This document shows positions 1 to 64,000 of a stretch of DNA of 64,000 nt, piece by piece; position 1 is the first letter of the stretch; each line of letters begins with the position of its first letter. The translations under genes were made by a program, and so were the position numbers. Origin of the DNA: a virus (Duplodnaviria; Heunggongvirae; Uroviricota; Caudoviricetes). A model generated the notes under the pieces. The model was given only the letters and a program-made list of their open reading frames with translations. It was not told the DNA's origin and searched no databases. Where the stretch lies: positions 9,241 through 73,240 of IMG/VR virus record IMGVR_UViG_2562617057_000010, one strand, 5' to 3'.

Positions 1-238
1 TCCGGCAGGGTAACGGAGTAGGCGACGGTGTTCTCATTTACCATTCCGTTGCGATCAACGTTCTGGCGGTGAACTATCTGTGCATCGGGGGGCAATGGTT
101 CGTTTTCAGACGGCGTGTCGGCAATGTTCAGATCCGGGATATTTGCAAATACAAACTGATCAATGATGATACGGTTGCCGCCTGCGGCTTCCTGCGCTTT
201 CAGGCGCTCAAATGCTGAAGTGATAGCGCTCTGGGTCA
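1..238 (-). CDS. tail fibre protein, N-terminal 79 codons (gene continues beyond window start)
   Basis: Start codon at rc(236-238), frame open to position 1 on minus strand (MTQSAITSAFERLKAQEAAGG...); lies downstream of the gpI-like gene as in P2 I-H order; not in supplied ORF track because it is truncated. Confidence 0.4.
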
Positions 239-780
239 TTTTTCATCTCCGGTGCATAAAAATAGTGATAGCTGCCATGCCAGTATCCGTGTCCGATAAC
301 ACAATCCGTGGATGTGATTATCTGAAGATGGTAACGGCGGCAGGTGCGACCGTACTGGCGAATTATCTGATTGAGTAATGTTGTATTTTCTGAGATCTGG
401 TTGTCTGTCAGGCGCAAAAGAACAACATCCCAGTCTGTGCCTGGCTGGCGCTCCTGAATCTCCACATAACCGATCCCCAGTCGTTCAAAAATTGCCCTGA
501 ATCCCGCCACGCTGCCCGCGTCCTGTGCGTTGATAAAGGCATATTTGACACGCTTTCTGTACAGCGTGAGCGGTTCGCCGTCAAAACGGGCTATATCATA
601 TTGCCAGGCTGTCAGGTTCAGAATGGATTCCGCACATGTCAGTGGGTCGGTCTGGCTCAGTGGCCATGTTACCCAGTCGTGCACCTTTCCCCAGAAACGG
701 ATAAAGGTGTTTTTCAGGCGGAGCACATCGCCGCGATTCAGCCATGACGGCAACTTAATGTCCGGTGATTTATCAGGCAT
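208..780 (-). CDS. tail protein, P2 gpI-like (baseplate/fibre attachment)
   Basis: 190-aa ORF overlapping the J-like gene by 8 nt; position after baseplate J as in P2 W-J-I-H. Confidence 0.45.
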   Translation of the reverse strand: MPDKSPDIKLPSWLNRGDVLRLKNTFIRFWGKVHDWVTWPLSQTDPLTCAESILNLTAWQYDIARFDGEPLTLYRKRVKYAFINAQDAGSVAGFRAIFERLGIGYVEIQERQPGTDWDVVLLRLTDNQISENTTLLNQIIRQYGRTCRRYHLQIITSTDCVIGHGYWHGSYHYFYAPEMKNDPERYHFSI

Positions 781-1951
781 TCTTCACCTCAACTGTCAGT
801 GTGTTCAGGCGGGGTACGTTCAGATCGCTGATGATATCCTCAAGGGAAAACGTCACGGATCCCACCAGAGGAAAGGTGTCATGCAGTTCGCGTCCCAGTT
901 GCGAGAATGAAAAGCGACTGTATGGCCATGTGCGGGTTACGTCGTAGTTACTGTTTTCACGGAATGCACAACGAATCAGGTTTTCAGTGCCTGATTTCAG
1001 GGCGTCGATATCGTTTTTGCTGATATTGGAAAGGTTTTCAACATACACCGTAACCGCCAGATCGTGGCGGGTTTCCGGCATGGCAAAACAACGCATATCA
1101 TCGCCGTGGCCGTGATGTCCCTGTGCCATGATGTAATCATTCACGCTGTCAACCCAGGGTTGCGAAATAACCCCGGTATCCAGCAGCAGGTAGGCATTAG
1201 TTGTACCAGGTCCTCGCGGGGCGTCATGTAAAAAGAAGATGCGATCGATGGTCAGTCCGGCCTGTGCAGCTATCAGGCTGCGGTAAACTGCGTCAGTGTG
1301 ATAACTGCCGGCAAGGTTAAACTGGTTACGGCAACGATCTTTCAGTTCGTCGTCACTTTCGCGGTTTGCGCCCGGTATGGTCAGCCAGTTATCACCGTTA
1401 CGTACAGACGCAATTCCGTTAATCGCTTTGGGGAGTATCTGGTAATAGCCTGGTGCCAGATTGAATGCCGTACCGCTGTCGGTGGCGATCACATCAATAA
1501 GGGTGCTTTGCGTGCCTGCGGGGATAATTACCTGCTCGCGGGTCGCCATGGAATAAATCACACCGTTAATACGCTCCGTCTGAATCAGTGTGCCAGCCGG
1601 TACGGTCACACTGTCATTCTGGTTGTTTTTGGTAAAAATGATTTTACCGATCGCACGCGTGGCTTCCTTGCGGGTAAGCTTGAGGGCGGCAGCGAACAGG
1701 TCAACGAACGGCCCTCTGGCAGTCATCAGAAACAGATTATGCAGTACATTGTCAGCCAGTGTGTCAACAATCCACACATACGGCGTGATAACCAGCAACT
1801 GAATCAGCCGCCAGAATGGCGACATGCGCGACGTATTGGTGATGAGTTTTTCATCATCTGCCACCTGTTGCAGGGTGTCACGTACGGTCTGTTCATCAAC
1901 CGGCATTCCGCTTTCGCGCAGTATGTTTTTGAAGTCGATATTATTCTGCAT
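773..1951 (-). CDS. baseplate assembly protein J-like
   Basis: 392-aa ORF in the baseplate position between small W-like gene and I-like gene; size and context typical of gpJ/gp47 family. Confidence 0.6.
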   Translation of the reverse strand: MQNNIDFKNILRESGMPVDEQTVRDTLQQVADDEKLITNTSRMSPFWRLIQLLVITPYVWIVDTLADNVLHNLFLMTARGPFVDLFAAALKLTRKEATRAIGKIIFTKNNQNDSVTVPAGTLIQTERINGVIYSMATREQVIIPAGTQSTLIDVIATDSGTAFNLAPGYYQILPKAINGIASVRNGDNWLTIPGANRESDDELKDRCRNQFNLAGSYHTDAVYRSLIAAQAGLTIDRIFFLHDAPRGPGTTNAYLLLDTGVISQPWVDSVNDYIMAQGHHGHGDDMRCFAMPETRHDLAVTVYVENLSNISKNDIDALKSGTENLIRCAFRENSNYDVTRTWPYSRFSFSQLGRELHDTFPLVGSVTFSLEDIISDLNVPRLNTLTVEVKNA

Positions 1952-2279
1952 AGCGCATCCCCTGGCTTAACTGACCAAAATCGTAGGTATCGGCGGTAAC
2001 AAGGAGCTGGCCGCGTTGCTCTTCGTCAATAAATACGGAGCCGGGAATGAGGCGTTCATCCTCCTCCAGGAGTATCACCATTTGCGTGAACAGGTCGGCC
2101 CTGAGTGTGGGGCTGTTCTCCGCAATCAGACGACAGGGCAGACCACTTTCAATCAGGGCGTGAATCATGTCCTGAGCAATACTCTGGCGGTTGTCACACA
2201 AGACCGGCTCACTGGCGGAGTTGAACGTAAGATCGCCGTCAGTAATGAGCAGGTCGATATAAAGTGATTTCGTACTCAT
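1941..2279 (-). CDS. small baseplate/tail protein (gpW-like by position)
   Basis: 112-aa ORF immediately after tape measure gene and overlapping J-like gene; assignment by size and position only. Confidence 0.35.
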   Translation of the reverse strand: MSTKSLYIDLLITDGDLTFNSASEPVLCDNRQSIAQDMIHALIESGLPCRLIAENSPTLRADLFTQMVILLEEDERLIPGSVFIDEEQRGQLLVTADTYDFGQLSQGMRYAE

Positions 2280-2282
2280 TTG

Positions 2283-4364
2283 TCACCCCGCTGCCAGTTC
2301 GCTGTATTCCGCCAGTTGTCCCGGTGTCGCCAGGGTGTCAACGTGCAGTGTGATATCCTGCTTAACGTTGTTATTGGTGACTTTGTCGCCCCGGTTGTTG
2401 CTTATCTGGTGACTTACCGGCCCGCCCTGGATGGCGGCGCTACGGTTGCCAGTGATAAGCTCCGGGGCGGGTGTCGGTGCGACGGTCTGTTGTGCGGTGC
2501 TGATATTGACACCGGGGATTTTGTTGAGCTTCTCTGCTATCCAGTTCCATGTCCCGGTAAAGGCGCTCTTAATGGAATCCCATATGCCGTCAAAGAGCTT
2601 GCCAATTCCAGCTGTGATATTGCCGAATGTGTCGGCCAGCGAGAAATTTTTAAACCAGTTCGTCAGATTGTCCCATCCGGCTTTAATGCTGTTCCATGCA
2701 TCATCAAACCAGCCCACCACAGCGTTAATGACTTTTAGCAGGGCACTGAAAGCTTCCGTGTCCATGATGGCGGCTTTAATACTGTCCCAGTATTTGATAG
2801 CCAGACAGATCCCTACGGCAAGTGCGGCAATGGCGAGAATAATCAGGGTTATGGGACTTATCAGGAGTTGAAGCGCACCGCCTGCGAATGCCGTCGCCAC
2901 GCCCCACAGGCGCATTGCAACCGCGCCCGCACGTAACACTACGTTCCAGGCTACGATCGCTGCTTTACAGATCCCTGCCCAAAGAGCGACCAGCTTTGAC
3001 CACACCCAGACGGCTTTTTCCTGAATCCATAGCCCCATCAGGCCAAGACGGGTTGAAAGCAGGGAGGGGCGTAATAAATCCAGGGTGAAGATTAGTCCTT
3101 TCCATGCGCCTTTCAGCACGCCAGCAATTCCGCTGAGCCCGGTCATGATAAAGCCGAAGGCCCCCATCGTGATACTGGCAAGCGCCCCTGCTGCGGCAAA
3201 GGCGAGGGTCATTGCAGTGATATATCCCAGCCAGCGGGCAATATTGGGGAACGTATCCAGCCATTTCATGAAGGCTTTCCCGCCGGTGATGATTTTTTGC
3301 AGGAACGGGGCAAAGACGGGATCGAGCCGCAGACCGATGCTGACGCGAACCTGCTCCAGTAAAGAATTAACCTGATCCCACGGGTCAACCATCTTTTTCG
3401 CCATTTCGATGGCTTTATCCATGCCTTTGATGTTACCTAATGTATTGATGTTCCGTTTCAGCCCGTCAACATCTCCGGCCAGTAGTTTAATCATGGACAC
3501 CGCTTCATCGCTGCCAAAGGCTTTTTTCAGCAGGTCTGCATCTGCCACTTTTGACAAATCGCCAAACTTTCCTTTAATCAGGTCGATGATACCGGTAATG
3601 CTTCTGGCACTGCCGTCCCGGTTGGTAAAGTTCAGCCCCAGCACTTTTTGCGCATTCCCAATCCCCGCCAGGAATGATTTATATTTGGTTCCCGCCTCGC
3701 TGCCTGACATGGTGGACTGGAGCTGTCCCAGTACGGCGAACTGTTCAGCGGCAGATACCTTCATTGCCTGCGCGTTGGCACCCAGCGCAGTAAAGGCAGC
3801 AGACATTTCATTACCGGTAGTTTTGAACACCTGAACGGCGGTTGCGGTCTGCCCGGCAATTTGTTCAACCCACTGCGTGCGCCCCATCTTCTCTGCGGTA
3901 TTTTTAAAAACACCGTACATGGTGCCCATATAGTTAGTAATGGTGGCCGTGTCTGATTTGGTGGCTTTGGCGAGAATGGCGGATGCTTCAGTAAATTTTG
4001 GCAGTTCGTCACCCTGAAGTCCTGCGATGGCGGACTGGATATCGTAGGCGCTGCGGACGAAATTGCTGGCGCTTTCGCCGTAGTTAATGGCAAACGTCTG
4101 TGAAGTTTTACGCAGCTGATCGAGTGTTTTATTTGCCACATCCAGCGAGCTGACTTCGGCCAGCGCGGCTTCCATGTCGCGGGCGGGGTTGACCAGTCCT
4201 TTTATTCCCTGAGCAGCCCCCCATAACCCGGCCACACCAAAACCGAGACGTTTAAAGTCGGCTGTTGCCTTGTCAGCAAATCCGGTCACAGCCGATTGCG
4301 CCTGTTTTAAGGGTCTCGTCAGCTTATCAACCAGACTTAGCGTAAAATCAAGTTCAGCAGCCAT
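2283..4364 (-). CDS. tail tape measure protein
   Basis: 693-aa ORF with Ala/Gly-rich N-half and long hydrophobic core (LAFAAAGALASITMGAFGFIMTGLSGIAG...); start ATG overlaps stop of the chaperone -1 frame. Confidence 0.8.
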   Translation of the reverse strand: MAAELDFTLSLVDKLTRPLKQAQSAVTGFADKATADFKRLGFGVAGLWGAAQGIKGLVNPARDMEAALAEVSSLDVANKTLDQLRKTSQTFAINYGESASNFVRSAYDIQSAIAGLQGDELPKFTEASAILAKATKSDTATITNYMGTMYGVFKNTAEKMGRTQWVEQIAGQTATAVQVFKTTGNEMSAAFTALGANAQAMKVSAAEQFAVLGQLQSTMSGSEAGTKYKSFLAGIGNAQKVLGLNFTNRDGSARSITGIIDLIKGKFGDLSKVADADLLKKAFGSDEAVSMIKLLAGDVDGLKRNINTLGNIKGMDKAIEMAKKMVDPWDQVNSLLEQVRVSIGLRLDPVFAPFLQKIITGGKAFMKWLDTFPNIARWLGYITAMTLAFAAAGALASITMGAFGFIMTGLSGIAGVLKGAWKGLIFTLDLLRPSLLSTRLGLMGLWIQEKAVWVWSKLVALWAGICKAAIVAWNVVLRAGAVAMRLWGVATAFAGGALQLLISPITLIILAIAALAVGICLAIKYWDSIKAAIMDTEAFSALLKVINAVVGWFDDAWNSIKAGWDNLTNWFKNFSLADTFGNITAGIGKLFDGIWDSIKSAFTGTWNWIAEKLNKIPGVNISTAQQTVAPTPAPELITGNRSAAIQGGPVSHQISNNRGDKVTNNNVKQDITLHVDTLATPGQLAEYSELAAG

Positions 4365-4851
4365 TACCCACCTTTAAATGCTCTCGCAATGCCGTTATTG
4401 ACGGCAACACTCATGTTTTCGAAATAACGGTTGTCCAGCCAGACCGCAGCGGCAATGTCTTCCGGTGTGTCCTCGCCATCCGGTAGCCAGTGGCGGCGTA
4501 ATACCAGATATTGCGCGTAGCCGTTGCGCTCAATGCCGGACAGTGCCGCCTTTATTTTTTTACGGTGATATCCAGATTGACGGCAAAATCTTCATTGAGT
4601 TTTGCTGCCATCTGAAGGGCTGCTCCCGGGCGGTGAATGAGCTTCTCCAGTTTCTCTTTGTCTTCCGGGTGTACGCAGCGCATCAGGTAGTTTTTGGCTG
4701 GCGCCACCTTGTTATCCATCGTTATTTCATTCACGAACTTGTTGTAGACAGCTTCGGTCGGGGCGAAGCGAATGTCCTCGCCTGCGACGGTCAGGGTGAT
4801 GATGGTGGTATTTTCGTCTTTCATGCTATTTTCCCCGGTGAGTGGTGCCAT
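4364..4851 (-). CDS. tail assembly chaperone, -1 frameshift fusion product (about 161 aa)
   Basis: -1 frame from A AAA AAA site is open for 63 codons (IKAALSGIERNGYAQYLVLRRHWLPDGEDTPEDIAAAVWLDNRYFENMSVAVNNGIARAFKGG) and stops at TAA overlapping the tape measure ATG (TAATG). Confidence 0.45.
4552..4851 (-). CDS. tail assembly chaperone (short, in-frame product)
   Basis: 99-aa ORF directly upstream of tape measure gene; ends ...ITVKK-stop on an A7 run. Confidence 0.6.
   Translation of the reverse strand: MAPLTGENSMKDENTTIITLTVAGEDIRFAPTEAVYNKFVNEITMDNKVAPAKNYLMRCVHPEDKEKLEKLIHRPGAALQMAAKLNEDFAVNLDITVKK
4555..4561 (-). other. slippery heptamer A AAA AAA for programmed -1 ribosomal frameshift
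   Basis: Seven consecutive A on minus strand followed by zero-frame TAA; same site class as dnaX A AAA AAG. Confidence 0.45.
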
Positions 4852-4854
4852 TTT

Positions 4855-5319
4855 TTAATGACATTGTTCAGTAATGTACTGTTGCAGGCCGTTCACTTGT
4901 GCAACGACGGCTTTCGCTTCGGCTCTGAGATGCTGATAATCCCGTTCAGCGTCCGGAGTAAGTCGGGCGGCGGTTGCATCAGTTGAGCCGGTGGCGGTGG
5001 TATCACGCGTGGCGGCGGGCATACAGACGGCGTGGAGCTGCAACCGGCGACGGCCAGAAGCAAGATCGGCGCGTAACTTTTCGGATTCAGCTTTTGCATT
5101 GGCGAGCTCCTTTGTGTATTTCGCATCAAGCGCGGCGTTCTGGCGCTGACGCAGTGTCATGTCGTCAATGGTCTGCTGTCGGGTGTCGGCAAGATTTACG
5201 GCTTTCTGGCGGGCTTTTTCTGCCTTGGTGAAGCGGTTGTGCCAGTAGTCAGCTGTGAAGCCGAGCACGGCCACGGCGACGACCATGAAGACGATAAAGG
5301 CGAGTGTTGCGCGTTTCAT
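4855..5319 (-). CDS. i-spanin (Rz-like)
   Basis: 154 aa, N-terminal TM helix (LAFIVFMVVAVAVLGF) then charged coiled-coil region (DAKYTKELANAKAESEKLRADLASGRRRLQL); follows endolysin. Confidence 0.8.
   Translation of the reverse strand: MKRATLAFIVFMVVAVAVLGFTADYWHNRFTKAEKARQKAVNLADTRQQTIDDMTLRQRQNAALDAKYTKELANAKAESEKLRADLASGRRRLQLHAVCMPAATRDTTATGSTDATAARLTPDAERDYQHLRAEAKAVVAQVNGLQQYITEQCH
4893..5129 (-). CDS. o-spanin (Rz1-like lipoprotein), embedded in the i-spanin gene in another frame
   Basis: Signal peptide with lipobox (LLLAVAGC), Pro-rich mature part (PPPRVIPPPPAQLMQPPP); lies wholly inside the Rz-like ORF; likely true start at internal Met near 5099. Confidence 0.75.
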   Translation of the reverse strand: MMRNTQRSSPMQKLNPKSYAPILLLAVAGCSSTPSVCPPPRVIPPPPAQLMQPPPDLLRTLNGIISISEPKRKPSLHK

Positions 5320-5325
5320 GTGGCC

Positions 5326-5769
5326 TTACCTCTGTCCCAGAAACATTGCCCGCTCACGTCCGCGACGCGGGGCCAGAATTGTCGGGTTACTGCCTGCGCG
5401 GCTCCATTTCAGGAAAGCATCAGCGGCGGCGGTGTAGTTGCCGGCGTTTAACTGACGGCGAACGGTGGAACCGATAAAAGCGTCAGCGCCGATATTGAAA
5501 ATCAGGCTACACAACGCGTCATACTGACTCTGGTTCAGCGGAACTGTTACCCGTTCAGCGATGCAGTGCTCCACCCATGACAGATCGTCGCGTAGCAGTC
5601 TGTCGGCGGTGTCCTGGGTGATGGTCATGCCTTTGTGAACTGCGACACCATCAACCTTTCCTGTGTGACCTGTACCAATGGTCCATACGCCGCGCGGATC
5701 GGGGTAAGCGGTCAGTTTGCAGTTTTCTTCGCGTTTAAGTGCGGCCAGCCCGTTGTCTGAAATTTTCAT
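5326..5769 (-). CDS. endolysin, T4-type lysozyme (GH24)
   Basis: 147 aa with E-x8-D-x5-T catalytic pattern (EENCKLTAYPDPRGVWTIGTGHT); 4-nt overlap with upstream holin gene. Confidence 0.85.
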   Translation of the reverse strand: MKISDNGLAALKREENCKLTAYPDPRGVWTIGTGHTGKVDGVAVHKGMTITQDTADRLLRDDLSWVEHCIAERVTVPLNQSQYDALCSLIFNIGADAFIGSTVRRQLNAGNYTAAADAFLKWSRAGSNPTILAPRRGRERAMFLGQR

Positions 5770-6104
5770 TCGTCACTTTTCCCTGCAAATTTCTTTGTGA
5801 TGAACACACCCAGTGCCCGGATATGTTCAACACCAATAAGGCCAATTGCGGCACCGATACCGACGCGCCAGTCTTCGGTCAGCCATGCGACGGGGACCGG
5901 CTTAATGAGGGTGAATGCCGCCACGGCCAGCAGGCAACACAACGGCACCTCAAGCAAAAGACGACGCCAGCTGCGGCCTGTGTAAAACACTCTGAGTGCT
6001 GCAATGACGGCAGTCATCAGCAGACTGTCAAGAGGGATATCACCACGTAACCAGTCTTTGATTATCGCCAGCCAGTCGCTCCAGTTGTGGGGGGTGCTTT
6101 GCAT
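5766..6104 (-). CDS. holin (candidate)
   Basis: 112-aa protein with hydrophobic helices and charged C-terminus (KKFAGKSDE), immediately upstream of and overlapping the endolysin gene. Confidence 0.55.
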   Translation of the reverse strand: MQSTPHNWSDWLAIIKDWLRGDIPLDSLLMTAVIAALRVFYTGRSWRRLLLEVPLCCLLAVAAFTLIKPVPVAWLTEDWRVGIGAAIGLIGVEHIRALGVFITKKFAGKSDE

Positions 6105-6112
6105 TGTCTTTC

Positions 6113-6574
6113 CTATTGGTTCATGATGTCCCGAACATCGGTGGCGCTGAGAACCGGAACACCGTCAATTTTGACGAACTCCGGCGAAGTCACCATAAAT
6201 TTGATTTTATGGCTTATGTTGTCACCGCCCTTGCTGTCGATATTCAGCAGGTTACTGATCAGCAGTTTGCAACCAAAGGCTTCCACCCTGAGTTCTGTCT
6301 TTGCTGCACGGGCAAAGAAGAGAAAGTCGGCTTCTTCGATGTCGCGCCAGCTCCCTGCTTCACGCGCGGCTTCACCAAGAAGCTGGAAGTTAACGGTATC
6401 CAGTTCAATTTCACCGCCGGCTTCCACGTCGCCGCGTACCCAGCCATCAGGTACACCGCGCTCCTGAATGGCTTTGGTGTTGTCGGTAATATCAAGGGTG
6501 GCGGTTTTTACGTGAACGATGCGGCCATTAAATGACGTGTCAAAGCTCATACCACTGATGCGTTCGGTGTTCAT
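6113..6574 (-). CDS. tail tube protein (candidate)
   Basis: 153-aa ORF directly downstream of the sheath-sized gene; assignment by size and position. Confidence 0.5.
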   Translation of the reverse strand: MNTERISGMSFDTSFNGRIVHVKTATLDITDNTKAIQERGVPDGWVRGDVEAGGEIELDTVNFQLLGEAAREAGSWRDIEEADFLFFARAAKTELRVEAFGCKLLISNLLNIDSKGGDNISHKIKFMVTSPEFVKIDGVPVLSATDVRDIMNQ

Positions 6575-6577
6575 GGG

Positions 6578-7702
6578 TTACTCTCCGCTTTCGTCCAGCA
6601 TGATGCTGATGGTGATTTCTTTCGGGCAGTTATACGGGCGAACCACGATCGCAATCTGCACTTTGTCTTTTTCCGGCCATGAGATTTTTACGTCGCCGTC
6701 GTGCGGTGACATGCAAAGGCCAGGGAATACCGTGCCGTTGATTTTCAGGCTCTTTGCGCCGTCGCGCATGGGCTTCGCGAAAAGCTGTTGGTGCGCGGCC
6801 ACACTTGCCGGGGTGGAGTTCAGTGAGCGATCGGCGATTTTTGGGATAGCCAGCAAACGCACCTGACGGGCCATTTCATCGGCAACGCGCAGATATTCGA
6901 TAGCCTGATAATCGCCACCGTCCACATCGAGCGTGACGCCGTCGGCCCAGTAGTAACCTTCGTAGTCGGGATACCACGTTGGTACGCTGAAACGCGCCCT
7001 GTTCAGGGCCCTGATGGTGGCAATGTCCAGTTCGCGCTTGTCGCTGTCCTGCGGTTTATCGTTGCGGCCCATATTGACCAGTGCGCCGGTTGCAACACGG
7101 GCGGGGGAATCAGCAATCGTCACTGATGGATTGCAAAGGCGACCGGCCAGTATCCCCGGTTCATTGCCGAACAGCATCGGGGTAAGCTGCACCGCGTAAG
7201 CGGCAATGCCTTTCTGTAGTCCGGTCATGGCGGTGACGTATTCTGACCACTTCTCGCCTGTTCCGCAGCCGCGAATAGCTAGGATAAACCATGTCCAGCG
7301 CTGGAAGGTGTTATTGAGTTTGCTGCGCAGTTGCTGCGCTTTGTCGATATCGTTACCTGAGGCGTTAGCGCGAACAACGACAACGCCTTCCACCGAGAGG
7401 GTGGCCTGTGCATCCATAACCACATCAGCCCACGTTCGGGTCTGACCAGAAGGCTGGGGTGTCTGCACGGTTGCCAGCCAGATCATGGCATTTTGTCCGG
7501 CATTATCCAGAAACGCCTGCACGTTACTGCGTAACAATGAATCCTTTGTTCCTAACAGCGAGTCAAGATCGGTTTGTGCTGTAACCGGTGTCGGGAGAAT
7601 GGCTTTTGTATGCTCGCCCACCATCAGCAGGGTGCAGGCGATCCCACGCTTGCTTCCGCTGTGGGTGTTGAGCTGATTAATTGTGACCTGTGGAAACGTC
7701 AT
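6578..7702 (-). CDS. tail sheath protein (candidate)
   Basis: 374-aa ORF followed by tube-sized gene, chaperone pair and tape measure; assignment by order and size. Confidence 0.5.
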   Translation of the reverse strand: MTFPQVTINQLNTHSGSKRGIACTLLMVGEHTKAILPTPVTAQTDLDSLLGTKDSLLRSNVQAFLDNAGQNAMIWLATVQTPQPSGQTRTWADVVMDAQATLSVEGVVVVRANASGNDIDKAQQLRSKLNNTFQRWTWFILAIRGCGTGEKWSEYVTAMTGLQKGIAAYAVQLTPMLFGNEPGILAGRLCNPSVTIADSPARVATGALVNMGRNDKPQDSDKRELDIATIRALNRARFSVPTWYPDYEGYYWADGVTLDVDGGDYQAIEYLRVADEMARQVRLLAIPKIADRSLNSTPASVAAHQQLFAKPMRDGAKSLKINGTVFPGLCMSPHDGDVKISWPEKDKVQIAIVVRPYNCPKEITISIMLDESGE

Positions 7703-7705
7703 GGG

Positions 7706-8434
7706 TTATTTCCTCTTAATGTCCTGCGGCTTTGTCTGCCAGCCATAATTGATGCCCTGCAACTGGCGGGACAGTATCCGTGCAAATTCCTCGTTACTGA
7801 CACCAAGGAACTGACGGGGTGGGATGGTTATCGTCCAGTAGCTTTTGGATGGTATGCCTTCCATGCTGCGGATAATCACGCCTGCCTGCCCTTTCGTGAG
7901 CGACGTCCGGATATCTGCCGTTGATGGTTTGCGGCGCGTCCCCCTTTTTTTGCCGCTCACCGTATAGCCCAGCTTGCGCAGCTTTATCGCCTGACGGCGG
8001 GAGCAGGGTTCCTTGCTGGCTTTTTCCATCGCGTCGGTTTTCAGCTGCGATGCGTTCACTGTGAACGTAACGCCATGGCTCTGGATATATCCCACTGCAC
8101 CCACGCTGATTTCCCTGTGGTTGTGGGGCTGGCGATAGCTCCTGCCTGCTGCGTATATACGCACCGATTTCGCTGATGGCATGTCGTGCACTTTCAGAAA
8201 TTTAGGGAGCCCCTTCAGCAGCGGTCTGTTGCCATAGCGGCGTTCTGCAAAACTGCTGCCATCAACATTCTTTTGTTCGCGAACATGGCGCTTTGCGGCC
8301 GGAATAACGCCGCGTTTTGCGATATGCTGCAGCAGACGCTGTTGTTTTGCCGGGGGGAGCTCACCGTTGGCCAGCATTGTCTGCAACTGCTTAAGCTGTG
8401 TCCGGTTAAGTTCGCCGTGCAGGGAGATGTCCAT
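7706..8434 (-). CDS. virion morphogenesis / tail completion protein (candidate)
   Basis: 242-aa ORF between head completion gene and sheath, basic C-terminal region; position only. Confidence 0.35.
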   Translation of the reverse strand: MDISLHGELNRTQLKQLQTMLANGELPPAKQQRLLQHIAKRGVIPAAKRHVREQKNVDGSSFAERRYGNRPLLKGLPKFLKVHDMPSAKSVRIYAAGRSYRQPHNHREISVGAVGYIQSHGVTFTVNASQLKTDAMEKASKEPCSRRQAIKLRKLGYTVSGKKRGTRRKPSTADIRTSLTKGQAGVIIRSMEGIPSKSYWTITIPPRQFLGVSNEEFARILSRQLQGINYGWQTKPQDIKRK

Positions 8435-8437
8435 TGT

Positions 8438-8917
8438 TTATTTCCCTGCCCTGATGGTGGATACAGTGATATTTTCTGCCACCCAGATCTCTGGCTTATC
8501 CAGCCGGTAACGGATGCCGCCCATCATGATAAAACCGGCCTCGTCCGGGATCAGAATGATGGGGTCAGCGAGCGGCATACTGACAGTCACTTCTGCAATG
8601 TTGTCGTCCGTGGGTTCGATGTTGACATCCGGCGCATCAAGCTCAAGCTGGCTGTAGTAGTCATTAGCCTGTTCGTCCCGCCAGACAAGTAGGGCGCATA
8701 ACAGCAAATCAGGGTCAACCTGACGCCATGGCCAGCGCTGCCAGTCGAACACGGCGTTGTACTGGCGAATACCCATTCTTATCTGTCCAAGCCCCATGTC
8801 TTTCTCTGCGGGCAAAAGACGAATATCACTCATCCACGAATCAAAGCCGGTATTGTCAAACACGGAAATGTCAAACACCTGCCGCAGATATGCATAAAGG
8901 CTGTCGAACTGGCTCAT
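8438..8917 (-). CDS. tail completion-like protein (candidate)
   Basis: 159-aa ORF overlapping gpL-like gene by 4 nt; position only. Confidence 0.3.
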   Translation of the reverse strand: MSQFDSLYAYLRQVFDISVFDNTGFDSWMSDIRLLPAEKDMGLGQIRMGIRQYNAVFDWQRWPWRQVDPDLLLCALLVWRDEQANDYYSQLELDAPDVNIEPTDDNIAEVTVSMPLADPIILIPDEAGFIMMGGIRYRLDKPEIWVAENITVSTIRAGK

Positions 8918-9459
8918 AAGATGTACACTCCCACACGGCCTGCGCCCTGGATAGCACGCAGCACAAAGGCCGCTTCAGCAAGCAGGGTTTCGCGGGTGTC
9001 ATTACTGTCGATATTGCTGTCGGCGTGGCGGGTGTTCACCGCCGTAAACTCACCGAGAAGATCGGCTTTGGCGCGGGCAAAGACCGCTTTTTTGTATTGT
9101 GCGCAAAGGGCGCTTTCTCCGTTAAGTTGCGGGCCTTCCACGTCCGCCGCCTGCGCTATTCCCTGCACTACGTAGCGGGATTTCACACCGGTCAGTGCGG
9201 TGTTCACCTCAAAGATGGCAGACAATAACGCCTGTTCTGCCAGTGATGCAGGGATATCCAGTGGGATAGTTCGGCTTTTGCGAAAATCAGCCATGGACAG
9301 ATCCGGCCAGAAGCCATCATTTTTAAGCATGCCTGTAGCAGTGTCTGTGTTCTGGTCTGTGCTGTAGCCTGGTTTCAGGTTCATGGCTGATTCTCTGTGT
9401 AGGTCAGGTCGGGCGAACGGTTCCGCGGCATGACTGACGCTTGTGCGTGTCATCCTCAC
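8914..9459 (-). CDS. head completion/stabilization protein, P2 gpL-like (candidate)
   Basis: 181-aa ORF (GTG at 9459 or ATG at 9453) at the position of P2 L; its partner gene M lies 36 kb away across the Mu-like insertion. Confidence 0.45.
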   Translation of the reverse strand: MRMTRTSVSHAAEPFARPDLHRESAMNLKPGYSTDQNTDTATGMLKNDGFWPDLSMADFRKSRTIPLDIPASLAEQALLSAIFEVNTALTGVKSRYVVQGIAQAADVEGPQLNGESALCAQYKKAVFARAKADLLGEFTAVNTRHADSNIDSNDTRETLLAEAAFVLRAIQGAGRVGVYIL

Positions 9460-9503
9460 CGTGCCCGCCTGAAGCCGTGGGGCTTTTATGACTAGGTAAT
9501 TTA

Positions 9504-9640
9504 TTCAAGATAACCGGGAAGAGATTAAAAAAGACGGGAATAGATTGGAATCAACAAGTTAGGAACTCAAGGTTTTCAAGATAAAGCGAGTCCAAAAATG
9601 TTAAACGGTTCGATATCAATAAAACATTCAAGATAACTCA
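9504..9640 (+). repeat. Mu-like left end: three transposase-binding-type repeats TTCAAGATAA (9504-9513, 9575-9584, 9627-9636)
   Basis: Same 10-mer three times within 135 bp; reverse complement TTATCTTGAA occurs three times at the other end of the element. Confidence 0.6.
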
Positions 9641-9760
9641 CAGGTTCTTACAATAGCCTTTAAAGACCGTTCAAAAACGATTCAGGTGTTTATTATAGCG
9701 CTGATGGGTGCAAGCGCCAAAACCAATGTAATTTTAGCACAGCTAGGCACTTGCACTGGG

Positions 9761-10381
9761 TTATGCGCTGGCTGCTTTCTGAGGTAGATTTAAGTGATCG
9801 CCCTTAGCTTCGGACAACGCGTAAATCTCTCTAACCTTTTCGTCTGGCAAATTACCAAGGCTTAACGCTATGGCTCTACGAACTCCAACTAGAGCGTGCA
9901 ACTCTTGGATGTGCTCATCCAGAAGAATGAGTAATTGCTCCGCTCCTTTTCTCCCAAGAACATCAGCTACTTGTTGTTTTTCTTGTGGTTTAAGAAATGA
10001 CAAGAACATTAGAATTTGAGCATCAACATTATCCGCATTCTCTTTTTTGGGTTCTTTGGAATCTTTTAGTTCAACATCACCCTCTCCCGTCATGAGCCAT
10101 TCCAAGGTAACATTTTCGCTTTCTGCTATCTTTTTTAACTGATGCGGGCGTGGTATCGGTGCGTAATCCCGCCTGTTGTAATAATTTTTTAAAGTGCCTT
10201 CATTGATCCCCCATGCCCGAGCAGCCGCATTTCTTGAAGGGTATCGTTCTACTAACCTAAAGATTCTTTCGATAATCGGTTCTTTTCCATCGGCAGGAAA
10301 AGAACCTTGGGGTGCTTTTCTCATTCTTGGTTCCTTTCTATCTAATTCATTGATAAATAATGAAATTAAAAAATAAACCAT
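9761..10381 (-). CDS. Mu c-type lysogeny repressor (HTH)
   Basis: Divergent from ner at the left end as in Mu; HTH-like segment RNAAARAWGINEGTLKNYY; true start may be internal Met at 10324. Confidence 0.7.
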   Translation of the reverse strand: MVYFLISLFINELDRKEPRMRKAPQGSFPADGKEPIIERIFRLVERYPSRNAAARAWGINEGTLKNYYNRRDYAPIPRPHQLKKIAESENVTLEWLMTGEGDVELKDSKEPKKENADNVDAQILMFLSFLKPQEKQQVADVLGRKGAEQLLILLDEHIQELHALVGVRRAIALSLGNLPDEKVREIYALSEAKGDHLNLPQKAASA

Positions 10382-10488
10382 AAAAACACCAAAGAACCCT
10401 TTACAAGGAATCTTTGGTATCTTAATCTTTATCCATACGGATATCCGACCGGATATCCGCGCGGGTAATTTTGTAGGGTAAAGGAAAG
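10382..10488. promoter_or_regulatory. early operator/promoter region between repressor and ner
   Basis: Two palindromes CGGATATCCG (10438-10447, 10450-10459) and inverted repeat CCAAAGA-N13-TCTTTGG (10391-10417) in the divergent intergenic region. Confidence 0.5.
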
Positions 10489-10740
10489 ATGAGACAAAGA
10501 GAAGATCGCGACCGCGATTGGCCTTCGCTAAAGATTCAGCTGGCGCTCAAAGATAACGGGTGGTCTTCCTTCCGGGAGCTTTCACTCCATGCTGGTTATG
10601 CTCAGGATTCACTGAAAGCGGTGGTTCGTACACCGAACAAAAAATACGAACGCGTAATTTCTGACGCTATAGGTGTACCGCCAGAAATCATCTGGCCCAG
10701 CCGGTATCGTAACGATGGATTTATCAGGAAGGCGTCGTGA
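10489..10740 (+). CDS. ner: Ner-type DNA-binding regulator
   Basis: 83 aa, first gene of the early operon, Ner-like layout (…IQLALKDNGWSSFRELSLHAGY…PEIIWPSRY). Confidence 0.8.
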   Translation: MRQREDRDRDWPSLKIQLALKDNGWSSFRELSLHAGYAQDSLKAVVRTPNKKYERVISDAIGVPPEIIWPSRYRNDGFIRKAS

Positions 10741-10741
10741 T

Positions 10742-12847
10742 ATGCAGTCGTACGTTACCGTAAATGACCTGCTCGGCGTACCAGGAATGCCAGCCACCAC
10801 AAAAGGCATCCGACAGGCGTTACAGCGTTTTTCTCGTGATCTTGGTGACGTTAGTCGCCGTCGGGAAGGCACAAAAGCCATTGAGTACCACATTGATTGT
10901 CTGCCTGAAATAACACGAAAGGCACTGCGTGAACGCTATGTGGAACAGCTGGTGGCTACAGAGAACAATGTTTCTGAAGTGAAAGCTGTTACCAGAAAAA
11001 CACGCAATCCTGACGCTGTCCAGGCAATCGAAGCATATCGCGGTTCTCCACAACTGATGGAAGAACGCCTGAATGCGCTGACCGAAAACCAGCGCCGGGT
11101 ATCTGAAGCAAGGGCTGCACTGGTGGTGGAGGTGCTGAAGCTGGAAAGCGACGGTAATCTCGGGCGACTGAAAGCCATCAACTTTCTTGTTGAAAAAGCC
11201 CGTAAAGGTGAATTACCGGAGCGCCTGCAACAAGCCGCAGTTAATGCCAATGCAAAGCGTGGTGCCAATCGCACCATCAGTCGTGACCCGCTTTATCAGT
11301 GGGTGCTGAAATACAACCAGTCGCAGAACGCAGCCGAACGACTGCTGTTACTGGCACCAGGAAAGCGCGACGAAATAAAACCGGAAGAAATTAGCTGGCT
11401 ACCTGAATTTCTGGCGCAGTATCGCCAGGCGAATGGCAGACCTATGTCAGAAGCCTACGAGGATTTTGTCGCGGAATGGCAGCGTCGCCATGCTGACGAA
11501 CCATACATGCTGGAGGTGATGCCTTCTTACGATGTGGTGCGTTATGCCATGAAGAAATTGCCGGAAGTGGTGAAACAAAAAGGGCGTGTTACCGGCAGTG
11601 AATACCGTCAGCTTGAAGGATTCACCCGCCGCGACTGGACAGCTATGCCGGTGAATTATGTCTGGATTGGTGACGGTCACGGTATGAAGCTGAAATGTGC
11701 GCATCCGGTTCACGGGCGTCCATTTTCGCCGGAAGTTACGTTTGTCATTGATGGTGGAACCCGGTTTGTGGTTGGCTGGAGTCTTGATCTTGCTGAAAAC
11801 GTGTTTGCTGTTGCCGGTGCGATACAGCACGGTATTCGTAATCACGGGAAACCCTTCCTGTATTACTCGGATAATGGTTCCGGTGAAACGGCAGACATGC
11901 TGGATAAAGAGATCGTCGGGATTCTGCCCCGTCTGGGGATTAACCACCCCACCGGTATTGCCGGAAATCCGCAGGGGCGCGGCATTATTGAGCGCCTGAA
12001 CCGGACGCTGCCGATGCGTATAGCCAGGAGGTATCGCACCTATTTTGGCAGGGGTGCTGACCGGGAATCGTTGCGAGTACTTAATCGTGATCTGCGTTCA
12101 GCGTTTAATGCCCTGCAACAGGACAAGCCGCTGAATGCTCGCCAGAAATCTGCAATGCGCGAGCTGCCGTCCTGGTCAGAACTGATTGAGGCTATTCGCG
12201 AAGGCGTGGAATGGTACAACAACCGCCCGCATTCTGAACTGCCGATGAAACCAAACGGGAAGCATTGCAGCCCGGCTGAGTTCAGGAAAAAACGCCTGGC
12301 GGAAGAAAACACCGAAATTGAGTGGCTGAGCGATCTTGAGCTGCGCGACATGTTCCGTCCGATGGTGGAGCGTCCGGTAAGACGCTGTGAAATCAAATGG
12401 CTTGGGAATATTTATTACGCGCCGGAGCTGCGTGATGAACATGGTCGCAAAGTGCTTATCAGCTATGACATTCATGATGCAGAGCGAATTACAGTGCGCC
12501 GTAAGGATGGCAGTTTTATTTGTGAGGCGATATGGAACGGCAATAAACGCGCAGCCTTTCCTGTCAGTGCGGAATATCACAAACAGCAGCAGCGTATTAA
12601 AGGAATGCGCAAACGCGCTGAGGGAAAAATTCGTGATGCTGAAGATGAAGGTATTCAGGTTATTGAACAAAAAACGACAGAACCCTGGCTGGGGAATGTT
12701 TATCGCCCTGTGGGTAATGTGGTGACAGTTCAGCCTCAGGCTCCTGAGGAGACGCTTGATAATGCATACAACGCTGAGCGTGATGAATATCTGAATCATT
12801 CACTGGATATTCTGGAACAGAAAAGACGTAAAAAGCTGTTTAATTAA
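10742..12847 (+). CDS. Mu A-type DDE transposase
   Basis: About 700 aa; core WIGDGHGMKLK...FLYYSDNGSGE; C-terminus ERDEYLNHSLDILEQKRRKK closely resembles the Mu A C-terminal region; ATG at 10742 just after ner stop (track ORF starts at 10673). Confidence 0.9.
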   Translation: MQSYVTVNDLLGVPGMPATTKGIRQALQRFSRDLGDVSRRREGTKAIEYHIDCLPEITRKALRERYVEQLVATENNVSEVKAVTRKTRNPDAVQAIEAYRGSPQLMEERLNALTENQRRVSEARAALVVEVLKLESDGNLGRLKAINFLVEKARKGELPERLQQAAVNANAKRGANRTISRDPLYQWVLKYNQSQNAAERLLLLAPGKRDEIKPEEISWLPEFLAQYRQANGRPMSEAYEDFVAEWQRRHADEPYMLEVMPSYDVVRYAMKKLPEVVKQKGRVTGSEYRQLEGFTRRDWTAMPVNYVWIGDGHGMKLKCAHPVHGRPFSPEVTFVIDGGTRFVVGWSLDLAENVFAVAGAIQHGIRNHGKPFLYYSDNGSGETADMLDKEIVGILPRLGINHPTGIAGNPQGRGIIERLNRTLPMRIARRYRTYFGRGADRESLRVLNRDLRSAFNALQQDKPLNARQKSAMRELPSWSELIEAIREGVEWYNNRPHSELPMKPNGKHCSPAEFRKKRLAEENTEIEWLSDLELRDMFRPMVERPVRRCEIKWLGNIYYAPELRDEHGRKVLISYDIHDAERITVRRKDGSFICEAIWNGNKRAAFPVSAEYHKQQQRIKGMRKRAEGKIRDAEDEGIQVIEQKTTEPWLGNVYRPVGNVVTVQPQAPEETLDNAYNAERDEYLNHSLDILEQKRRKKLFN

Positions 12848-12881
12848 CGTTTACACAAAATTTAATTATGAGGTTACTCCG

Positions 12882-13835
12882 ATGAATATTTCTGATATTC
12901 GCGAAGAACTACGCACACTTGTAGAAAGTGAAAAAGTCACTTTTAAACAAATTGCTATTGAGAGTGATATTTCTACCGGGACTGTCAGTGCGTTTATTAA
13001 CGATAAATACAGCGGCGATAATGAACGTATCGCACAGGTACTGAAGTGCTGGCTTGACGATTATCTTGCTGCCGCAGACCTGCCGGAATTGCCTGGTTTT
13101 GTTCAAACGCAGACGGTAAAACAAATCTGGACAAGTATACGCTTTGCCAGCCTGACAGAGAGTATTGCTGTTATCTGCGGTAATCCTGGTGTGGGTAAAT
13201 CTGAAGCAGCCAAAGAGTATCGCCGTACCAATAATAACGTCTGGATGATCACCATGGCACCATCCCGTGTCAGTGTTCTGGAATGTCTTACGGAACTGGC
13301 GTTTGAGCTGGGAATGAACGGTATCCCACGCTGCAAGGGGCCGTTATCCCGTGAATTGCGCCGTCGTCTTGGGGGAACGCATGGGGTGGTTATTGTAGAT
13401 GAAGCAGACCATCTTGATATTGCGGCGCTGGAAGAACTTCGTTTGTTACAGGAATCAACCCGTATTGGCCTGGTATTGATGGGTAATCACCATCTTTACA
13501 CGAATATGACGGGGGGGAGCAAAACGGTTGAGTTTGCCCGTCTGTTTTCGCGCATAGCAAAACGCACGGCTATCAAAGCGCCCAAAGTTAACGATGTAAA
13601 AGCGATTGCGGAAGCCTGGGATGTTACCGCCAAAAAAGAGCAGGAATTCTTACTGGAGATTGCACAGAAACCAGGTGCAATTCGCACCATGACTTACACA
13701 TTACGTCTTGCTGCCATGAATGCTTACGGTAAAGGCAAACGTGTTAACGAAGATTACCTGCGTGAGGCTTACGAAGAACTGGATCAGGATGTGGATGTTC
13801 AGGAACAGTTGGGTATAAGGAGAGCGAAATCATGA
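12882..13835 (+). CDS. MuB-type transposition ATPase
   Basis: 317 aa, Walker A GNPGVGKS and Walker [11 protein letters not shown]; follows the transposase. Confidence 0.85.
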
Positions 13836-14059
13836 TGTCACGAAATATAAAAATGGCAACGGATGCGCAGAACTGGTTACAGGCGCGCGGGAGTCATGTA
13901 AATGAATCATATCTCGGCGTGGCACGTCCGATTCTTGAAATCACTTACCCACCGGTGGAACTGGTAAAAAGCGCGGTCAGAATTATGGAGCATAAGTCCG
14001 GGGTGGCCCGTTCTGTATGGACGGCCCGTCTTAATGGTTGCCAGATTATCTGGAGATAA
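13832..14059 (+). CDS. hypothetical early protein (Mu kil position)
   Basis: 75-aa ORF overlapping MuB stop by 4 nt; position matches kil. Confidence 0.35.
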
Positions 14060-14292
14060 CGATGTGTACTAAAGCTGAAAAATATATTGAATGGGTTAAA
14101 CGGGTACAGAATAACAATGTGCCTCTGACTGCATTTAATTGCCCCAAATGCAAAGAGCAAATTATGACGCAATGCTCACCAGAAAATGAAGTATGGGACT
14201 CCTTTGCATGTTGTCCGTGGTGCAGCGCGGTTTTCTTTAAGCAGGTAAAAGGCGCGAAGGTAAAAGCCAGCGCAGTTATTCAGAATCAATAA
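14038..14292 (+). CDS. hypothetical early protein, zinc-ribbon-like
   Basis: 84 aa with CPKC...CCPWC cysteine pairs. Confidence 0.4.
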
Positions 14293-14303
14293 GGAGAAAC
14301 AAA

Positions 14304-14567
14304 ATGGCAAAGGTAATTATTGAAATTAAAAATACAGTATCTGGAACTAAAGGACGGCATTTGCGCACCAGTATTGCGGTAGGTGGTAGTGTGGAAATGG
14401 AAGGGGATGAGGCTACACTTGCAGGTCTGGTGGCGTTATTGGTGCTTAACAAAAGCCAGAAAATAATTAATGAGTCAGCTCATGAAGCCATTGAGATTTT
14501 GAAAAACGATGGTGTCATCACAGGTGGCAGTGTCACTGAAATGGCTGTTGAAAAAACATGTCACTGA
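14304..14567 (+). CDS. hypothetical early protein
   Basis: 87-aa ORF in co-directional early operon, AGGAG-like site upstream. Confidence 0.4.
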   Translation: MAKVIIEIKNTVSGTKGRHLRTSIAVGGSVEMEGDEATLAGLVALLVLNKSQKIINESAHEAIEILKNDGVITGGSVTEMAVEKTCH

Positions 14568-15001
14568 AAGGAACGCTGACAATGAATGTCAAAATCCGAA
14601 ATGAAATTCAGGCATTAATCCGAATTCAGGAACGCAATAACAACGGTGGTGAATTACGCGAGTTTATTTGCGCCCGGAAAGTTGATGATTGTGGTGAAAA
14701 GACTTACCTGATTGCCTTTGACCATTACAGCATTTGTGCACGTTACTGTGGTGAATCGATATTCTGTGCCATTGTGTATGGTAATGCGTTTGATGTGGAT
14801 TTATGGGAGTACGTTATGGACCGTGAATACATCTGCGCATCAGACCCGAAAGCCCGTGAGATGTGGCAGCGTATCTGGCGCGATTACCGGTTAATGGCAA
14901 AAGGCTGGGCACGCTGCTGTTATTCCTCGCTTGCCCTGAAAGCGGTTCAGTTATCGCTGCGGCATATTCCGGCATCACTGCGCGAGCCTCTGTTGTACTG
15001 A
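14558..15001 (+). CDS. hypothetical early protein
   Basis: 147-aa ORF, tightly packed with neighbours. Confidence 0.45.
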   Translation: MSLKGTLTMNVKIRNEIQALIRIQERNNNGGELREFICARKVDDCGEKTYLIAFDHYSICARYCGESIFCAIVYGNAFDVDLWEYVMDREYICASDPKAREMWQRIWRDYRLMAKGWARCCYSSLALKAVQLSLRHIPASLREPLLY

Positions 15002-15301
15002 GTGGTGACCGGAATGATGTGTAAGCGTAAACGCTGGTCACGCGAAGACCGGGAATTTATCGAAGCCAGTGTCGGGAAAATGACCGTCGAGGAAATGGCG
15101 AAAAAACTGAACGTTGCCCCAACAGCCCTACAGGCACATGCCAGAAGGCACGGAATATCGTTGTGTGCATACCGGGTCAGTGAGCACGACAAATATTTGT
15201 GTCGTGAACTTTATAAAGAAGGGCTGGCTATTCATGTCATTGCCCAAAAGATGGAATTAAGCAATCGTGCTGTATCCGGCATTGTATACAGCGAATATTA
15301 A
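15002..15301 (+). CDS. hypothetical early protein
   Basis: 99-aa ORF in early operon. Confidence 0.45.
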   Translation: MVTGMMCKRKRWSREDREFIEASVGKMTVEEMAKKLNVAPTALQAHARRHGISLCAYRVSEHDKYLCRELYKEGLAIHVIAQKMELSNRAVSGIVYSEY

Positions 15302-15319
15302 TTAACAGGAGCTTTATTT

Positions 15320-15844
15320 ATGGCTAAATCAGCAAAACGAATCAGGAACGCCGCAGCGGCTTATGTTCCGCAATCCCGCGATGCTGTGGTATGTGATATC
15401 CGCCGGATTGGGAACCTGCAACGCGAAGCGGCACGACTTGAAACGGAAATGAATGACGCTATCGCTGAGATTACGGAGAAATTTGCAGCCCGGATTGCAC
15501 CGCTTAAAACCGATATTGAAACCCTTTCAAAAGGCGTTCAGGGATGGTGTGAAGCGAACCGCGACGAACTGACGAACGGCGGCAAAGTGAAGACGGCAAA
15601 TCTTGTCACCGGCGATGTATCATGGCGTCAACGCCCGCCGTCAGTGAGCATTCGCGGCGTGGATGCCGTGATGGAAACGCTGGAGCGTCTTGGCCTGCAA
15701 CGCTTTATTCGCACGAAGCAGGAAATCAACAGGGAAGCGATTTTACTGGAACCGAAAGCGGTCGCAGGCGTTGCCGGAATTACGGTTAAATCGGGAATTG
15801 AAGATTTTTCCATTATTCCGTTTGAACAGGATGCCGGTATTTAA
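15320..15844 (+). CDS. gam: Gam host-nuclease inhibitor (Mu Gam-like)
   Basis: 174 aa, same length and early-region position as Mu Gam. Confidence 0.75.
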   Translation: MAKSAKRIRNAAAAYVPQSRDAVVCDIRRIGNLQREAARLETEMNDAIAEITEKFAARIAPLKTDIETLSKGVQGWCEANRDELTNGGKVKTANLVTGDVSWRQRPPSVSIRGVDAVMETLERLGLQRFIRTKQEINREAILLEPKAVAGVAGITVKSGIEDFSIIPFEQDAGI

Positions 15845-15936
15845 TACCACCATTAATATTTAATTAATTCACATTCTTTTAATTATTGGCGCGATGCGTC
15901 AGGGGACTACTCGCGCCTGAATCAGAACCGGAGAGA

Positions 15937-16491
15937 ATGAAAATGACAGCATGTGCTTATTTTAAACTGAGTGACACAGCCGCTAACGCTTATACGATTC
16001 GCTGGCTGAAAGATGTTTCTGTTAAGCGTGACAAAATCATCTGCTCATTGCAGCGTGCGTTTGGCGCAGACGGTGTTTCCCTTGTCAGTAACAGAGGGTA
16101 TGAACGGGTTGAATGTATCTGGATGAATCAATTAGCGCCGGAATTATGGCGTGGTAAATCAGACGGACTGTTTATTGGTGGATTTCCGTTTTATGGCGTT
16201 GTACCGGATATAACAACACCGGAAGGCCGAAACAATGCGACGCTTATTCAGGAACATGAAGAGCAACTCCGGAAATATCCCACATTCCCGGTCTGGTTGT
16301 GTAATGAACTCGGGGTTGATGTTGTACCCAACATGTTTGATCTCAAATCAGTCTGGACGATGCACCACAGCCGTGACGGATTCGGCATTTTGTTTGAGGT
16401 GTGCCTGCTGGATGGTGAGGTTAAGGGACCGGTTCCTGCCGAATGCCAGCGCATTAAACATTCTGAATTTGTGGCACTGACGGAGGAATAA
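15937..16491 (+). CDS. hypothetical early protein
   Basis: ATG at 15937 preceded by GGAGAG; track ORF begins at 15886. Confidence 0.5.
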   Translation: MKMTACAYFKLSDTAANAYTIRWLKDVSVKRDKIICSLQRAFGADGVSLVSNRGYERVECIWMNQLAPELWRGKSDGLFIGGFPFYGVVPDITTPEGRNNATLIQEHEEQLRKYPTFPVWLCNELGVDVVPNMFDLKSVWTMHHSRDGFGILFEVCLLDGEVKGPVPAECQRIKHSEFVALTEE

Positions 16492-16494
16492 CCG

Positions 16495-17025
16495 GTGATT
16501 GATGCAAAAGTTCTGAACGGTGTCAGCACATTATTACGGGCTCACGGGCGTCTGACCTGTGGGGTTCTGGCAGAGAAAATGCAAATGCCACCCTCTGCAA
16601 TGGTGTATTTCCTGCGTGATGCAGTTGATGCCGGTGCACTGACTGAGCTGAATGGCTTTTACGATGTTCCGCGCCCTCGTCCGACGCTGCCTGTAAGACA
16701 AAACGCAACAGAGCAGCCTTCTGTTGATGATGCGGTGTGGTGCAACTGGCGTCGCTCATTACCCTGGGTGGAAGGTAATACCATCCCCGCGCTGGCAAAA
16801 GAGTTTGCGACGGGCGTGCTGACCTGTGAGTCAGTCCACATTGTTGCTGAGGTGGATAACAGAATGTGCGAACAGGGAATGCCCCGTTTTGTGATGGCTT
16901 ATATCGATATCCGGCTGGGGCGTTTTATTTGCAGTTCAAGCGCCTGGAATATCACCGACCATGTACTGCGTTATCTCATTCTTGATTGTTCTCCGGCTCC
17001 CGCAGCGGTGCAGGAGGTGGCGTGA
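16495..17025 (+). CDS. hypothetical early protein
   Basis: 176 aa, GTG start with GGAGGAA upstream. Confidence 0.5.
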   Translation: MIDAKVLNGVSTLLRAHGRLTCGVLAEKMQMPPSAMVYFLRDAVDAGALTELNGFYDVPRPRPTLPVRQNATEQPSVDDAVWCNWRRSLPWVEGNTIPALAKEFATGVLTCESVHIVAEVDNRMCEQGMPRFVMAYIDIRLGRFICSSSAWNITDHVLRYLILDCSPAPAAVQEVA

Positions 17026-17555
17026 TGTTTTTTAAAACGTCAAATCCCGCAGCACTGCAGGCATGGGACCAGTTTATGGCGGACTGCCTGAAACTACGCG
17101 AAGAAGCCCGCCATCTTGATAAGGTTCTGGGCTGTGGTTGCCGGTCAGTATTCAGCACAGGTATTGGTGGGCGTCATTTTCATGGCGTGAATTTTCCGGG
17201 GAATGAGCGACCTTTCTCGCCGGAGTTGTGGACTGTACAACGCTCCGCATCAGGTAACAGTTGCAGGCCCAGAACTTCGCGGATACCTGTTCATCTCAGG
17301 GAGCAGGCAAGAGAGCTGGCGAAAATATGGCAGGAGAATATTCCGGTCACTTACGCCCGCACAGACGCTCTTTTACCCGCACTGGGACTGGATTTCAGCG
17401 CAACAATATTCGGGCCGCTCCGGTGGTTCCGTGTTGGTGATGTGATTTACGTCATGACGGGGATGACACCCGCACAAGGCCGCATGACTGAAATCCTTTC
17501 GGACGAATTTATCCGGGCGCAAAAACAGGCAGAGGTAAACAATGGAAAACAATGA
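17025..17555 (+). CDS. hypothetical early protein
   Basis: ATG at 17025 preceded by GGAGGTGG; track ORF begins at 16986. Confidence 0.45.
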   Translation: MFFKTSNPAALQAWDQFMADCLKLREEARHLDKVLGCGCRSVFSTGIGGRHFHGVNFPGNERPFSPELWTVQRSASGNSCRPRTSRIPVHLREQARELAKIWQENIPVTYARTDALLPALGLDFSATIFGPLRWFRVGDVIYVMTGMTPAQGRMTEILSDEFIRAQKQAEVNNGKQ

Positions 17556-17724
17556 AACATCGTATTCGTGGCTGGGGAAATTTACCTCGGTGAAACAGGA
17601 ATGCCCGACCTGCGGGAATGAATCCCCTGAATATCTGAAAGAGTGCCCTCATTGTGGCGGGCAGAAATGCAACCACTGCGATATGGGCGATGACACGGCG
17701 TGCATGAATTGTGAAGGTGAGTGA
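17542..17724 (+). CDS. small Cys-rich zinc-ribbon protein
   Basis: 60 aa with CPTCG, CPHCGG, CNHCD, CMNCEG. Confidence 0.45.
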   Translation: MENNETSYSWLGKFTSVKQECPTCGNESPEYLKECPHCGGQKCNHCDMGDDTACMNCEGE

Positions 17725-17725
17725 T

Positions 17726-18034
17726 ATGAATAATGGTGTATTTTCAAAATCAGAAGAGCTTGCCGCCCTGCTGATTGCCGGTGGTTTGCCGAAAAAAGAA
17801 GTGCATGACTTTGTGAATTTTGTATATGAGACGTCTCATGAAAAAGCTATTGATGAGGTCATGGCGTACCGGTTTGGCATTATTGCTGAGTCACTGAGTC
17901 CTCACTGGATTATTGAAAATCTCCGCGCTATTGCTGATGGCAACGATAAATCAGCAGCCGTTGCTGCACTGGATGTGTTACGGCAAATGAGTCTGAAATT
18001 TTATCCTGAATTTATTCTGAGGGCCGCAAAATGA
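17726..18034 (+). CDS. hypothetical early protein
   Basis: ATG at 17726 overlaps upstream stop (TGATATG); track ORF begins at 17711. Confidence 0.45.
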   Translation: MNNGVFSKSEELAALLIAGGLPKKEVHDFVNFVYETSHEKAIDEVMAYRFGIIAESLSPHWIIENLRAIADGNDKSAAVAALDVLRQMSLKFYPEFILRAAK

Positions 18035-18333
18035 ACAATGAAGATAAATTTACTCCCCTTAATATTGATAACGTCATGGCTGAAAAAGGGATGCTGGAAC
18101 GTGTTCGCGCTATCGTTGAATATGGTATTAAGCATAATCTCACCGCCAGAGAAGTCCGTGACATTATCAACCGCGAAATGAATCGTCTGGAAACAGTAGT
18201 GGCACTGCAAAATGAAACAGCCCGCGAGGAGTACATCCGCCGCAGGCTGGGGTTATCAGACCAGGATATTGTTACTGACGCTCATGTGTTTGGGGCTTTT
18301 GAGATCCGTCAGCATCTGGGTCTAACGAACTGA
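18031..18333 (+). CDS. hypothetical early protein
   Basis: 100-aa ORF overlapping upstream gene by 4 nt. Confidence 0.45.
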   Translation: MNNEDKFTPLNIDNVMAEKGMLERVRAIVEYGIKHNLTAREVRDIINREMNRLETVVALQNETAREEYIRRRLGLSDQDIVTDAHVFGAFEIRQHLGLTN

Positions 18334-18538
18334 TAATGTCTTCCATGATCTTTGACAGTTGCATGTTTTCGCGGCGGCTTGTTCTTATTGCAGGCGCATC
18401 TTTTAAAATCTCTGCTGAAGAGCTGAAAATGGCCTGGCCCTCTTCTGCGGTGATGATCGCCTTCTTCACCAGAAGGCGCACCAGTGCTGATGCAATCGCA
18501 TAACCTGCAACATCATAAGGTTGTACATTATTTTCCAT
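18272..18538 (-). CDS. hypothetical protein on the opposite strand of the Mu-like early operon
   Basis: 88-aa ORF with AGAGAGGA 5-6 nt upstream of ATG, in a 275-bp stretch lacking plus-strand ORFs. Confidence 0.4.
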   Translation of the reverse strand: MENNVQPYDVAGYAIASALVRLLVKKAIITAEEGQAIFSSSAEILKDAPAIRTSRRENMQLSKIMEDIISSLDPDADGSQKPQTHERQ

Positions 18539-18607
18539 AAAATCCTCTCTGATTGATGTGTAAATTCAGGCGGTGTTGCAGCACCGCCTCTTTCCGGAGG
18601 TACGATC

Positions 18608-19159
18608 ATGAATCGCACATCCCTGATTAAATTAATCCATGTCGCCCGTCGGGAGCTACAACTCGACGACGACACTTACCGCGCTTTTCTGATGCAGAAA
18701 ACGGGCAAAATCAGTTGCCGCGAGCTGACGGTTACGCAACTGGAACAGGTGCTCAATGCCATGAAAGAACGCGGCTTTAAGAAGCTGAATAAATACCCCC
18801 GTCGCCGCTTTAAGGAACATGTCACACCCCGTGAGAAGGTGTATAAAATCTGGCAGCAGATGGCAGAAGACGGTTTTATTACCGATGGCGGTGATGTGGC
18901 GCTGGACAGATATGTTCAACGCCTGACCGCGAAACGCAACGGCGGACAGGGTGTTTCCACACTGGCGTGGTGTCATGGCGACACGCTGCTGACAGTCCTC
19001 GAAACACTCAAGCAGTGGCACATCCGCTGTATTCGTGAAGCCTTTTCCCGTCACGGGCTTCCGTTGCCGGTCAGTCCGTCCGGTCGTGAACTGCGCGGCT
19101 ATGATGCCATGACGGCGGCTTATGCCCATGCCAGAAAGACACGGAGGATGGCACAATGA
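18608..19159 (+). CDS. GemA-like protein (Mu gp16 position)
   Basis: 183-aa ORF immediately upstream of and overlapping mor, as gemA is in Mu. Confidence 0.5.
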   Translation: MNRTSLIKLIHVARRELQLDDDTYRAFLMQKTGKISCRELTVTQLEQVLNAMKERGFKKLNKYPRRRFKEHVTPREKVYKIWQQMAEDGFITDGGDVALDRYVQRLTAKRNGGQGVSTLAWCHGDTLLTVLETLKQWHIRCIREAFSRHGLPLPVSPSGRELRGYDAMTAAYAHARKTRRMAQ

Positions 19160-19545
19160 CGGAAGATTTATTTGGTGATTTGCAGGATGACACCATCCTG
19201 GCACATCTTGACAATCCCGCCGAGGATACGTCACGCTTTCCGGCACTGCTGGCGGAGCTGAACGATTTACTGCGCGGGGAATTGTCCCGGCTGGGTGTTG
19301 ATCCTGCCCATTCACTGGAGATTGTTGTGGCTATCTGTAAGCATCTGGGCGGCGGTCAGGTCTACATTCCACGCGGTCAGGTTCTGGACTCGCTGATTCG
19401 GGATTTGCGTATCTGGAATGATTTTAACGGTCGCAACGTCAGCGAACTGACCACCCGTTATGGTGTCACTTTCAATACGGTTTACAAGGCCATTCGCCGG
19501 ATGCGACGGCTGAAATACCGCCAGTACCAGCCCTCACTTCTGTAA
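19156..19545 (+). CDS. mor: Mor middle-operon transcription activator
   Basis: 129 aa (Mu Mor length); paralogous to the 140-aa C-like protein downstream (shared ...GGxQxYIP... and C-terminal HTH). Confidence 0.8.
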   Translation: MTEDLFGDLQDDTILAHLDNPAEDTSRFPALLAELNDLLRGELSRLGVDPAHSLEIVVAICKHLGGGQVYIPRGQVLDSLIRDLRIWNDFNGRNVSELTTRYGVTFNTVYKAIRRMRRLKYRQYQPSLL

Positions 19546-19551
19546 ACAGTA

Positions 19552-19576
19552 AAGCCGGTTAATCCGGCTTTTTTTA
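19552..19576 (+). terminator. rho-independent terminator after mor
   Basis: AAGCCGG-TTAAT-CCGGCTT hairpin followed by TTTTT. Confidence 0.6.
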
Positions 19577-19622
19577 CGTCCTCAATATCCTGTGATGAAT
19601 TACCGTACCGGGGAAAATCATC

Positions 19623-19853
19623 ATGGGTAAAGGCTGGAATGCATCCTTTCATCTTGGCAGACGTGAGCGGCTGCGTCAGGAGGTTTTACACCGTGTCGCC
19701 GGTGGGCCACGGCCTTCGCCCCGCGACTATACCGGTCATGATGGCACCCACGGAAGTTATTACATGAAAGGCTGGCAGTCGGTTGATATGCCGGAAATTC
19801 TTCACCACTGTCAACGTTATAAGGAAAAATATTGTGTACAGAAAATTCAGTGA
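19623..19853 (+). CDS. hypothetical small protein between mor and C
   Basis: 76-aa ORF; upstream context ACCGGGGAAAATCATCATG resembles the C gene initiation context. Confidence 0.3.
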   Translation: MGKGWNASFHLGRRERLRQEVLHRVAGGPRPSPRDYTGHDGTHGSYYMKGWQSVDMPEILHHCQRYKEKYCVQKIQ

Positions 19854-19965
19854 TGAATGTTTCGGGCCGTCCACGCTGATGAGTGCGATAAAAGTGATTG
19901 CCCTTGTGGTTCTGATAACCATCAGTGCCGTGGTGTATCTTTCCGTCTGTTAACCGGGGGAAAAT

Positions 19966-20388
19966 ATGCAGCATGATTTATTTGAACACGATCCGGCAAT
20001 TCGCCAGTTAATCGGACATATTGATAACATCCCGGCCCCGGAACTGGAATCACGCTGGCCCCGTTCGGTGGTTGATCTGATTGATGTTCTGGAAAACGAA
20101 CTGAAACGCCAGAACATCAGCAATCCCCGTGAGCTTGCCCGTAAACAGGCCGTTGCCCTGTCCTGTTTTCTGGGGGGGCGGCAGTTTTATATCCCCTGTG
20201 GCGATACTATCCTGACCGCGTTACGCGACGATTTGCTTTACTGCCAGTTCAATGGTCGTAACATGGAAGAACTGCGTCGCCAGTACCGCCTGTCCCAGCC
20301 GCAGATCTACCAGATTATTGCCCGCCAGAGAAAGCTGCATACACGACGTCATCAGCCTGATCTGTTCTCACCAGAAAGCCCAAAATAA
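19966..20388 (+). CDS. C-type late transcription activator (Mor/C family)
   Basis: 140 aa (Mu C length), paralog of Mor, placed before the lysis/late genes. Confidence 0.8.
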   Translation: MQHDLFEHDPAIRQLIGHIDNIPAPELESRWPRSVVDLIDVLENELKRQNISNPRELARKQAVALSCFLGGRQFYIPCGDTILTALRDDLLYCQFNGRNMEELRRQYRLSQPQIYQIIARQRKLHTRRHQPDLFSPESPK

Positions 20389-20410
20389 CCGGCATCCTGC
20401 CGGTTATTTC
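20387..20410 (+). terminator. hairpin terminator candidate after the C gene
   Basis: AACCGGCA-TCC-TGCCGGTT perfect 8-bp stem followed by ATTTCC. Confidence 0.45.
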
Positions 20411-20479
20411 CTGTCACCATAATCCCGCACCTGCCATCTGATTTTTTAGACTGCCATCAGAGCATTTTTTCAGGGAAGC

Positions 20480-20998
20480 ATGATGGCGGGGATCCCAAAA
20501 AAACTGAAAGCCGCACTGCTGGCTGTAACAATTGCCGGTGGCGGTGTGGGTGGTTATCAGGAAATGACCCGTCAGTCTCTGATCCACCTGGAAAATATCG
20601 CTTATATGCCTTACCGCGATATTGCCGGTGTGCTTACGGTCTGTGTGGGACATACCGGGCCGGATATCGAAATGCGCCGTTACAGCCATGCGGAGTGTAT
20701 GGCTCTCCTCGACAGTGATTTAAAACCGGTTTATGCGGCAATCGATCGTCTTGTCAGGGTGCCGCTGACGCCCTATCAGAAAACGGCGCTGGCAACGTTT
20801 ATTTTCAACACCGGTGTTACCGCATTCAGTAAATCAACGCTGCTGAAAAAACTCAATGCCGGTGATTACGCCGGAGCGCGTGACCAGATGGCCCGCTGGG
20901 TGTTTGCCGCAGGCCATAAATGGAAAGGACTGATGAACCGTCGCGAAGTGGAAATGGCAATCTGGAATATCAGGGGGGCGGATGACCTTCGCCAGTAA
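20480..20998 (+). CDS. SAR-type endolysin (GH24 lysozyme with N-terminal signal-anchor-release domain)
   Basis: N-terminal Gly/Ala-rich weakly hydrophobic segment (KKLKAALLAVTIAGGGVGGY) then E-x8-D-x5-T catalytic pattern (ENIAYMPYRDIAGVLT). Confidence 0.8.
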   Translation: MMAGIPKKLKAALLAVTIAGGGVGGYQEMTRQSLIHLENIAYMPYRDIAGVLTVCVGHTGPDIEMRRYSHAECMALLDSDLKPVYAAIDRLVRVPLTPYQKTALATFIFNTGVTAFSKSTLLKKLNAGDYAGARDQMARWVFAAGHKWKGLMNRREVEMAIWNIRGADDLRQ

Positions 20999-21368
20999 AA
21001 GTTTACTGCTGGCAGCCGTGTTTGCCGCCGTTCTGTCCGGGGTGTTGTGGCACAGGCTGGACAGCACCCGCCACGATAACCAGACGCTGCGCCGTGAATT
21101 ACAGACGGAGCAACAGGCCCGCCACACTGCTGAATGGTTGTTACACGGTCAGGAACAGACGATGCAGGTATTTTCCGCTATCCGTGCCGCAAATCGTGCC
21201 GCACGGCTGGCAGATGAGACAGAACATCATGATGCAAAAGAAAAAATTACAACCGCCATTACCGGTGACGATTGCAGCACTCGTCCTGTGCCTGCCGTTG
21301 CTGCTGACAGGTTGCGGGAACTCGAAAAACGCACCCGTGCCATCGGTGGTGATCCTGCCCGAAACTGA
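20982..21368 (+). CDS. i-spanin
   Basis: 128 aa, N-terminal TM helix (SLLLAAVFAAVLSGVLW) then charged helical region; follows endolysin. Confidence 0.7.
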   Translation: MTFASKSLLLAAVFAAVLSGVLWHRLDSTRHDNQTLRRELQTEQQARHTAEWLLHGQEQTMQVFSAIRAANRAARLADETEHHDAKEKITTAITGDDCSTRPVPAVAADRLRELEKRTRAIGGDPARN

Positions 21369-21570
21369 TGCAGAACTGACGGAAGCAACGCCCGTTCCGC
21401 CCATGCCACAGCCCCTGACGTGGGGTGCATCCCTTCTCTGGAATGCTGACCTGCTGATGGCGCTCGGGCAGTGCAACCGCGACAAGGCATCAGTCCGGGA
21501 ACAGGAGACCCGGAGGAAAGAAATTTATGAACGAAGACCAGAACCGGGCGGCGGCGCTGCTGCTCGCTGA
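21229..21570 (+). CDS. o-spanin lipoprotein, overlapping architecture
   Basis: Internal Met of track ORF 21022-21570; signal peptide with lipobox LLLTGC; starts inside the i-spanin gene in another frame and extends past its stop. Confidence 0.7.
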   Translation: MMQKKKLQPPLPVTIAALVLCLPLLLTGCGNSKNAPVPSVVILPETDAELTEATPVPPMPQPLTWGASLLWNADLLMALGQCNRDKASVREQETRRKEIYERRPEPGGGAAAR

Positions 21571-21721
21571 ACTCTGGCAGGGGGATACCCGTGATATTCC
21601 CCGTCCGGCGGCGTATGACCCGCCTGTATTGTGTGCCGGTTGCGGTCGTGAGCTGCGGCCTGATGTGCTGAGACAGCAGCCAATGGCGAACTACTGTCAC
21701 TGGTGCCGTGGAGCGGAATAA
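21527..21721 (+). CDS. hypothetical zinc-ribbon protein
   Basis: 64 aa with CAGCG ... CHWC. Confidence 0.35.
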   Translation: MNEDQNRAAALLLAELWQGDTRDIPRPAAYDPPVLCAGCGRELRPDVLRQQPMANYCHWCRGAE

Positions 21722-22020
21722 TGGATTTGATTTCAGTTTTAGCGTTATGGCCTTACCTGTTGCCTGTTGTGGCCGGTGGGGCTGTCTGGGCGATGCGTCG
21801 TAGTTTTGCCAGCACCGAGCGCGTGGAACGTCTTGAAAACCGGATGACCGAAATGGAAACCCGCTACGCCAGCATCCCTGGCACAGAAGATGTACACGAA
21901 ATGCGCCTGCGTATTGCAGAGCTGTCCGGCGATATCCGGGTGCTGTCCCGGCAGGTGCAGTCATTTTCCCATCAACTGGAGCTGCTGCTTGAAAACGCAG
22001 TAAACCGGAGTAATTCATGA
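21721..22020 (+). CDS. small membrane protein (Mu gp25 position)
   Basis: ATG at 21721 with GGAGCGG upstream; N-terminal TM helix (LISVLALWPYLLPVVAGGAVWA) then coiled-coil-like region. Confidence 0.5.
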   Translation: MDLISVLALWPYLLPVVAGGAVWAMRRSFASTERVERLENRMTEMETRYASIPGTEDVHEMRLRIAELSGDIRVLSRQVQSFSHQLELLLENAVNRSNS

Positions 22021-22307
22021 TTAACGATATTCTGACCGAAGACCGTCGTCTGGTCATCCTGCGTTCCCTGATGGACTGCAATAACGAAGCAAACGAATCC
22101 ATCCTTCAGGACTGTCTGGATGCATACGGACACAACGTTTCCCGCGATGTGGTTCGCGGCCAGATTGACTGGCTGGCAGAGCAGCAACTGGTCACCGTGG
22201 AAAACCTGCGCGGCTTTTATGTCGTAACGCTGACCTCCCGTGGTCAGGATGTGGCAGAAGGTCGTGCCCGCGTTGCCGGTGTCAAGCGTCCGCGTCCCCG
22301 TGCATGA
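22017..22307 (+). CDS. hypothetical protein (Mu gp26 position)
   Basis: 96-aa ORF overlapping neighbours by 4 nt. Confidence 0.5.
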   Translation: MINDILTEDRRLVILRSLMDCNNEANESILQDCLDAYGHNVSRDVVRGQIDWLAEQQLVTVENLRGFYVVTLTSRGQDVAEGRARVAGVKRPRPRA

Positions 22308-22318
22308 CAGGAGGCGTG

Positions 22319-22894
22319 ATGGACAGGAAAACACGGGGCCGGGCTTCAAAAGTGGATTTACTGCCGGAAAACGTACGTAAAACGCTGCATGAAATGCTGC
22401 GTGACAAAGCGATTCCACAGGCCCGCATTCTGGAAGAAATTAACGCACTGATTGAAGACGCTGGCCTGCCGGATGAGATGAAACTCTCCCGTTCCGGTCT
22501 GAACCGTTACGCGACGAACGTCGAGCAGGTAGGCCATAACCTGCGACAGATGCGTGAAATGACGTCAGCACTGACCGCAGAACTTGGCGACAGGCCAATG
22601 GGAGAAACCACAAAGCTGATTCTGGAAATGGCCCGCAGCCAGCTTTTTAAGGCCATGATGCGGCAAATCGAAAACCCGGAATCTGACGTGGATATTGACC
22701 TGCTGAAAAATGCCATGCTGGCGGCACAGCGTCTGGAATCCACGGCAATGTCGAGCCACCGGCGCGAGAAAGAAATCCGCCAGGCATTCGCAGAAGAAGC
22801 AGCAAACGCCGTCAGTGAAGAACTGCGCGGGCAGGATGGCATCAGCGAAGAACTGGAGCAGCGCATCCGTGATGTACTGCTGGGGAAAGCGTAG
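22319..22894 (+). CDS. Mu gp27-like protein (candidate small terminase subunit)
   Basis: ATG at 22319 after AGGAGG; position directly upstream of the large terminase. Confidence 0.5.
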   Translation: MDRKTRGRASKVDLLPENVRKTLHEMLRDKAIPQARILEEINALIEDAGLPDEMKLSRSGLNRYATNVEQVGHNLRQMREMTSALTAELGDRPMGETTKLILEMARSQLFKAMMRQIENPESDVDIDLLKNAMLAAQRLESTAMSSHRREKEIRQAFAEEAANAVSEELRGQDGISEELEQRIRDVLLGKA

Positions 22895-23168
22895 GCGTTA
22901 CGTTATGAAAAATAATTACAAAGCACAGCTAATCAGTGCCCATAAAAAAGCCTTCAGGATTGCAACATTGTCTGATGTCCGGTTGATACACCAGATTCGG
23001 GATGTGCTTGTTCAGGCCATGGCTTCAGGCAATTCATGGCATACCACCATAAAGCAACTAAGGATGTTGTCCTGAGGAGATGAAAATGGCGGATGCCCGG
23101 CGACGGCAGGTCAGGTGATCGGTTGTTCCTGGATTCGCCGGTAACGTTTTACACCGGATTTTTCACCC

Positions 23169-24824
23169 ATGAGCACCAGAGAAAGCAAACTTAAAGCCCT
23201 TCATGCGCCCCGCAAAATCGACCTGCGTAGGGAAGCCGAACTGCTCGGCGTGAATATCGTTACCGATATCGGGGAAGCACAGCCCCGCAATGAACCGGTT
23301 TTTCTGGGCTATCAGCGCCGCTGGTTTGAGGATGAAAGCCAGATTTGCATCGCTGAAAAATCCCGTCGTACCGGTCTGACATGGGCCGAAGCGGGCCGCA
23401 ATGTCATGACGGCAGCAAAGCCGCGCCGCCGTGGCGGTCGCAACGTCTTTTATGTGGGTTCCCGTCAGGAAATGGCGCTGGAATACATCGCCGCCTGTGC
23501 CCTGTTTGCCCGCGCCTTTAACCAGCTGGCAAAGGCTGACGTATGGGAGCAGACCTTCTGGGACAGTGACAAAAAAGAAGAAATCCTCACTTATATGATC
23601 CGTTTCCCTAACAGCGGATTTAAGGTGCAGGCGCTGTCAAGCCGTCCGTCTAACCTGCGTGGTTTGCAGGGGGACGTGGTGATTGATGAGGCGGCATTTC
23701 ATGAAGCCCTGGACGAACTCCTGAAAGCGGCCTTTGCTCTCATCATGTGGGGTGCCCGCGTGCGGATCATATCGACACATAACGGCGTCGATAACCTGTT
23801 TAACCAGTACATTCAGGATGCGCGTGAGGGGCGCAAGGATTACAGCGTTCACCGCATCACGCTGGATGATGCCATCGCTGACGGACTGTACCGGCGTATC
23901 TGTTACGTCACGAATCAGCCGTGGTCGCCGGAAGCGGAAAAAGCCTGGCGTGATGGCCTGTACCGGAATGCGCCGAATAAAGAGAGTGCCGACGAGGAAT
24001 ACGGCTGTATTCCAAAAAAATCCGGGGGCGCTTATCTGTCACGCGTGCTGATTGAAGCCGCCATGACGCCAGCGCGGGATATCCCGGTTCTGCGTTTTGA
24101 AGCCCCGGACGATTTTGAATCGCTGACACCACAAATGCGCCACGGCATCGTTCAGGACTGGTGTGAACAGGAGCTGCTCCCGTTGCTCGATGCGCTGTCG
24201 CCGCTCAATAAACACGTACTGGGCGAAGACTTTGCACGCCGTGGCGACCTGACGGTGTTTGTGCCGCTTGCCATCACTCCTGACTTACGCAAACGCGAAT
24301 GTTTCCGCGTGGAGCTGCGTAATGTGACCTATGACCAGCAGCGACAAATCCTTTTATTCATTCTGTCCCGTTTGCCCCGTTTTACCGGCGCTGCATTTGA
24401 TGCCACCGGTAACGGCGGTTATCTGGCAGAAGCCGCCCGTCTGATTTATGGCCCGGAGATGATCGACTGCATCAGTCTGACCGCCGCCTGGTATCAGGAG
24501 TGGATGCCGAAACTGAAAGGCGAGTTTGAAGCGCAGAACATCACGATTGCCCGGCATCAGACCACACTCGATGACCTGCTTCATATCAAGGTGGACAAAG
24601 GTATTCCGCAGATTGATAAGGGGCGCACAAAAGATGAAAGCGGTAAAGGCCGACGACATGGTGACTTTGCCGTGGCGCTCTGTATGGCTGTCAGGGCGTC
24701 TTATATGAATGGTTTTGTTATCGACGAGGACAGCATACAGGCGCTGCCACCACGCCACCGTGGTGATGATGTTGATAACGATGATTTTGATGATTATCAC
24801 CAGTTTGAACGAGGGGGCTGGTAA
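23169..24824 (+). CDS. terminase large subunit (Mu gp28-like)
   Basis: 551-aa ORF immediately before the portal gene in a Mu-type head module. Confidence 0.8.
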   Translation: MSTRESKLKALHAPRKIDLRREAELLGVNIVTDIGEAQPRNEPVFLGYQRRWFEDESQICIAEKSRRTGLTWAEAGRNVMTAAKPRRRGGRNVFYVGSRQEMALEYIAACALFARAFNQLAKADVWEQTFWDSDKKEEILTYMIRFPNSGFKVQALSSRPSNLRGLQGDVVIDEAAFHEALDELLKAAFALIMWGARVRIISTHNGVDNLFNQYIQDAREGRKDYSVHRITLDDAIADGLYRRICYVTNQPWSPEAEKAWRDGLYRNAPNKESADEEYGCIPKKSGGAYLSRVLIEAAMTPARDIPVLRFEAPDDFESLTPQMRHGIVQDWCEQELLPLLDALSPLNKHVLGEDFARRGDLTVFVPLAITPDLRKRECFRVELRNVTYDQQRQILLFILSRLPRFTGAAFDATGNGGYLAEAARLIYGPEMIDCISLTAAWYQEWMPKLKGEFEAQNITIARHQTTLDDLLHIKVDKGIPQIDKGRTKDESGKGRRHGDFAVALCMAVRASYMNGFVIDEDSIQALPPRHRGDDVDNDDFDDYHQFERGGW

Positions 24825-26362
24825 TGGGCCGTATTCTGGATATTTCCGGGCAGCCGTTTGATTTTGACGATGAAATGCAGACCCGCAGCGATGAGCTGGC
24901 AATGGTCATGAAGCGCACGCAGGAGCATCCTTCCAGTGGTGTGACGCCGAACCGGGCCGCGCAGATGCTGCGTGATGCCGAACGCGGTGATCTGACAGCA
25001 CAGGCTGACCTGGCCTTTGATATGGAAGAAAAGGACACCCACCTTTTTTCCGAACTGAGCAAGCGCCGCCTTGCCATTCAGGCGCTGGAATGGCGCATCG
25101 CTCCGGCACGTGATGCCAGCGCACAGGAGAAAAAAGACGCCGACATGCTGAATGAATATCTGCATGATGCGGCGTGGTTTGAAGATGCCCTGTTTGATGC
25201 CGGTGATGCCATTCTCAAGGGTTATTCCATGCAGGAGATTGAATGGGGCTGGCTGGGCAAAATGCGCGTGCCGGTGGCGCTGCATCATCGCGATCCGGCG
25301 CTGTTCTGCGCGAACCCCGATAATCTGAACGAATTACGTCTGCGTGATACGTCTTATCACGGGCTGGAGCTGCAACCGTTCGGCTGGTTTATGCACCGGG
25401 CCAAATCCCGCACCGGGTATGTTGGCACCAATGGCCTTGTGCGCACGCTTATCTGGCCTTTTATTTTTAAAAACTATTCCGTGCGTGATTTTGCAGAGTT
25501 TCTGGAAATTTACGGACTCCCCATGCGCGTCGGTAAATATCCGACCGGCTCCACAAACCGTGAGAAAGCCACGCTGATGCAGGCCGTGATGGATATCGGG
25601 CGACGTGCCGGTGGCATTATTCCGATGGGGATGACGCTGGATTTTCAGAGCGCCGCAGATGGTCAGTCAGACCCCTTTATGGCGATGATTGGCTGGGCAG
25701 AAAAAGCGATTTCAAAAGCCATTCTGGGCGGCACCCTGACCACAGAGGCTGGCGATAAAGGTGCACGGTCGCTGGGTGAAGTGCATGATGAGGTTCGCCG
25801 GGAAATCCGTAACGCGGATGTGGGCCAGCTTGCCCGCAGTATTAACCGTGACCTGATTTATCCCCTGCTGGCACTGAACAGTGACAGCACCATTGATATT
25901 AACCGCCTGCCGGGCATTGTATTTGATACCAGTGAAGCGGGTGATATTACGGCACTGTCTGACGCCATTCCGAAACTGGCGGCGGGAATGCGTATTCCGG
26001 TCTCCTGGATACAGGAAAAACTTCATATTCCACAGCCGGTCGGTGATGAAGCCGTGTTTACTGCTCAACCGGTTGTCCCGGATAACGGTCCGCAGAAAGA
26101 GGCCGCATTATCCGCTGAAGATATCCCGCAGGAGGATGATATCGACCGGATGGGCGTCTCACCGGAAGACTGGCAGCGTTCGGTTGATCCCCTGCTGAAA
26201 CCCGTCATTTTTTCTGTGCTGAAAGATGGCCCGGAAGCCGCCATGAACAAAGCCGCTTCATTATATCCGCAGATGGATGATGCAGAACTTATCGACATGC
26301 TGACCCGTGCCATTTTTGTTGCCGATATATGGGGGCGTCTGGATGCCGCAGCAGACCATTGA
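24824..26362 (+). CDS. portal protein (Mu gp29-like)
   Basis: 512-aa ORF between terminase and F-like head morphogenesis gene; start overlaps terminase stop (TAATG). Confidence 0.8.
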   Translation: MGRILDISGQPFDFDDEMQTRSDELAMVMKRTQEHPSSGVTPNRAAQMLRDAERGDLTAQADLAFDMEEKDTHLFSELSKRRLAIQALEWRIAPARDASAQEKKDADMLNEYLHDAAWFEDALFDAGDAILKGYSMQEIEWGWLGKMRVPVALHHRDPALFCANPDNLNELRLRDTSYHGLELQPFGWFMHRAKSRTGYVGTNGLVRTLIWPFIFKNYSVRDFAEFLEIYGLPMRVGKYPTGSTNREKATLMQAVMDIGRRAGGIIPMGMTLDFQSAADGQSDPFMAMIGWAEKAISKAILGGTLTTEAGDKGARSLGEVHDEVRREIRNADVGQLARSINRDLIYPLLALNSDSTIDINRLPGIVFDTSEAGDITALSDAIPKLAAGMRIPVSWIQEKLHIPQPVGDEAVFTAQPVVPDNGPQKEAALSAEDIPQEDDIDRMGVSPEDWQRSVDPLLKPVIFSVLKDGPEAAMNKAASLYPQMDDAELIDMLTRAIFVADIWGRLDAAADH

Positions 26363-27662
26363 TCTGGCGTATGCCGCACGCCTCCCGCCAAAGGAGGCTG
26401 TCGCGTATTTCCGCGCCAAAGGCTACAACATCACCTGGAACTGGTACGAACAACTGGCAGACGCGCACGCCCGCGCCTTTACCGTTGCCAAAGCCACCCG
26501 GATGGATGTCCTGACCACAATCCGTGGGGAAGTGGAGCGGGCTGTCAGTGAAGGCATCACCCGTGAAGAATTTACCCGCACACTGGCCCCCCGGCTGCAA
26601 AAACTCGGATGGTGGGGAAAACAAATCATCGTGGATGCAGAGGGAAACGCGAAGGTAATCGAGCTGGGCAGTCCGCGTCGTCTGGCAACCATTTATAACG
26701 TCAATACCCGTACAGCGTACGGGGCGGGACGTTATGCACAGATGATGAATACCGCAGATTTGTATCCGTACTGGCAGTACGTTGCCGTTATGGATGGCAG
26801 AACACGCCCGGAACATGCGCGGCTGCACAATATGGTTTTCCGGTATGACGACATTTTCTGGCAGACGCATTACCCGCCCAATGGCTGGAACTGCCGCTGT
26901 CGCGTCCGGGCGCTGTCTGCGGCCCGCATGAAAGAACTGGGGCTACAGGTCAGTTATGGGGCGTCATTCATGAATACCCGCGAAGTGGATGCCGGTACGG
27001 ATGAAAGCACCGGAGAGATTTTCCGCACATCGTCAACCACGTTTGACAACGGTCGGGTAAAAATGACGCCGGATGTGGGCTGGTCATATAACCCCGGTTC
27101 GGCGGCATTTGGTACGGATCAGGCACTGATTCGAAAACTGGTGGAAGTTCGTGACGCGCAGCTGCGTGAGCAGGTTGTTCAGACGCTGAATAACAGCCGG
27201 GAGCGTCAGCTTGCTTTTTCCCTCTGGCTTAAACGTCTGGCGAAATCACGCCGGGCCGGACATGAGGTCCGTGCGCTGGGGTTTATGACGGAAGCCGTGG
27301 CGGAGGCCGTATATCAGCGCACCGGGAATATGCCAGCCCGTCTGCTTGTGATGAACGGAAAAAGTCTGGCGACCACTGCTGATGCCGCCCTGAAACTGGA
27401 GGATTTACAGCGTCTGCCGTCACTGATGGCAAAACCACAGGCGGTATTGTGGGACAGGGAGAACCACCAGTTGCTGTATGTTGTGGCAACCCGCGACGGC
27501 ACTGCAAAAGTTGTGGTCAGAACATCGCAGGCTGTCAGCAAACAGAATGACCGGGCGGATGTGCTGGTCAGTATCAGCCGCGTATCTGCACAGTCGCTTG
27601 AAGCCGCGATTGCTGACGGGATGATTGACATACTGGAGGGGCATGTGGAGGTGAATAAGTGA
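26343..27662 (+). CDS. head morphogenesis protein (Mu F / gp30-like)
   Basis: About 440-aa ORF after portal; start uncertain (26307 or 26343). Confidence 0.7.
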   Translation: MPQQTIDLAYAARLPPKEAVAYFRAKGYNITWNWYEQLADAHARAFTVAKATRMDVLTTIRGEVERAVSEGITREEFTRTLAPRLQKLGWWGKQIIVDAEGNAKVIELGSPRRLATIYNVNTRTAYGAGRYAQMMNTADLYPYWQYVAVMDGRTRPEHARLHNMVFRYDDIFWQTHYPPNGWNCRCRVRALSAARMKELGLQVSYGASFMNTREVDAGTDESTGEIFRTSSTTFDNGRVKMTPDVGWSYNPGSAAFGTDQALIRKLVEVRDAQLREQVVQTLNNSRERQLAFSLWLKRLAKSRRAGHEVRALGFMTEAVAEAVYQRTGNMPARLLVMNGKSLATTADAALKLEDLQRLPSLMAKPQAVLWDRENHQLLYVVATRDGTAKVVVRTSQAVSKQNDRADVLVSISRVSAQSLEAAIADGMIDILEGHVEVNK

Positions 27663-28129
27663 GTCTTGATATGAACGTTGCCGTGGATGTGCGACGTATT
27701 CAGCTTGCGCTGGATGAACTGGGAACCGTCACACGTGACCGCGTCATTCCCCGTGTGATGGCTGCGGCGCTGCTGTCATCCACGGAACAGGCATTTGAAC
27801 GGCAGGCAGACCCGGATACAGGGAAAGGCTGGGAAGCGTGGAGCGATTCGTGGCTGGCATGGCGTCAGGATCATGGTTTTGTTCCGGGCAGTATTCTTAC
27901 CCTGCATGGCGATCTGGCACGCAGCATTACCACCGATTATGGACAGGATTATGCCCTGATTGGTTCGCCAAAAATTTATGCTGCCATTCATCAGTGGGGC
28001 GGTACACCCGATATGGCCCCCCGCCCGGCAGGCGTTCCTGCGCGTCCTTATATGGGGCTGGATAAGACCGGGGAACAGGAAATTTTTGATGCCATCAGAA
28101 AACGCGTCAGCGCCGCTCTGAGGCAATAA
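27659..28129 (+). CDS. virion morphogenesis protein (Mu G-like)
   Basis: 156-aa ORF overlapping F stop, followed by a ~200-bp noncoding gap as in Mu. Confidence 0.6.
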   Translation: MSLDMNVAVDVRRIQLALDELGTVTRDRVIPRVMAAALLSSTEQAFERQADPDTGKGWEAWSDSWLAWRQDHGFVPGSILTLHGDLARSITTDYGQDYALIGSPKIYAAIHQWGGTPDMAPRPAGVPARPYMGLDKTGEQEIFDAIRKRVSAALRQ

Positions 28130-28325
28130 ACAGAATCAGGCATAAAATCAGCCGCACAGATTTTTTAAAACGCGCCACGGGATTTTTAAACCGGTATTTA
28201 ACGGTGTATGAATCCCGTTTTATCTTCCTTCCACTTTCTTTCTCCAGTACTCAAATAGCATAACCCCAGATTTTCCCGCACCTCCCGCAAACTGACTGCT
28301 CACAAACCATGATGAGCAGCAGGAC
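28130..28325. promoter_or_regulatory. central noncoding gap; candidate strong gyrase site
   Basis: 196-bp intergenic region between G-like and I-like genes about 18.7 kb from the left end (element centre); assignment by conserved position only. Confidence 0.3.
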
Positions 28326-29411
28326 ATGAAAAAACACGCGATTGGCATTGCCGCACTGAGTGCGCTGTCCATTGACGATGACGGCTGGTGCCAGCTATTG
28401 CCTGCCGGTCATTTCAGTGCCCGTGATGGTCGTCCGTTTGATGTGACAGGCGGTCAGGGGTGGTTCATCGACGGTGAGATTGCCGGGCGTCTGGTTGAAG
28501 GCGTTCGCGCGCTCAACCAGGACGTGCTGATTGATTACGAGCATAACCAGCTACGTAAGGACAAAGGATTACCCCCGGAACAACTCGTCGCGGCTGGCTG
28601 GTTTAACGCCGATGAAATGCAGTGGCGTGAAGGTGAAGGGTTATTTATCCACCCACGCTGGACGGCGGCGGCCCAGCAGCGCATCGATGACGGCGAATTT
28701 GGTTATCTCTCTGCGGTTTTTCCGTATGACACCGCCACCGGTGCGGTGCTGCAAATCCGCCTTGCTGCGCTGACCAATGACCCCGGTGCCACCGGCATGA
28801 AAAAGCTGACCGCACTGGCGGCAGACCTTCCCGACATCCTTCAACAGGAGAACAAACCCATGAATGAAACGCTGCGCAAGCTGCTTGCGCGTCTTGGGGT
28901 GACTGTCCCCGAAAATGCAGACATCACCGATGAACAGGCAACAGCGGCACTGACCGCACTGGACACGCTGGAAAGTAATGCCGGGAAAGTGGCGTCGTTA
29001 TCCGCCGAACTGGAAAAGGCACAGAACGCCGCCGTTGACCTGACGAAATACGTCCCGGTGGAAAGCTACAACGCCCTGCGTGATGAACTGGCACAGGCGA
29101 CTGCACAAAGCGCCACAGCCAGCCTGAGCGCCGTTCTGGACAAGGCGGAACAGGAAGGCCGCATTTTCAAAAGCGAACGTACCTATCTGGAACAGCTTGG
29201 CGGTCAGATTGGCGTGGCGGCACTGTCGGCACAGCTTGAGAAAAAACAGCCCATCGCTGCGTTATCTGCCATGCAGACCACAACGGTACAAAACCTGTCA
29301 CAGGAAAAACCGGCAGTGGCGGTGCTGTCTGCTGATGAACAGGCAGCAGTGAAGGCGCTCGGCATTACTGAGGCTGAGTATCTGAAAATGAAACAGGAAC
29401 AAGAAAAATGA
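28326..29411 (+). CDS. head protease/scaffold (Mu I-like)
   Basis: 361-aa ORF directly upstream of major capsid gene; C-terminal Ala/Gln-rich helical region typical of scaffolds. Confidence 0.7.
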   Translation: MKKHAIGIAALSALSIDDDGWCQLLPAGHFSARDGRPFDVTGGQGWFIDGEIAGRLVEGVRALNQDVLIDYEHNQLRKDKGLPPEQLVAAGWFNADEMQWREGEGLFIHPRWTAAAQQRIDDGEFGYLSAVFPYDTATGAVLQIRLAALTNDPGATGMKKLTALAADLPDILQQENKPMNETLRKLLARLGVTVPENADITDEQATAALTALDTLESNAGKVASLSAELEKAQNAAVDLTKYVPVESYNALRDELAQATAQSATASLSAVLDKAEQEGRIFKSERTYLEQLGGQIGVAALSAQLEKKQPIAALSAMQTTTVQNLSQEKPAVAVLSADEQAAVKALGITEAEYLKMKQEQEK

Positions 29412-30325
29412 TTGTCACCCCGGCATCCATTAAAGCCCTGATGACCTCCTGGCGTAAGGATTTTCAGGGCGGTCTTGAAGACGCCCCGTCGCAGTACAGC
29501 AAAATTGCAATGGTGGTGAACTCTTCCACCCGCAGTAATACCTATGGCTGGCTGGGTAAATTCCCGACCCTGAAAGAATGGGTGGGTAAGCGAACCATTC
29601 AGCAAATGGAAGCGCATGGCTACTCTATCGCCAATAAAACGTTTGAAGGCACCGTGGGTATTTCCCGTGATGACTTCGAGGATGACAATCTGGGTATTTA
29701 TGCGCCGATTTTTCAGGAGATGGGCCGTTCTGCGGCAGTTCAGCCGGATGAGCTGATTTTTAAACTTCTGAAAGATGGCTTTACCCAGCCCTGCTATGAC
29801 GGTCAGAACTTCTTCGACAAGGAGCATCCGGTATATCCGAATGTGGACGGCACGGGCAGCGCGGTTAATACCTCCAACATCGTTGAGCAGGACAGCTTCA
29901 GCGGTCTGCCATTCTATCTGCTGGACTGCTCCCGCGCAGTCAAACCGCTGATTTTCCAGGAGCGCCGCAAACCGGAACTGGTCGCACGTACCCGTATCGA
30001 TGACGACCACGTTTTTATGGATAACGAGTTCCTGTTTGGTGCCAGCGCCCGCCGTGCTGCCGGTTACGGCTTCTGGCAGATGGCTGTCGCGGTAAAAGGC
30101 GATCTGACGCTGGATAACCTCTGGAAGGGCTGGCAACTGATGCGATCTTTTGAAGGTGATGGCGGTAAGAAGCTGGGCCTGAAGCCGACGCATATCGTTG
30201 TACCGGTCGGGCTGGAAAAAGCCGCAGAGCAACTGCTTAACCGTGAACTGTTCGCGGATGGCAATACCACCGTCTCCAACGAGATGAAGGGCAAGCTGCA
30301 ACTGGTTGTCGCTGACTACCTGTAA
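29408..30325 (+). CDS. major capsid protein (Mu T-like)
   Basis: 305-aa ORF overlapping protease/scaffold stop, followed by a hairpin at 30330-30358. Confidence 0.8.
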   Translation: MIVTPASIKALMTSWRKDFQGGLEDAPSQYSKIAMVVNSSTRSNTYGWLGKFPTLKEWVGKRTIQQMEAHGYSIANKTFEGTVGISRDDFEDDNLGIYAPIFQEMGRSAAVQPDELIFKLLKDGFTQPCYDGQNFFDKEHPVYPNVDGTGSAVNTSNIVEQDSFSGLPFYLLDCSRAVKPLIFQERRKPELVARTRIDDDHVFMDNEFLFGASARRAAGYGFWQMAVAVKGDLTLDNLWKGWQLMRSFEGDGGKKLGLKPTHIVVPVGLEKAAEQLLNRELFADGNTTVSNEMKGKLQLVVADYL

Positions 30326-30391
30326 CCGTCATTAAAAGGCGGTTCAGACCGCCTTTTAACCTGATTTAAAGGAAAAGGAGGAGCATGTGTT

Positions 30392-30802
30392 ATGTCAGGC
30401 ACTTCGCTTAATTCACAACGGCTGGACACTTCTCGCATCACTTGCACGGCGATTATTAAATGCCTTCGTCCGGTCTACCGCCGCGCCGGAATCGCCTTTA
30501 CACGTGGCGAAAACACCGTGGAAGTCACCGAAGAACAACTGGCGATCATTCGTGCCGACAGCGTGCTGTCTGTGGTATCTGCATCGTCAGCAGAAACGCT
30601 CGCTGAGGCTGGGGGGCTGGACGTTCTGGGTGTGGGCGATCTGAACGCCCGTATCCGTGCGACCGTTGCCGGTCTGGATAAGGCAAACCCGGAACACTTT
30701 ACCGCAGGGGGGGAACCCAAAGTGAAAGCCGTCAGTGCGGCGCTGGGGGAACCGGTAAGCAGCGCGCAAATCAAAGCGGCGCAGGCTGAGGCGGATGCAT
30801 GA
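30392..30802 (+). CDS. hypothetical head-associated protein (Mu gp35 position)
   Basis: 136-aa ORF with AAGGAGGAG upstream. Confidence 0.5.
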   Translation: MSGTSLNSQRLDTSRITCTAIIKCLRPVYRRAGIAFTRGENTVEVTEEQLAIIRADSVLSVVSASSAETLAEAGGLDVLGVGDLNARIRATVAGLDKANPEHFTAGGEPKVKAVSAALGEPVSSAQIKAAQAEADA

Positions 30803-31224
30803 ATTACGCGACGGTAAATGACCTGTGCGCCCGCTATACACGTACGCGGCTGGATATTCTCACCCGCCCTAAAACAGCGGACGGGCAGCCGGATGATGCC
30901 GTGGCAGAACAGGCACTGGCAGATGCTTCGGCCTTTATTGATGGCTATCTCGCCGCGCGCTTTGTTCTGCCGCTTACCGTCGTCCCCTCACTGCTGAAAC
31001 GGCAGTGTTGCGTGGTGGCCTGGTTTTATCTGAATGAATCACAACCCACCGAGCAGATCACCGCTGCCTACAGGGACACAGTGCGCTGGCTGGAACAGGT
31101 GCGCGATGGCAAAACAGATCCCGGCGTGGAAAGCAGGACGGCAGCCTCGCCGGATGGTGAAAACCTTGTGCAGGTGCAGTCTGACGCGCCGGTCTTCTCA
31201 CGAAAACAGAAGGGGTTTATCTGA
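30799..31224 (+). CDS. head-tail connector-type protein (Mu gp36 position)
   Basis: 141-aa ORF, 4-nt overlaps. Confidence 0.5.
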   Translation: MNYATVNDLCARYTRTRLDILTRPKTADGQPDDAVAEQALADASAFIDGYLAARFVLPLTVVPSLLKRQCCVVAWFYLNESQPTEQITAAYRDTVRWLEQVRDGKTDPGVESRTAASPDGENLVQVQSDAPVFSRKQKGFI

Positions 31225-31772
31225 TGCTGGAAGAAACCGAAGCCGCACTGCTGGCGCGCGTTCGTGAGTTGTTTGGGGCAACCCTGCGGCAGGTGGAACC
31301 CCTTACCGGCACATGGACTAACGAGGATGTGCACCGTCTCTTTCTGGCCCCGCCATCGGTATTTCTGGCATGGATGGGCTGTGGTGAGGGGCGTACGCGT
31401 CGGGAAGTTGAAAGTCGCTGGGCATTTTTTGTCGTGGCGGAGTTGCTGAACGGGGAACAGGTAAACCGGCCCGGTATTTATCAGATTGTGGAGCGACTGA
31501 TTGCCGGTGTTAACGGTCAGACGTTTGGCCCGACCACCGGGATGAGACTGACGCAGGTCAGAAATCTTTGTGACGACAACCGTATCAATGCCGGTGTGGT
31601 GCTTTACGGTGTTCTGTTCAGTGGCACTACCCCGCTGCCGTCCGTGGTGGACATGGATTCGCTGGATGATTACGAGCGCCACTGGCAGACCTGGAAATTC
31701 CCGGACGAAACCCCGGAATTTGCCGCACATATCAATGTGAATCAGGAAAAGGATCATGATGCTGAAAATTAA
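31224..31772 (+). CDS. tail completion-type protein (Mu gp37 position)
   Basis: 182-aa ORF. Confidence 0.5.
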   Translation: MLEETEAALLARVRELFGATLRQVEPLTGTWTNEDVHRLFLAPPSVFLAWMGCGEGRTRREVESRWAFFVVAELLNGEQVNRPGIYQIVERLIAGVNGQTFGPTTGMRLTQVRNLCDDNRINAGVVLYGVLFSGTTPLPSVVDMDSLDDYERHWQTWKFPDETPEFAAHINVNQEKDHDAEN

Positions 31773-31962
31773 ACCCGCAGCGGGAAAAGCCATCCGTGAC
31801 CCGCTCACGATGAAATTACTGGCGTCTGAGGGAGAAGAAAAGCCCCGTAACAGTTTCTGGATACGTCGCCTTGCAGCCGGTGATGTGGTTGAAGTCGGGA
31901 GCACCGAAAACACGGCGGATGATACCGACACTGCGCCGAAAAAACGGAGTAAATCGAAATGA
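31756..31962 (+). CDS. small protein (Mu gp38 position)
   Basis: 68-aa ORF overlapping both neighbours. Confidence 0.4.
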
Positions 31963-33446
31963 GCGATATTTCATTTAACGCGATCCCGTCAGATGTTCGC
32001 GTTCCTCTGACGTATATCGAATTTGATAACAGTAATGCCGTCAGCGGAACACCGGCACCCCGTCAGCGCGTGCTGATGTTCGGGCAAAGCGGAAGTAAAG
32101 CCAGTGCGGCACCAGACGTGCCTGTCCGTATCCGTTCCGGCTCACAGGCCAGTGCGGCGTTTGGTCAGGGTTCCATGCTGGCACTGATGGCAGATGCATT
32201 CCTGAACGCTAACCGCGTGGCGGAGCTGTGGTGTATCCCGCAGGGGAACGGCACCGGTAATGCTGCTGTCGGTGAAATCTCACTGTCCGGAACGGCAGGC
32301 GAAAACGGCTCGCTTGTGACTTACATTGCCGGTCAGCGACTGGCGGTATCTGTCGCAGCAGGTGCAACGGGAGCGGCGCTGGCTGACCTGCTGGTTGCCC
32401 GAATCAAAGGCCAGCCGGATTTACCGGTGACGGCAGAAGTTCGCGCAGACAGCGGAGATGATGACACCCATGCAGATGTGGTTCTGAGTGCAAAATTTAT
32501 TGGTGCATTATCTGCCGTGGACGTGCGCTGGAACTATTACGCGGGTGAAACCACCCCTTACGGGATTATTACGGCATTCAAAGCCGCCACCGGGAAAAAC
32601 GGCAACCCGGATATCAGCGCCAGTATCGCGGGGATGGGCGATCTGCAATACAAATACATTGTGATGCCCTATACCGATGAACCGAACCTGAACCTGTTAC
32701 GCACGGAATTACAGGAACGCTGGGGACCGGTCAATCAGGCTGATGGCTTTGCCGTGACAGTGCTGTCCGGCACGTATGGCGATATTTCCACGTTTGGTGT
32801 CAGCCGTAATGACCATCTGATCTCCTGTATGGGGATTGCCGGTGCACCGGAACCGTCATATCTGTACGCCGCCACACTGTGTGCCGTTGCCAGCCAGGCG
32901 CTTTCCATCGACCCGGCACGTCCGCTCCAGACGCTGACGCTGCCCGGCAGGCTACCGCCTGCGGTGGGCGATCGTTTCACCTGGTCAGAACGTAATGCGC
33001 TGCTGTTTGACGGCATCTCCACGTTTAACGTGAATGATGGCGGTGAAATGCAGATTGAACGCATGATCACAATGTACCGCACGAACAGGTACGGCGACAG
33101 TGACCCGTCTTATCTGAATGTGAACACCATCGCCACGCTGAGTTATCTGCGTTATTCGCTGCGAACCCGTATCACACAGAAATTCCCGCGCCACAAACTG
33201 GCAAGTGATGGCACCCGCTTTGCCACCGGTCAGGCGGTGGTGACACCTTCCGTGATCCGGACCGAGTTGCTGGCACTGTTTGAAGAATGGGAAAACGACG
33301 GGCTGGTTGAAGACTTCGACACGTTCAAAGAGGAGCTGTATGTCGTGCGTAATACAGCCGATCAGGATCGTCTTGATGTGTTGTGCGGCCCGAACCTGAT
33401 TAACCAGTTCCGCATCTTTGCGGCACAGATCCAGTTCATTCTGTAA
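31959..33446 (+). CDS. contractile tail sheath protein (Mu L-like)
   Basis: 495 aa (Mu L size), followed by 118-aa tube gene. Confidence 0.85.
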
Positions 33447-33455
33447 GGAGCATTT

Positions 33456-33812
33456 ATGGCAGGAAATCAGCGTCAGGGGGTGGCGTACATCCGTGTCAAT
33501 GGCATGGAGCTTGAATCAATGGAAGGTGCTTCCTTCACGCCGTCCGGCACCACCCGTGAAGAAGTGACCGGCTCGCGGGTTTACGGCTGGAAAGGGAAAC
33601 CCCGCGCCGCAAAGCTGGAATGCAAAATTCCGGGCGGTGGTGATATCGGTCTGGATGAAATCATCGGCTGGGAAAACATCACGGCAGAGTTTCAGGCAGA
33701 CACCGGTGAAACCTGGATGATGGCGAATGCCTGGCAGGCAGATGAACCGAAAAACGACGGCGGCGAAATTTCGCTGGTACTGATGGCAAAACAAAGCAAA
33801 CGCATTGCATAA
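33456..33812 (+). CDS. tail tube protein (Mu M-like)
   Basis: 118-aa ORF between sheath and chaperone. Confidence 0.8.
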   Translation: MAGNQRQGVAYIRVNGMELESMEGASFTPSGTTREEVTGSRVYGWKGKPRAAKLECKIPGGGDIGLDEIIGWENITAEFQADTGETWMMANAWQADEPKNDGGEISLVLMAKQSKRIA

Positions 33813-33821
33813 GGGGAAACA

Positions 33822-34256
33822 ATGGACGAAATGAATTTAAGTCCTGAAGCACAGGAACTGCATGACAGCATTGTGGCAGAACTTCAGTCCGGCGGGCTGA
33901 AACTGAAAGACGGCCTGCCGTTCGGCACCGGTGACGAGACTGAAATGCAGTATGACGTGACGCTGCGTGAACTGACCGCAGGCGATCTGATTGATGCCCA
34001 GATGGCGGCTGAAAAAGTGGTAATGAGCAAGGAAGGCCCGGTGCTGGTCAGTTCCCCGTCCCTGATGGGACTGGAAATGCTGCGCCGTCAGATTGCCGGT
34101 GTGGGCTGCCTCAAAGGCCCGTTATCACTGGCGCTGATGCGTAAGCTGTCCGTCGATGACTTCCAGCGTCTGTCGCTGGCAGTGGAGCTGCGCGACATGG
34201 CGGTGGCGGCATCGCTGACGCAAGAACGGGGGCGAGTGGCTGCGGTGCCGGAATGA
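33822..34256 (+). CDS. tail assembly chaperone (Mu gp41 position)
   Basis: 144-aa ORF between tube and tape measure. Confidence 0.55.
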   Translation: MDEMNLSPEAQELHDSIVAELQSGGLKLKDGLPFGTGDETEMQYDVTLRELTAGDLIDAQMAAEKVVMSKEGPVLVSSPSLMGLEMLRRQIAGVGCLKGPLSLALMRKLSVDDFQRLSLAVELRDMAVAASLTQERGRVAAVPE

Positions 34257-34307
34257 TATTGAGAAAGCGGCGACAGCGATTGGCATCATTCTGAAAAGTG
34301 GCCCGGA

Positions 34308-36473
34308 ATGGGCCTTGTCCCTCCCGCTGTCCCGCTTTTTCCGGCACTGCCAGCAGGCGAAAACCCTCTCTCAATATCACCGTTAAATCAGGAGATTTCT
34401 GTGACCGGGAAACGCTTAAAAGCGTCTGTCATTATTGATCTTAATGGCAATCTTTCCCGGCGTTCCCGCCAGTATTCGAACCAGATAAACGCCCTGTCCC
34501 GCAGCGGGCAGAGTTCCCTGCGTGCCCTGCGTATGGAGGTTGTGCGCGTTTCTGGTGCCATTGACAGAATGGGTTCTCTGTCAACCCGTACATTCCGAAT
34601 GCTGTCAGCCGGGGCGCTGGGTATCGCTGGCGTGGGTTACACCGCCAATAAACTGTTTATTGGTGCAGCCGCCCAGCGTGAGCAGCAGATTATCGCCATG
34701 AACTCGCTCTATCACGGCGATAAGGCCAGAGCACAGGCCATGATGGCGTGGGCGAAGCAGAACGCAAAAGAAACCACCTGGGGGCTGGGTGGTGTTCTGC
34801 AGGAGATCCGCACATCAACTGCGTTTGGCATGACTGATGCCCAGGTAAAACAGTTCATCACCATGCTACAGAACCAGGGCGCGATGCATGGCTGGGATTT
34901 ACCCACTGCACAGGGGGCTTCGTTACAGTTCAAACAGATGTTTGCCCGTCAGCAAATCACGGCGGCGGATGCCAACCTGCTGACCGGTTACGGTATCAAC
35001 GTTTACAAGGTGCTGGCAGATGCAACGGGTGAGGATGAGAAAAAAATCCGTAAGCTGGGTGAAAAAGGCAAACTGGGCCTGAAATCCATCCTGACGGTGT
35101 TCAGAATCTTACTGGAACAGTCAAAAGGCGCACAGGCGGCGGCCATGAACTCCTGGGACGGGATGATGGCCCAGATGGAGGGCAATCTGCTTGAGTTTCG
35201 TACAAAGGTGGCAAACAGCGGCCCCTTTGAAGAAATCAAGAACGAGATGCGCCGGGTACTTAACTGGCACGACATGGCGGATAAATCCGGGGAACTTGAC
35301 GCACTGGCAGAAAACATTGGTCAGAAATTTCTGACCACGTTCAGAACGGTAAAAATCGCGGCGCAGGAATTATGGCGCTGGCTGAAACCGGGTAAAGATG
35401 CGCTGGCATGGGTTGACCAGAATATTGCCAGCCTGAAAAAACTGGCTGCTGTTCTGGTGTCTGTCTGGCTTGCCAATAAAGCCCTGAGAGCAGGCTGGGC
35501 CGTGGCAAAACCTTCGTGGCAGGTTGCCAGTTACCCGTTTAAAACCGGGCGTCGTATGTGGCGCTGGATGCGGAACCGCAAACGTGGGCGGGCAGGTCTG
35601 CCGGTGCCGGATGCCATGACGTCTGAGACGCTGTTGCAGGGCACCGGCATTCAGCGTGTGTTTGTCATCAACTGGCCCCGTGGATTTGGTGGCTACGGGA
35701 GTGGCGGCGGTCGTCGCGGACGGAGCGGCGGAAGAATGGCCCCGCTGTTACCCCGCCAGCCGTTATTGCTGTCCGGGCCACAGCCGCTGGCATTACCTGC
35801 ACCACGCCCTGTACTGGCATTACCCCCACCCGGCGTACCGGTAACGGCACGGCCTGCACCATTACCTTTACCCGGTAAATCCGGTCTTCTGAGCAGGCTT
35901 GCAGGCAGTGCTGCCGGGCAACTGGTTACGGGAACGGTCGGAAAGCTGGCTGATGCCGGGCGTGCTGTTGGCGGGTGGTTTTCCGGTATCGGAAACAAAC
36001 TTGCAGGCAGTGCGATCGGTCGGGTTGTGACAAAAGGTGCCGGGGCGCTGGGCTGGATGGGGAAAGGTGCCGGTCGTGCGTTGTCATGTCTGGGTGGCCC
36101 GGTAATGGGGGCACTCCAGCTTGCCCCCGTCCTGATGGATGAGCAGGCGTCAACCCATGAAAAAGCAGGCGCAATTGGCAGTACAGCCGGTGCATGGCTC
36201 GGCGGTGCCGTTGGCAGCCTTGCCGGACCGCTGGGTACGGTTGCCGGTGCCACGCTGGGCAGTGTCGCCGGGGAGTATCTGGGCGGTTTTGTAACCGACC
36301 TGTATCAGAAATGGACGGCCCCGGATAAGGAACCGCAGGAACAAAAAGTGAATGCGGAAGCCTCGCTGCGCGTCGAACTTGGCGAGGGGTTACGCCTGAC
36401 CAGTTCCCGTGTCACCGAGGATGGTATGGGGCTGAATATTTACGCGGGCGATAACTACATTACGGGCTGGTAA
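34308..36473 (+). CDS. tail tape measure protein (Mu Y-like)
   Basis: About 700 aa, Gly/Ala/Pro-rich; alternative start GTG at 34401 with AGGAG upstream. Confidence 0.8.
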
Positions 36474-36477
36474 AACC

Positions 36478-37965
36478 ATGTTTGAAGATGCTTTAAATGC
36501 CGTTAATGCTGTCCGGGATAAAACCGGTGGAGGCAGGAAAACAACCGGCAAAGGCACGTTCCGTAACGTGCCGTTTCTCGTCATCGAGGAGCAAAAACAG
36601 GCTGGCGGACGTCGCCTGGTTAAACGCGAGTACCCGTTACGTGATACCGGCGGCGTCAATGACCTGGGGAAAAAGCTTCGCTCCCGTACATTCAGCGCCT
36701 GCATTCTGAACAGTAACGCAGAAACAGCCAGAGATGAAGCGGATGCGCTGATGGATGCTCTTGATGCTCCGGGCAGCGGTGAGCTGGTACATCCTGATTT
36801 CGGCACTGTGGACGTCATGGTGGATTCATGGGAATGCCGCACTAAAGCGGATGAACTGAATTATTACGCGTTCACCGTTACCGTTTATCCGTCGTTGCAG
36901 GATACTGCCCCGGACGCAGAAACAGACACCAGTGCAGCCGTACCGGCACAGGCTGTTGCTGTAACCGGTTCTCTGGGGGATACGCTGTCCTCTGTCTGGC
37001 AGACCGTAAAAGATGGCACTGCGGCGGCAACCGCCGTGATGGAAGCTGTAACCGGTGTCATCGATGATATCAGTGATGCGGTGGACAATCTGGGGGTTAC
37101 GCAGACTGTCAGCGGTCTGATGGGATCGCTTTCTGCGATGAAAGGCTCTGTGACCAGCCTGATTAACCAGCCTGCCATGCTGGCCTCCTCGCTGATGGGG
37201 GCGCTGTCCGGCGTTTCATCGTTATGCGATACCCGGACAGCATTTTCCACATGGAACCGTCTGGCGCAGCGATTCGAACGTCGCCATGCCGCCACCGCAG
37301 GCAGACAGGGGGCAATCACAACCTCGTACAACAGTCCGGTTGCAGAAAAAAATATTGCCACACTGAACTACGTCATGCTGGCAGCGGCGCAGACATACCG
37401 GGCAGAAGCTGCCAGCCAGGCACTGACTGCGGCACTGGATTTCAGTCGCCGGATGGATAATGCCGCCCGTACACCTGTACTGGATGCCCCGTCCACCACA
37501 ACCGGCACAGCCAGCGGGGCCAGCAGCACATCTGCTACCGTCACACAGGGACAGTTACAGTTAACTACCATAACCCCGAACGGCGGCTTTTCACAGGTAT
37601 CCTTTTCAGACAGTGGTACAGCCACGCCCCCGGTATTTGAAAGTGTGTCCGATATCGGAAAAACAGCCGCCATGCTGGGGGCTGCACTGGATACCGTCAT
37701 TCTGACGGCATCTGAGCAGGGCTTTTCGACAGACAGCGTTCAGCTTACGCAACTGCGTCTGCTGGTTGTTGCCGATCTGGAAAAACGCGGGCTGCAACTG
37801 GCGGGCAGTGAAACGCACCGCCTGCCGGAGACGATGCCTGCAATGGTGGCCCTGTACCGTTACACAGGAAACAGCCGGAACTGGCAACGGCTGGCCCGCA
37901 GGAACGGTATCAGCAACCCGTTGTTTGTTCCCGGTGGCGTCAGTATTGAGGTGATTAATGAGTAA
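36478..37965 (+). CDS. DNA circularization protein (Mu N-like)
   Basis: 495-aa ORF immediately after tape measure as in Mu. Confidence 0.7.
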
Positions 37966-39091
37966 TACCGTCACGCTGCGAACGGATGGCAGGCTTTTTA
38001 CCGGCTGGACGTCAGTCTCTGTCACCCGCTCGATTGAATCCGTAGCCGGATATTTTGAGCTGGGGGTGAACGTGCCACCGGATACGGATTTATCCGGGCT
38101 GGCACCGGGGAAGGCGTTCACGCTGGAAATCGAGGGGCAGATTGTCTGCACCGGTTATATCGATTCACGGCGACGCCAGATGACCGCTGACAGTATAAAA
38201 ATCACTGTCGCCGGACGTGACAAAACGGCTGACCTGATTGACTGTGCTGCCGTTTACAGTGGCGGACAGTGGAAAAACCGCACACTGGAGCAGATTGCGC
38301 GTGACCTGTGCGCCCCTTATGGCGTTACCGTTCGCTGGGAGCTTTCCGATAAGGAAAGTTCGGCAGTTTTTCCCGGCTTCACGCTGGACCATTCAGAAAC
38401 CGTTTATGAGGCGCTGGTGCGCGCCTCCCGCGCACGCGGTGTACTGATGACCAGCAATGCCGCCGGAGAGCTGGTATTCAGCCGGGCTGCCAGCACAGCC
38501 ACTGATGAGCTGGTTCTCGGAGAAAATCTGCTGACACTGGATTTTGATGAAGATTTCCGCGACCGGTTCAGCGAATACATTGTTAAGGGATATGCACGCG
38601 CGAACGGCGCTGACGGGGATGATATTGATGCGGAAAGTATTGTCTCCCGGAAAGGAACCGCCACTGACAGTGATGTGACCCGTTACAGACCGATGATCAT
38701 CATTGCTGACAGCAAAATTACGGCGAAGGATGCACAGGCCCGCGCCCTGCGTGAGCAACGCCGCAGACTGGCAAAATCCATCACTTTTGAGGCAGAAATT
38801 GACGGATGGACACGCAGGGACGGGCAACTCTGGATGCCGAATCTGCTGGTCACTATTGATGCCTCGAAATATGCCATCAAAACCACGGAATTACTGGTCA
38901 GCAAAGTCACCCTGATACTGAATGACCAGGACGGGCTGAAAACCCGCGTCAGCCTTGCACCACGCGAAGGCTTTCTGGTGCCGGTTGAAAGCGACCGCAA
39001 ATCCAGAGGGGATGGTAATGATGGCGTTGATGATCTGGTTGAGGCTTATTTCCGCAGACACCCGGAGAAAACACCACCATGGAAAGAGTAA
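37958..39091 (+). CDS. baseplate hub protein (Mu P / gp44-like)
   Basis: 377-aa ORF in Mu baseplate order N-P-Q-V-W-R. Confidence 0.7.
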
Positions 39092-39672
39092 ATGATTCCG
39101 CCCTGAACCGCCTGCTGATGCCGTTGATGCGTCGTGTACGGCTGATGGTGGCCCGCGCCGTTGTTAACGTGATTCACGACGGGCGAAAGGTTCAGAACCT
39201 GCAGGTCGGTCTGCTGGATGATGAGGAATCTGATGATGTGGAGCGCCTGCAAAATTACGGGCATTTCAGCGTTCCCCTGCCGGGCGCAGAAGCGCTGATT
39301 GCCTGTGTGGGCGCACAACGTGATCAGGGGATTGCCGTTGTGGTGGAAGACCGCCGCTACCGCCCGACAAATCTTGAACCGGGAGATGCAGGCATTTACC
39401 ACCACGAGGGGCATCGTATCAGGCTGACAAAGGACGGACGCTGCATCATTACCTGTAAAACGGTTGAGGTTTACGCTGATGAAAGTATGACCGTTGACAC
39501 CCCGAAAACCACGTTTACCGGCGATGTTGAAATTCTGAAAGGCCTCAGCGTTAAAGGTGAAAGTGACTTTGCAGGCAATATCAGCGCCCCGGATGCCATC
39601 ATCAATGGCAAATCGACGGATAAGCATATCCACCGTGGCGACAGCGGCGGAACCACGGGGCCGATGCAATGA
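39079..39672 (+). CDS. baseplate spike/assembly protein (Mu gp45-like)
   Basis: 197-aa ORF. Confidence 0.65.
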   Translation: MERVNDSALNRLLMPLMRRVRLMVARAVVNVIHDGRKVQNLQVGLLDDEESDDVERLQNYGHFSVPLPGAEALIACVGAQRDQGIAVVVEDRRYRPTNLEPGDAGIYHHEGHRIRLTKDGRCIITCKTVEVYADESMTVDTPKTTFTGDVEILKGLSVKGESDFAGNISAPDAIINGKSTDKHIHRGDSGGTTGPMQ

Positions 39673-40106
39673 CCGATTTAGCCATTATCTGGACGAACGG
39701 ACGCGGCGATATTGCACAGGATGGCATTGATATGCTGACCGACGACAGCCTGACAACCGATGTGACAATCTCCCTGTTTACCGACCGGCGCGCGCTGGAT
39801 TCTGACACCCTGCCGGATGGTTCAGATGATCGCCGTGGATGGTGGGGTGACAGTTACCGCGACCGCCCCATCGGTTCGCGGTTGTGGCTGTTATCACGTG
39901 AAAAAGCCACACCGGATACGCTGGAACGCGCCAGAGGGTATGCCGAAGAGGCGCTGGAATGGCTGAAAACAGCGGGCCGGGTAAGTGCGGTTAACGTCAG
40001 AGCGGAACAGTTACATCAGGGCTGGTTATACCTCTACATTGCACTGACATTACCGGATGGTTCCGTTATTCCTTATGAGTTTAAAGCAGCATTTAACGGG
40101 GTTTAA
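39669..40106 (+). CDS. baseplate wedge protein, gp25/gpW-like (Mu gp46 position)
   Basis: 145-aa ORF. Confidence 0.6.
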   Translation: MTDLAIIWTNGRGDIAQDGIDMLTDDSLTTDVTISLFTDRRALDSDTLPDGSDDRRGWWGDSYRDRPIGSRLWLLSREKATPDTLERARGYAEEALEWLKTAGRVSAVNVRAEQLHQGWLYLYIALTLPDGSVIPYEFKAAFNGV

Positions 40107-41189
40107 ATGGCTTATTCACCACCGACATTATCATCGCTGATTGCCCGTACAGAACAGAATATTGAACAGCGCCTGCCGGGTAGCTGGCCTCAGGCCCGTG
40201 AAAAAACGCTGAGTGCCATTGCTTATGCTCAGGCGGGCCTTGCTGCCGGTTGTTACGAGCATATTTCATGGGTTGGACGGCAGATTATCCCGTCGACAGC
40301 AGATGAAGATGAGTTGCTGGAGCACTGCCGGTTCTGGGGCGTGCGCCGCAAACAGGCGACAGCCGCCAGCGGCCCGCTGACTGTCACCACATCGGCAGCG
40401 ACCACCATTCCTGCCGGTACACGCTGGCAGCGTGCTGATGGTGTGGTTTACAGCCTGGCTGATGCCATTGTGATTGACCGTGCAGGAACGACGGAAATTA
40501 CCGTTACCGCACTGGCTGCCGGTGAGGCAGGAAATACCGGTGAGAATACCCTTTTAACGTTGATTACTCCGGTTGCCTGTGTTGTTTCCGATGCCATCAC
40601 TGTAAAAGGGTTTTCCGGTGGAGCTGATATTGAGAGTGCAGCGGAGCTGCTGTCACGGCTGGAATATCGTGTCCAGTATCCTCCGTTCGGCGGTAATCAG
40701 TTTGATTATGTTCGCTGGGCGCGTGAAGTCAGCGGCGTTACCCGTGCCTGGTGTTTTCCGACATGGAAAGGCGGTGGCACAGTCGGGGTGACGTTTGTTA
40801 TGGATAACCGGAGCAATATTTTTCCACAACCGGCAGATGTGGAACGTGTGGCGGATTATATCGCCGGTCATACTGACCCGATAACCGGCCTGATTGTCGG
40901 GCAGCCTGATGGTGTAAATGTCACGGTATTTGCGCCAGAGTCAAAGCCGGTAAATCCACGGATTTATATATCACCGAAGACTGCCGAACTGAAACAGGCC
41001 ATTACCCACGCCATTAATACCATGTTTTTTAATGAGGTGACGCCGGGCGGTGCACTTGCCCCCTCCCGTATTATCCGTGCGGTGGCAGGTGTTACCGGTC
41101 TGGATGATTTTGAAGTGCGTTTCCCGACAGAGATCCAGCGTTCGGAGAATACGGAACTGTTAACACCGGGGACAATTGAATGGCTGTAA
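40107..41189 (+). CDS. baseplate J-like protein (Mu gp47 position)
   Basis: 360-aa ORF. Confidence 0.75.
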   Translation: MAYSPPTLSSLIARTEQNIEQRLPGSWPQAREKTLSAIAYAQAGLAAGCYEHISWVGRQIIPSTADEDELLEHCRFWGVRRKQATAASGPLTVTTSAATTIPAGTRWQRADGVVYSLADAIVIDRAGTTEITVTALAAGEAGNTGENTLLTLITPVACVVSDAITVKGFSGGADIESAAELLSRLEYRVQYPPFGGNQFDYVRWAREVSGVTRAWCFPTWKGGGTVGVTFVMDNRSNIFPQPADVERVADYIAGHTDPITGLIVGQPDGVNVTVFAPESKPVNPRIYISPKTAELKQAITHAINTMFFNEVTPGGALAPSRIIRAVAGVTGLDDFEVRFPTEIQRSENTELLTPGTIEWL

Positions 41190-41722
41190 CACCCTGGCAG
41201 ACGGCCTTTCTGCAATTACTGCCGTCAGGGCTTGCCTGGAATAAAAGCCCCGACAGCAAATTATCTGCGCTGGCGCAGGCCATCAGCGACGTGATTGCCA
41301 CTGCGGCGGATGATGCGCGGCAAATACTGCGGGAGCGTTTCCCGTCCACATCCCGCTGGTATCTGGGTGAGTGGGAATCACTTCTGGGGTTGCCGGACTG
41401 TACAAGCGAAAACGGCACCCTGTCCGAACGCCAGCGGGCTGCCGCGAATAAAATGCGTATGACCGGCAATCTGAGTCGGCGCTTTTATGAATGGCTGGCT
41501 GCGCAGTACGGTTTTACCGTCAGGCTGACGGATTCCACAGAAGGCCAGTGGGTTACGCAGGTCAATATTTACGGTATTAAAAATTATCGCAACGCAACGG
41601 TGCTGGATAATGTTCTGACGCCGTTACGTGTTTATGAATCGGGTGCGCTGGAATGTTTACTGGAGAAATATAAACCCGCGCATCAGATTTATAAATTTGT
41701 TTACCATGACGGAGATAACTAA
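41180..41722 (+). CDS. tail protein (Mu gp48 position, gpI-like)
   Basis: 180-aa ORF before the tail fibre gene. Confidence 0.6.
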   Translation: MAVTPWQTAFLQLLPSGLAWNKSPDSKLSALAQAISDVIATAADDARQILRERFPSTSRWYLGEWESLLGLPDCTSENGTLSERQRAAANKMRMTGNLSRRFYEWLAAQYGFTVRLTDSTEGQWVTQVNIYGIKNYRNATVLDNVLTPLRVYESGALECLLEKYKPAHQIYKFVYHDGDN

Positions 41723-43233
41723 TGTTTTATATTGATAACGACAGCGGCGTAACCGTCATGCCGCCCGTATCCGCCCAGCGTAGTGCTATCGTTCGCTGGT
41801 TTTCAGAAGGTGACGGGAATAATGTTATCACATGGCCCGGCATGGACTGGTTTAATATTGTGCAGGCGGAGTTATTAAACACGCTGGAAGAAGCCGGTAT
41901 TCAACCGGATAAAACAAAATTAAACCAGCTTGCACTGTCCATTAAAGCCATTATGAGCAATAACGCGCTGCTGATAAAAAATAACCTCAGCGAAATTAAA
42001 ACTGCCGGGGCATCAGCACAGCGTACAGCACGTGAAAATCTGGATATCTATGATGCCAGCCTGAACAAAAAAGGACTCGTTCAGCTAACCAGTGCCACTG
42101 ACAGCCCCAGTGAAACGCTGGCAGCCACCGCAAAAGCGGTGAAAATTGCGATGGATAATGCCAGTGCCCGTCTGGCAAAAGACCGGAACGGAGCAGATAT
42201 TCCCAATAAGCCGCTGTTTATCCAAAACGTCGGTTTACAGGAAACGGTAAACCGGGCCAGGAACGCTGTGCAAAAAAATGGCGATACCTTGTCCGGCGGA
42301 CTTACTTTTGAAAACAACTCAATCCTTGCCTGGATTCGGAATACTGACTGGGCAAAGATTGGTTTTAAAAATGATGCCGACAGCGATACTGATTCCTACA
42401 TGTGGTTTGAAACAGGCGACAACGGCAATGAATATTTCAAATGGAGACACCGCATCATTGGCACCCGGCCTAAAGACCTGATGAATCTTAAATGGAATGC
42501 TTTGTCTGTTCTTGTTAAAGCCCTTTTCAGCAGTGAAGTGAAAATATCGACAGTCAATGCACTGAGGATATTTAATTCATCTTTTGGTGCCATTTTTCGC
42601 CGTTCTGAAGAATGCCTGCATATCATCCCTACACGAGAGAATGAGGGAGAAAATGGTAATATAGGGCCATTACGCCCCTTTACGCTTAATCTCAGAACTG
42701 GCCGGATAAGCATGGGGCATGGTCTGGTTGTTACAGGAGATATATTTGCAAACCGTTTTGCAATTAACAGTAGTACCGGCATGTGGATTCATATGCGTGA
42801 CCAGAATGTTATTCTGGGCCGTAATGCGGTATCCAACGATGGTGCGCAGGCATTGCTTCGCCAGGACCATACCGACCGTAAATTCGTAATTGGTGGGCTG
42901 GGGAATAAGCAATTTGGCATCTACATGATTAATAACTCAAGGACAGCCAATGGCACCGATGGTCAGGCGTACATGGATAATAACGGTAACTGGCTTTGTG
43001 GTGCGCAAGTTATTCCCGGCAACTATGGCAATTTTGATTCCAGATATGTGAAAGATGTTCGACTTGGTACTCGTGTTGTTCAGGTCATGCAAAGAGGCGT
43101 GATGTATGAAAAATCAGGTCATGTAATAACAGGGCTTGGCATTATTGGCTCTGTTGATGGTGATGACCCAGCAGTATTCAGACCAATACAAAAATACATC
43201 AATGGCACATGGTATAACGTCGCACAGGTATAA
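41722..43233 (+). CDS. tail fibre protein S (constant part plus variable part Sv)
   Basis: 503 aa; gix-like site at codon ~167; C-terminus ...RPIQKYINGTWYNVAQV shared with the S' cassette end (...PVQYCINGTWYNAGSI). Confidence 0.85.
   Translation: MFYIDNDSGVTVMPPVSAQRSAIVRWFSEGDGNNVITWPGMDWFNIVQAELLNTLEEAGIQPDKTKLNQLALSIKAIMSNNALLIKNNLSEIKTAGASAQRTARENLDIYDASLNKKGLVQLTSATDSPSETLAATAKAVKIAMDNASARLAKDRNGADIPNKPLFIQNVGLQETVNRARNAVQKNGDTLSGGLTFENNSILAWIRNTDWAKIGFKNDADSDTDSYMWFETGDNGNEYFKWRHRIIGTRPKDLMNLKWNALSVLVKALFSSEVKISTVNALRIFNSSFGAIFRRSEECLHIIPTRENEGENGNIGPLRPFTLNLRTGRISMGHGLVVTGDIFANRFAINSSTGMWIHMRDQNVILGRNAVSNDGAQALLRQDHTDRKFVIGGLGNKQFGIYMINNSRTANGTDGQAYMDNNGNWLCGAQVIPGNYGNFDSRYVKDVRLGTRVVQVMQRGVMYEKSGHVITGLGIIGSVDGDDPAVFRPIQKYINGTWYNVAQV
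42218..42243 (+). other. gix-like invertase crossover site inside S (left G-segment boundary)
   Basis: TTATCCAAAACGTCGGTTTACAGGAA, imperfect 12-2-12 dyad of the gix/hix/cix type; no inverted second copy found. Confidence 0.6.
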
Positions 43234-43236
43234 ATC

Positions 43237-43764
43237 ATGCAGCATTTAAAAAACATCAGGTCAGGAAACCCAAAGATAAAAGAGCAATACCAATTAACAA
43301 AGAATTTTGACGTAATCTGGTTGTGGACAGAAGACGGAAAAAACTGGTATGAGGAAGTGAAGAACTTTCAGCCAGATACAATAAAGATTGTTTACGATGA
43401 AAATAATATTATTGTCGCCATCACTAAAGATGCCTCCACGCTTAATCCTGAAGGCTTTAGCGTCGTTGAGGTCCCCGATATAACAGCAAATCGTCGTGCC
43501 GATGATTCCGGGAAGTGGATGTTTAAGGACGGAGCTGTGGTTAAGCGGATTTATACGGCAGACGAACAGCAGCAACAGGCCGAATCACAAAAGGCCGCAT
43601 TGCTTTCCGAAGCTGAATCAGTCATCCAGCCGCTGGAGCGCTCTGTCAGGCTGAATATGGCGACGGATGAGGAACGCGCACGACTGGAGTCATGGGAACA
43701 CTATAGTGTTCTGGTCAGCCGTGTGGATACGGCAAATCCTGAATGGCCACAAAAGCCTGAATAA
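43237..43764 (+). CDS. tail fibre assembly protein U
   Basis: 175 aa; paralog of U' on the opposite strand ([22 protein letters not shown] vs [22 protein letters not shown]). Confidence 0.8.
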
Positions 43765-43769
43765 AAATT

Positions 43770-43789
43770 AAGGCCCGATAGCGGGCCTT
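43770..43789. terminator. bidirectional hairpin terminator between convergent U and U'
   Basis: AAGGCCCG-ATAG-CGGGCCTT perfect 8-bp stem with A-run upstream and T-run downstream. Confidence 0.6.
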
Positions 43790-43792
43790 GTT

Positions 43793-44326
43793 TCATTCTG
43801 GTTGTTCTGGAAACGTTACTGGCAGGCTGGAGGTGTCTGTGGATTCGACCTTCTGCGCATAGAGCATCCACTCGGTTAATTTTTGTTTATTCTCGTCGGA
43901 AATGATGCCCAGCCGTAGCTGTGAGTCCCATAGCTGAGTTTTATCCCTGACAAGTTGCAACAGACTTTGCTTTTCATTTTCCGCCTGTTGCCTCTGTTCT
44001 TCCCCGGTATAAGTTCGCTTTATCACTACGCCATCTTTGAACATCCATTTACCCGAAATATCAGCCCGGCGATTTGCTGTAATATCAGGTAATTCAATGA
44101 CGCTTGCGCCTTCCGGATTAATTGCTGAAACATCCTTTTCAATACAAATAATAACGCCGTTGTGGTCATAGACCATTTTCAACGTATCAGGCTGAAAGTT
44201 CTTTTGCTCCTCATACCAGTTTTTCCCATCCTCTGTATAAAGCCATTTGATGTTAAATTGCTTTGTTAGCTGGTATTGCTCTTTTGTTTCAGGATTACCA
44301 GCAGAAATGTTTTTTAAGTGCATCAT
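43793..44326 (-). CDS. tail fibre assembly protein U' (alternative cassette, not expressed in this orientation)
   Basis: 177-aa intact ORF paralogous to U. Confidence 0.75.
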   Translation of the reverse strand: MMHLKNISAGNPETKEQYQLTKQFNIKWLYTEDGKNWYEEQKNFQPDTLKMVYDHNGVIICIEKDVSAINPEGASVIELPDITANRRADISGKWMFKDGVVIKRTYTGEEQRQQAENEKQSLLQLVRDKTQLWDSQLRLGIISDENKQKLTEWMLYAQKVESTDTSSLPVTFPEQPE

Positions 44327-44328
44327 CG

Positions 44329-44841
44329 TTAAATACTCCCCGCGTTATACCACGTTCCATTAATGCAATACTGAACTGGCCTTGCCTGAGTTGTATCAAT
44401 TAGTGCATCTCTGTTTGAGTTAACGGAACCGGTAACAACATAACCTGACCTGTCAGACCAGCCGGGACCATTCCATGTCTGAACAGATGACAGACCACCA
44501 AGGCGAATACCTGTAATAAACCTTGAGTTACATTCTGCCTGCGTATATGCGCCAACATCTCTCGCTGATGGCTTGCGTGTTGTGGTGTAAAACTCTGACC
44601 AGCCAGCCTCAAATCCATAACCATCACGCGCTGAACGATAAAAAATACCGCCGTTCTTATAATTCACACGGAACTGTACAGCAGGGCAACTCCCCGTATT
44701 CATATTGAAGTGGAGTATTAATGCTGTTGCGCCTTTGATATCTGCATCATAAACACCGCTAATCAATGCAATATAGAAAACGACGATCGAATCAATTGAA
44801 TCGATCGGTAATACAGATCGATTATGTCCTGATAACCACAC
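44329..44841 (-). other. S' variable tail-fibre cassette remnant, 5'-truncated
   Basis: C-terminal fibre-tip homology to Sv; in-frame stop immediately upstream of the GTG at 44841; the first ~20 codons coincide with the mom GATC control region. Confidence 0.6.
44785..44819 (+). promoter_or_regulatory. three clustered GATC sites upstream of com-mom (Dam-dependent mom control region)
   Basis: GATC at 44785, 44803 and 44816, 75-110 bp upstream of com ATG, matching the known Mu mom regulation layout. Confidence 0.6.
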
Positions 44842-44893
44842 TCACCCCATGATGTTTTTTAAGATAGTGGCGAATTGATGCAAAGGAGGTGAG

Positions 44894-45082
44894 ATGAAAT
44901 CAATTCGCTGTAAGAACTGCAACAAACTGTTATTTAAGGCGGGTTCCTTTGATCACATTGAAATCAGGTGTCCGCGTTGCAAACGTCACATCATAATGCT
45001 GAATGCCTGCGAGCATCCCACGGAGAAACATTGTGGGAAAAGAGAAGAAATCACGCATTCTGACGAAACCGTGCGTTATTGA
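44894..45082 (+). CDS. com: Com zinc-finger translational activator of mom
   Basis: 62 aa, [16 protein letters not shown]...[12 protein letters not shown], matching Mu Com as recalled from memory; overlaps mom start. Confidence 0.85.
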
Positions 45083-45728
45083 GTATGAAGGCCAGATTGT
45101 TGGCTATGGTTCAAAGGAGCTGCGCGTTGAAACCATATCCTGCTGGCTGGCCCGCACAATCATTCAGACAAAACATTACTCCCGCCGTTTTGTGAATAAC
45201 TCTTACCTTCACCTGGGAGTATTCAGCGGACGTGAGCTGGTTGGCGTTCTCCAGTGGGGATATGCCCTTAACCCCAACTCAGGTCGTCGTGTCGTGCTTG
45301 AAACGGATAACCGGGGTTATATGGAGCTGAACCGCATGTGGCTACACGACGACATGCCCCGCAACTCTGAATCACGGGCCATCAGTTATGCGCTGAAAAC
45401 CATCAGATTACTGTATCCATCAGTGGAATGGGTACAGTCCTTTGCAGACGAACGCTGCGGACGTGCTGGCGTTGTGTATCAGGCGTCAAATTTTGATTTT
45501 ATTGGCGGCCATGAAAGCACGTTCTACGAGCTGGATGGCGAGTGGTATCACGAGATAACGATGAACGCGATTAAGCGCGGTGGACAACGAGGCGTGTATT
45601 TACGGGCTAATAAAGAGCGTGCCGTGGTGCATAAATTTAATCAGTATCGCTACATCAGGTTCCTGAACAAGCGAGCAAAGAAGCGGCTAAATACTAAGCT
45701 ATTCAGGATTCAGCCATATCCGAAATGA
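45003..45728 (+). CDS. mom: Mom DNA modification protein (acetyltransferase-like)
   Basis: 241-aa ORF overlapping com, Mu Mom-like, last gene before the right end. Confidence 0.85.
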
Positions 45729-45748
45729 TCCCATTTAATGAATAAAAA

Positions 45749-45772
45749 AACAGCGGTTAATGCCGCTGTTTT
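45749..45772 (+). terminator. rho-independent terminator after mom
   Basis: AACAGCGG-TTAAT-GCCGCTGTT hairpin followed by TTTT, overlapping the innermost right-end repeat. Confidence 0.6.
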
Positions 45773-45846
45773 ATCTTGAATAACTTCCATATGCGCGCTT
45801 CTGGCTTATCTTGAATGATTTCCATATCTATCTTGAATAATTTTCC
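45771..45846 (+). repeat. Mu-like right end: three inverted transposase-binding-type repeats TTATCTTGAA (45771, 45806, 45829)
   Basis: Reverse complements of the left-end 10-mer, compactly spaced; outermost copy with flank (GGAAAATTATTCAAGATA) mirrors the left terminus (GGTAATTTATTCAAGATA). Confidence 0.6.
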
Positions 45847-45860
45847 GCGCTTTACTTTCG

Positions 45861-46562
45861 TTATACCGCCCGTAATGCGCGCAGACGGGCGGCTATTTTG
45901 TTTCGTATGGCGCGAACACCTGCTTTGGGAGTGGTGCTGTGCGCACGGGCCATCCACTCATCGGCGCTACGTAGTTTCGCCACGTCGTAAATGGCGGCCG
46001 GGGTTGTCGGTTTGCCATCGCTGTCCCGTAACAGGTTAAGACCGGCGAATTTGTACCATCTGGCAACTATCTCTTCGTGCAGTGTCCAGTCTTTTTCGAT
46101 ATGGCTCATCACGCGGCTGAAATAGGGCTCGACGGAAAGGCCTTTATCAAACTGAATCTGTGCCCACTGCATGACCTCATCGGCGACGAACGTTGGCAAA
46201 TCACGGTCAAAGCGTGGTGGCATGGGTTGATTCTGTCCGATGGCGATATCGGCCCATTCCAGAGCTTTGTCCATTTCGCCGGTATCAAACAGCCAGACGA
46301 TGCACCAGGTAAACGGGATGTATTTGTACTCCTCGCCGCTTTGCAGCCACGCCTCAATCGTCGGCATCCAGCGCGGCAGCAGGGATTCACGCTTGAATGC
46401 CACACGATCGGCGTTGGTGGCGCAACTGCTCACAGCCCTGCAGTCGATTTCCAGTTGCGCCAGTTGCAGATGAAGACTGTCGCGTACGGTCAGTGCCTCG
46501 CGGTGTTCCATTGCCTGCTGCGCGGCCAGTCTGGCTCTGAACTTTTGCGCCGGAGTCTGCAT
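45861..46562 (-). CDS. terminase endonuclease (small) subunit, P2 gpM-like
   Basis: 233-aa ORF following N-like capsid gene in P2 O-N-M order. Confidence 0.7.
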   Translation of the reverse strand: MQTPAQKFRARLAAQQAMEHREALTVRDSLHLQLAQLEIDCRAVSSCATNADRVAFKRESLLPRWMPTIEAWLQSGEEYKYIPFTWCIVWLFDTGEMDKALEWADIAIGQNQPMPPRFDRDLPTFVADEVMQWAQIQFDKGLSVEPYFSRVMSHIEKDWTLHEEIVARWYKFAGLNLLRDSDGKPTTPAAIYDVAKLRSADEWMARAHSTTPKAGVRAIRNKIAARLRALRAV

Positions 46563-46573
46563 ACGTCAGTCCG

Positions 46574-47623
46574 TTACGCTGCCTGGTTTGGTTTCGCATG
46601 TTCAGGTGATGGCAGTCCTGCCAGTTCAATGTTGTCAAACGAACCGTAGAGTGCGTCATATTCCACGGCGCAACCCTGCATACGCAGCCAGTTGTTTTCG
46701 AAGCGTTTGCGGTCATCAATCCATTCGGCACGGCGTTGCTGTGTTCCGCGCTGGAAGTACATATGCAGATTCCAGAGCGTGGTGACAACCAGGCGGTTAT
46801 CCGGCATAAATGGCGGACTGAATGACTTGCGTCCGGCGATCTCACGGTTGATAAGCTGGGCGGCGACTTTTTCTGTCGGGCGGTCGATGCGGTTCAGCAT
46901 ACTGACCGTATCTGCTGCGATAATGTTCTGTGATACCAGTACAACCAGATCCGGGTGTTGACGGAATTCGGGTGGAATGCAGGTATTGATTACATCGGCG
47001 GCAATAGCATCAACAGACGTAAAATCAGCCCCGGTTCCTGTACGGTTCAATACGACCTTGTCAGTAATGATCTGTTTTGGTGTGCGCGCTTTAACAATCT
47101 GATGCCATCCCGGGTGAATATCTTCCCCGTTCGGGCAGGTATCAGGATTGGTTTCATCTGCGGCATGTGTACCGTTCAGTGCCACGCGTAACAGGTCGTT
47201 GGTGACTGACTTGTAAAAGAACGCCTGAAGACGGTTATAGAACTCGTTTTCGGTGCCTGCGTTTGCCCAGTTGGTCAGGGTGGTGTAGTCCAGGAATGAA
47301 CCGGAATCCACTTCGTAAAGCTTGTACTCGTTGCCTTCACTCCCCAGCGCTTTATTGAAGCGTCCGTCTTTCTTGCGCCCGGTATACAACCCCGGAATTC
47401 CGGTACTGACTACCTGGCCGACAAGCTGTTCGACCAGCATGACGGTGATCTTGCCCATGAACGGGTCGGCATTCTCAATCAGGGCATCGCGTAGCAGGGT
47501 TTCACGCGGTGGGCTGATGGTAAAAAACTGTTGTGCTGTAAATACGCCATTGGCTTTTGCCATCGAAATGGCGTAATTACGCAAAAACTTTTGCGCCTGT
47601 GGTGATAACATCTGTGCGGCCAT
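46574..47623 (-). CDS. major capsid protein, P2 gpN-like
   Basis: 349 aa (P2 N ~357), between O-like and M-like genes. Confidence 0.8.
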   Translation of the reverse strand: MAAQMLSPQAQKFLRNYAISMAKANGVFTAQQFFTISPPRETLLRDALIENADPFMGKITVMLVEQLVGQVVSTGIPGLYTGRKKDGRFNKALGSEGNEYKLYEVDSGSFLDYTTLTNWANAGTENEFYNRLQAFFYKSVTNDLLRVALNGTHAADETNPDTCPNGEDIHPGWHQIVKARTPKQIITDKVVLNRTGTGADFTSVDAIAADVINTCIPPEFRQHPDLVVLVSQNIIAADTVSMLNRIDRPTEKVAAQLINREIAGRKSFSPPFMPDNRLVVTTLWNLHMYFQRGTQQRRAEWIDDRKRFENNWLRMQGCAVEYDALYGSFDNIELAGLPSPEHAKPNQAA

Positions 47624-47671
47624 TGGTTTTTTCTCCGGTTGGTCCTTTTGTCTGTTTTTCTCAACGACCGC

Positions 47672-48784
47672 TTACAGCGGCTCAAACTGTGCGGGTTGTC
47701 CGCCGGGTGCTACGCCCGGCATCGGTGTGCGCCGGGCTTCAATGGCCGAAAAACGCTGGCTCAGATTTTCGATTGCACTGGTAAGCGTTGTCAGTGTGGC
47801 GGCGTCGGCCTCATCATCTTTTTCCGTCTTTCGGGTACTGAAATTCTGCGCTGCGGCTGGTGCTGGCTGTTGTCCGCCATTACGGGCGGCGATACGTGCC
47901 TGGAGTTTTGCGGTTTCAGCATCCTGTGGCTGCACCGTAAAGGTGTTAAGTGCGGTCTGTAGCTCCGTCACGGCGGTGGTGTAGTTCTGGCGTGCCGTGT
48001 CGTCTTTCGGGTTGATGGCCAGTGTGTCAGTGGCAACGGAAAGCTTTTCACTCAGCTCCGCAACGTGATTAGCGTGAGCGCTGAAATCCCCGGTTACTGG
48101 CTGTGTGTCTGCTGTTGCGGATGCCGTGGGCTGCGCCGGTGCGGGTTGCTGTGCCTGTGGTTGCGTGTTCGCCTGCGCGTCAATTTTTGCCGTCAGAGTG
48201 ACAATCTGGGCTAGCAACTGGTTCGCCTGTTCTTTAGTCATGGATTTATCCTCATGATGGTTTGTTGGGGTGTCAGCGACCAGCGTCAGACGCCCAAGAC
48301 TGAACATTTCAATATTTCCAGCGGCGGCATACTGCGGACGTGAGCCCTGTGTGTTGTTTTCCACTGATTTGATTTCCATGCGCTGGGTTCCCAGACTTGC
48401 CGGACTGTCGGTTGCTGCCAGCCCGTACAGATAGGTTTGCCCGGTGTTGGCATAGTTCTCCCAGAACTCGCACGAGGTAAAGAGCTTCTGGCCGCGATCG
48501 TTAAGGTTAACCAGCGCCTGGTTAGGCTCCAGCTTCGCCATAAGGCGCAGTCTTCCGGCGTCTTCTTTAGCCGCCAGCTCGGAAACAAGCCCCAGATTGG
48601 GGGTAAATTCTCGCTCCTGAAGACTGTATACGGGGTGATTAGGCCAGATCATCGCTGTGTATCTGGCGGTGCTGTAGTTGTCAGCGGCCTGCTGGATCAT
48701 TTCGCGGGTAATGGGGCGACCGTCGATGGCGTAGCCTTCGGTTGCTATGCATATCCAGTCAGTGGTGTATTTCTGCTTTGCCAT
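47672..48784 (-). CDS. capsid scaffolding protein, P2 gpO-like
   Basis: Start at MAKQKYTT (track ORF starts at 48844); central Q/A/P-rich linker; divergent from P. Confidence 0.75.
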   Translation of the reverse strand: MAKQKYTTDWICIATEGYAIDGRPITREMIQQAADNYSTARYTAMIWPNHPVYSLQEREFTPNLGLVSELAAKEDAGRLRLMAKLEPNQALVNLNDRGQKLFTSCEFWENYANTGQTYLYGLAATDSPASLGTQRMEIKSVENNTQGSRPQYAAAGNIEMFSLGRLTLVADTPTNHHEDKSMTKEQANQLLAQIVTLTAKIDAQANTQPQAQQPAPAQPTASATADTQPVTGDFSAHANHVAELSEKLSVATDTLAINPKDDTARQNYTTAVTELQTALNTFTVQPQDAETAKLQARIAARNGGQQPAPAAAQNFSTRKTEKDDEADAATLTTLTSAIENLSQRFSAIEARRTPMPGVAPGGQPAQFEPL

Positions 48785-48941
48785 TTCATTACCGCTTTTT
48801 GATGTATCTGGCGGTATTATTGCGGCTGTTTTCGCGGGTTTCATTCGTTCTGAATCCGGGCTTTTCGTATATGATTTTATGTGCGAAAAATGCCAAAATT
48901 TAACGATATTTCAGAGTGTTATTGCTCTTTATGATGGGCGA

Positions 48942-50765
48942 ATGAAATATACCGAAGAAGTCAGGGACGCTGCCCGCGCCCTGTATCTGAAATTCAGTAC
49001 ACCAAAAGAGATAGCGGCCACGCTGGGGCTTCCTGTGCGTACCGTTTATAACTGGGCTGTCCGGGGGCAATGGAATGAAATGTTACCAGCCGAGTCGGTG
49101 GAAGTGGCTGTCGCTCGGCGAGTGGAACGACTGACCTGCAAGGATGGTAAAAGCGAGCTTGAGCTTGAAGAGCTGCGCTTCCTGATATCCCAGCACGTCA
49201 GGCTGATGGCGCAGAAGAACAAACATGCTGAACGGATGGAAGAGATCCGGGCGATGGTCAATACCGGCGTGGTGGTCAATGATGGCCGACAGGGTAGCAG
49301 TGAAGAAGGGAATGACGAAGGTGGTAAAAAAAGGAAGCGACTACGTAAAAATGATGTCGGCGGACTGACAAAAGAAATATTTGATGAAAAAGCGAATGGT
49401 CATCTGTTTGAATATCAGCAATATGTGCGTGAGCACGGCGACGAACTGTTCCGCTTCATTCTGAAAGGGCGACAGGAAGGATTTACCTACTATTTTGCAT
49501 GGGAAGGGTTTGAAAAGGCCGTTCTCACGGGCAAGAATCAGATATTCTTTTCCGCCAGTAAACCCCAGGCGGAAGTTTTCCGTTTCTATATTCTCAGTAT
49601 TGCGCAGCAATTCTTTGGTGTCGAGCTTAAAGGCAACCCGATTCGCCTCAGCAATGGTGCGATACTGCGTTTTCTGGCGACCAATCCCAATACGGCGCAG
49701 TCCTACAGTGGCGACCTGTACGGGGATGAGGTCTTCTGGATATCGAAATTTGCCCGCCTGCATGAAGTGGCGTCAGCGATGGCGACGCATGACGAATTCC
49801 GTATTACCTATTTTTCAACCCCCAGCACTAAAACGCACCAGGCTTACAGGCTGTGGACAGGGGATGAATGGAAGGGCGACGATCCGAAACGTAAGGCGGC
49901 GGAGTTCCCGACCAGCAAGGAATTGCGTAAAGGTGGACAGGTCTGCCCTGACGGGATCTGGCGCTATGTCATCACAATGGAGGATGCGTGCGCTAAGGGA
50001 CTCAGTGCCAGAGTTAACATTGAGAAGCTGCGTAACCGCTACAGCGCCACGGCGTTTGCCATGCTGTACATGTGTGAGTTCACTGACTCCCGCGACACAG
50101 TATTTAAATTCTCAGACCTTGAAAAATGTGAGGTTGAGTTCGGCATCTGGCAGGACTTCGACCCCTCCGCATTACGGCCTTTTGGTAATCGTGAGGTGTG
50201 GGGTGGTTTTGATCCGTCACGAACGGGTGATAACTCAACATTTGTTATTGTGGCCCCGCCTGTTGAGCCTAAAGAAAAATTTCGCGTGCTGGCTGTCTAC
50301 CAGTGGGTGGGGCTTAACTTCACCTGGCAGGTTAAGCAGATTGAAGAATTAATGAAACGCTACCGGTTTACGCATATCGGGGTGGATATCACGGGTATTG
50401 GCCGGGGTGTTTATGATCAACTGGTACGCTCCGCACCGCGTGAGGTGATGGGGATTAACTACAGTGTTGATAATAAAAATAAACTGGTGCTTAAGATGAT
50501 TGACCTCATTGAGCGGCGACGTATCCAGTGGGTGAAAGATGCGGTTGATGAGGTGACAAAAGAACGTGCCGATATCCCGCTGGCATTTATGGCCATCCGC
50601 CGTGTAATGACTGCCAGTCAGAACGCAATGACGTTCGCCGCCGAACGCAGCGAAACGACCGGTCACGCGGACGTATTTTTTGCCATATCGCACGCGGTCT
50701 GTAATGAACCGCTCGACTATGAATATGACCGCCCCTCGGTGTGGGCATTCGGGAAGGCTGCATGA
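48942..50765 (+). CDS. terminase ATPase (large) subunit, P2 gpP-like
   Basis: About 607 aa from ATG 48942 (track ORF 48747 has an N-terminal extension overlapping O); divergent from O as in P2. Confidence 0.8.
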   Translation: MKYTEEVRDAARALYLKFSTPKEIAATLGLPVRTVYNWAVRGQWNEMLPAESVEVAVARRVERLTCKDGKSELELEELRFLISQHVRLMAQKNKHAERMEEIRAMVNTGVVVNDGRQGSSEEGNDEGGKKRKRLRKNDVGGLTKEIFDEKANGHLFEYQQYVREHGDELFRFILKGRQEGFTYYFAWEGFEKAVLTGKNQIFFSASKPQAEVFRFYILSIAQQFFGVELKGNPIRLSNGAILRFLATNPNTAQSYSGDLYGDEVFWISKFARLHEVASAMATHDEFRITYFSTPSTKTHQAYRLWTGDEWKGDDPKRKAAEFPTSKELRKGGQVCPDGIWRYVITMEDACAKGLSARVNIEKLRNRYSATAFAMLYMCEFTDSRDTVFKFSDLEKCEVEFGIWQDFDPSALRPFGNREVWGGFDPSRTGDNSTFVIVAPPVEPKEKFRVLAVYQWVGLNFTWQVKQIEELMKRYRFTHIGVDITGIGRGVYDQLVRSAPREVMGINYSVDNKNKLVLKMIDLIERRRIQWVKDAVDEVTKERADIPLAFMAIRRVMTASQNAMTFAAERSETTGHADVFFAISHAVCNEPLDYEYDRPSVWAFGKAA

Positions 50766-51817
50766 GTAAACGTAAAAGCGCACGCCTGCGTAAACGGGCA
50801 CAGACAGAAAATTTTACTCCCGGACGCGGCAATATTATCACTTTTGGGGAGCCGGAACCGATACTGACTACCGGCACGGAATACATCAACGTCTGGTATA
50901 ACGGTAGCTACAACTACTGGACACTACCAATAGACAGACTTGCGCTCGCGCAGTTGCCGAACCTTAACGCCCAGCATGGCGGCGTACTGTATGCACGCAA
51001 AAATATGGTGTGTGCCAGCTACCAGGGGGGTGGACTGACGACCGATCAGATGGAAATGGCTGTCTTTGACTACCTGCTGTTTGGTGATGTGGCCATTCTG
51101 AAGGTCCGTAACGGGTGGGGACGGGTGGTGGCGCTGGCACCATTACCGTCTTTGTATCTGCGTCGCAGCAAGCAACTTGATTTTATCGTGTTACAGGAGG
51201 GCGAGCCGCTGGTCTATTCGCCGTCTGATGTTGTGTTTTTACGTATGCATGATCCGCGACAGCAGATTTATGGACTGCCTGATTATATCGGTGGTATTCA
51301 TTCAGCGTTACTGAACAGTGAGGCGACCATTTTCAGACGTCGCTACTATCACAACGGTGCGCATATGGGGTTCATCATGTACGCGTCCGACCCGAATATG
51401 TCTGTTGAGGCTGAAGAAGCTATACGTAAAAAAATAGAGAGCGGTAACGGGCTTGGGAATTTCCGTAACATGTTTATCAGTATCCCAAAAGGGCAACCGG
51501 ACGGGATTAAAATTATTCCGGTTGGGGATATTCAGCAAAAAGATGAGTTTTCAAATGTGAAGAATATCAGCGCTCAGGATGTTCTTACGGCGCACCGCTT
51601 TCCGGCTGGTCTTGCCGGTATTATCCCGCAAAATGCGAGCGGACTTGGCGATCCCGATAAGGCAAGGACAACCTATGGACGGGATGAAGTGACACCTGTC
51701 TGCCGTAAATTCATGCAGGCTGTGAACAGCGATCCCGAAATCCCCCCGTCGTTACACCTTAATTTTACGCTGGAAGATGTGGAAAATGTGGTGTCTGCGC
51801 TGGCTGATGAAAAATAA
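50762..51817 (+). CDS. portal protein, P2 gpQ-like
   Basis: 351 aa from ATG 50762 overlapping P stop (ATGA); follows terminase as in P2 P-Q. Confidence 0.8.
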   Translation: MSKRKSARLRKRAQTENFTPGRGNIITFGEPEPILTTGTEYINVWYNGSYNYWTLPIDRLALAQLPNLNAQHGGVLYARKNMVCASYQGGGLTTDQMEMAVFDYLLFGDVAILKVRNGWGRVVALAPLPSLYLRRSKQLDFIVLQEGEPLVYSPSDVVFLRMHDPRQQIYGLPDYIGGIHSALLNSEATIFRRRYYHNGAHMGFIMYASDPNMSVEAEEAIRKKIESGNGLGNFRNMFISIPKGQPDGIKIIPVGDIQQKDEFSNVKNISAQDVLTAHRFPAGLAGIIPQNASGLGDPDKARTTYGRDEVTPVCRKFMQAVNSDPEIPPSLHLNFTLEDVENVVSALADEK

Positions 51818-51867
51818 CCCGAAAAAGACTATATTACCCCTGCAACCGGTCAGATTGTGGGGGGGTT

Positions 51868-52143
51868 ATGGCGGGTGTGATGAAAATTGAATGTCCGGCG
51901 TGTCACTGCCGGGCGGCTATACGCAAAACTGCATGGCAGGATGACGCAAAAACGCTGGCGGTAGTTTATTGCACCTGCACTAATTCTGACTGTAATATGC
52001 GTTTTTCGCTCAATCTTTCCGATCTTCGCGTGATTTCACCCAGTGACCTGCAAACTGATGGTGTCGTTAAAGCATTGCTCCAGCGCCTTAAACCAGACGA
52101 AAGGCAAATGGCACTGGATATTCTGCTCAGTGATGGCGCGTAA
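51868..52143 (+). CDS. ogr: Ogr/Delta-type zinc-finger late transcription activator
   Basis: CPAC-x~20-CTCTNSDC cysteine pattern of Ogr/Delta family; 91-aa ORF. Confidence 0.6.
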   Translation: MAGVMKIECPACHCRAAIRKTAWQDDAKTLAVVYCTCTNSDCNMRFSLNLSDLRVISPSDLQTDGVVKALLQRLKPDERQMALDILLSDGA

Positions 52144-52198
52144 GTGCCATTCTGTGGGGCGGTGGATCTTCCGCTTCCTCGCCCTGACAGACTCACCG

Positions 52199-52447
52199 CT
52201 ATGCGGTTCGCCCGGCATTTCTGAAATCAATGTGCAATAGCTCCAGTGCGGCTTCTTTATCAGCACCCGTTAATTCGAGATAATCCCAGAGGCTGGCGCA
52301 TAAACCACAGTTTCGCGAAAATATTCCGTCTGGATTTGCTCCGTTTTTCAGCCACAAATCATAAGTAATATAAAATCCGTGAAGTTGTTGCCTGATATTT
52401 TCTTTGATTTCCTGTACTGGCACGGTGTCTGGTAATTGCTCTCTCAT
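52199..52447 (-). CDS. hypothetical protein (distal to replication gene)
   Basis: 82-aa ORF overlapping upstream gene by 4 nt. Confidence 0.4.
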   Translation of the reverse strand: MREQLPDTVPVQEIKENIRQQLHGFYITYDLWLKNGANPDGIFSRNCGLCASLWDYLELTGADKEAALELLHIDFRNAGRTA

Positions 52448-52875
52448 TGTGGATCTCTCCTGTGTTGTGCCGGTCTGGCGAATGAAGGGTGCTGCGATGA
52501 AAAGACCCTTCGCGCCAGTGCGGCCTTGCGATTGACGGCAGTCAGTGTTCTGGCCAGCGCGACATTGTGTTTGCGGGCCTGCTCTTCGTGGTACTTCTGC
52601 ATGATTTTTCCGGCCGGGGTGAGCGGCTCCGGTTCTTCCGGCGAACGGCGTGGGCGAACGGCAATGGTCCAGCTCTGATATTCACTGCCCGGTCGCCTGT
52701 TAAGTATGTCGGTGATGGTGGTTGTGGTGGTGCGATCGGGGCTGGCCACCGTGATTTCCAGTTCGTCCCCGGGCTGTGGTCTTGTGGCTACGCCTCTCAG
52801 TGTCATGGCTGGCGTGCGCTGGCGCATAACGGCGTCGAACTGCTGACGCTGCATGGTGCAGTGAAATCGCGTCAT
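52444..52875 (-). CDS. hypothetical protein
   Basis: 143-aa ORF overlapping the stop of the replication gene by 4 nt. Confidence 0.45.
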   Translation of the reverse strand: MTRFHCTMQRQQFDAVMRQRTPAMTLRGVATRPQPGDELEITVASPDRTTTTTITDILNRRPGSEYQSWTIAVRPRRSPEEPEPLTPAGKIMQKYHEEQARKHNVALARTLTAVNRKAALARRVFSSQHPSFARPAQHRRDPQ

Positions 52876-55391
52876 GATCTTACCTCCGCTGACGACTCCT
52901 GTGTGATGACGATACGGCGGGTTGTGGCGCTCCAGTACGCGATACGCCCGTCGCCCGGGCGAACGCGGGCACCGTTACTCACGGAAATAATGGCTGCGTC
53001 AGGCAGCTGCACACCCAGCGCGTCGAGTTCGCGGGTGATTTGTGCGATGGTCGTGGTGTCGACAGGCACGACAACCTCCACCCTGACAGGGGTGTCTGAT
53101 GCTGGTCTGGTGTTATTTTGTCCGGTATCCGTGGTGGGCGGCTGATTTTTAAGCTGTCTGATGAGCTGTTTCCGCTCGTGACGGGTTAACGTCTGCAACC
53201 AGTGCGCCAGGCCGCTTTCCGGAAGCGTCAGCCGCGACCCACGCTGCCTGTTTTCTGTGCCGGTTCCGGCTGTTTTTTCGTCACCGGGACAGTTATTGCC
53301 ACGAGTCCAAGGGGCGGCAGGGCCGCCCTGAAGGTCAAAACCATTTTCGCGGGCGCTGTCTTCCGCTTCCGGTTTACGTCTTACCAGCTTCCAGTTGTCC
53401 GGATGCGTGCACACACGGGAGGATTCCCCGATGAGTGGCGACCAGATCCCGTAAATCTGTACGCTCTGTTCGCCGTAATCGTTCAGCTCATCTGCGAGGT
53501 CGTAGGCGGTGCGAATCAGGTAGTCCTTACGTGGAACAAGTACGCCGCCCTGTTTCTCTATGTAGGTGGCAAAACACCCGGCATCAGCGGCAGCAAGAAC
53601 CGCATCCATTGCGTCATCCTTCAGCCGTTGCGGACCTTCTGGGTTGCGTGCCATCTGGCTGGCAAGGCGGCGCAGTTCACGCCATACCTGACGGGAGGGG
53701 ATGCCAAAGAACTGGAACTGGCGGACCCGGTGAAGGCGCGCCCAGCCGATGGCGCGTTCCACGCTTTCTGCCATCGTCTTTCCTGATTCGTCGTCGATGC
53801 GCGGTTTGCCTGTTTTCGGGTCAATGCCATCCACGGCGTGGCTGTCCAGGTTCTTTCCGATGTAGGTGGCGATATAGCTGGTCGGCGTACCTTTCGAACC
53901 GTCGACGTACTCCGCCTTAAAGCGCGGAGTTATGTCATCGCCCAGCTCGTGGCGGTCTTCACGAATGGCAATATCGCGGGCGATGGTCACGATGCTGTCG
54001 ATTTCTTCAGGATGTGCAAAGACCATCATATGCCAGTGCACCGTGCCGTCATGGTGAGGCTCCACCGTGCGGATGCCATACCAGCGCAGGCCCTTGCGGT
54101 CCAGTCTGTTACGAACGGCTTTAAAAAAAGTGTTAACCAGATAATCACTGGAATCGCGCATGGTAGCCCCGTTCCATTTGGGGTTCGGATGACCGTTCTC
54201 CGTTGTTGCGTGGTATTTTGACGGGCAGGTGACAGTCAGAAACACCGCTTTGTCGCCACGGGATTCGGCTATAAGTTCCGCCCCTTTCATGGTGGCCATC
54301 ATTTCTGCCTTACGGTGAACCGGGTTACTTACTCCCGCGTAATACACTGTCTCGAGATCAATCGTGAACCCGTCTTCATTTTCCAGCATGAAACTTTTCA
54401 GAAAATCGCGTGTTTTCTCGCGCTGTGCGCGAAACTCACTTAACGCGTCCTGGCTCAGATAGGGCGATGTTTTTCTGGAAACCAGACAGGCGGCGCGGAG
54501 TTGTTCTTCTCTCCACTCGCAACGTAAAAGCCACAGTTTGCGTTTCCACCAGTCCGCACAGGTCAGGCGAAGGATTGCGCTCGGCAGCAGTTCCGTGTCC
54601 GGTTCGTTCTTGCGGTCTTTGTCTGTTGTCAGCGCGTCATAATGTGGAGGCATGGCGTGCAGGTGTAGCGCCATGCGGGCCAGCATCTGATACGCCTTCA
54701 GTGCCACCTCCATGGTCAGCTCGCCATCTCTGGCACCGAAACCATCACAGAGTGTTTCAAAGGAGCTGCTGAACATTGCCGCCGTCATGGTGCCCAGCGT
54801 CTGTATCTGGTGCTTGTTAAGCTGCGGCAGGTACAGCAAATCGTCTAGGCGTTCGCGTCCGGCAAGGGCGCGATAACCCGGTGTCAGCCAGCGGCTGTCG
54901 GTGCGGTCCAGTCGTTCGAATATTTTGCGCAGGGTTCCGCGCGCGTAGCCCTCTGATGGTCGACTCTTTTTGCCTTTCTGGCGGTCAGATTCCTGCTTCT
55001 TACGTAAAAAAGAGAGGCGGCGGCTCAGAGGTTCACGCAGATAAACAGGTAGCGCCTTTAGTGTGACAAATGCACGGGCCACCGGGTCTTGTTCTGTTGC
55101 CTGGCGCTTGCTGATGATGCTTTGTGTTACCTTCTCGCGCCGTTCGTCCTCATCGAGGGCGACCATGAGTTTTTTACCCATGTCTGACTGCACAAAAAAG
55201 GCTTCTTCTTCCGCCTCCCTGACTTCCTGTGCTTTCAGATCTGCTTCCTGGTAGTAGCGTATGGCCTGTTGCAACGGGGTTTCAGGCGTAGGCTGATACT
55301 TCGCAAATGTGGCTGGGTCAATGGCCTGCCGTGGTTCGTTCCAGTCCCAGGTAAATTTACTCATGGTTGACACCCTGTCACGCGTTGCCAT
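52872..55391 (-). CDS. replication initiation endonuclease, P2 gpA-like
   Basis: 839 aa with HUH-type motif (TVHWHMMVF), at the end of the early operon. Confidence 0.85.
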   Translation of the reverse strand: MATRDRVSTMSKFTWDWNEPRQAIDPATFAKYQPTPETPLQQAIRYYQEADLKAQEVREAEEEAFFVQSDMGKKLMVALDEDERREKVTQSIISKRQATEQDPVARAFVTLKALPVYLREPLSRRLSFLRKKQESDRQKGKKSRPSEGYARGTLRKIFERLDRTDSRWLTPGYRALAGRERLDDLLYLPQLNKHQIQTLGTMTAAMFSSSFETLCDGFGARDGELTMEVALKAYQMLARMALHLHAMPPHYDALTTDKDRKNEPDTELLPSAILRLTCADWWKRKLWLLRCEWREEQLRAACLVSRKTSPYLSQDALSEFRAQREKTRDFLKSFMLENEDGFTIDLETVYYAGVSNPVHRKAEMMATMKGAELIAESRGDKAVFLTVTCPSKYHATTENGHPNPKWNGATMRDSSDYLVNTFFKAVRNRLDRKGLRWYGIRTVEPHHDGTVHWHMMVFAHPEEIDSIVTIARDIAIREDRHELGDDITPRFKAEYVDGSKGTPTSYIATYIGKNLDSHAVDGIDPKTGKPRIDDESGKTMAESVERAIGWARLHRVRQFQFFGIPSRQVWRELRRLASQMARNPEGPQRLKDDAMDAVLAAADAGCFATYIEKQGGVLVPRKDYLIRTAYDLADELNDYGEQSVQIYGIWSPLIGESSRVCTHPDNWKLVRRKPEAEDSARENGFDLQGGPAAPWTRGNNCPGDEKTAGTGTENRQRGSRLTLPESGLAHWLQTLTRHERKQLIRQLKNQPPTTDTGQNNTRPASDTPVRVEVVVPVDTTTIAQITRELDALGVQLPDAAIISVSNGARVRPGDGRIAYWSATTRRIVITQESSAEVRS

Positions 55392-55750
55392 TCCTGCGAG
55401 AAGAGGGCAGAAAGACGGTTAAACTCAGTGGTGTATTCACTCAGCGAGGCACACCCGCCAGCGGTGCGATGCGCCAGCATTGCTGCAAACACGGAGGCAG
55501 GGGAGTTGTAATACGCCAGCAGGGAGTCGCCGTGTGGTGTCAGGGTGTACAGGGCCAGACCGTGTGGTGTGAAGTCCACGCGGTAACAGTCGTCCACGAT
55601 GAAATAAAGGGGGCCTGCGTTCTCTGGTTTTGTGGTGCGAGCCTGGCTGGCGCGGGCACGGAGATAGAAATCAAACATTGCCTGAAGTTTTGGAGCCAGA
55701 CGGGTGTCCTGTGTGCGCACCCATTTTACGAAGTCATGACGGTCAATCAT
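55361..55750 (-). CDS. hypothetical early protein
   Basis: 129-aa ORF overlapping A start. Confidence 0.45.
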   Translation of the reverse strand: MIDRHDFVKWVRTQDTRLAPKLQAMFDFYLRARASQARTTKPENAGPLYFIVDDCYRVDFTPHGLALYTLTPHGDSLLAYYNSPASVFAAMLAHRTAGGCASLSEYTTEFNRLSALFSQEWQRVTGCQP

Positions 55751-55822
55751 GCTGCACCTCGCTTTGTTAAAGATGTGCGAAGGCCTCCCGCCGCAAGGTG
55801 CAGGAAAGGCCCGGAACAGGAA

Positions 55823-56053
55823 TTAATGGAGTTTGTTTTGCTGCTGGATGAGCTGTTGAAGCTCGTGCAGATCATCCGCCAGATAGCTGAATACAGCGGC
55901 GCAGTAGCTGTCTGACAGCGCGTGGCTGCGTTCATGCAGCATATTGATGTGCATGATTTGCGCGACGCGTGATGCGCGGAAAAGTCTGCGGTTGATTTCA
56001 GTCTGGATGTGACGACGCGCAGCGTATGCGCGCTGTTGTTTGCGGTTTGCCAT
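55823..56053 (-). CDS. hypothetical early protein
   Basis: 76-aa ORF. Confidence 0.4.
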   Translation of the reverse strand: MANRKQQRAYAARRHIQTEINRRLFRASRVAQIMHINMLHERSHALSDSYCAAVFSYLADDLHELQQLIQQQNKLH

Positions 56054-56373
56054 GATGTGGCCTCTATGTGTGTAAGTTTTGAAAACTCACCATCCAGAGG
56101 TCTCAAACTCGGGGTGGCGAGACGTACAGGGTTGAGACTACCGGCAAACATAGAACCCGGCCCGACCGAAGTCGGCCCCGTACGCCCCACCATAATTCGT
56201 GTGCGAAAAAGATGTGGCGATACAGTACGCACAAAAAAACCGCTGGCGCGGTTGTGCGCTATGTTTGTCAGCGGGGTCTCAATCCCGGCACCCGTTTTAT
56301 GAGGTGCAGCGGAAATGTAACCTGACTGATTGCGACATGGCAAGCGGTTTTTTTGTGTGTGCATGATGATCAC

Positions 56374-56928
56374 TCAGTTCGGCAGCAGTTCGTACAACAG
56401 GGCGTCGGCGGCGGTCCGGCGGTTGTAGAGGTGAAACGCCGTATCATCGCTGATGTGCATTTGCATCGTGATGTTGATGTGTTTCGCGATTATGCAGAAC
56501 GTCATGTTGCGTCTGTCGCGTAGCTCCGTAACCAGCTCAGCCAGACGATCGCTGTATCTGGTGCAATGGTGGCTCTCGCCGCATTTCTTAAGGCTGTAAC
56601 CCCGTTTATGCAGTGTGTACCTCACGGTGCACTCGCTGCATCCCGCCTTCCGGGCCAGTTCCCGTGCGGTTTTTGCGTGACGGTTTTTGATGAGAAAGGC
56701 GATGGCTTCTGCACTCAGCGGTGCTTTTTTCTTGCGACCAATCAACCCGCGATTACGTAAAAAAAGAATCCGGTGCATCACTGCGCTGCGGGTTCGCTGA
56801 AGTCGTTCAGCCATTTGCCATGTGCTGTGATCCTGATAAAGCGAGATAAGCAGTTCGTCTTCCTGTTGTGTCCATGCACTGACGTGCTTCGGTGCTTTAC
56901 CTGGTCCCCCCATTGGTTTCAGAAACAT
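56374..56928 (-). CDS. hypothetical DNA-binding protein
   Basis: 184-aa ORF with several basic HTH-like segments. Confidence 0.45.
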   Translation of the reverse strand: MFLKPMGGPGKAPKHVSAWTQQEDELLISLYQDHSTWQMAERLQRTRSAVMHRILFLRNRGLIGRKKKAPLSAEAIAFLIKNRHAKTARELARKAGCSECTVRYTLHKRGYSLKKCGESHHCTRYSDRLAELVTELRDRRNMTFCIIAKHINITMQMHISDDTAFHLYNRRTAADALLYELLPN

Positions 56929-57230
56929 GATTTGGCCTCCTTACGGCTTTCTGGTGTGGAGATGATCAGATTCAGTTTCAGGGCGGTGGCGTGTTCCTCT
57001 TTTGCCCCCGGCGAGTCCTCCCAGCCATCCAGCAGGTAAATCACATCGGCACAGTGCAGCATGGCGCTCCCGATAAGCATGTAGTCCCTGTATCTCAGCC
57101 CGTCAGGGAGTGTTGCGGGGTTGAGTACGGTATGGCCCTGCATCCTCAGGCGGGTCGCTGTCATGGTGAAGGCGGTGCGGTTGAAATCAGGCTTTCCCGT
57201 CATGGGGCCGGCGATATAGATAACGGTCAT
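56919..57230 (-). CDS. small conserved phage protein (DUF4406-like candidate)
   Basis: 103 aa (MTVIYIAGPMTG...), overlaps dam stop. Confidence 0.4.
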   Translation of the reverse strand: MTVIYIAGPMTGKPDFNRTAFTMTATRLRMQGHTVLNPATLPDGLRYRDYMLIGSAMLHCADVIYLLDGWEDSPGAKEEHATALKLNLIISTPESRKEAKSCF

Positions 57231-58189
57231 TGCATGATCTCCGTGGTGGGGTGTGGAGCGTGAAGGGGAGACGGCCAGCCCACATTGACGTCCCGGAGCT
57301 GGCTTTTATGGGCTGGCGGATAAACACCAATTACCTCTTTTGCCTGCTGGCGTGCGCTGCTGCTGGCAGCAACAGAGCGGCGAACGCTCAGGGTGTGCAG
57401 CTCAAACGAGGAATAGATTTGCCGGGTTTCGGTGGTGTCACTGTTGGAGACCACCGGGCGGATACCGTAACGCTGCCAGGCGTTCATCATGAGCGCCGCA
57501 AGGTCACGGTGGTCTTTACGGGTGAATGCCCGGCCGTTGTAGTGAGTGAATGCCTCTTTACCGTCCGGCGGCAGGTAGGGCGGATCGCAGTAAATGGCGA
57601 TACCGCCGTGCACTGAAGAAAAACGGCGGATCTCAGCCGGCATTGTGAAGGCTGTACGGAAATCCGCGTGAATAAAGCGGGTTCGTGTCTCGCGGGCTTT
57701 ATCAGCAAACAGGCGCATTTCCTGATCGGGGAAATAAGGTGTGCGGTGTTTGCCGAATGGCACATTGAATTCGCCTTTTTGGTTGGTGCGGTGCAGGCCG
57801 TTAAAGCAATAGCGGTTCAGGTACAGAAACAGCGCTGCCCATTCCAGGGATTCGCCGCGTAATCTGTCGGTGGCCAGCGCGATGGTGTTAAATGCCCCGC
57901 GATGGCGTTTGTAGGCTTCCGGTGTGCCACCATCCTTAAAGAGTGACCATGCACGATCCATTAATTCCATGGTGTTGGTCGTCAGTTGCTGGTAGAAATT
58001 AATCAGCGCGGGGTTGCTGTCACACAATACGTAATGGTCGTAATCCGTATTCATGAAGACAGAGCCACCGCCCACGAAGGGTTCGATCAGGCAGGCGGCT
58101 TTGGGTAAATATTCGCGCAGCTGCGGCATGATACTGAATTTGCCGCCCGCCCATTTGAGCGGTGAGCGCTGGTTCAGAATACCTTTCAT
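57227..58189 (-). CDS. dam: DNA adenine methyltransferase (Dam family, orphan)
   Basis: LKWAGGK and FVGGGS SAM-binding motifs plus DPPY catalytic motif; no adjacent restriction enzyme gene. Confidence 0.85.
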   Translation of the reverse strand: MKGILNQRSPLKWAGGKFSIMPQLREYLPKAACLIEPFVGGGSVFMNTDYDHYVLCDSNPALINFYQQLTTNTMELMDRAWSLFKDGGTPEAYKRHRGAFNTIALATDRLRGESLEWAALFLYLNRYCFNGLHRTNQKGEFNVPFGKHRTPYFPDQEMRLFADKARETRTRFIHADFRTAFTMPAEIRRFSSVHGGIAIYCDPPYLPPDGKEAFTHYNGRAFTRKDHRDLAALMMNAWQRYGIRPVVSNSDTTETRQIYSSFELHTLSVRRSVAASSSARQQAKEVIGVYPPAHKSQLRDVNVGWPSPLHAPHPTTEIMQ

Positions 58190-58425
58190 GCGTCACTCTC
58201 CGGTTTTTTCCCGCGTGTGAATGGGGTGGGTTCGAGCGTGATTTCGCGCCGGATATTGCGCACGCGTAACTGCGAGCCGTCGTTCAGGCAGATCACGCGT
58301 TCATCATCCGGGCCGGTGATGTTGTCCAGCAGCGAACGGTCAGGGTTGATGTGGCGTTCCCTGATGCGGTAATGGTCGCCGGTGACAGTGCTCTCGCACA
58401 GAATGCAGATAATGGCGGGTTTCAT
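58186..58425 (-). CDS. hypothetical protein
   Basis: 79-aa ORF with 4-nt overlaps. Confidence 0.4.
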   Translation of the reverse strand: MKPAIICILCESTVTGDHYRIRERHINPDRSLLDNITGPDDERVICLNDGSQLRVRNIRREITLEPTPFTRGKKPESDA

Positions 58426-58952
58426 GCGTCAGCCCTCCACTGCGACAACATCACGATGTGGGTGAAGGTGTACCGCCAGTAGGTTTCGTTTTTGGGGTTT
58501 TCTATGTGGCAGGTGTCCCGCATGAATGCAAAGAGTTCGTCGCGGGGATGGTTTTCAGGGTTAAAGCCGTCCCTGACGGCCACTTCATCGGTTATCTGGC
58601 GGCCCTGTATTACACCGATATCGGCAATGAAGGCCACGGCGAACGGCACGGTTTCGCCGTTCTTGTTTTCTGTGACCAGATGAATGTTGTCATACTGCCG
58701 GTAGGGCTGTCTTTTCAGGAGTCCGGCAAAGTCTGATGCGCGGGTAAATGTGGTTCCCTCTTCAAAAACCAGGGTACCGCCGGCGCTGTAATCGGGAAGA
58801 ACGATGTTGCGGGTCAGGGTGTCTTCATGAAAATATTCTGCTGACTCCTGGCCCGCCTGGTAGCAATCAAACCCCGTCGGGCGAAGGGATGTGGTCTTGC
58901 GTCCGTTGCGGAATGCGTCAATAAAGCAGGGCTTAAATTTCATCTGTAACAT
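58422..58952 (-). CDS. ASCH-domain-like protein (candidate)
   Basis: 176 aa; N-terminal FRNGRKTTSLR resembles the ASCH GxKxxExR motif. Confidence 0.4.
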   Translation of the reverse strand: MLQMKFKPCFIDAFRNGRKTTSLRPTGFDCYQAGQESAEYFHEDTLTRNIVLPDYSAGGTLVFEEGTTFTRASDFAGLLKRQPYRQYDNIHLVTENKNGETVPFAVAFIADIGVIQGRQITDEVAVRDGFNPENHPRDELFAFMRDTCHIENPKNETYWRYTFTHIVMLSQWRADA

Positions 58953-59193
58953 CGTCTTATCCTCTTCACGTATTCGTTATGGTTAAGCAGTACCCATGTC
59001 CGGCTTTCGTCCAGACTTAACAGCCGGTAACGGTACATGACGTTGATGACGCGGGCGGGCGGTACCCGCTCCAGCCGTCGCACGTGTGACCGGCCCCCTT
59101 CAGCAGGCGACGGTATGCCGCCCTTGCTGCCCGCTCCGGCTTTCCCCCCTGGCTTCATCCGGTTTTTGCGGTGTCGCGCAGGGATAATCAGCT

Positions 59194-59616
59194 TCATTTG
59201 TCGGGGGTTATTTCCAGGTTTCTGGTCTTTACCCAGCGGTCTTCCTCGAAGGGGGAATCGAAACGGACGAAAACCCGGTCAATGGCGGGGCTACTGGTGC
59301 GGGTGTCAACGATCGTTCCGCGTTGCTGCGGACTGTTTTTCAGACATACGCGGGTCCCTTTGATGAATGTGGTGTGGCAGGTGTGTTCAGCACTTTCCTT
59401 TGCCGGGTCAGCTGCTGTCTGAAGGGTGGCAAGCTGATTTCTCAGACAGGTGTTTTCCTGTACCACCTGTTCAATTGCGTCTGCGGCGATAAGGTGAGGC
59501 TCCACTGACAGCACCATCATCGGGTTGTCAGTGTCAGCCATCATTGCGGCGTAGTTGCGTAAAAACATTGCGCCCGCAAGGGCTTTATCTTTGAGGGTGA
59601 GTGTCGGATTAATCAT
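59194..59616 (-). CDS. hypothetical early protein
   Basis: 140-aa ORF. Confidence 0.45.
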   Translation of the reverse strand: MINPTLTLKDKALAGAMFLRNYAAMMADTDNPMMVLSVEPHLIAADAIEQVVQENTCLRNQLATLQTAADPAKESAEHTCHTTFIKGTRVCLKNSPQQRGTIVDTRTSSPAIDRVFVRFDSPFEEDRWVKTRNLEITPDK

Positions 59617-59683
59617 TTTTATTTCCCTTATTCAGATTGTGCGAATCCCGCCGCGTGAGCGGTGTATTAACGAAACCGGTTAA

Positions 59684-59899
59684 TTAACTAAAGAGGCGGC
59701 GTGCTTTACGCTCTACGTCTTCTTTGTGCTGAATGAATGCGTTGTATGCATCCCGTTTTTTTTTCTGGCGACGTCTGTCGCGTATTTCCCGCCATGTATC
59801 AATAAGTGTCAGTATGCAGATGGCAAAAAACATTGCGGCTGCAATCAGTGTGATAACAAATAACGACTCCGGTACACTGAATGAATAACTGAAATTCAT
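59684..59899 (-). CDS. small membrane protein
   Basis: 71 aa, one TM helix (LFVITLIAAAMFFAICILTLI) then highly basic tail. Confidence 0.4.
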   Translation of the reverse strand: MNFSYSFSVPESLFVITLIAAAMFFAICILTLIDTWREIRDRRRQKKKRDAYNAFIQHKEDVERKARRLFS

Positions 59900-59904
59900 C
59901 GTGA

Positions 59905-60147
59905 TTACTCCGTAATTATTGCGGGTTCGGGAACCATGCCATCCGTTAATTGTTTCGCCATCCGGTTAAGTTCTTTAAGGTCCTCGCTGGCTCCCGTATC
60001 TTTTGAACAAAACAGGGTGTTGCGGACGCTGAATATTCCGCACTTCATTACTTCGAAGTGTGTTTTTCTGGCGCGGGGATTAATTTCGTTATCGAAGTAA
60101 TATCCCTGCAGAAATTCGTTTACCTGTTCTGCTGTGTGTTTTCTCAT
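59905..60147 (-). CDS. hypothetical early protein
   Basis: 80-aa ORF. Confidence 0.4.
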   Translation of the reverse strand: MRKHTAEQVNEFLQGYYFDNEINPRARKTHFEVMKCGIFSVRNTLFCSKDTGASEDLKELNRMAKQLTDGMVPEPAIITE

Positions 60148-60188
60148 AACGGAGTCCTCGTTAAAAATAACCGGTGATAAACCCGCTG

Positions 60189-60539
60189 TTATAACTCAGC
60201 CTGTTTAATAAAATTTTCTCCGTAAAGAAGGCGATCAACTGTGCGTAGCGCTTCGTACAACGTGAAATCCTGCCCGAACTGATTGTCGCCGCAGCTCAGA
60301 GCAAAAATGCGGTTTCCGGTAAACGGATTGCGCGGGTATTTGTGGACCACTATTCCAGCTTTCTCAATCATCCAGGTATGCTCGCCGATTTGTTTTACTG
60401 CGTGGCCATCCGGTGTTGCGTGTGTCTCGCTCAGGCTGTAGCGGATGTTGCTGCGTGATGCGCTGGTAGCGAAACGGTTGGCATAGCGTTCTGCGCCGTT
60501 GCGGAAGCGCTGCTGTGAAGAATTGAGTTGTTGTTTCAT
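60189..60539 (-). CDS. hypothetical early protein
   Basis: 116-aa ORF. Confidence 0.45.
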   Translation of the reverse strand: MKQQLNSSQQRFRNGAERYANRFATSASRSNIRYSLSETHATPDGHAVKQIGEHTWMIEKAGIVVHKYPRNPFTGNRIFALSCGDNQFGQDFTLYEALRTVDRLLYGENFIKQAEL

Positions 60540-60567
60540 ATTTCTACTGGTCCTTGTGTGACGGTAG

Positions 60568-60762
60568 TTACAGTGACTCGTTTATTGCCAGCTTAAAAAT
60601 CATTTCAGCCAGAACTTCGCTAATTACATTGACGTCCTGATTGGTCAGTGCCATTTTCCAGGCATGGCTTGCCCGTGTAGGAGCCAGCCGGCCTGATTGT
60701 TGTTGCATGATGATGATGCGTAAATTGCTGTATAAGTCTTTTGTTTGAGTGAAGCCAGTCAT
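60568..60762 (-). CDS. hypothetical early protein
   Basis: 64-aa ORF. Confidence 0.35.
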   Translation of the reverse strand: MTGFTQTKDLYSNLRIIIMQQQSGRLAPTRASHAWKMALTNQDVNVISEVLAEMIFKLAINESL

Positions 60763-61059
60763 ATCAACACCTTCAAATCTTGATGTTTTTAATGAAACCT
60801 TTGGGTTTTAATTAATGTGTTCATTTTTAATATCATGTTAAAAATATAACTGGTGATAAATTTAATGGTTGTAGTAACCAAACTATACCTAAACAGATGA
60901 TCGCAATCCCCCTGTTATGCCTGCAAGCAGGTTTTTTGGGTTGAACATGATTAAGCCCTGTTAAAAGTTATAATAATCAGCGATGCCAGCATGGCTAGAA
61001 CAGGTATAATCATGTATTTGATTGAAATATATATTAGTGTTTTGCTCATGGCTGCAAGT

Positions 61060-61263
61060 TCAGCTATTCGCAATGGCATCTTTCAGCATGGCTACGAGAT
61101 TTACCTCAATAGCGTCTTTAGCTTTTTCTTTTGGACGGATAATAATCCGTCCATCGCGAACCATTCCCCTACATGTGCCGATTGGTGTACCTGTCATTTC
61201 CGCGTATTTCTCCAAGCGGACGTAGGCTGTAGGTATGTTAATGTTGATAGTTATGTTACTCAT
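61060..61263 (-). CDS. Cox-like HTH regulator/excisionase (candidate)
   Basis: 67 aa with HTH-like YAEMTGTPIGTCRGMVRDGRI, early position divergent from repressor. Confidence 0.45.
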   Translation of the reverse strand: MSNITININIPTAYVRLEKYAEMTGTPIGTCRGMVRDGRIIIRPKEKAKDAIEVNLVAMLKDAIANS

Positions 61264-61466
61264 TCTTTTTCTTCTCCCTCCTGAGTGATGATCTCAAGTC
61301 CGCGCATGAAAATGACGTGGGCCATATTGCAGTCAGTGCGAAGCTCTTTCTTTGCCAGGTCCTCTACAGTCTTACGAACTTCTGGTGTCAGACGCAGGGC
61401 GATCGGCCTGCCTTTGAAGGCACCTTTAGGCAATCGTGACTTATGAGCGTGTTGTTCTTGATTCAT
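61260..61466 (-). CDS. ribbon-helix-helix-type small regulator (candidate)
   Basis: 68 aa, first gene divergent from repressor. Confidence 0.4.
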   Translation of the reverse strand: MNQEQHAHKSRLPKGAFKGRPIALRLTPEVRKTVEDLAKKELRTDCNMAHVIFMRGLEIITQEGEEKE

Positions 61467-61509
61467 AGTGATATATTGTGATCCTCTATCAGTTCGTTAA
61501 TGACATTGT

Positions 61510-61527
61510 GGTACGTTTTTGCGTACC
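61510..61527. promoter_or_regulatory. operator-type palindrome in the lysis/lysogeny switch region
   Basis: GGTACG-TTTTTG-CGTACC perfect inverted repeat between divergent regulator genes. Confidence 0.4.
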
Positions 61528-61542
61528 TGTCAAGGTGATTTA

Positions 61543-61921
61543 TATGCATTTAAGTATAGGTGAACGCCTTAGAGAGGAACGTCTCCGCTTAGAATTAAGC
61601 CAAGCTGCTCTTGGTGAGATCGGCGGGGTTAGAAAGCAAGCGCAGCTCCTCTATGAAAAAGGTGAGCGCAATCCAGATACTGCTTACCTTTCTGCGATAT
61701 CAAAGTTCGGGGTGGATATTCAATATGTTGTGGTTGGTGAGCGCTCTGTGTCGGCATTGAGTAATGATGAAAGTGAGCTTTTGTCGCTTTATCGTTCTGC
61801 TCCATTGGCCGTTAAAGCGGCAGCATTGGCAGCTCTTACAGCCGGTAGTTCTGCTTCTGTTTCTGTCAATGTATCAGGCAACAGTAACCGTGTAGCGGGC
61901 GGGGATTATCACGAAAAGTAA
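61543..61921 (+). CDS. C-type immunity repressor (XRE-family HTH)
   Basis: Start at MHLSIGERLREERLRLELSQAALGE (track ORF starts 61478); divergent from early operon, same strand as integrase. Confidence 0.65.
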
Positions 61922-61942
61922 GCTGCGAGAGGAAGGCGGGGT

Positions 61943-62617
61943 ATGGATTTAAACTCAAACGGGGATAAGAATAAAATTGCAGGACGTGATTATAAAGAAA
62001 ATAACGTCCAGATTGAGAGTTTGGATAGTAGCCAGACAATCAATATCAATGTTCCAGCTAAGGCTGGCGAAGAGCGCCCGTTAGTAAAGTCCCAACGTAT
62101 CAGCATTCGAAAACTTGTAAATGCTGTAGCTGAGTCTGAAAACACAGAAACAGTGCCAGTTTGGGTAAAGTTGCACGCTGAACTTGGCGTGAACGGTGTG
62201 AGTGAGATATCAGGTAGTCAGTACAAGGTTGCGTTAAAATTCCTCAACGATTTACTGGCAGAAAGTAAGGAGAAGAAAACAAAAAAAGTTCTTGTCGCTA
62301 AGATCTTGAATAAAACAGAGGCGCAGGATTTGCGCCATAAACTGAATGAACATTGTAGTATTTATTACAAAAACACACGGCTGGATGAATTAAGCCACAA
62401 TCAACTCGTTGAAATTTATGAGTGGATAGAAAAAACAGCTCCCATTGTTTCACCTGAATGTAAAGAGGATATGTCTGTTTCCTTTAATGACAACATCAGA
62501 ACTAGTAATTCTGTTAATAGAACACCATTTATTAAATTGCTGACAACGCATTATTTAGTGTTCATTATCGTATTTGTTGTTGGTTTTGTTGTGGGCGAAA
62601 TCGTTTCAAAAATATGA
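61943..62617 (+). CDS. membrane-anchored hypothetical protein (cargo between repressor and integrase)
   Basis: 224 aa, Lys/Glu-rich, C-terminal TM helix (LVFIIVFVVGFVVGEIV); locally AT-rich DNA. Confidence 0.5.
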   Translation: MDLNSNGDKNKIAGRDYKENNVQIESLDSSQTININVPAKAGEERPLVKSQRISIRKLVNAVAESENTETVPVWVKLHAELGVNGVSEISGSQYKVALKFLNDLLAESKEKKTKKVLVAKILNKTEAQDLRHKLNEHCSIYYKNTRLDELSHNQLVEIYEWIEKTAPIVSPECKEDMSVSFNDNIRTSNSVNRTPFIKLLTTHYLVFIIVFVVGFVVGEIVSKI

Positions 62618-62629
62618 AGTGAGATAGCT

Positions 62630-62964
62630 ATGGGAAATCACAATGAAATTTTGAAAATAGTGCATTGCCAAAAATGTGATTGTTATATACCTAGTACAGA
62701 TACTAATTGCCCTATCTGTGGTTCGAAGTTTGTTTTACTGGTTTTAAAAAAACAGATAAGGACAGGCTAAAAAATTCTGCAATTTCTGCCGGTATGATAG
62801 TTCGCAATGATGTGACTGCAAATCTTCATATTCTTTGCTGTGGCCGCAATGCGGGTCCGAAAAAAATGGAAATAGCAGCATTAAAAGGAACTATGATATT
62901 AACTGAAAGTGAGTTTCTGGATTTTTTAAATTTAGGCGTAATCCCTGACAAATATTGTTCATGA
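62630..62964 (+). pseudogene. zinc-ribbon + BRCT-domain protein gene interrupted by a 1-nt frameshift
   Basis: Frame A 62630-62770 encodes CxxC...CPICG zinc ribbon; frame B 62707-62964 encodes BRCT-like FTGFKKTDKDRLKNSAISAGMIV...ESEFLDFL; restoring one T in the run at 62733-62736 joins them as GSKFVFTGF. Confidence 0.5.
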
Positions 62965-62974
62965 GGGTTGTGAC

Positions 62975-64000
62975 ATGACAGTTCGGCGACTCGCATCAGG
63001 AAAGTGGCTTTGTGAATGTTATCCATATGGGGCAAGCGGAAGGCGTATTCGTAGACAGTTTGCTACAAAAGGTGAGGCGCTTTCTCATGAGCGCCGATTG
63101 ATGGTGCATGCCGATGTTTCAGTGGTTAATAGTTCAAAACGATTGTCTGAGCTTGTTGATATTTGGTACGAGATGCACGGTAAAACATTGACTACGGGTG
63201 AAGAACGGCAGGCTAAGTTGAAGGCTGTTTGCGAAAGGATGGGAGATCCGCTCGTTTCAGAATTTGACCGCAATATGTTTGCTGTTTACCGGAAGCGTCG
63301 GTTATCAGGTGAATGGAGTGCTAATAAGAAAAAGCCAACTAAGGAAGCTACCGTAAATCGTGAGCAGTCATATTTGCACGCTGTTTTTTCTGAGTTAAAG
63401 CGTCTTGGCGCGTGGGCTGGTGAAAATCCTTTAGAAGGTGTGCGCCATTTTAAAGTTAGTGAAAGCGAACTCTCATTTCTGTATGAAGATGAGATTGAGA
63501 GGCTTCTTTCGGTTTGCGATGAATCAGGCAACGCCGATCTTGGTTCTGTTGTTCGTGTATGTCTGGCGACTGGGGCCAGATGGAGTGAGGCTGAAAAATT
63601 AACACAGTCTCAGGTTTTACCGGGACGGATCACATTTACGAATACCAAGAGCAAGAAAAACAGAACCGTCCCGATTTCGGATAACATCCAGAAGCTGTTA
63701 CCCAAACGTCGAGGCCGTCTCTTTTCAAATTGCTATGAAGCTTTTACTTGGGCGCTAAAGAAAGCAAAAATTGAGTTGCCGGAAGGTCAGCGAACTCACG
63801 TTCTCAGGCATACCTTTGCAAGCCACTTTATGATGAATGGGGGGAATATCTTGGTGCTACAGCAGATACTAGGTCATAGTACGATTCTTATGACGATGCG
63901 ATATGCACACTTTGCCCCAGACCACCTTGAGGCTGCGGTAACGCTCAATCCATTAGATCGTATTTACACCAAAAATAGTGGCGATAAAAACGCACTATAG
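62975..64000 (+). CDS. int: tyrosine integrase (P2-type)
   Basis: 341 aa, C-terminal catalytic region HVLRHTFASHFMMNGGNILVLQQILGHSTILMTMRYAHF; stop codon at 63998-64000. Confidence 0.85.
   Translation: MTVRRLASGKWLCECYPYGASGRRIRRQFATKGEALSHERRLMVHADVSVVNSSKRLSELVDIWYEMHGKTLTTGEERQAKLKAVCERMGDPLVSEFDRNMFAVYRKRRLSGEWSANKKKPTKEATVNREQSYLHAVFSELKRLGAWAGENPLEGVRHFKVSESELSFLYEDEIERLLSVCDESGNADLGSVVRVCLATGARWSEAEKLTQSQVLPGRITFTNTKSKKNRTVPISDNIQKLLPKRRGRLFSNCYEAFTWALKKAKIELPEGQRTHVLRHTFASHFMMNGGNILVLQQILGHSTILMTMRYAHFAPDHLEAAVTLNPLDRIYTKNSGDKNAL

Follow-up and report, generated by a model that had tools for sequence, protein, structure and literature searches.

The window, the whole stretch of 64,000 nucleotides that we analysed, carries two overlapping open reading frames (ORFs) between an Flk_N-like gene and an integrase gene. 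ORF A (62630-62770, +; read from the sequence and the ORF list) begins with ATG and encodes 46 aa, MGNHNEILKIVHCQKCDCYIPSTDTNCPICGSKFVLLVLKKQIRTG; ORF B (62707-62964, +; from the ORF list) begins with TTG, encodes 85 aa and lies in the frame of ORF A minus 1. Within the overlap are a run of four T's at 62733-62736 (+) and a run of seven A's at 62746-62752 (+). An initial annotation had read frame A as a zinc ribbon and frame B as a BRCT-like fold, and these assignments, their coordinates and both runs all hold as facts of the sequence, with the BRCT domain passing in Pfam. The upstream gene (61943-62617, +) is intact; its product is a 224-aa Flk_N-like protein that ends in a hydrophobic tail (phrog_5825, E=2e-69). 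PF27202 (Flk_N) was found on the orthologous upstream genes of the prophage loci L002, L013, L014 and L015, and the position of the gene is shared by all relatives. In prophages of E. coli and Salmonella, the BRCT-family gene always follows this gene directly, and the Flk_N-like product has weak similarity to anti-repressor (Ant) PHROGs. The downstream gene (62975-64000, +), also intact, encodes a P2-type tyrosine integrase of 341 aa, whose orthologues carry Int_N and Phage_integrase. The integrase stop codon at 63998-64000 is TAG (341 aa) in the window and in L011, L002, L013, L014 and L015, and a CAG codon, giving 351 aa, takes its place in E. coli FDAARGOS_943 and in six further E. coli assemblies that share the deletion allele (a stop/sense polymorphism). 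Promoter and terminator scans of the locus returned nothing that exceeded shuffled expectation.

The region is 100% identical to the complete genome of E. coli FDAARGOS_943, in which it lies within the lysogeny arm of a P2-like prophage. The gene order there is HTH repressor, 224-aa hypothetical protein, 85-aa BRCT protein (called by PGAP) and phage integrase, with replication endonuclease, ogr, portal and terminase genes further upstream. PGAP (NCBI) annotates ORF B in this genome as the "BRCT domain-containing protein" WP_094185612.1. The allele was base-identical over 62155-63997 in eight E. coli assemblies, including FDAARGOS_943, the sole difference being an SNP at 62537 in L012. Among 5,426 complete E. 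coli genomes, searched by megablast with 62400-63100 and by blastn (11-base words) with 62560-62975, only FDAARGOS_943 matched, and no full-length or L002-type allele was found. A pattern for alternative junctions, TGCCCTATCTGTGG-N0-8-AAGTTTGTTTTACTGG, gave 0 matches in metagenome contigs and 0 in genome contigs; the deletion allele is simply absent from the scanned contig collections. Upstream of about 62155, the carriers L001, L006, L008, L009 and L012 differ from the window (61478-61921, the repressor end and the Flk_N start) by clustered substitutions and an indel, and we read this pattern as a mosaic boundary at about 62155 among prophages that have an identical deletion allele.

The zinc-ribbon and BRCT segments and their intact relatives

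The BRCT domain of ORF B (PF00533) scored 23.3 bits against a Pfam gathering cutoff of 21.3 bits (E=7e-5) and is thus above threshold. The beta-alpha-beta-beta-alpha-beta-alpha fold of BRCT domains was observed in the close homologue P0002 rather than in ORF B itself (AF2, pLDDT >90 over the domain; Foldseek hits to the BRCT domains of RFC1, Rad4 and LigA). The AF2 model of the entire 175-aa P0002 (pLDDT 88) consists of a five-stranded barrel followed by the BRCT domain, with nothing beyond these two domains. In Foldseek, the barrel matched the PafBC WYL domain, and RFC1 (2ebu), Rad4 and a LigA model (9a6z_B) were hits for the BRCT domain; Pfam detected BRCT plus a sub-threshold WYL match and no ligase domain. 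ORF B matched positions 92-167 only of the 167-position profile phrog_2561 (E=4e-26), and the N-terminal barrel with the RTFRKDR motif (positions 1-91) is absent from it; P0002-P0004 cover positions 2-167. A match to phrog_3869, "NAD-dependent DNA ligase", was also obtained (E=8e-7). The phrog_2561 family has members in Escherichia phages 500465-1 and Cartapus, Yersinia phage vB_YpM_MLG42, Vibrio phage PV94 and Mannheimia phage PHL101, with labels that vary among "DNA ligase", "putative exonuclease" and hypothetical; the "DNA ligase" label is a mislabelling that derives from BRCT similarity only. Against PADLOC, the BRCT segment hit the defence-candidate model PDC-S48, which has 411 positions, over the 70 positions at its C-terminus, with E=2e-5 to 7e-7. 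The similarity is at the level of the BRCT domain only and is not evidence for membership, and we rejected the assignment.

The zinc ribbon of ORF A has the motif C13xxC16-x11-C28xxC31. The segment fell below every cutoff of the Pfam zinc-ribbon models, and a tblastn search with the 46-aa ORF A against 50,697 phage records gave zinc-knuckle matches at chance level only (best E=0.3). However, ORF A is homologous to the conserved N-terminus of three proteins of 459-461 aa (P0006, P0155 and P0156), with 4/4 cysteines kept in each, which indicates that it is real coding sequence and not a chance ORF. The segment has the two CxxC knuckles of a zinc ribbon, conserved in these homologues, and the short beta-hairpin appears in the AF2 model of P0156 as two short strands with a pLDDT of 55-70.

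These three proteins were recovered in two steps. With ORF B as the query, exhaustive phmmer against 1.84 billion representatives, listing one representative per 50%-identity cluster, returned 125 representative proteins at E<=1e-10, and most of those inspected have an N-terminal RTFRKDR-type domain before the BRCT domain. The top match was P0006 (459 aa), which shares 90% identity with ORF B over its last 80 residues and whose N-terminus, MRNRKGNLKIVHCQKCDFYMPRSDGICPIC, is the same zinc ribbon as that of ORF A. With residues 1-281 of P0006 as the query, we recovered two further full-length proteins, P0155 (459 aa, Salmonella enterica, "hypothetical protein H1Z67_000112") and P0156 (461 aa), in which the N-terminal HCQKCDCYIPSTDTNCPICGS is identical to the window. 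Each of the three is encoded by a single uninterrupted ORF despite identities of 79-80%. Such proteins of 459-461 aa were found in P2-like prophages of E. coli and Salmonella, and their loci share with the window the order HTH repressor, Flk_N-like 224-aa gene, the gene in question and 341-aa integrase. A literature search on BRCT and WYL domains and on P2-like prophages found nothing relevant on the 459-461-aa protein or the phrog_2561 family.

From N- to C-terminus, the intact protein consists of a zinc ribbon, a membrane helix, a poorly modelled middle, a WYL-like barrel and a BRCT domain. The AF2 model of P0156 is confident for three parts only, namely, a hydrophobic helix (modelled over residues 38-91, with a Kyte-Doolittle hydrophobic stretch at 40-83), the WYL-like barrel (residues 287-335) and the BRCT domain (residues 383-452). 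The middle is poor, with pLDDT <50 for residues 107-161 and 238-274. In all three long genes, the internal ATG that opens the WYL-like+BRCT unit (L013 5844, L014 6844 and L015 6850) is preceded by a strong Shine-Dalgarno sequence (aaaggagaaaaaATG / aaaggagggggaATG), and in the alignment this ATG of the 459/461-codon genes falls where the separate 175-aa gene of L002 starts. From these sequence features, the long ORF has the look of a conserved fusion, and a shorter internal product could come from it as well.

P2-like phages of Escherichia, Yersinia, Vibrio, Burkholderia and Mannheimia carry the WYL-like+BRCT unit, often under the label "DNA ligase", and it is also present near the attachment sites of P2-like prophages in other Enterobacterales. 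We considered and rejected the generalization that the family always lies beside a P2-type integrase, given that only 2/38 GTDB loci (L017 and L032) have one directly downstream; other family loci are at the ogr/tail end of P2-like prophages, presumably beside ssrA. In L021, L023, L027 and L034 (Erwinia, Klebsiella, Tatumella and Citrobacter), the WYL-like+BRCT gene, at around 3900-4500, is located between smpB and the ogr-gpD-gpU-tape-measure end of the prophage, with a gap of ~450 bp on the smpB side in which ssrA is presumed to lie. This placement is on the opposite side of the attachment site compared to the prophage type of the window. The BRCT module is also combined with many N-terminal modules, including another double zinc ribbon (P0072), a conserved "MPSEKxxxILRS..." helical module and membrane helices; the group P0039/P0105/P0123/P0128 together with P0072 provides examples of such varied N-terminal modules. 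Tandem BRCT repeats are present in P0007 (710 aa, 5 stretches). Judged by these sequence arrangements, the BRCT module behaves as a mobile domain.

Homology breaks upstream of the homopolymer runs

By blastn, window 61400-62724 aligns to L015 4764-6101 with 93% identity, and window 62722-64000 aligns to L015 7144-8422 with 94% identity. The same two-block pattern was obtained against L013 and L014, with the left homology ending at 62724-62726. The per-base comparison places a deletion junction at 62722-62725 (+), where the match on the left continues to 62724 and that on the right begins at 62722, an overlap that gives a microhomology of 2-3 nt (TT/TTC). The 65 nt at 62660-62724 are identical to L015. 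The window lacks 1,045 bp that L015 has at about 6102-7146; when L013 serves as the reference, the figure is 1,042 bp. Each of these lengths equals 3n+1, which puts the two ends that remain out of register. In the coordinates of the 461-codon gene, the gap extends from codon 34, just past CPICGS, to codon 382, the F of FEVCFTGF, such that the window is without residues ~35-381, that is, without the membrane helix, the middle region and the WYL-like barrel. Thus, the flanks are collinear with one intact ORF in three relatives, and between them a middle is missing whose length is not divisible by 3. Compared to L002, homology ends at 62619 and resumes at 62722, with 102 bp of the window replacing 309 bp of L002.

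On these alignments, a 5' remnant at 62630-62724 (+; blastn against L015, L013 and L014) retains the native start codon and the first ~32 codons of the 459-461-codon gene, the zinc ribbon. A 3' remnant at 62722-62964 (+; aligned translations, Pfam and profile match) retains the last 80 codons and the stop codon in frame B, which encode the BRCT domain (FEVCFTGFKK...DKYCS). Upstream of the 5' remnant, 62618-62629 (+) is the native intergenic spacer and ribosome-binding region of the intact gene (aaGTGAGatagct), and L013, L014 and L015 have this sequence in front of the ATG of their 459/461-aa genes too.

The initial annotation had proposed instead that a single T was deleted from the run at 62733-62736, and it offered an assembly error in the homopolymer or a slippage-prone site as alternatives. 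Under the one-base model, a compact zinc-ribbon-BRCT gene of about 111 codons would have lost one T, or the run would have been miscounted in assembly. Arithmetically, adding one T does join the frames as proposed, the join would create FVFTGF, a BRCT-like beta1 strand, and the fused sequence is still recognized as BRCT in Pfam. Even so, the T and A runs have the same lengths in L002, L013, L014 and L015 and are read there in frame B. In the intact relatives, the region of the runs is GAAGT[T/C]TGTTTTAC[T/A]GG[T/C]TTTAAAAAAACAG, which frame B translates as EVCFTGFKKT. Both runs are therefore shared features of the intact genes rather than lesions: the T's fall in codons TGT TTT (C F) and the A's in TTT AAA AAA ACA (F K K T), and both are ancestral. 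The syntenic locus L002 (87-91% identity) has an intact 175-codon gene with the same runs, and its GAAGTTTGTTTTACTGGCTTTAAAAAAACAG differs from the window at one base. Homologues of ORF B of 174-186 aa read FEVCFTGFKKTDKDRL, which is frame B continuing upstream of the T run. Given that this frame-B conservation (FEVC) extends upstream of the run, no T was lost, and the join "...CGSKFVFTGF..." never existed. The break in homology, moreover, lies at 62722-62725 and not at the run. Assembly error is excluded, since the allele is identical across eight independent E. coli assemblies. A 111-aa fusion was not found by a word-indexed homology search with the fused protein, which returned BRCT relatives only and missed the P0006 type, making its negatives weak, or by phmmer, which lists one representative per 50%-identity cluster; neither search was sure to list such a protein. 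Because intact orthologues have runs of unchanged length, we consider the one-base model already refuted, and on this comparison we give it practically no chance of being correct. What stands of the proposal is that there was one ancestral gene whose frame was disrupted; the lesion, its position and the reconstructed protein were wrong, with a deletion of ~1,045 bp taking the place of the single base. The suggested look at orthologues for an intact single ORF did yield such ORFs, but they are 459-461 codons long, with a middle of ~1 kb, and their runs are unchanged.

Origin and present reading of the locus

We conclude that the locus is very likely the remnant of one out-of-frame internal deletion of ~1,045 bp in a 461-codon accessory gene of a P2-like prophage and, hence, an ordinary pseudogene remnant. 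The ancestral gene, flanked by the Flk_N-like and integrase genes, would have been part of the lysogeny operon and would have encoded the protein of 459-461 aa. The lineage of the window would then have lost about 1,045 bp between codon 34 and codon 382 across the microhomology of 2-3 nt. As it now reads, ORF A (62630-62770, +) consists of 32 native codons followed by 14 out-of-frame codons (KFVLLVLKKQIRTG) and TAA. The 14-codon tail is the BRCT beta1 region in the wrong frame and has no counterpart in P0006, P0155 or P0156 in the protein alignment. Ribosomes that start at the native ATG at 62630 would be expected to make a 46-aa peptide of 32 zinc-ribbon and 14 nonsense residues and to stop at 62770. 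This ATG retains its native ribosome-binding region, unlike the TTG at 62707, for which inspection of the upstream context (tgattgttatatacctagtacagatactaaTTG) revealed no Shine-Dalgarno sequence. In the PGAP-annotated form of ORF B (62707-62964, +), the 5 leading codons, MPYLW, are zinc-ribbon DNA read out of frame. Given that its only start is a TTG that lies inside the upstream ORF without a Shine-Dalgarno sequence, the BRCT segment is probably translated little or not at all, which makes it most likely that the "BRCT domain-containing protein" of the annotation is a fragment of a pseudogene.

As for direction, the event appears to have been a deletion rather than an insertion. Deletion is far more parsimonious on the sequence comparisons, given that an insertion would have to rebuild a complete gene in frame. 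The BRCT-only state is best regarded as derived, because ORF B covers only positions 92-167 of phrog_2561 and its relatives of 174-186 aa cover all of it, and because most of the inspected homologues have the RTFRKDR-type domain. A consideration against a simple deletion is that the direct parent is not among the sampled full-length alleles: in the BRCT segment, each of them departs from the window at 21-25/240 nt (dS 0.3-0.4), whereas the zinc-ribbon segment is identical to L015. This suggests either that the parent is unsampled or that the junction was formed by illegitimate recombination between two diverged prophages.

We considered whether the scar could still be used. In a recoding model, a -1 ribosomal shift or RNA polymerase slippage at A_AAA_AAA (62746-52) would carry frame A into frame B and produce a zinc-ribbon-BRCT mini-protein of about 110 aa. 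Heptamers of the form A_AAA_AAG and A_AAA_AAC are the programmed -1 frameshift sites of dnaX and of the IS1/IS3 transposases. The run in frame A forms a perfect X_XXY_YYZ slippery heptamer (TTA AAA AAA), and the stop codon of frame A is only 16 nt past the run. However, the run was inherited unchanged from the intact gene, in which it is ordinary in-frame coding for F-K-K-T, and it was thus not selected for slippage. Neither of the usual accompaniments was observed: there is no stable RNA structure downstream (62740-62830 folds at -13 kcal/mol, z=0.37, and 118/200 shuffles fold as well), and no Shine-Dalgarno-like element is visible upstream in 62720-62745. The product would read KFVLLVLKK instead of EVCFTGFKK, converting CFTGF into FVLLV, and among 52 relatives the T and G of this motif are invariant, with C and both F's at 90% or more. 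The arrangement in two frames is also not conserved, given that the relatives are single ORFs. The claim of a slippage-prone site is thus without support, and we regard recoding as extremely improbable.

Another model is that of two working small genes. It holds that an 85-aa stand-alone BRCT protein made from the TTG at 62707, possibly along with the 46-aa zinc-ribbon peptide, has been kept as useful to the prophage. The 85-aa coding sequence is called by PGAP, some short relatives consist of BRCT only and have proper starts (P0121, 89 aa; P0089 and P0099, 97 aa), and the allele is present in many E. coli assemblies, for which the index lists 64 blocks. The dN/dS of the BRCT remnant was about 0.13 compared to the intact alleles, with values of 0.00-0.09 among the intact alleles themselves; this value does not demonstrate decay and is compatible with either a recent deletion or continued function. 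Against the model stand the features of the TTG given above, including the leading codons that are frame-shifted zinc-ribbon DNA. Across 62155-63997 the carriers also hardly differ, which means that how many of them exist traces to a single recent ancestor and is uninformative on selection. Moreover, the BRCT remnant has 7 private residue changes, one of them Y->R in GYNAGP, none of which is seen in four intact alleles that otherwise vary very little. Taken together, we judge the model of two working genes to be unlikely. A variant that combines these ideas, in which the scar still expresses a minimal BRCT protein through the A_AAA_AAA shift or the TTG start and this protein acts as a dominant-negative or decoy of the full zinc-ribbon/WYL/BRCT protein, seems very unlikely on the same sequence evidence.

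Discussion

In summary, our analysis points to an internal deletion as the origin of the two frames. The consequences are small. The public annotation can be corrected, given that the 85-aa WP_094185612.1 most likely represents the tail left over from a deleted gene. The locus also illustrates that an apparent homopolymer frameshift can be the scar of a kilobase deletion, and only comparison with relatives tells the two apart. As a by-product, the intact parent was defined as a rare membrane-anchored zinc-ribbon/WYL-like/BRCT protein of 459-461 aa, whose intact gene lies outside the window. The widespread phrog_2561 family near the attachment site of P2-like prophages represents a candidate accessory or sensor gene that may deserve study.

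Compared to the 459-461-aa proteins P0006, P0155 and P0156, the window has the same zinc ribbon, BRCT domain (about 90% identity), position and ribosome-binding region, but it is without residues ~35-381, and its remaining ends are in different frames. With phrog_2561 (~155-185 aa, WYL-like + BRCT), the remnant shares the C-terminal half and the motifs CFTGFKK and NAGPKK; however, ORF B is without the N-terminal WYL-like barrel and is, thus, a fragment and not a full member. As in the -1 sites of dnaX and IS1/IS3, the window has A_AAA_AAA in the upstream frame and the downstream ORF in the -1 frame. It differs from those sites in that there is no stimulatory structure, the heptamer is the inherited Lys-Lys pair of the parent, and the relatives have one frame. 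The modelled BRCT domain of P0002 belongs to the same fold class as those of LigA and RFC1, but in this family the ligase catalytic domains of LigA are absent, and a single BRCT domain is attached instead to sensor-like or membrane modules.
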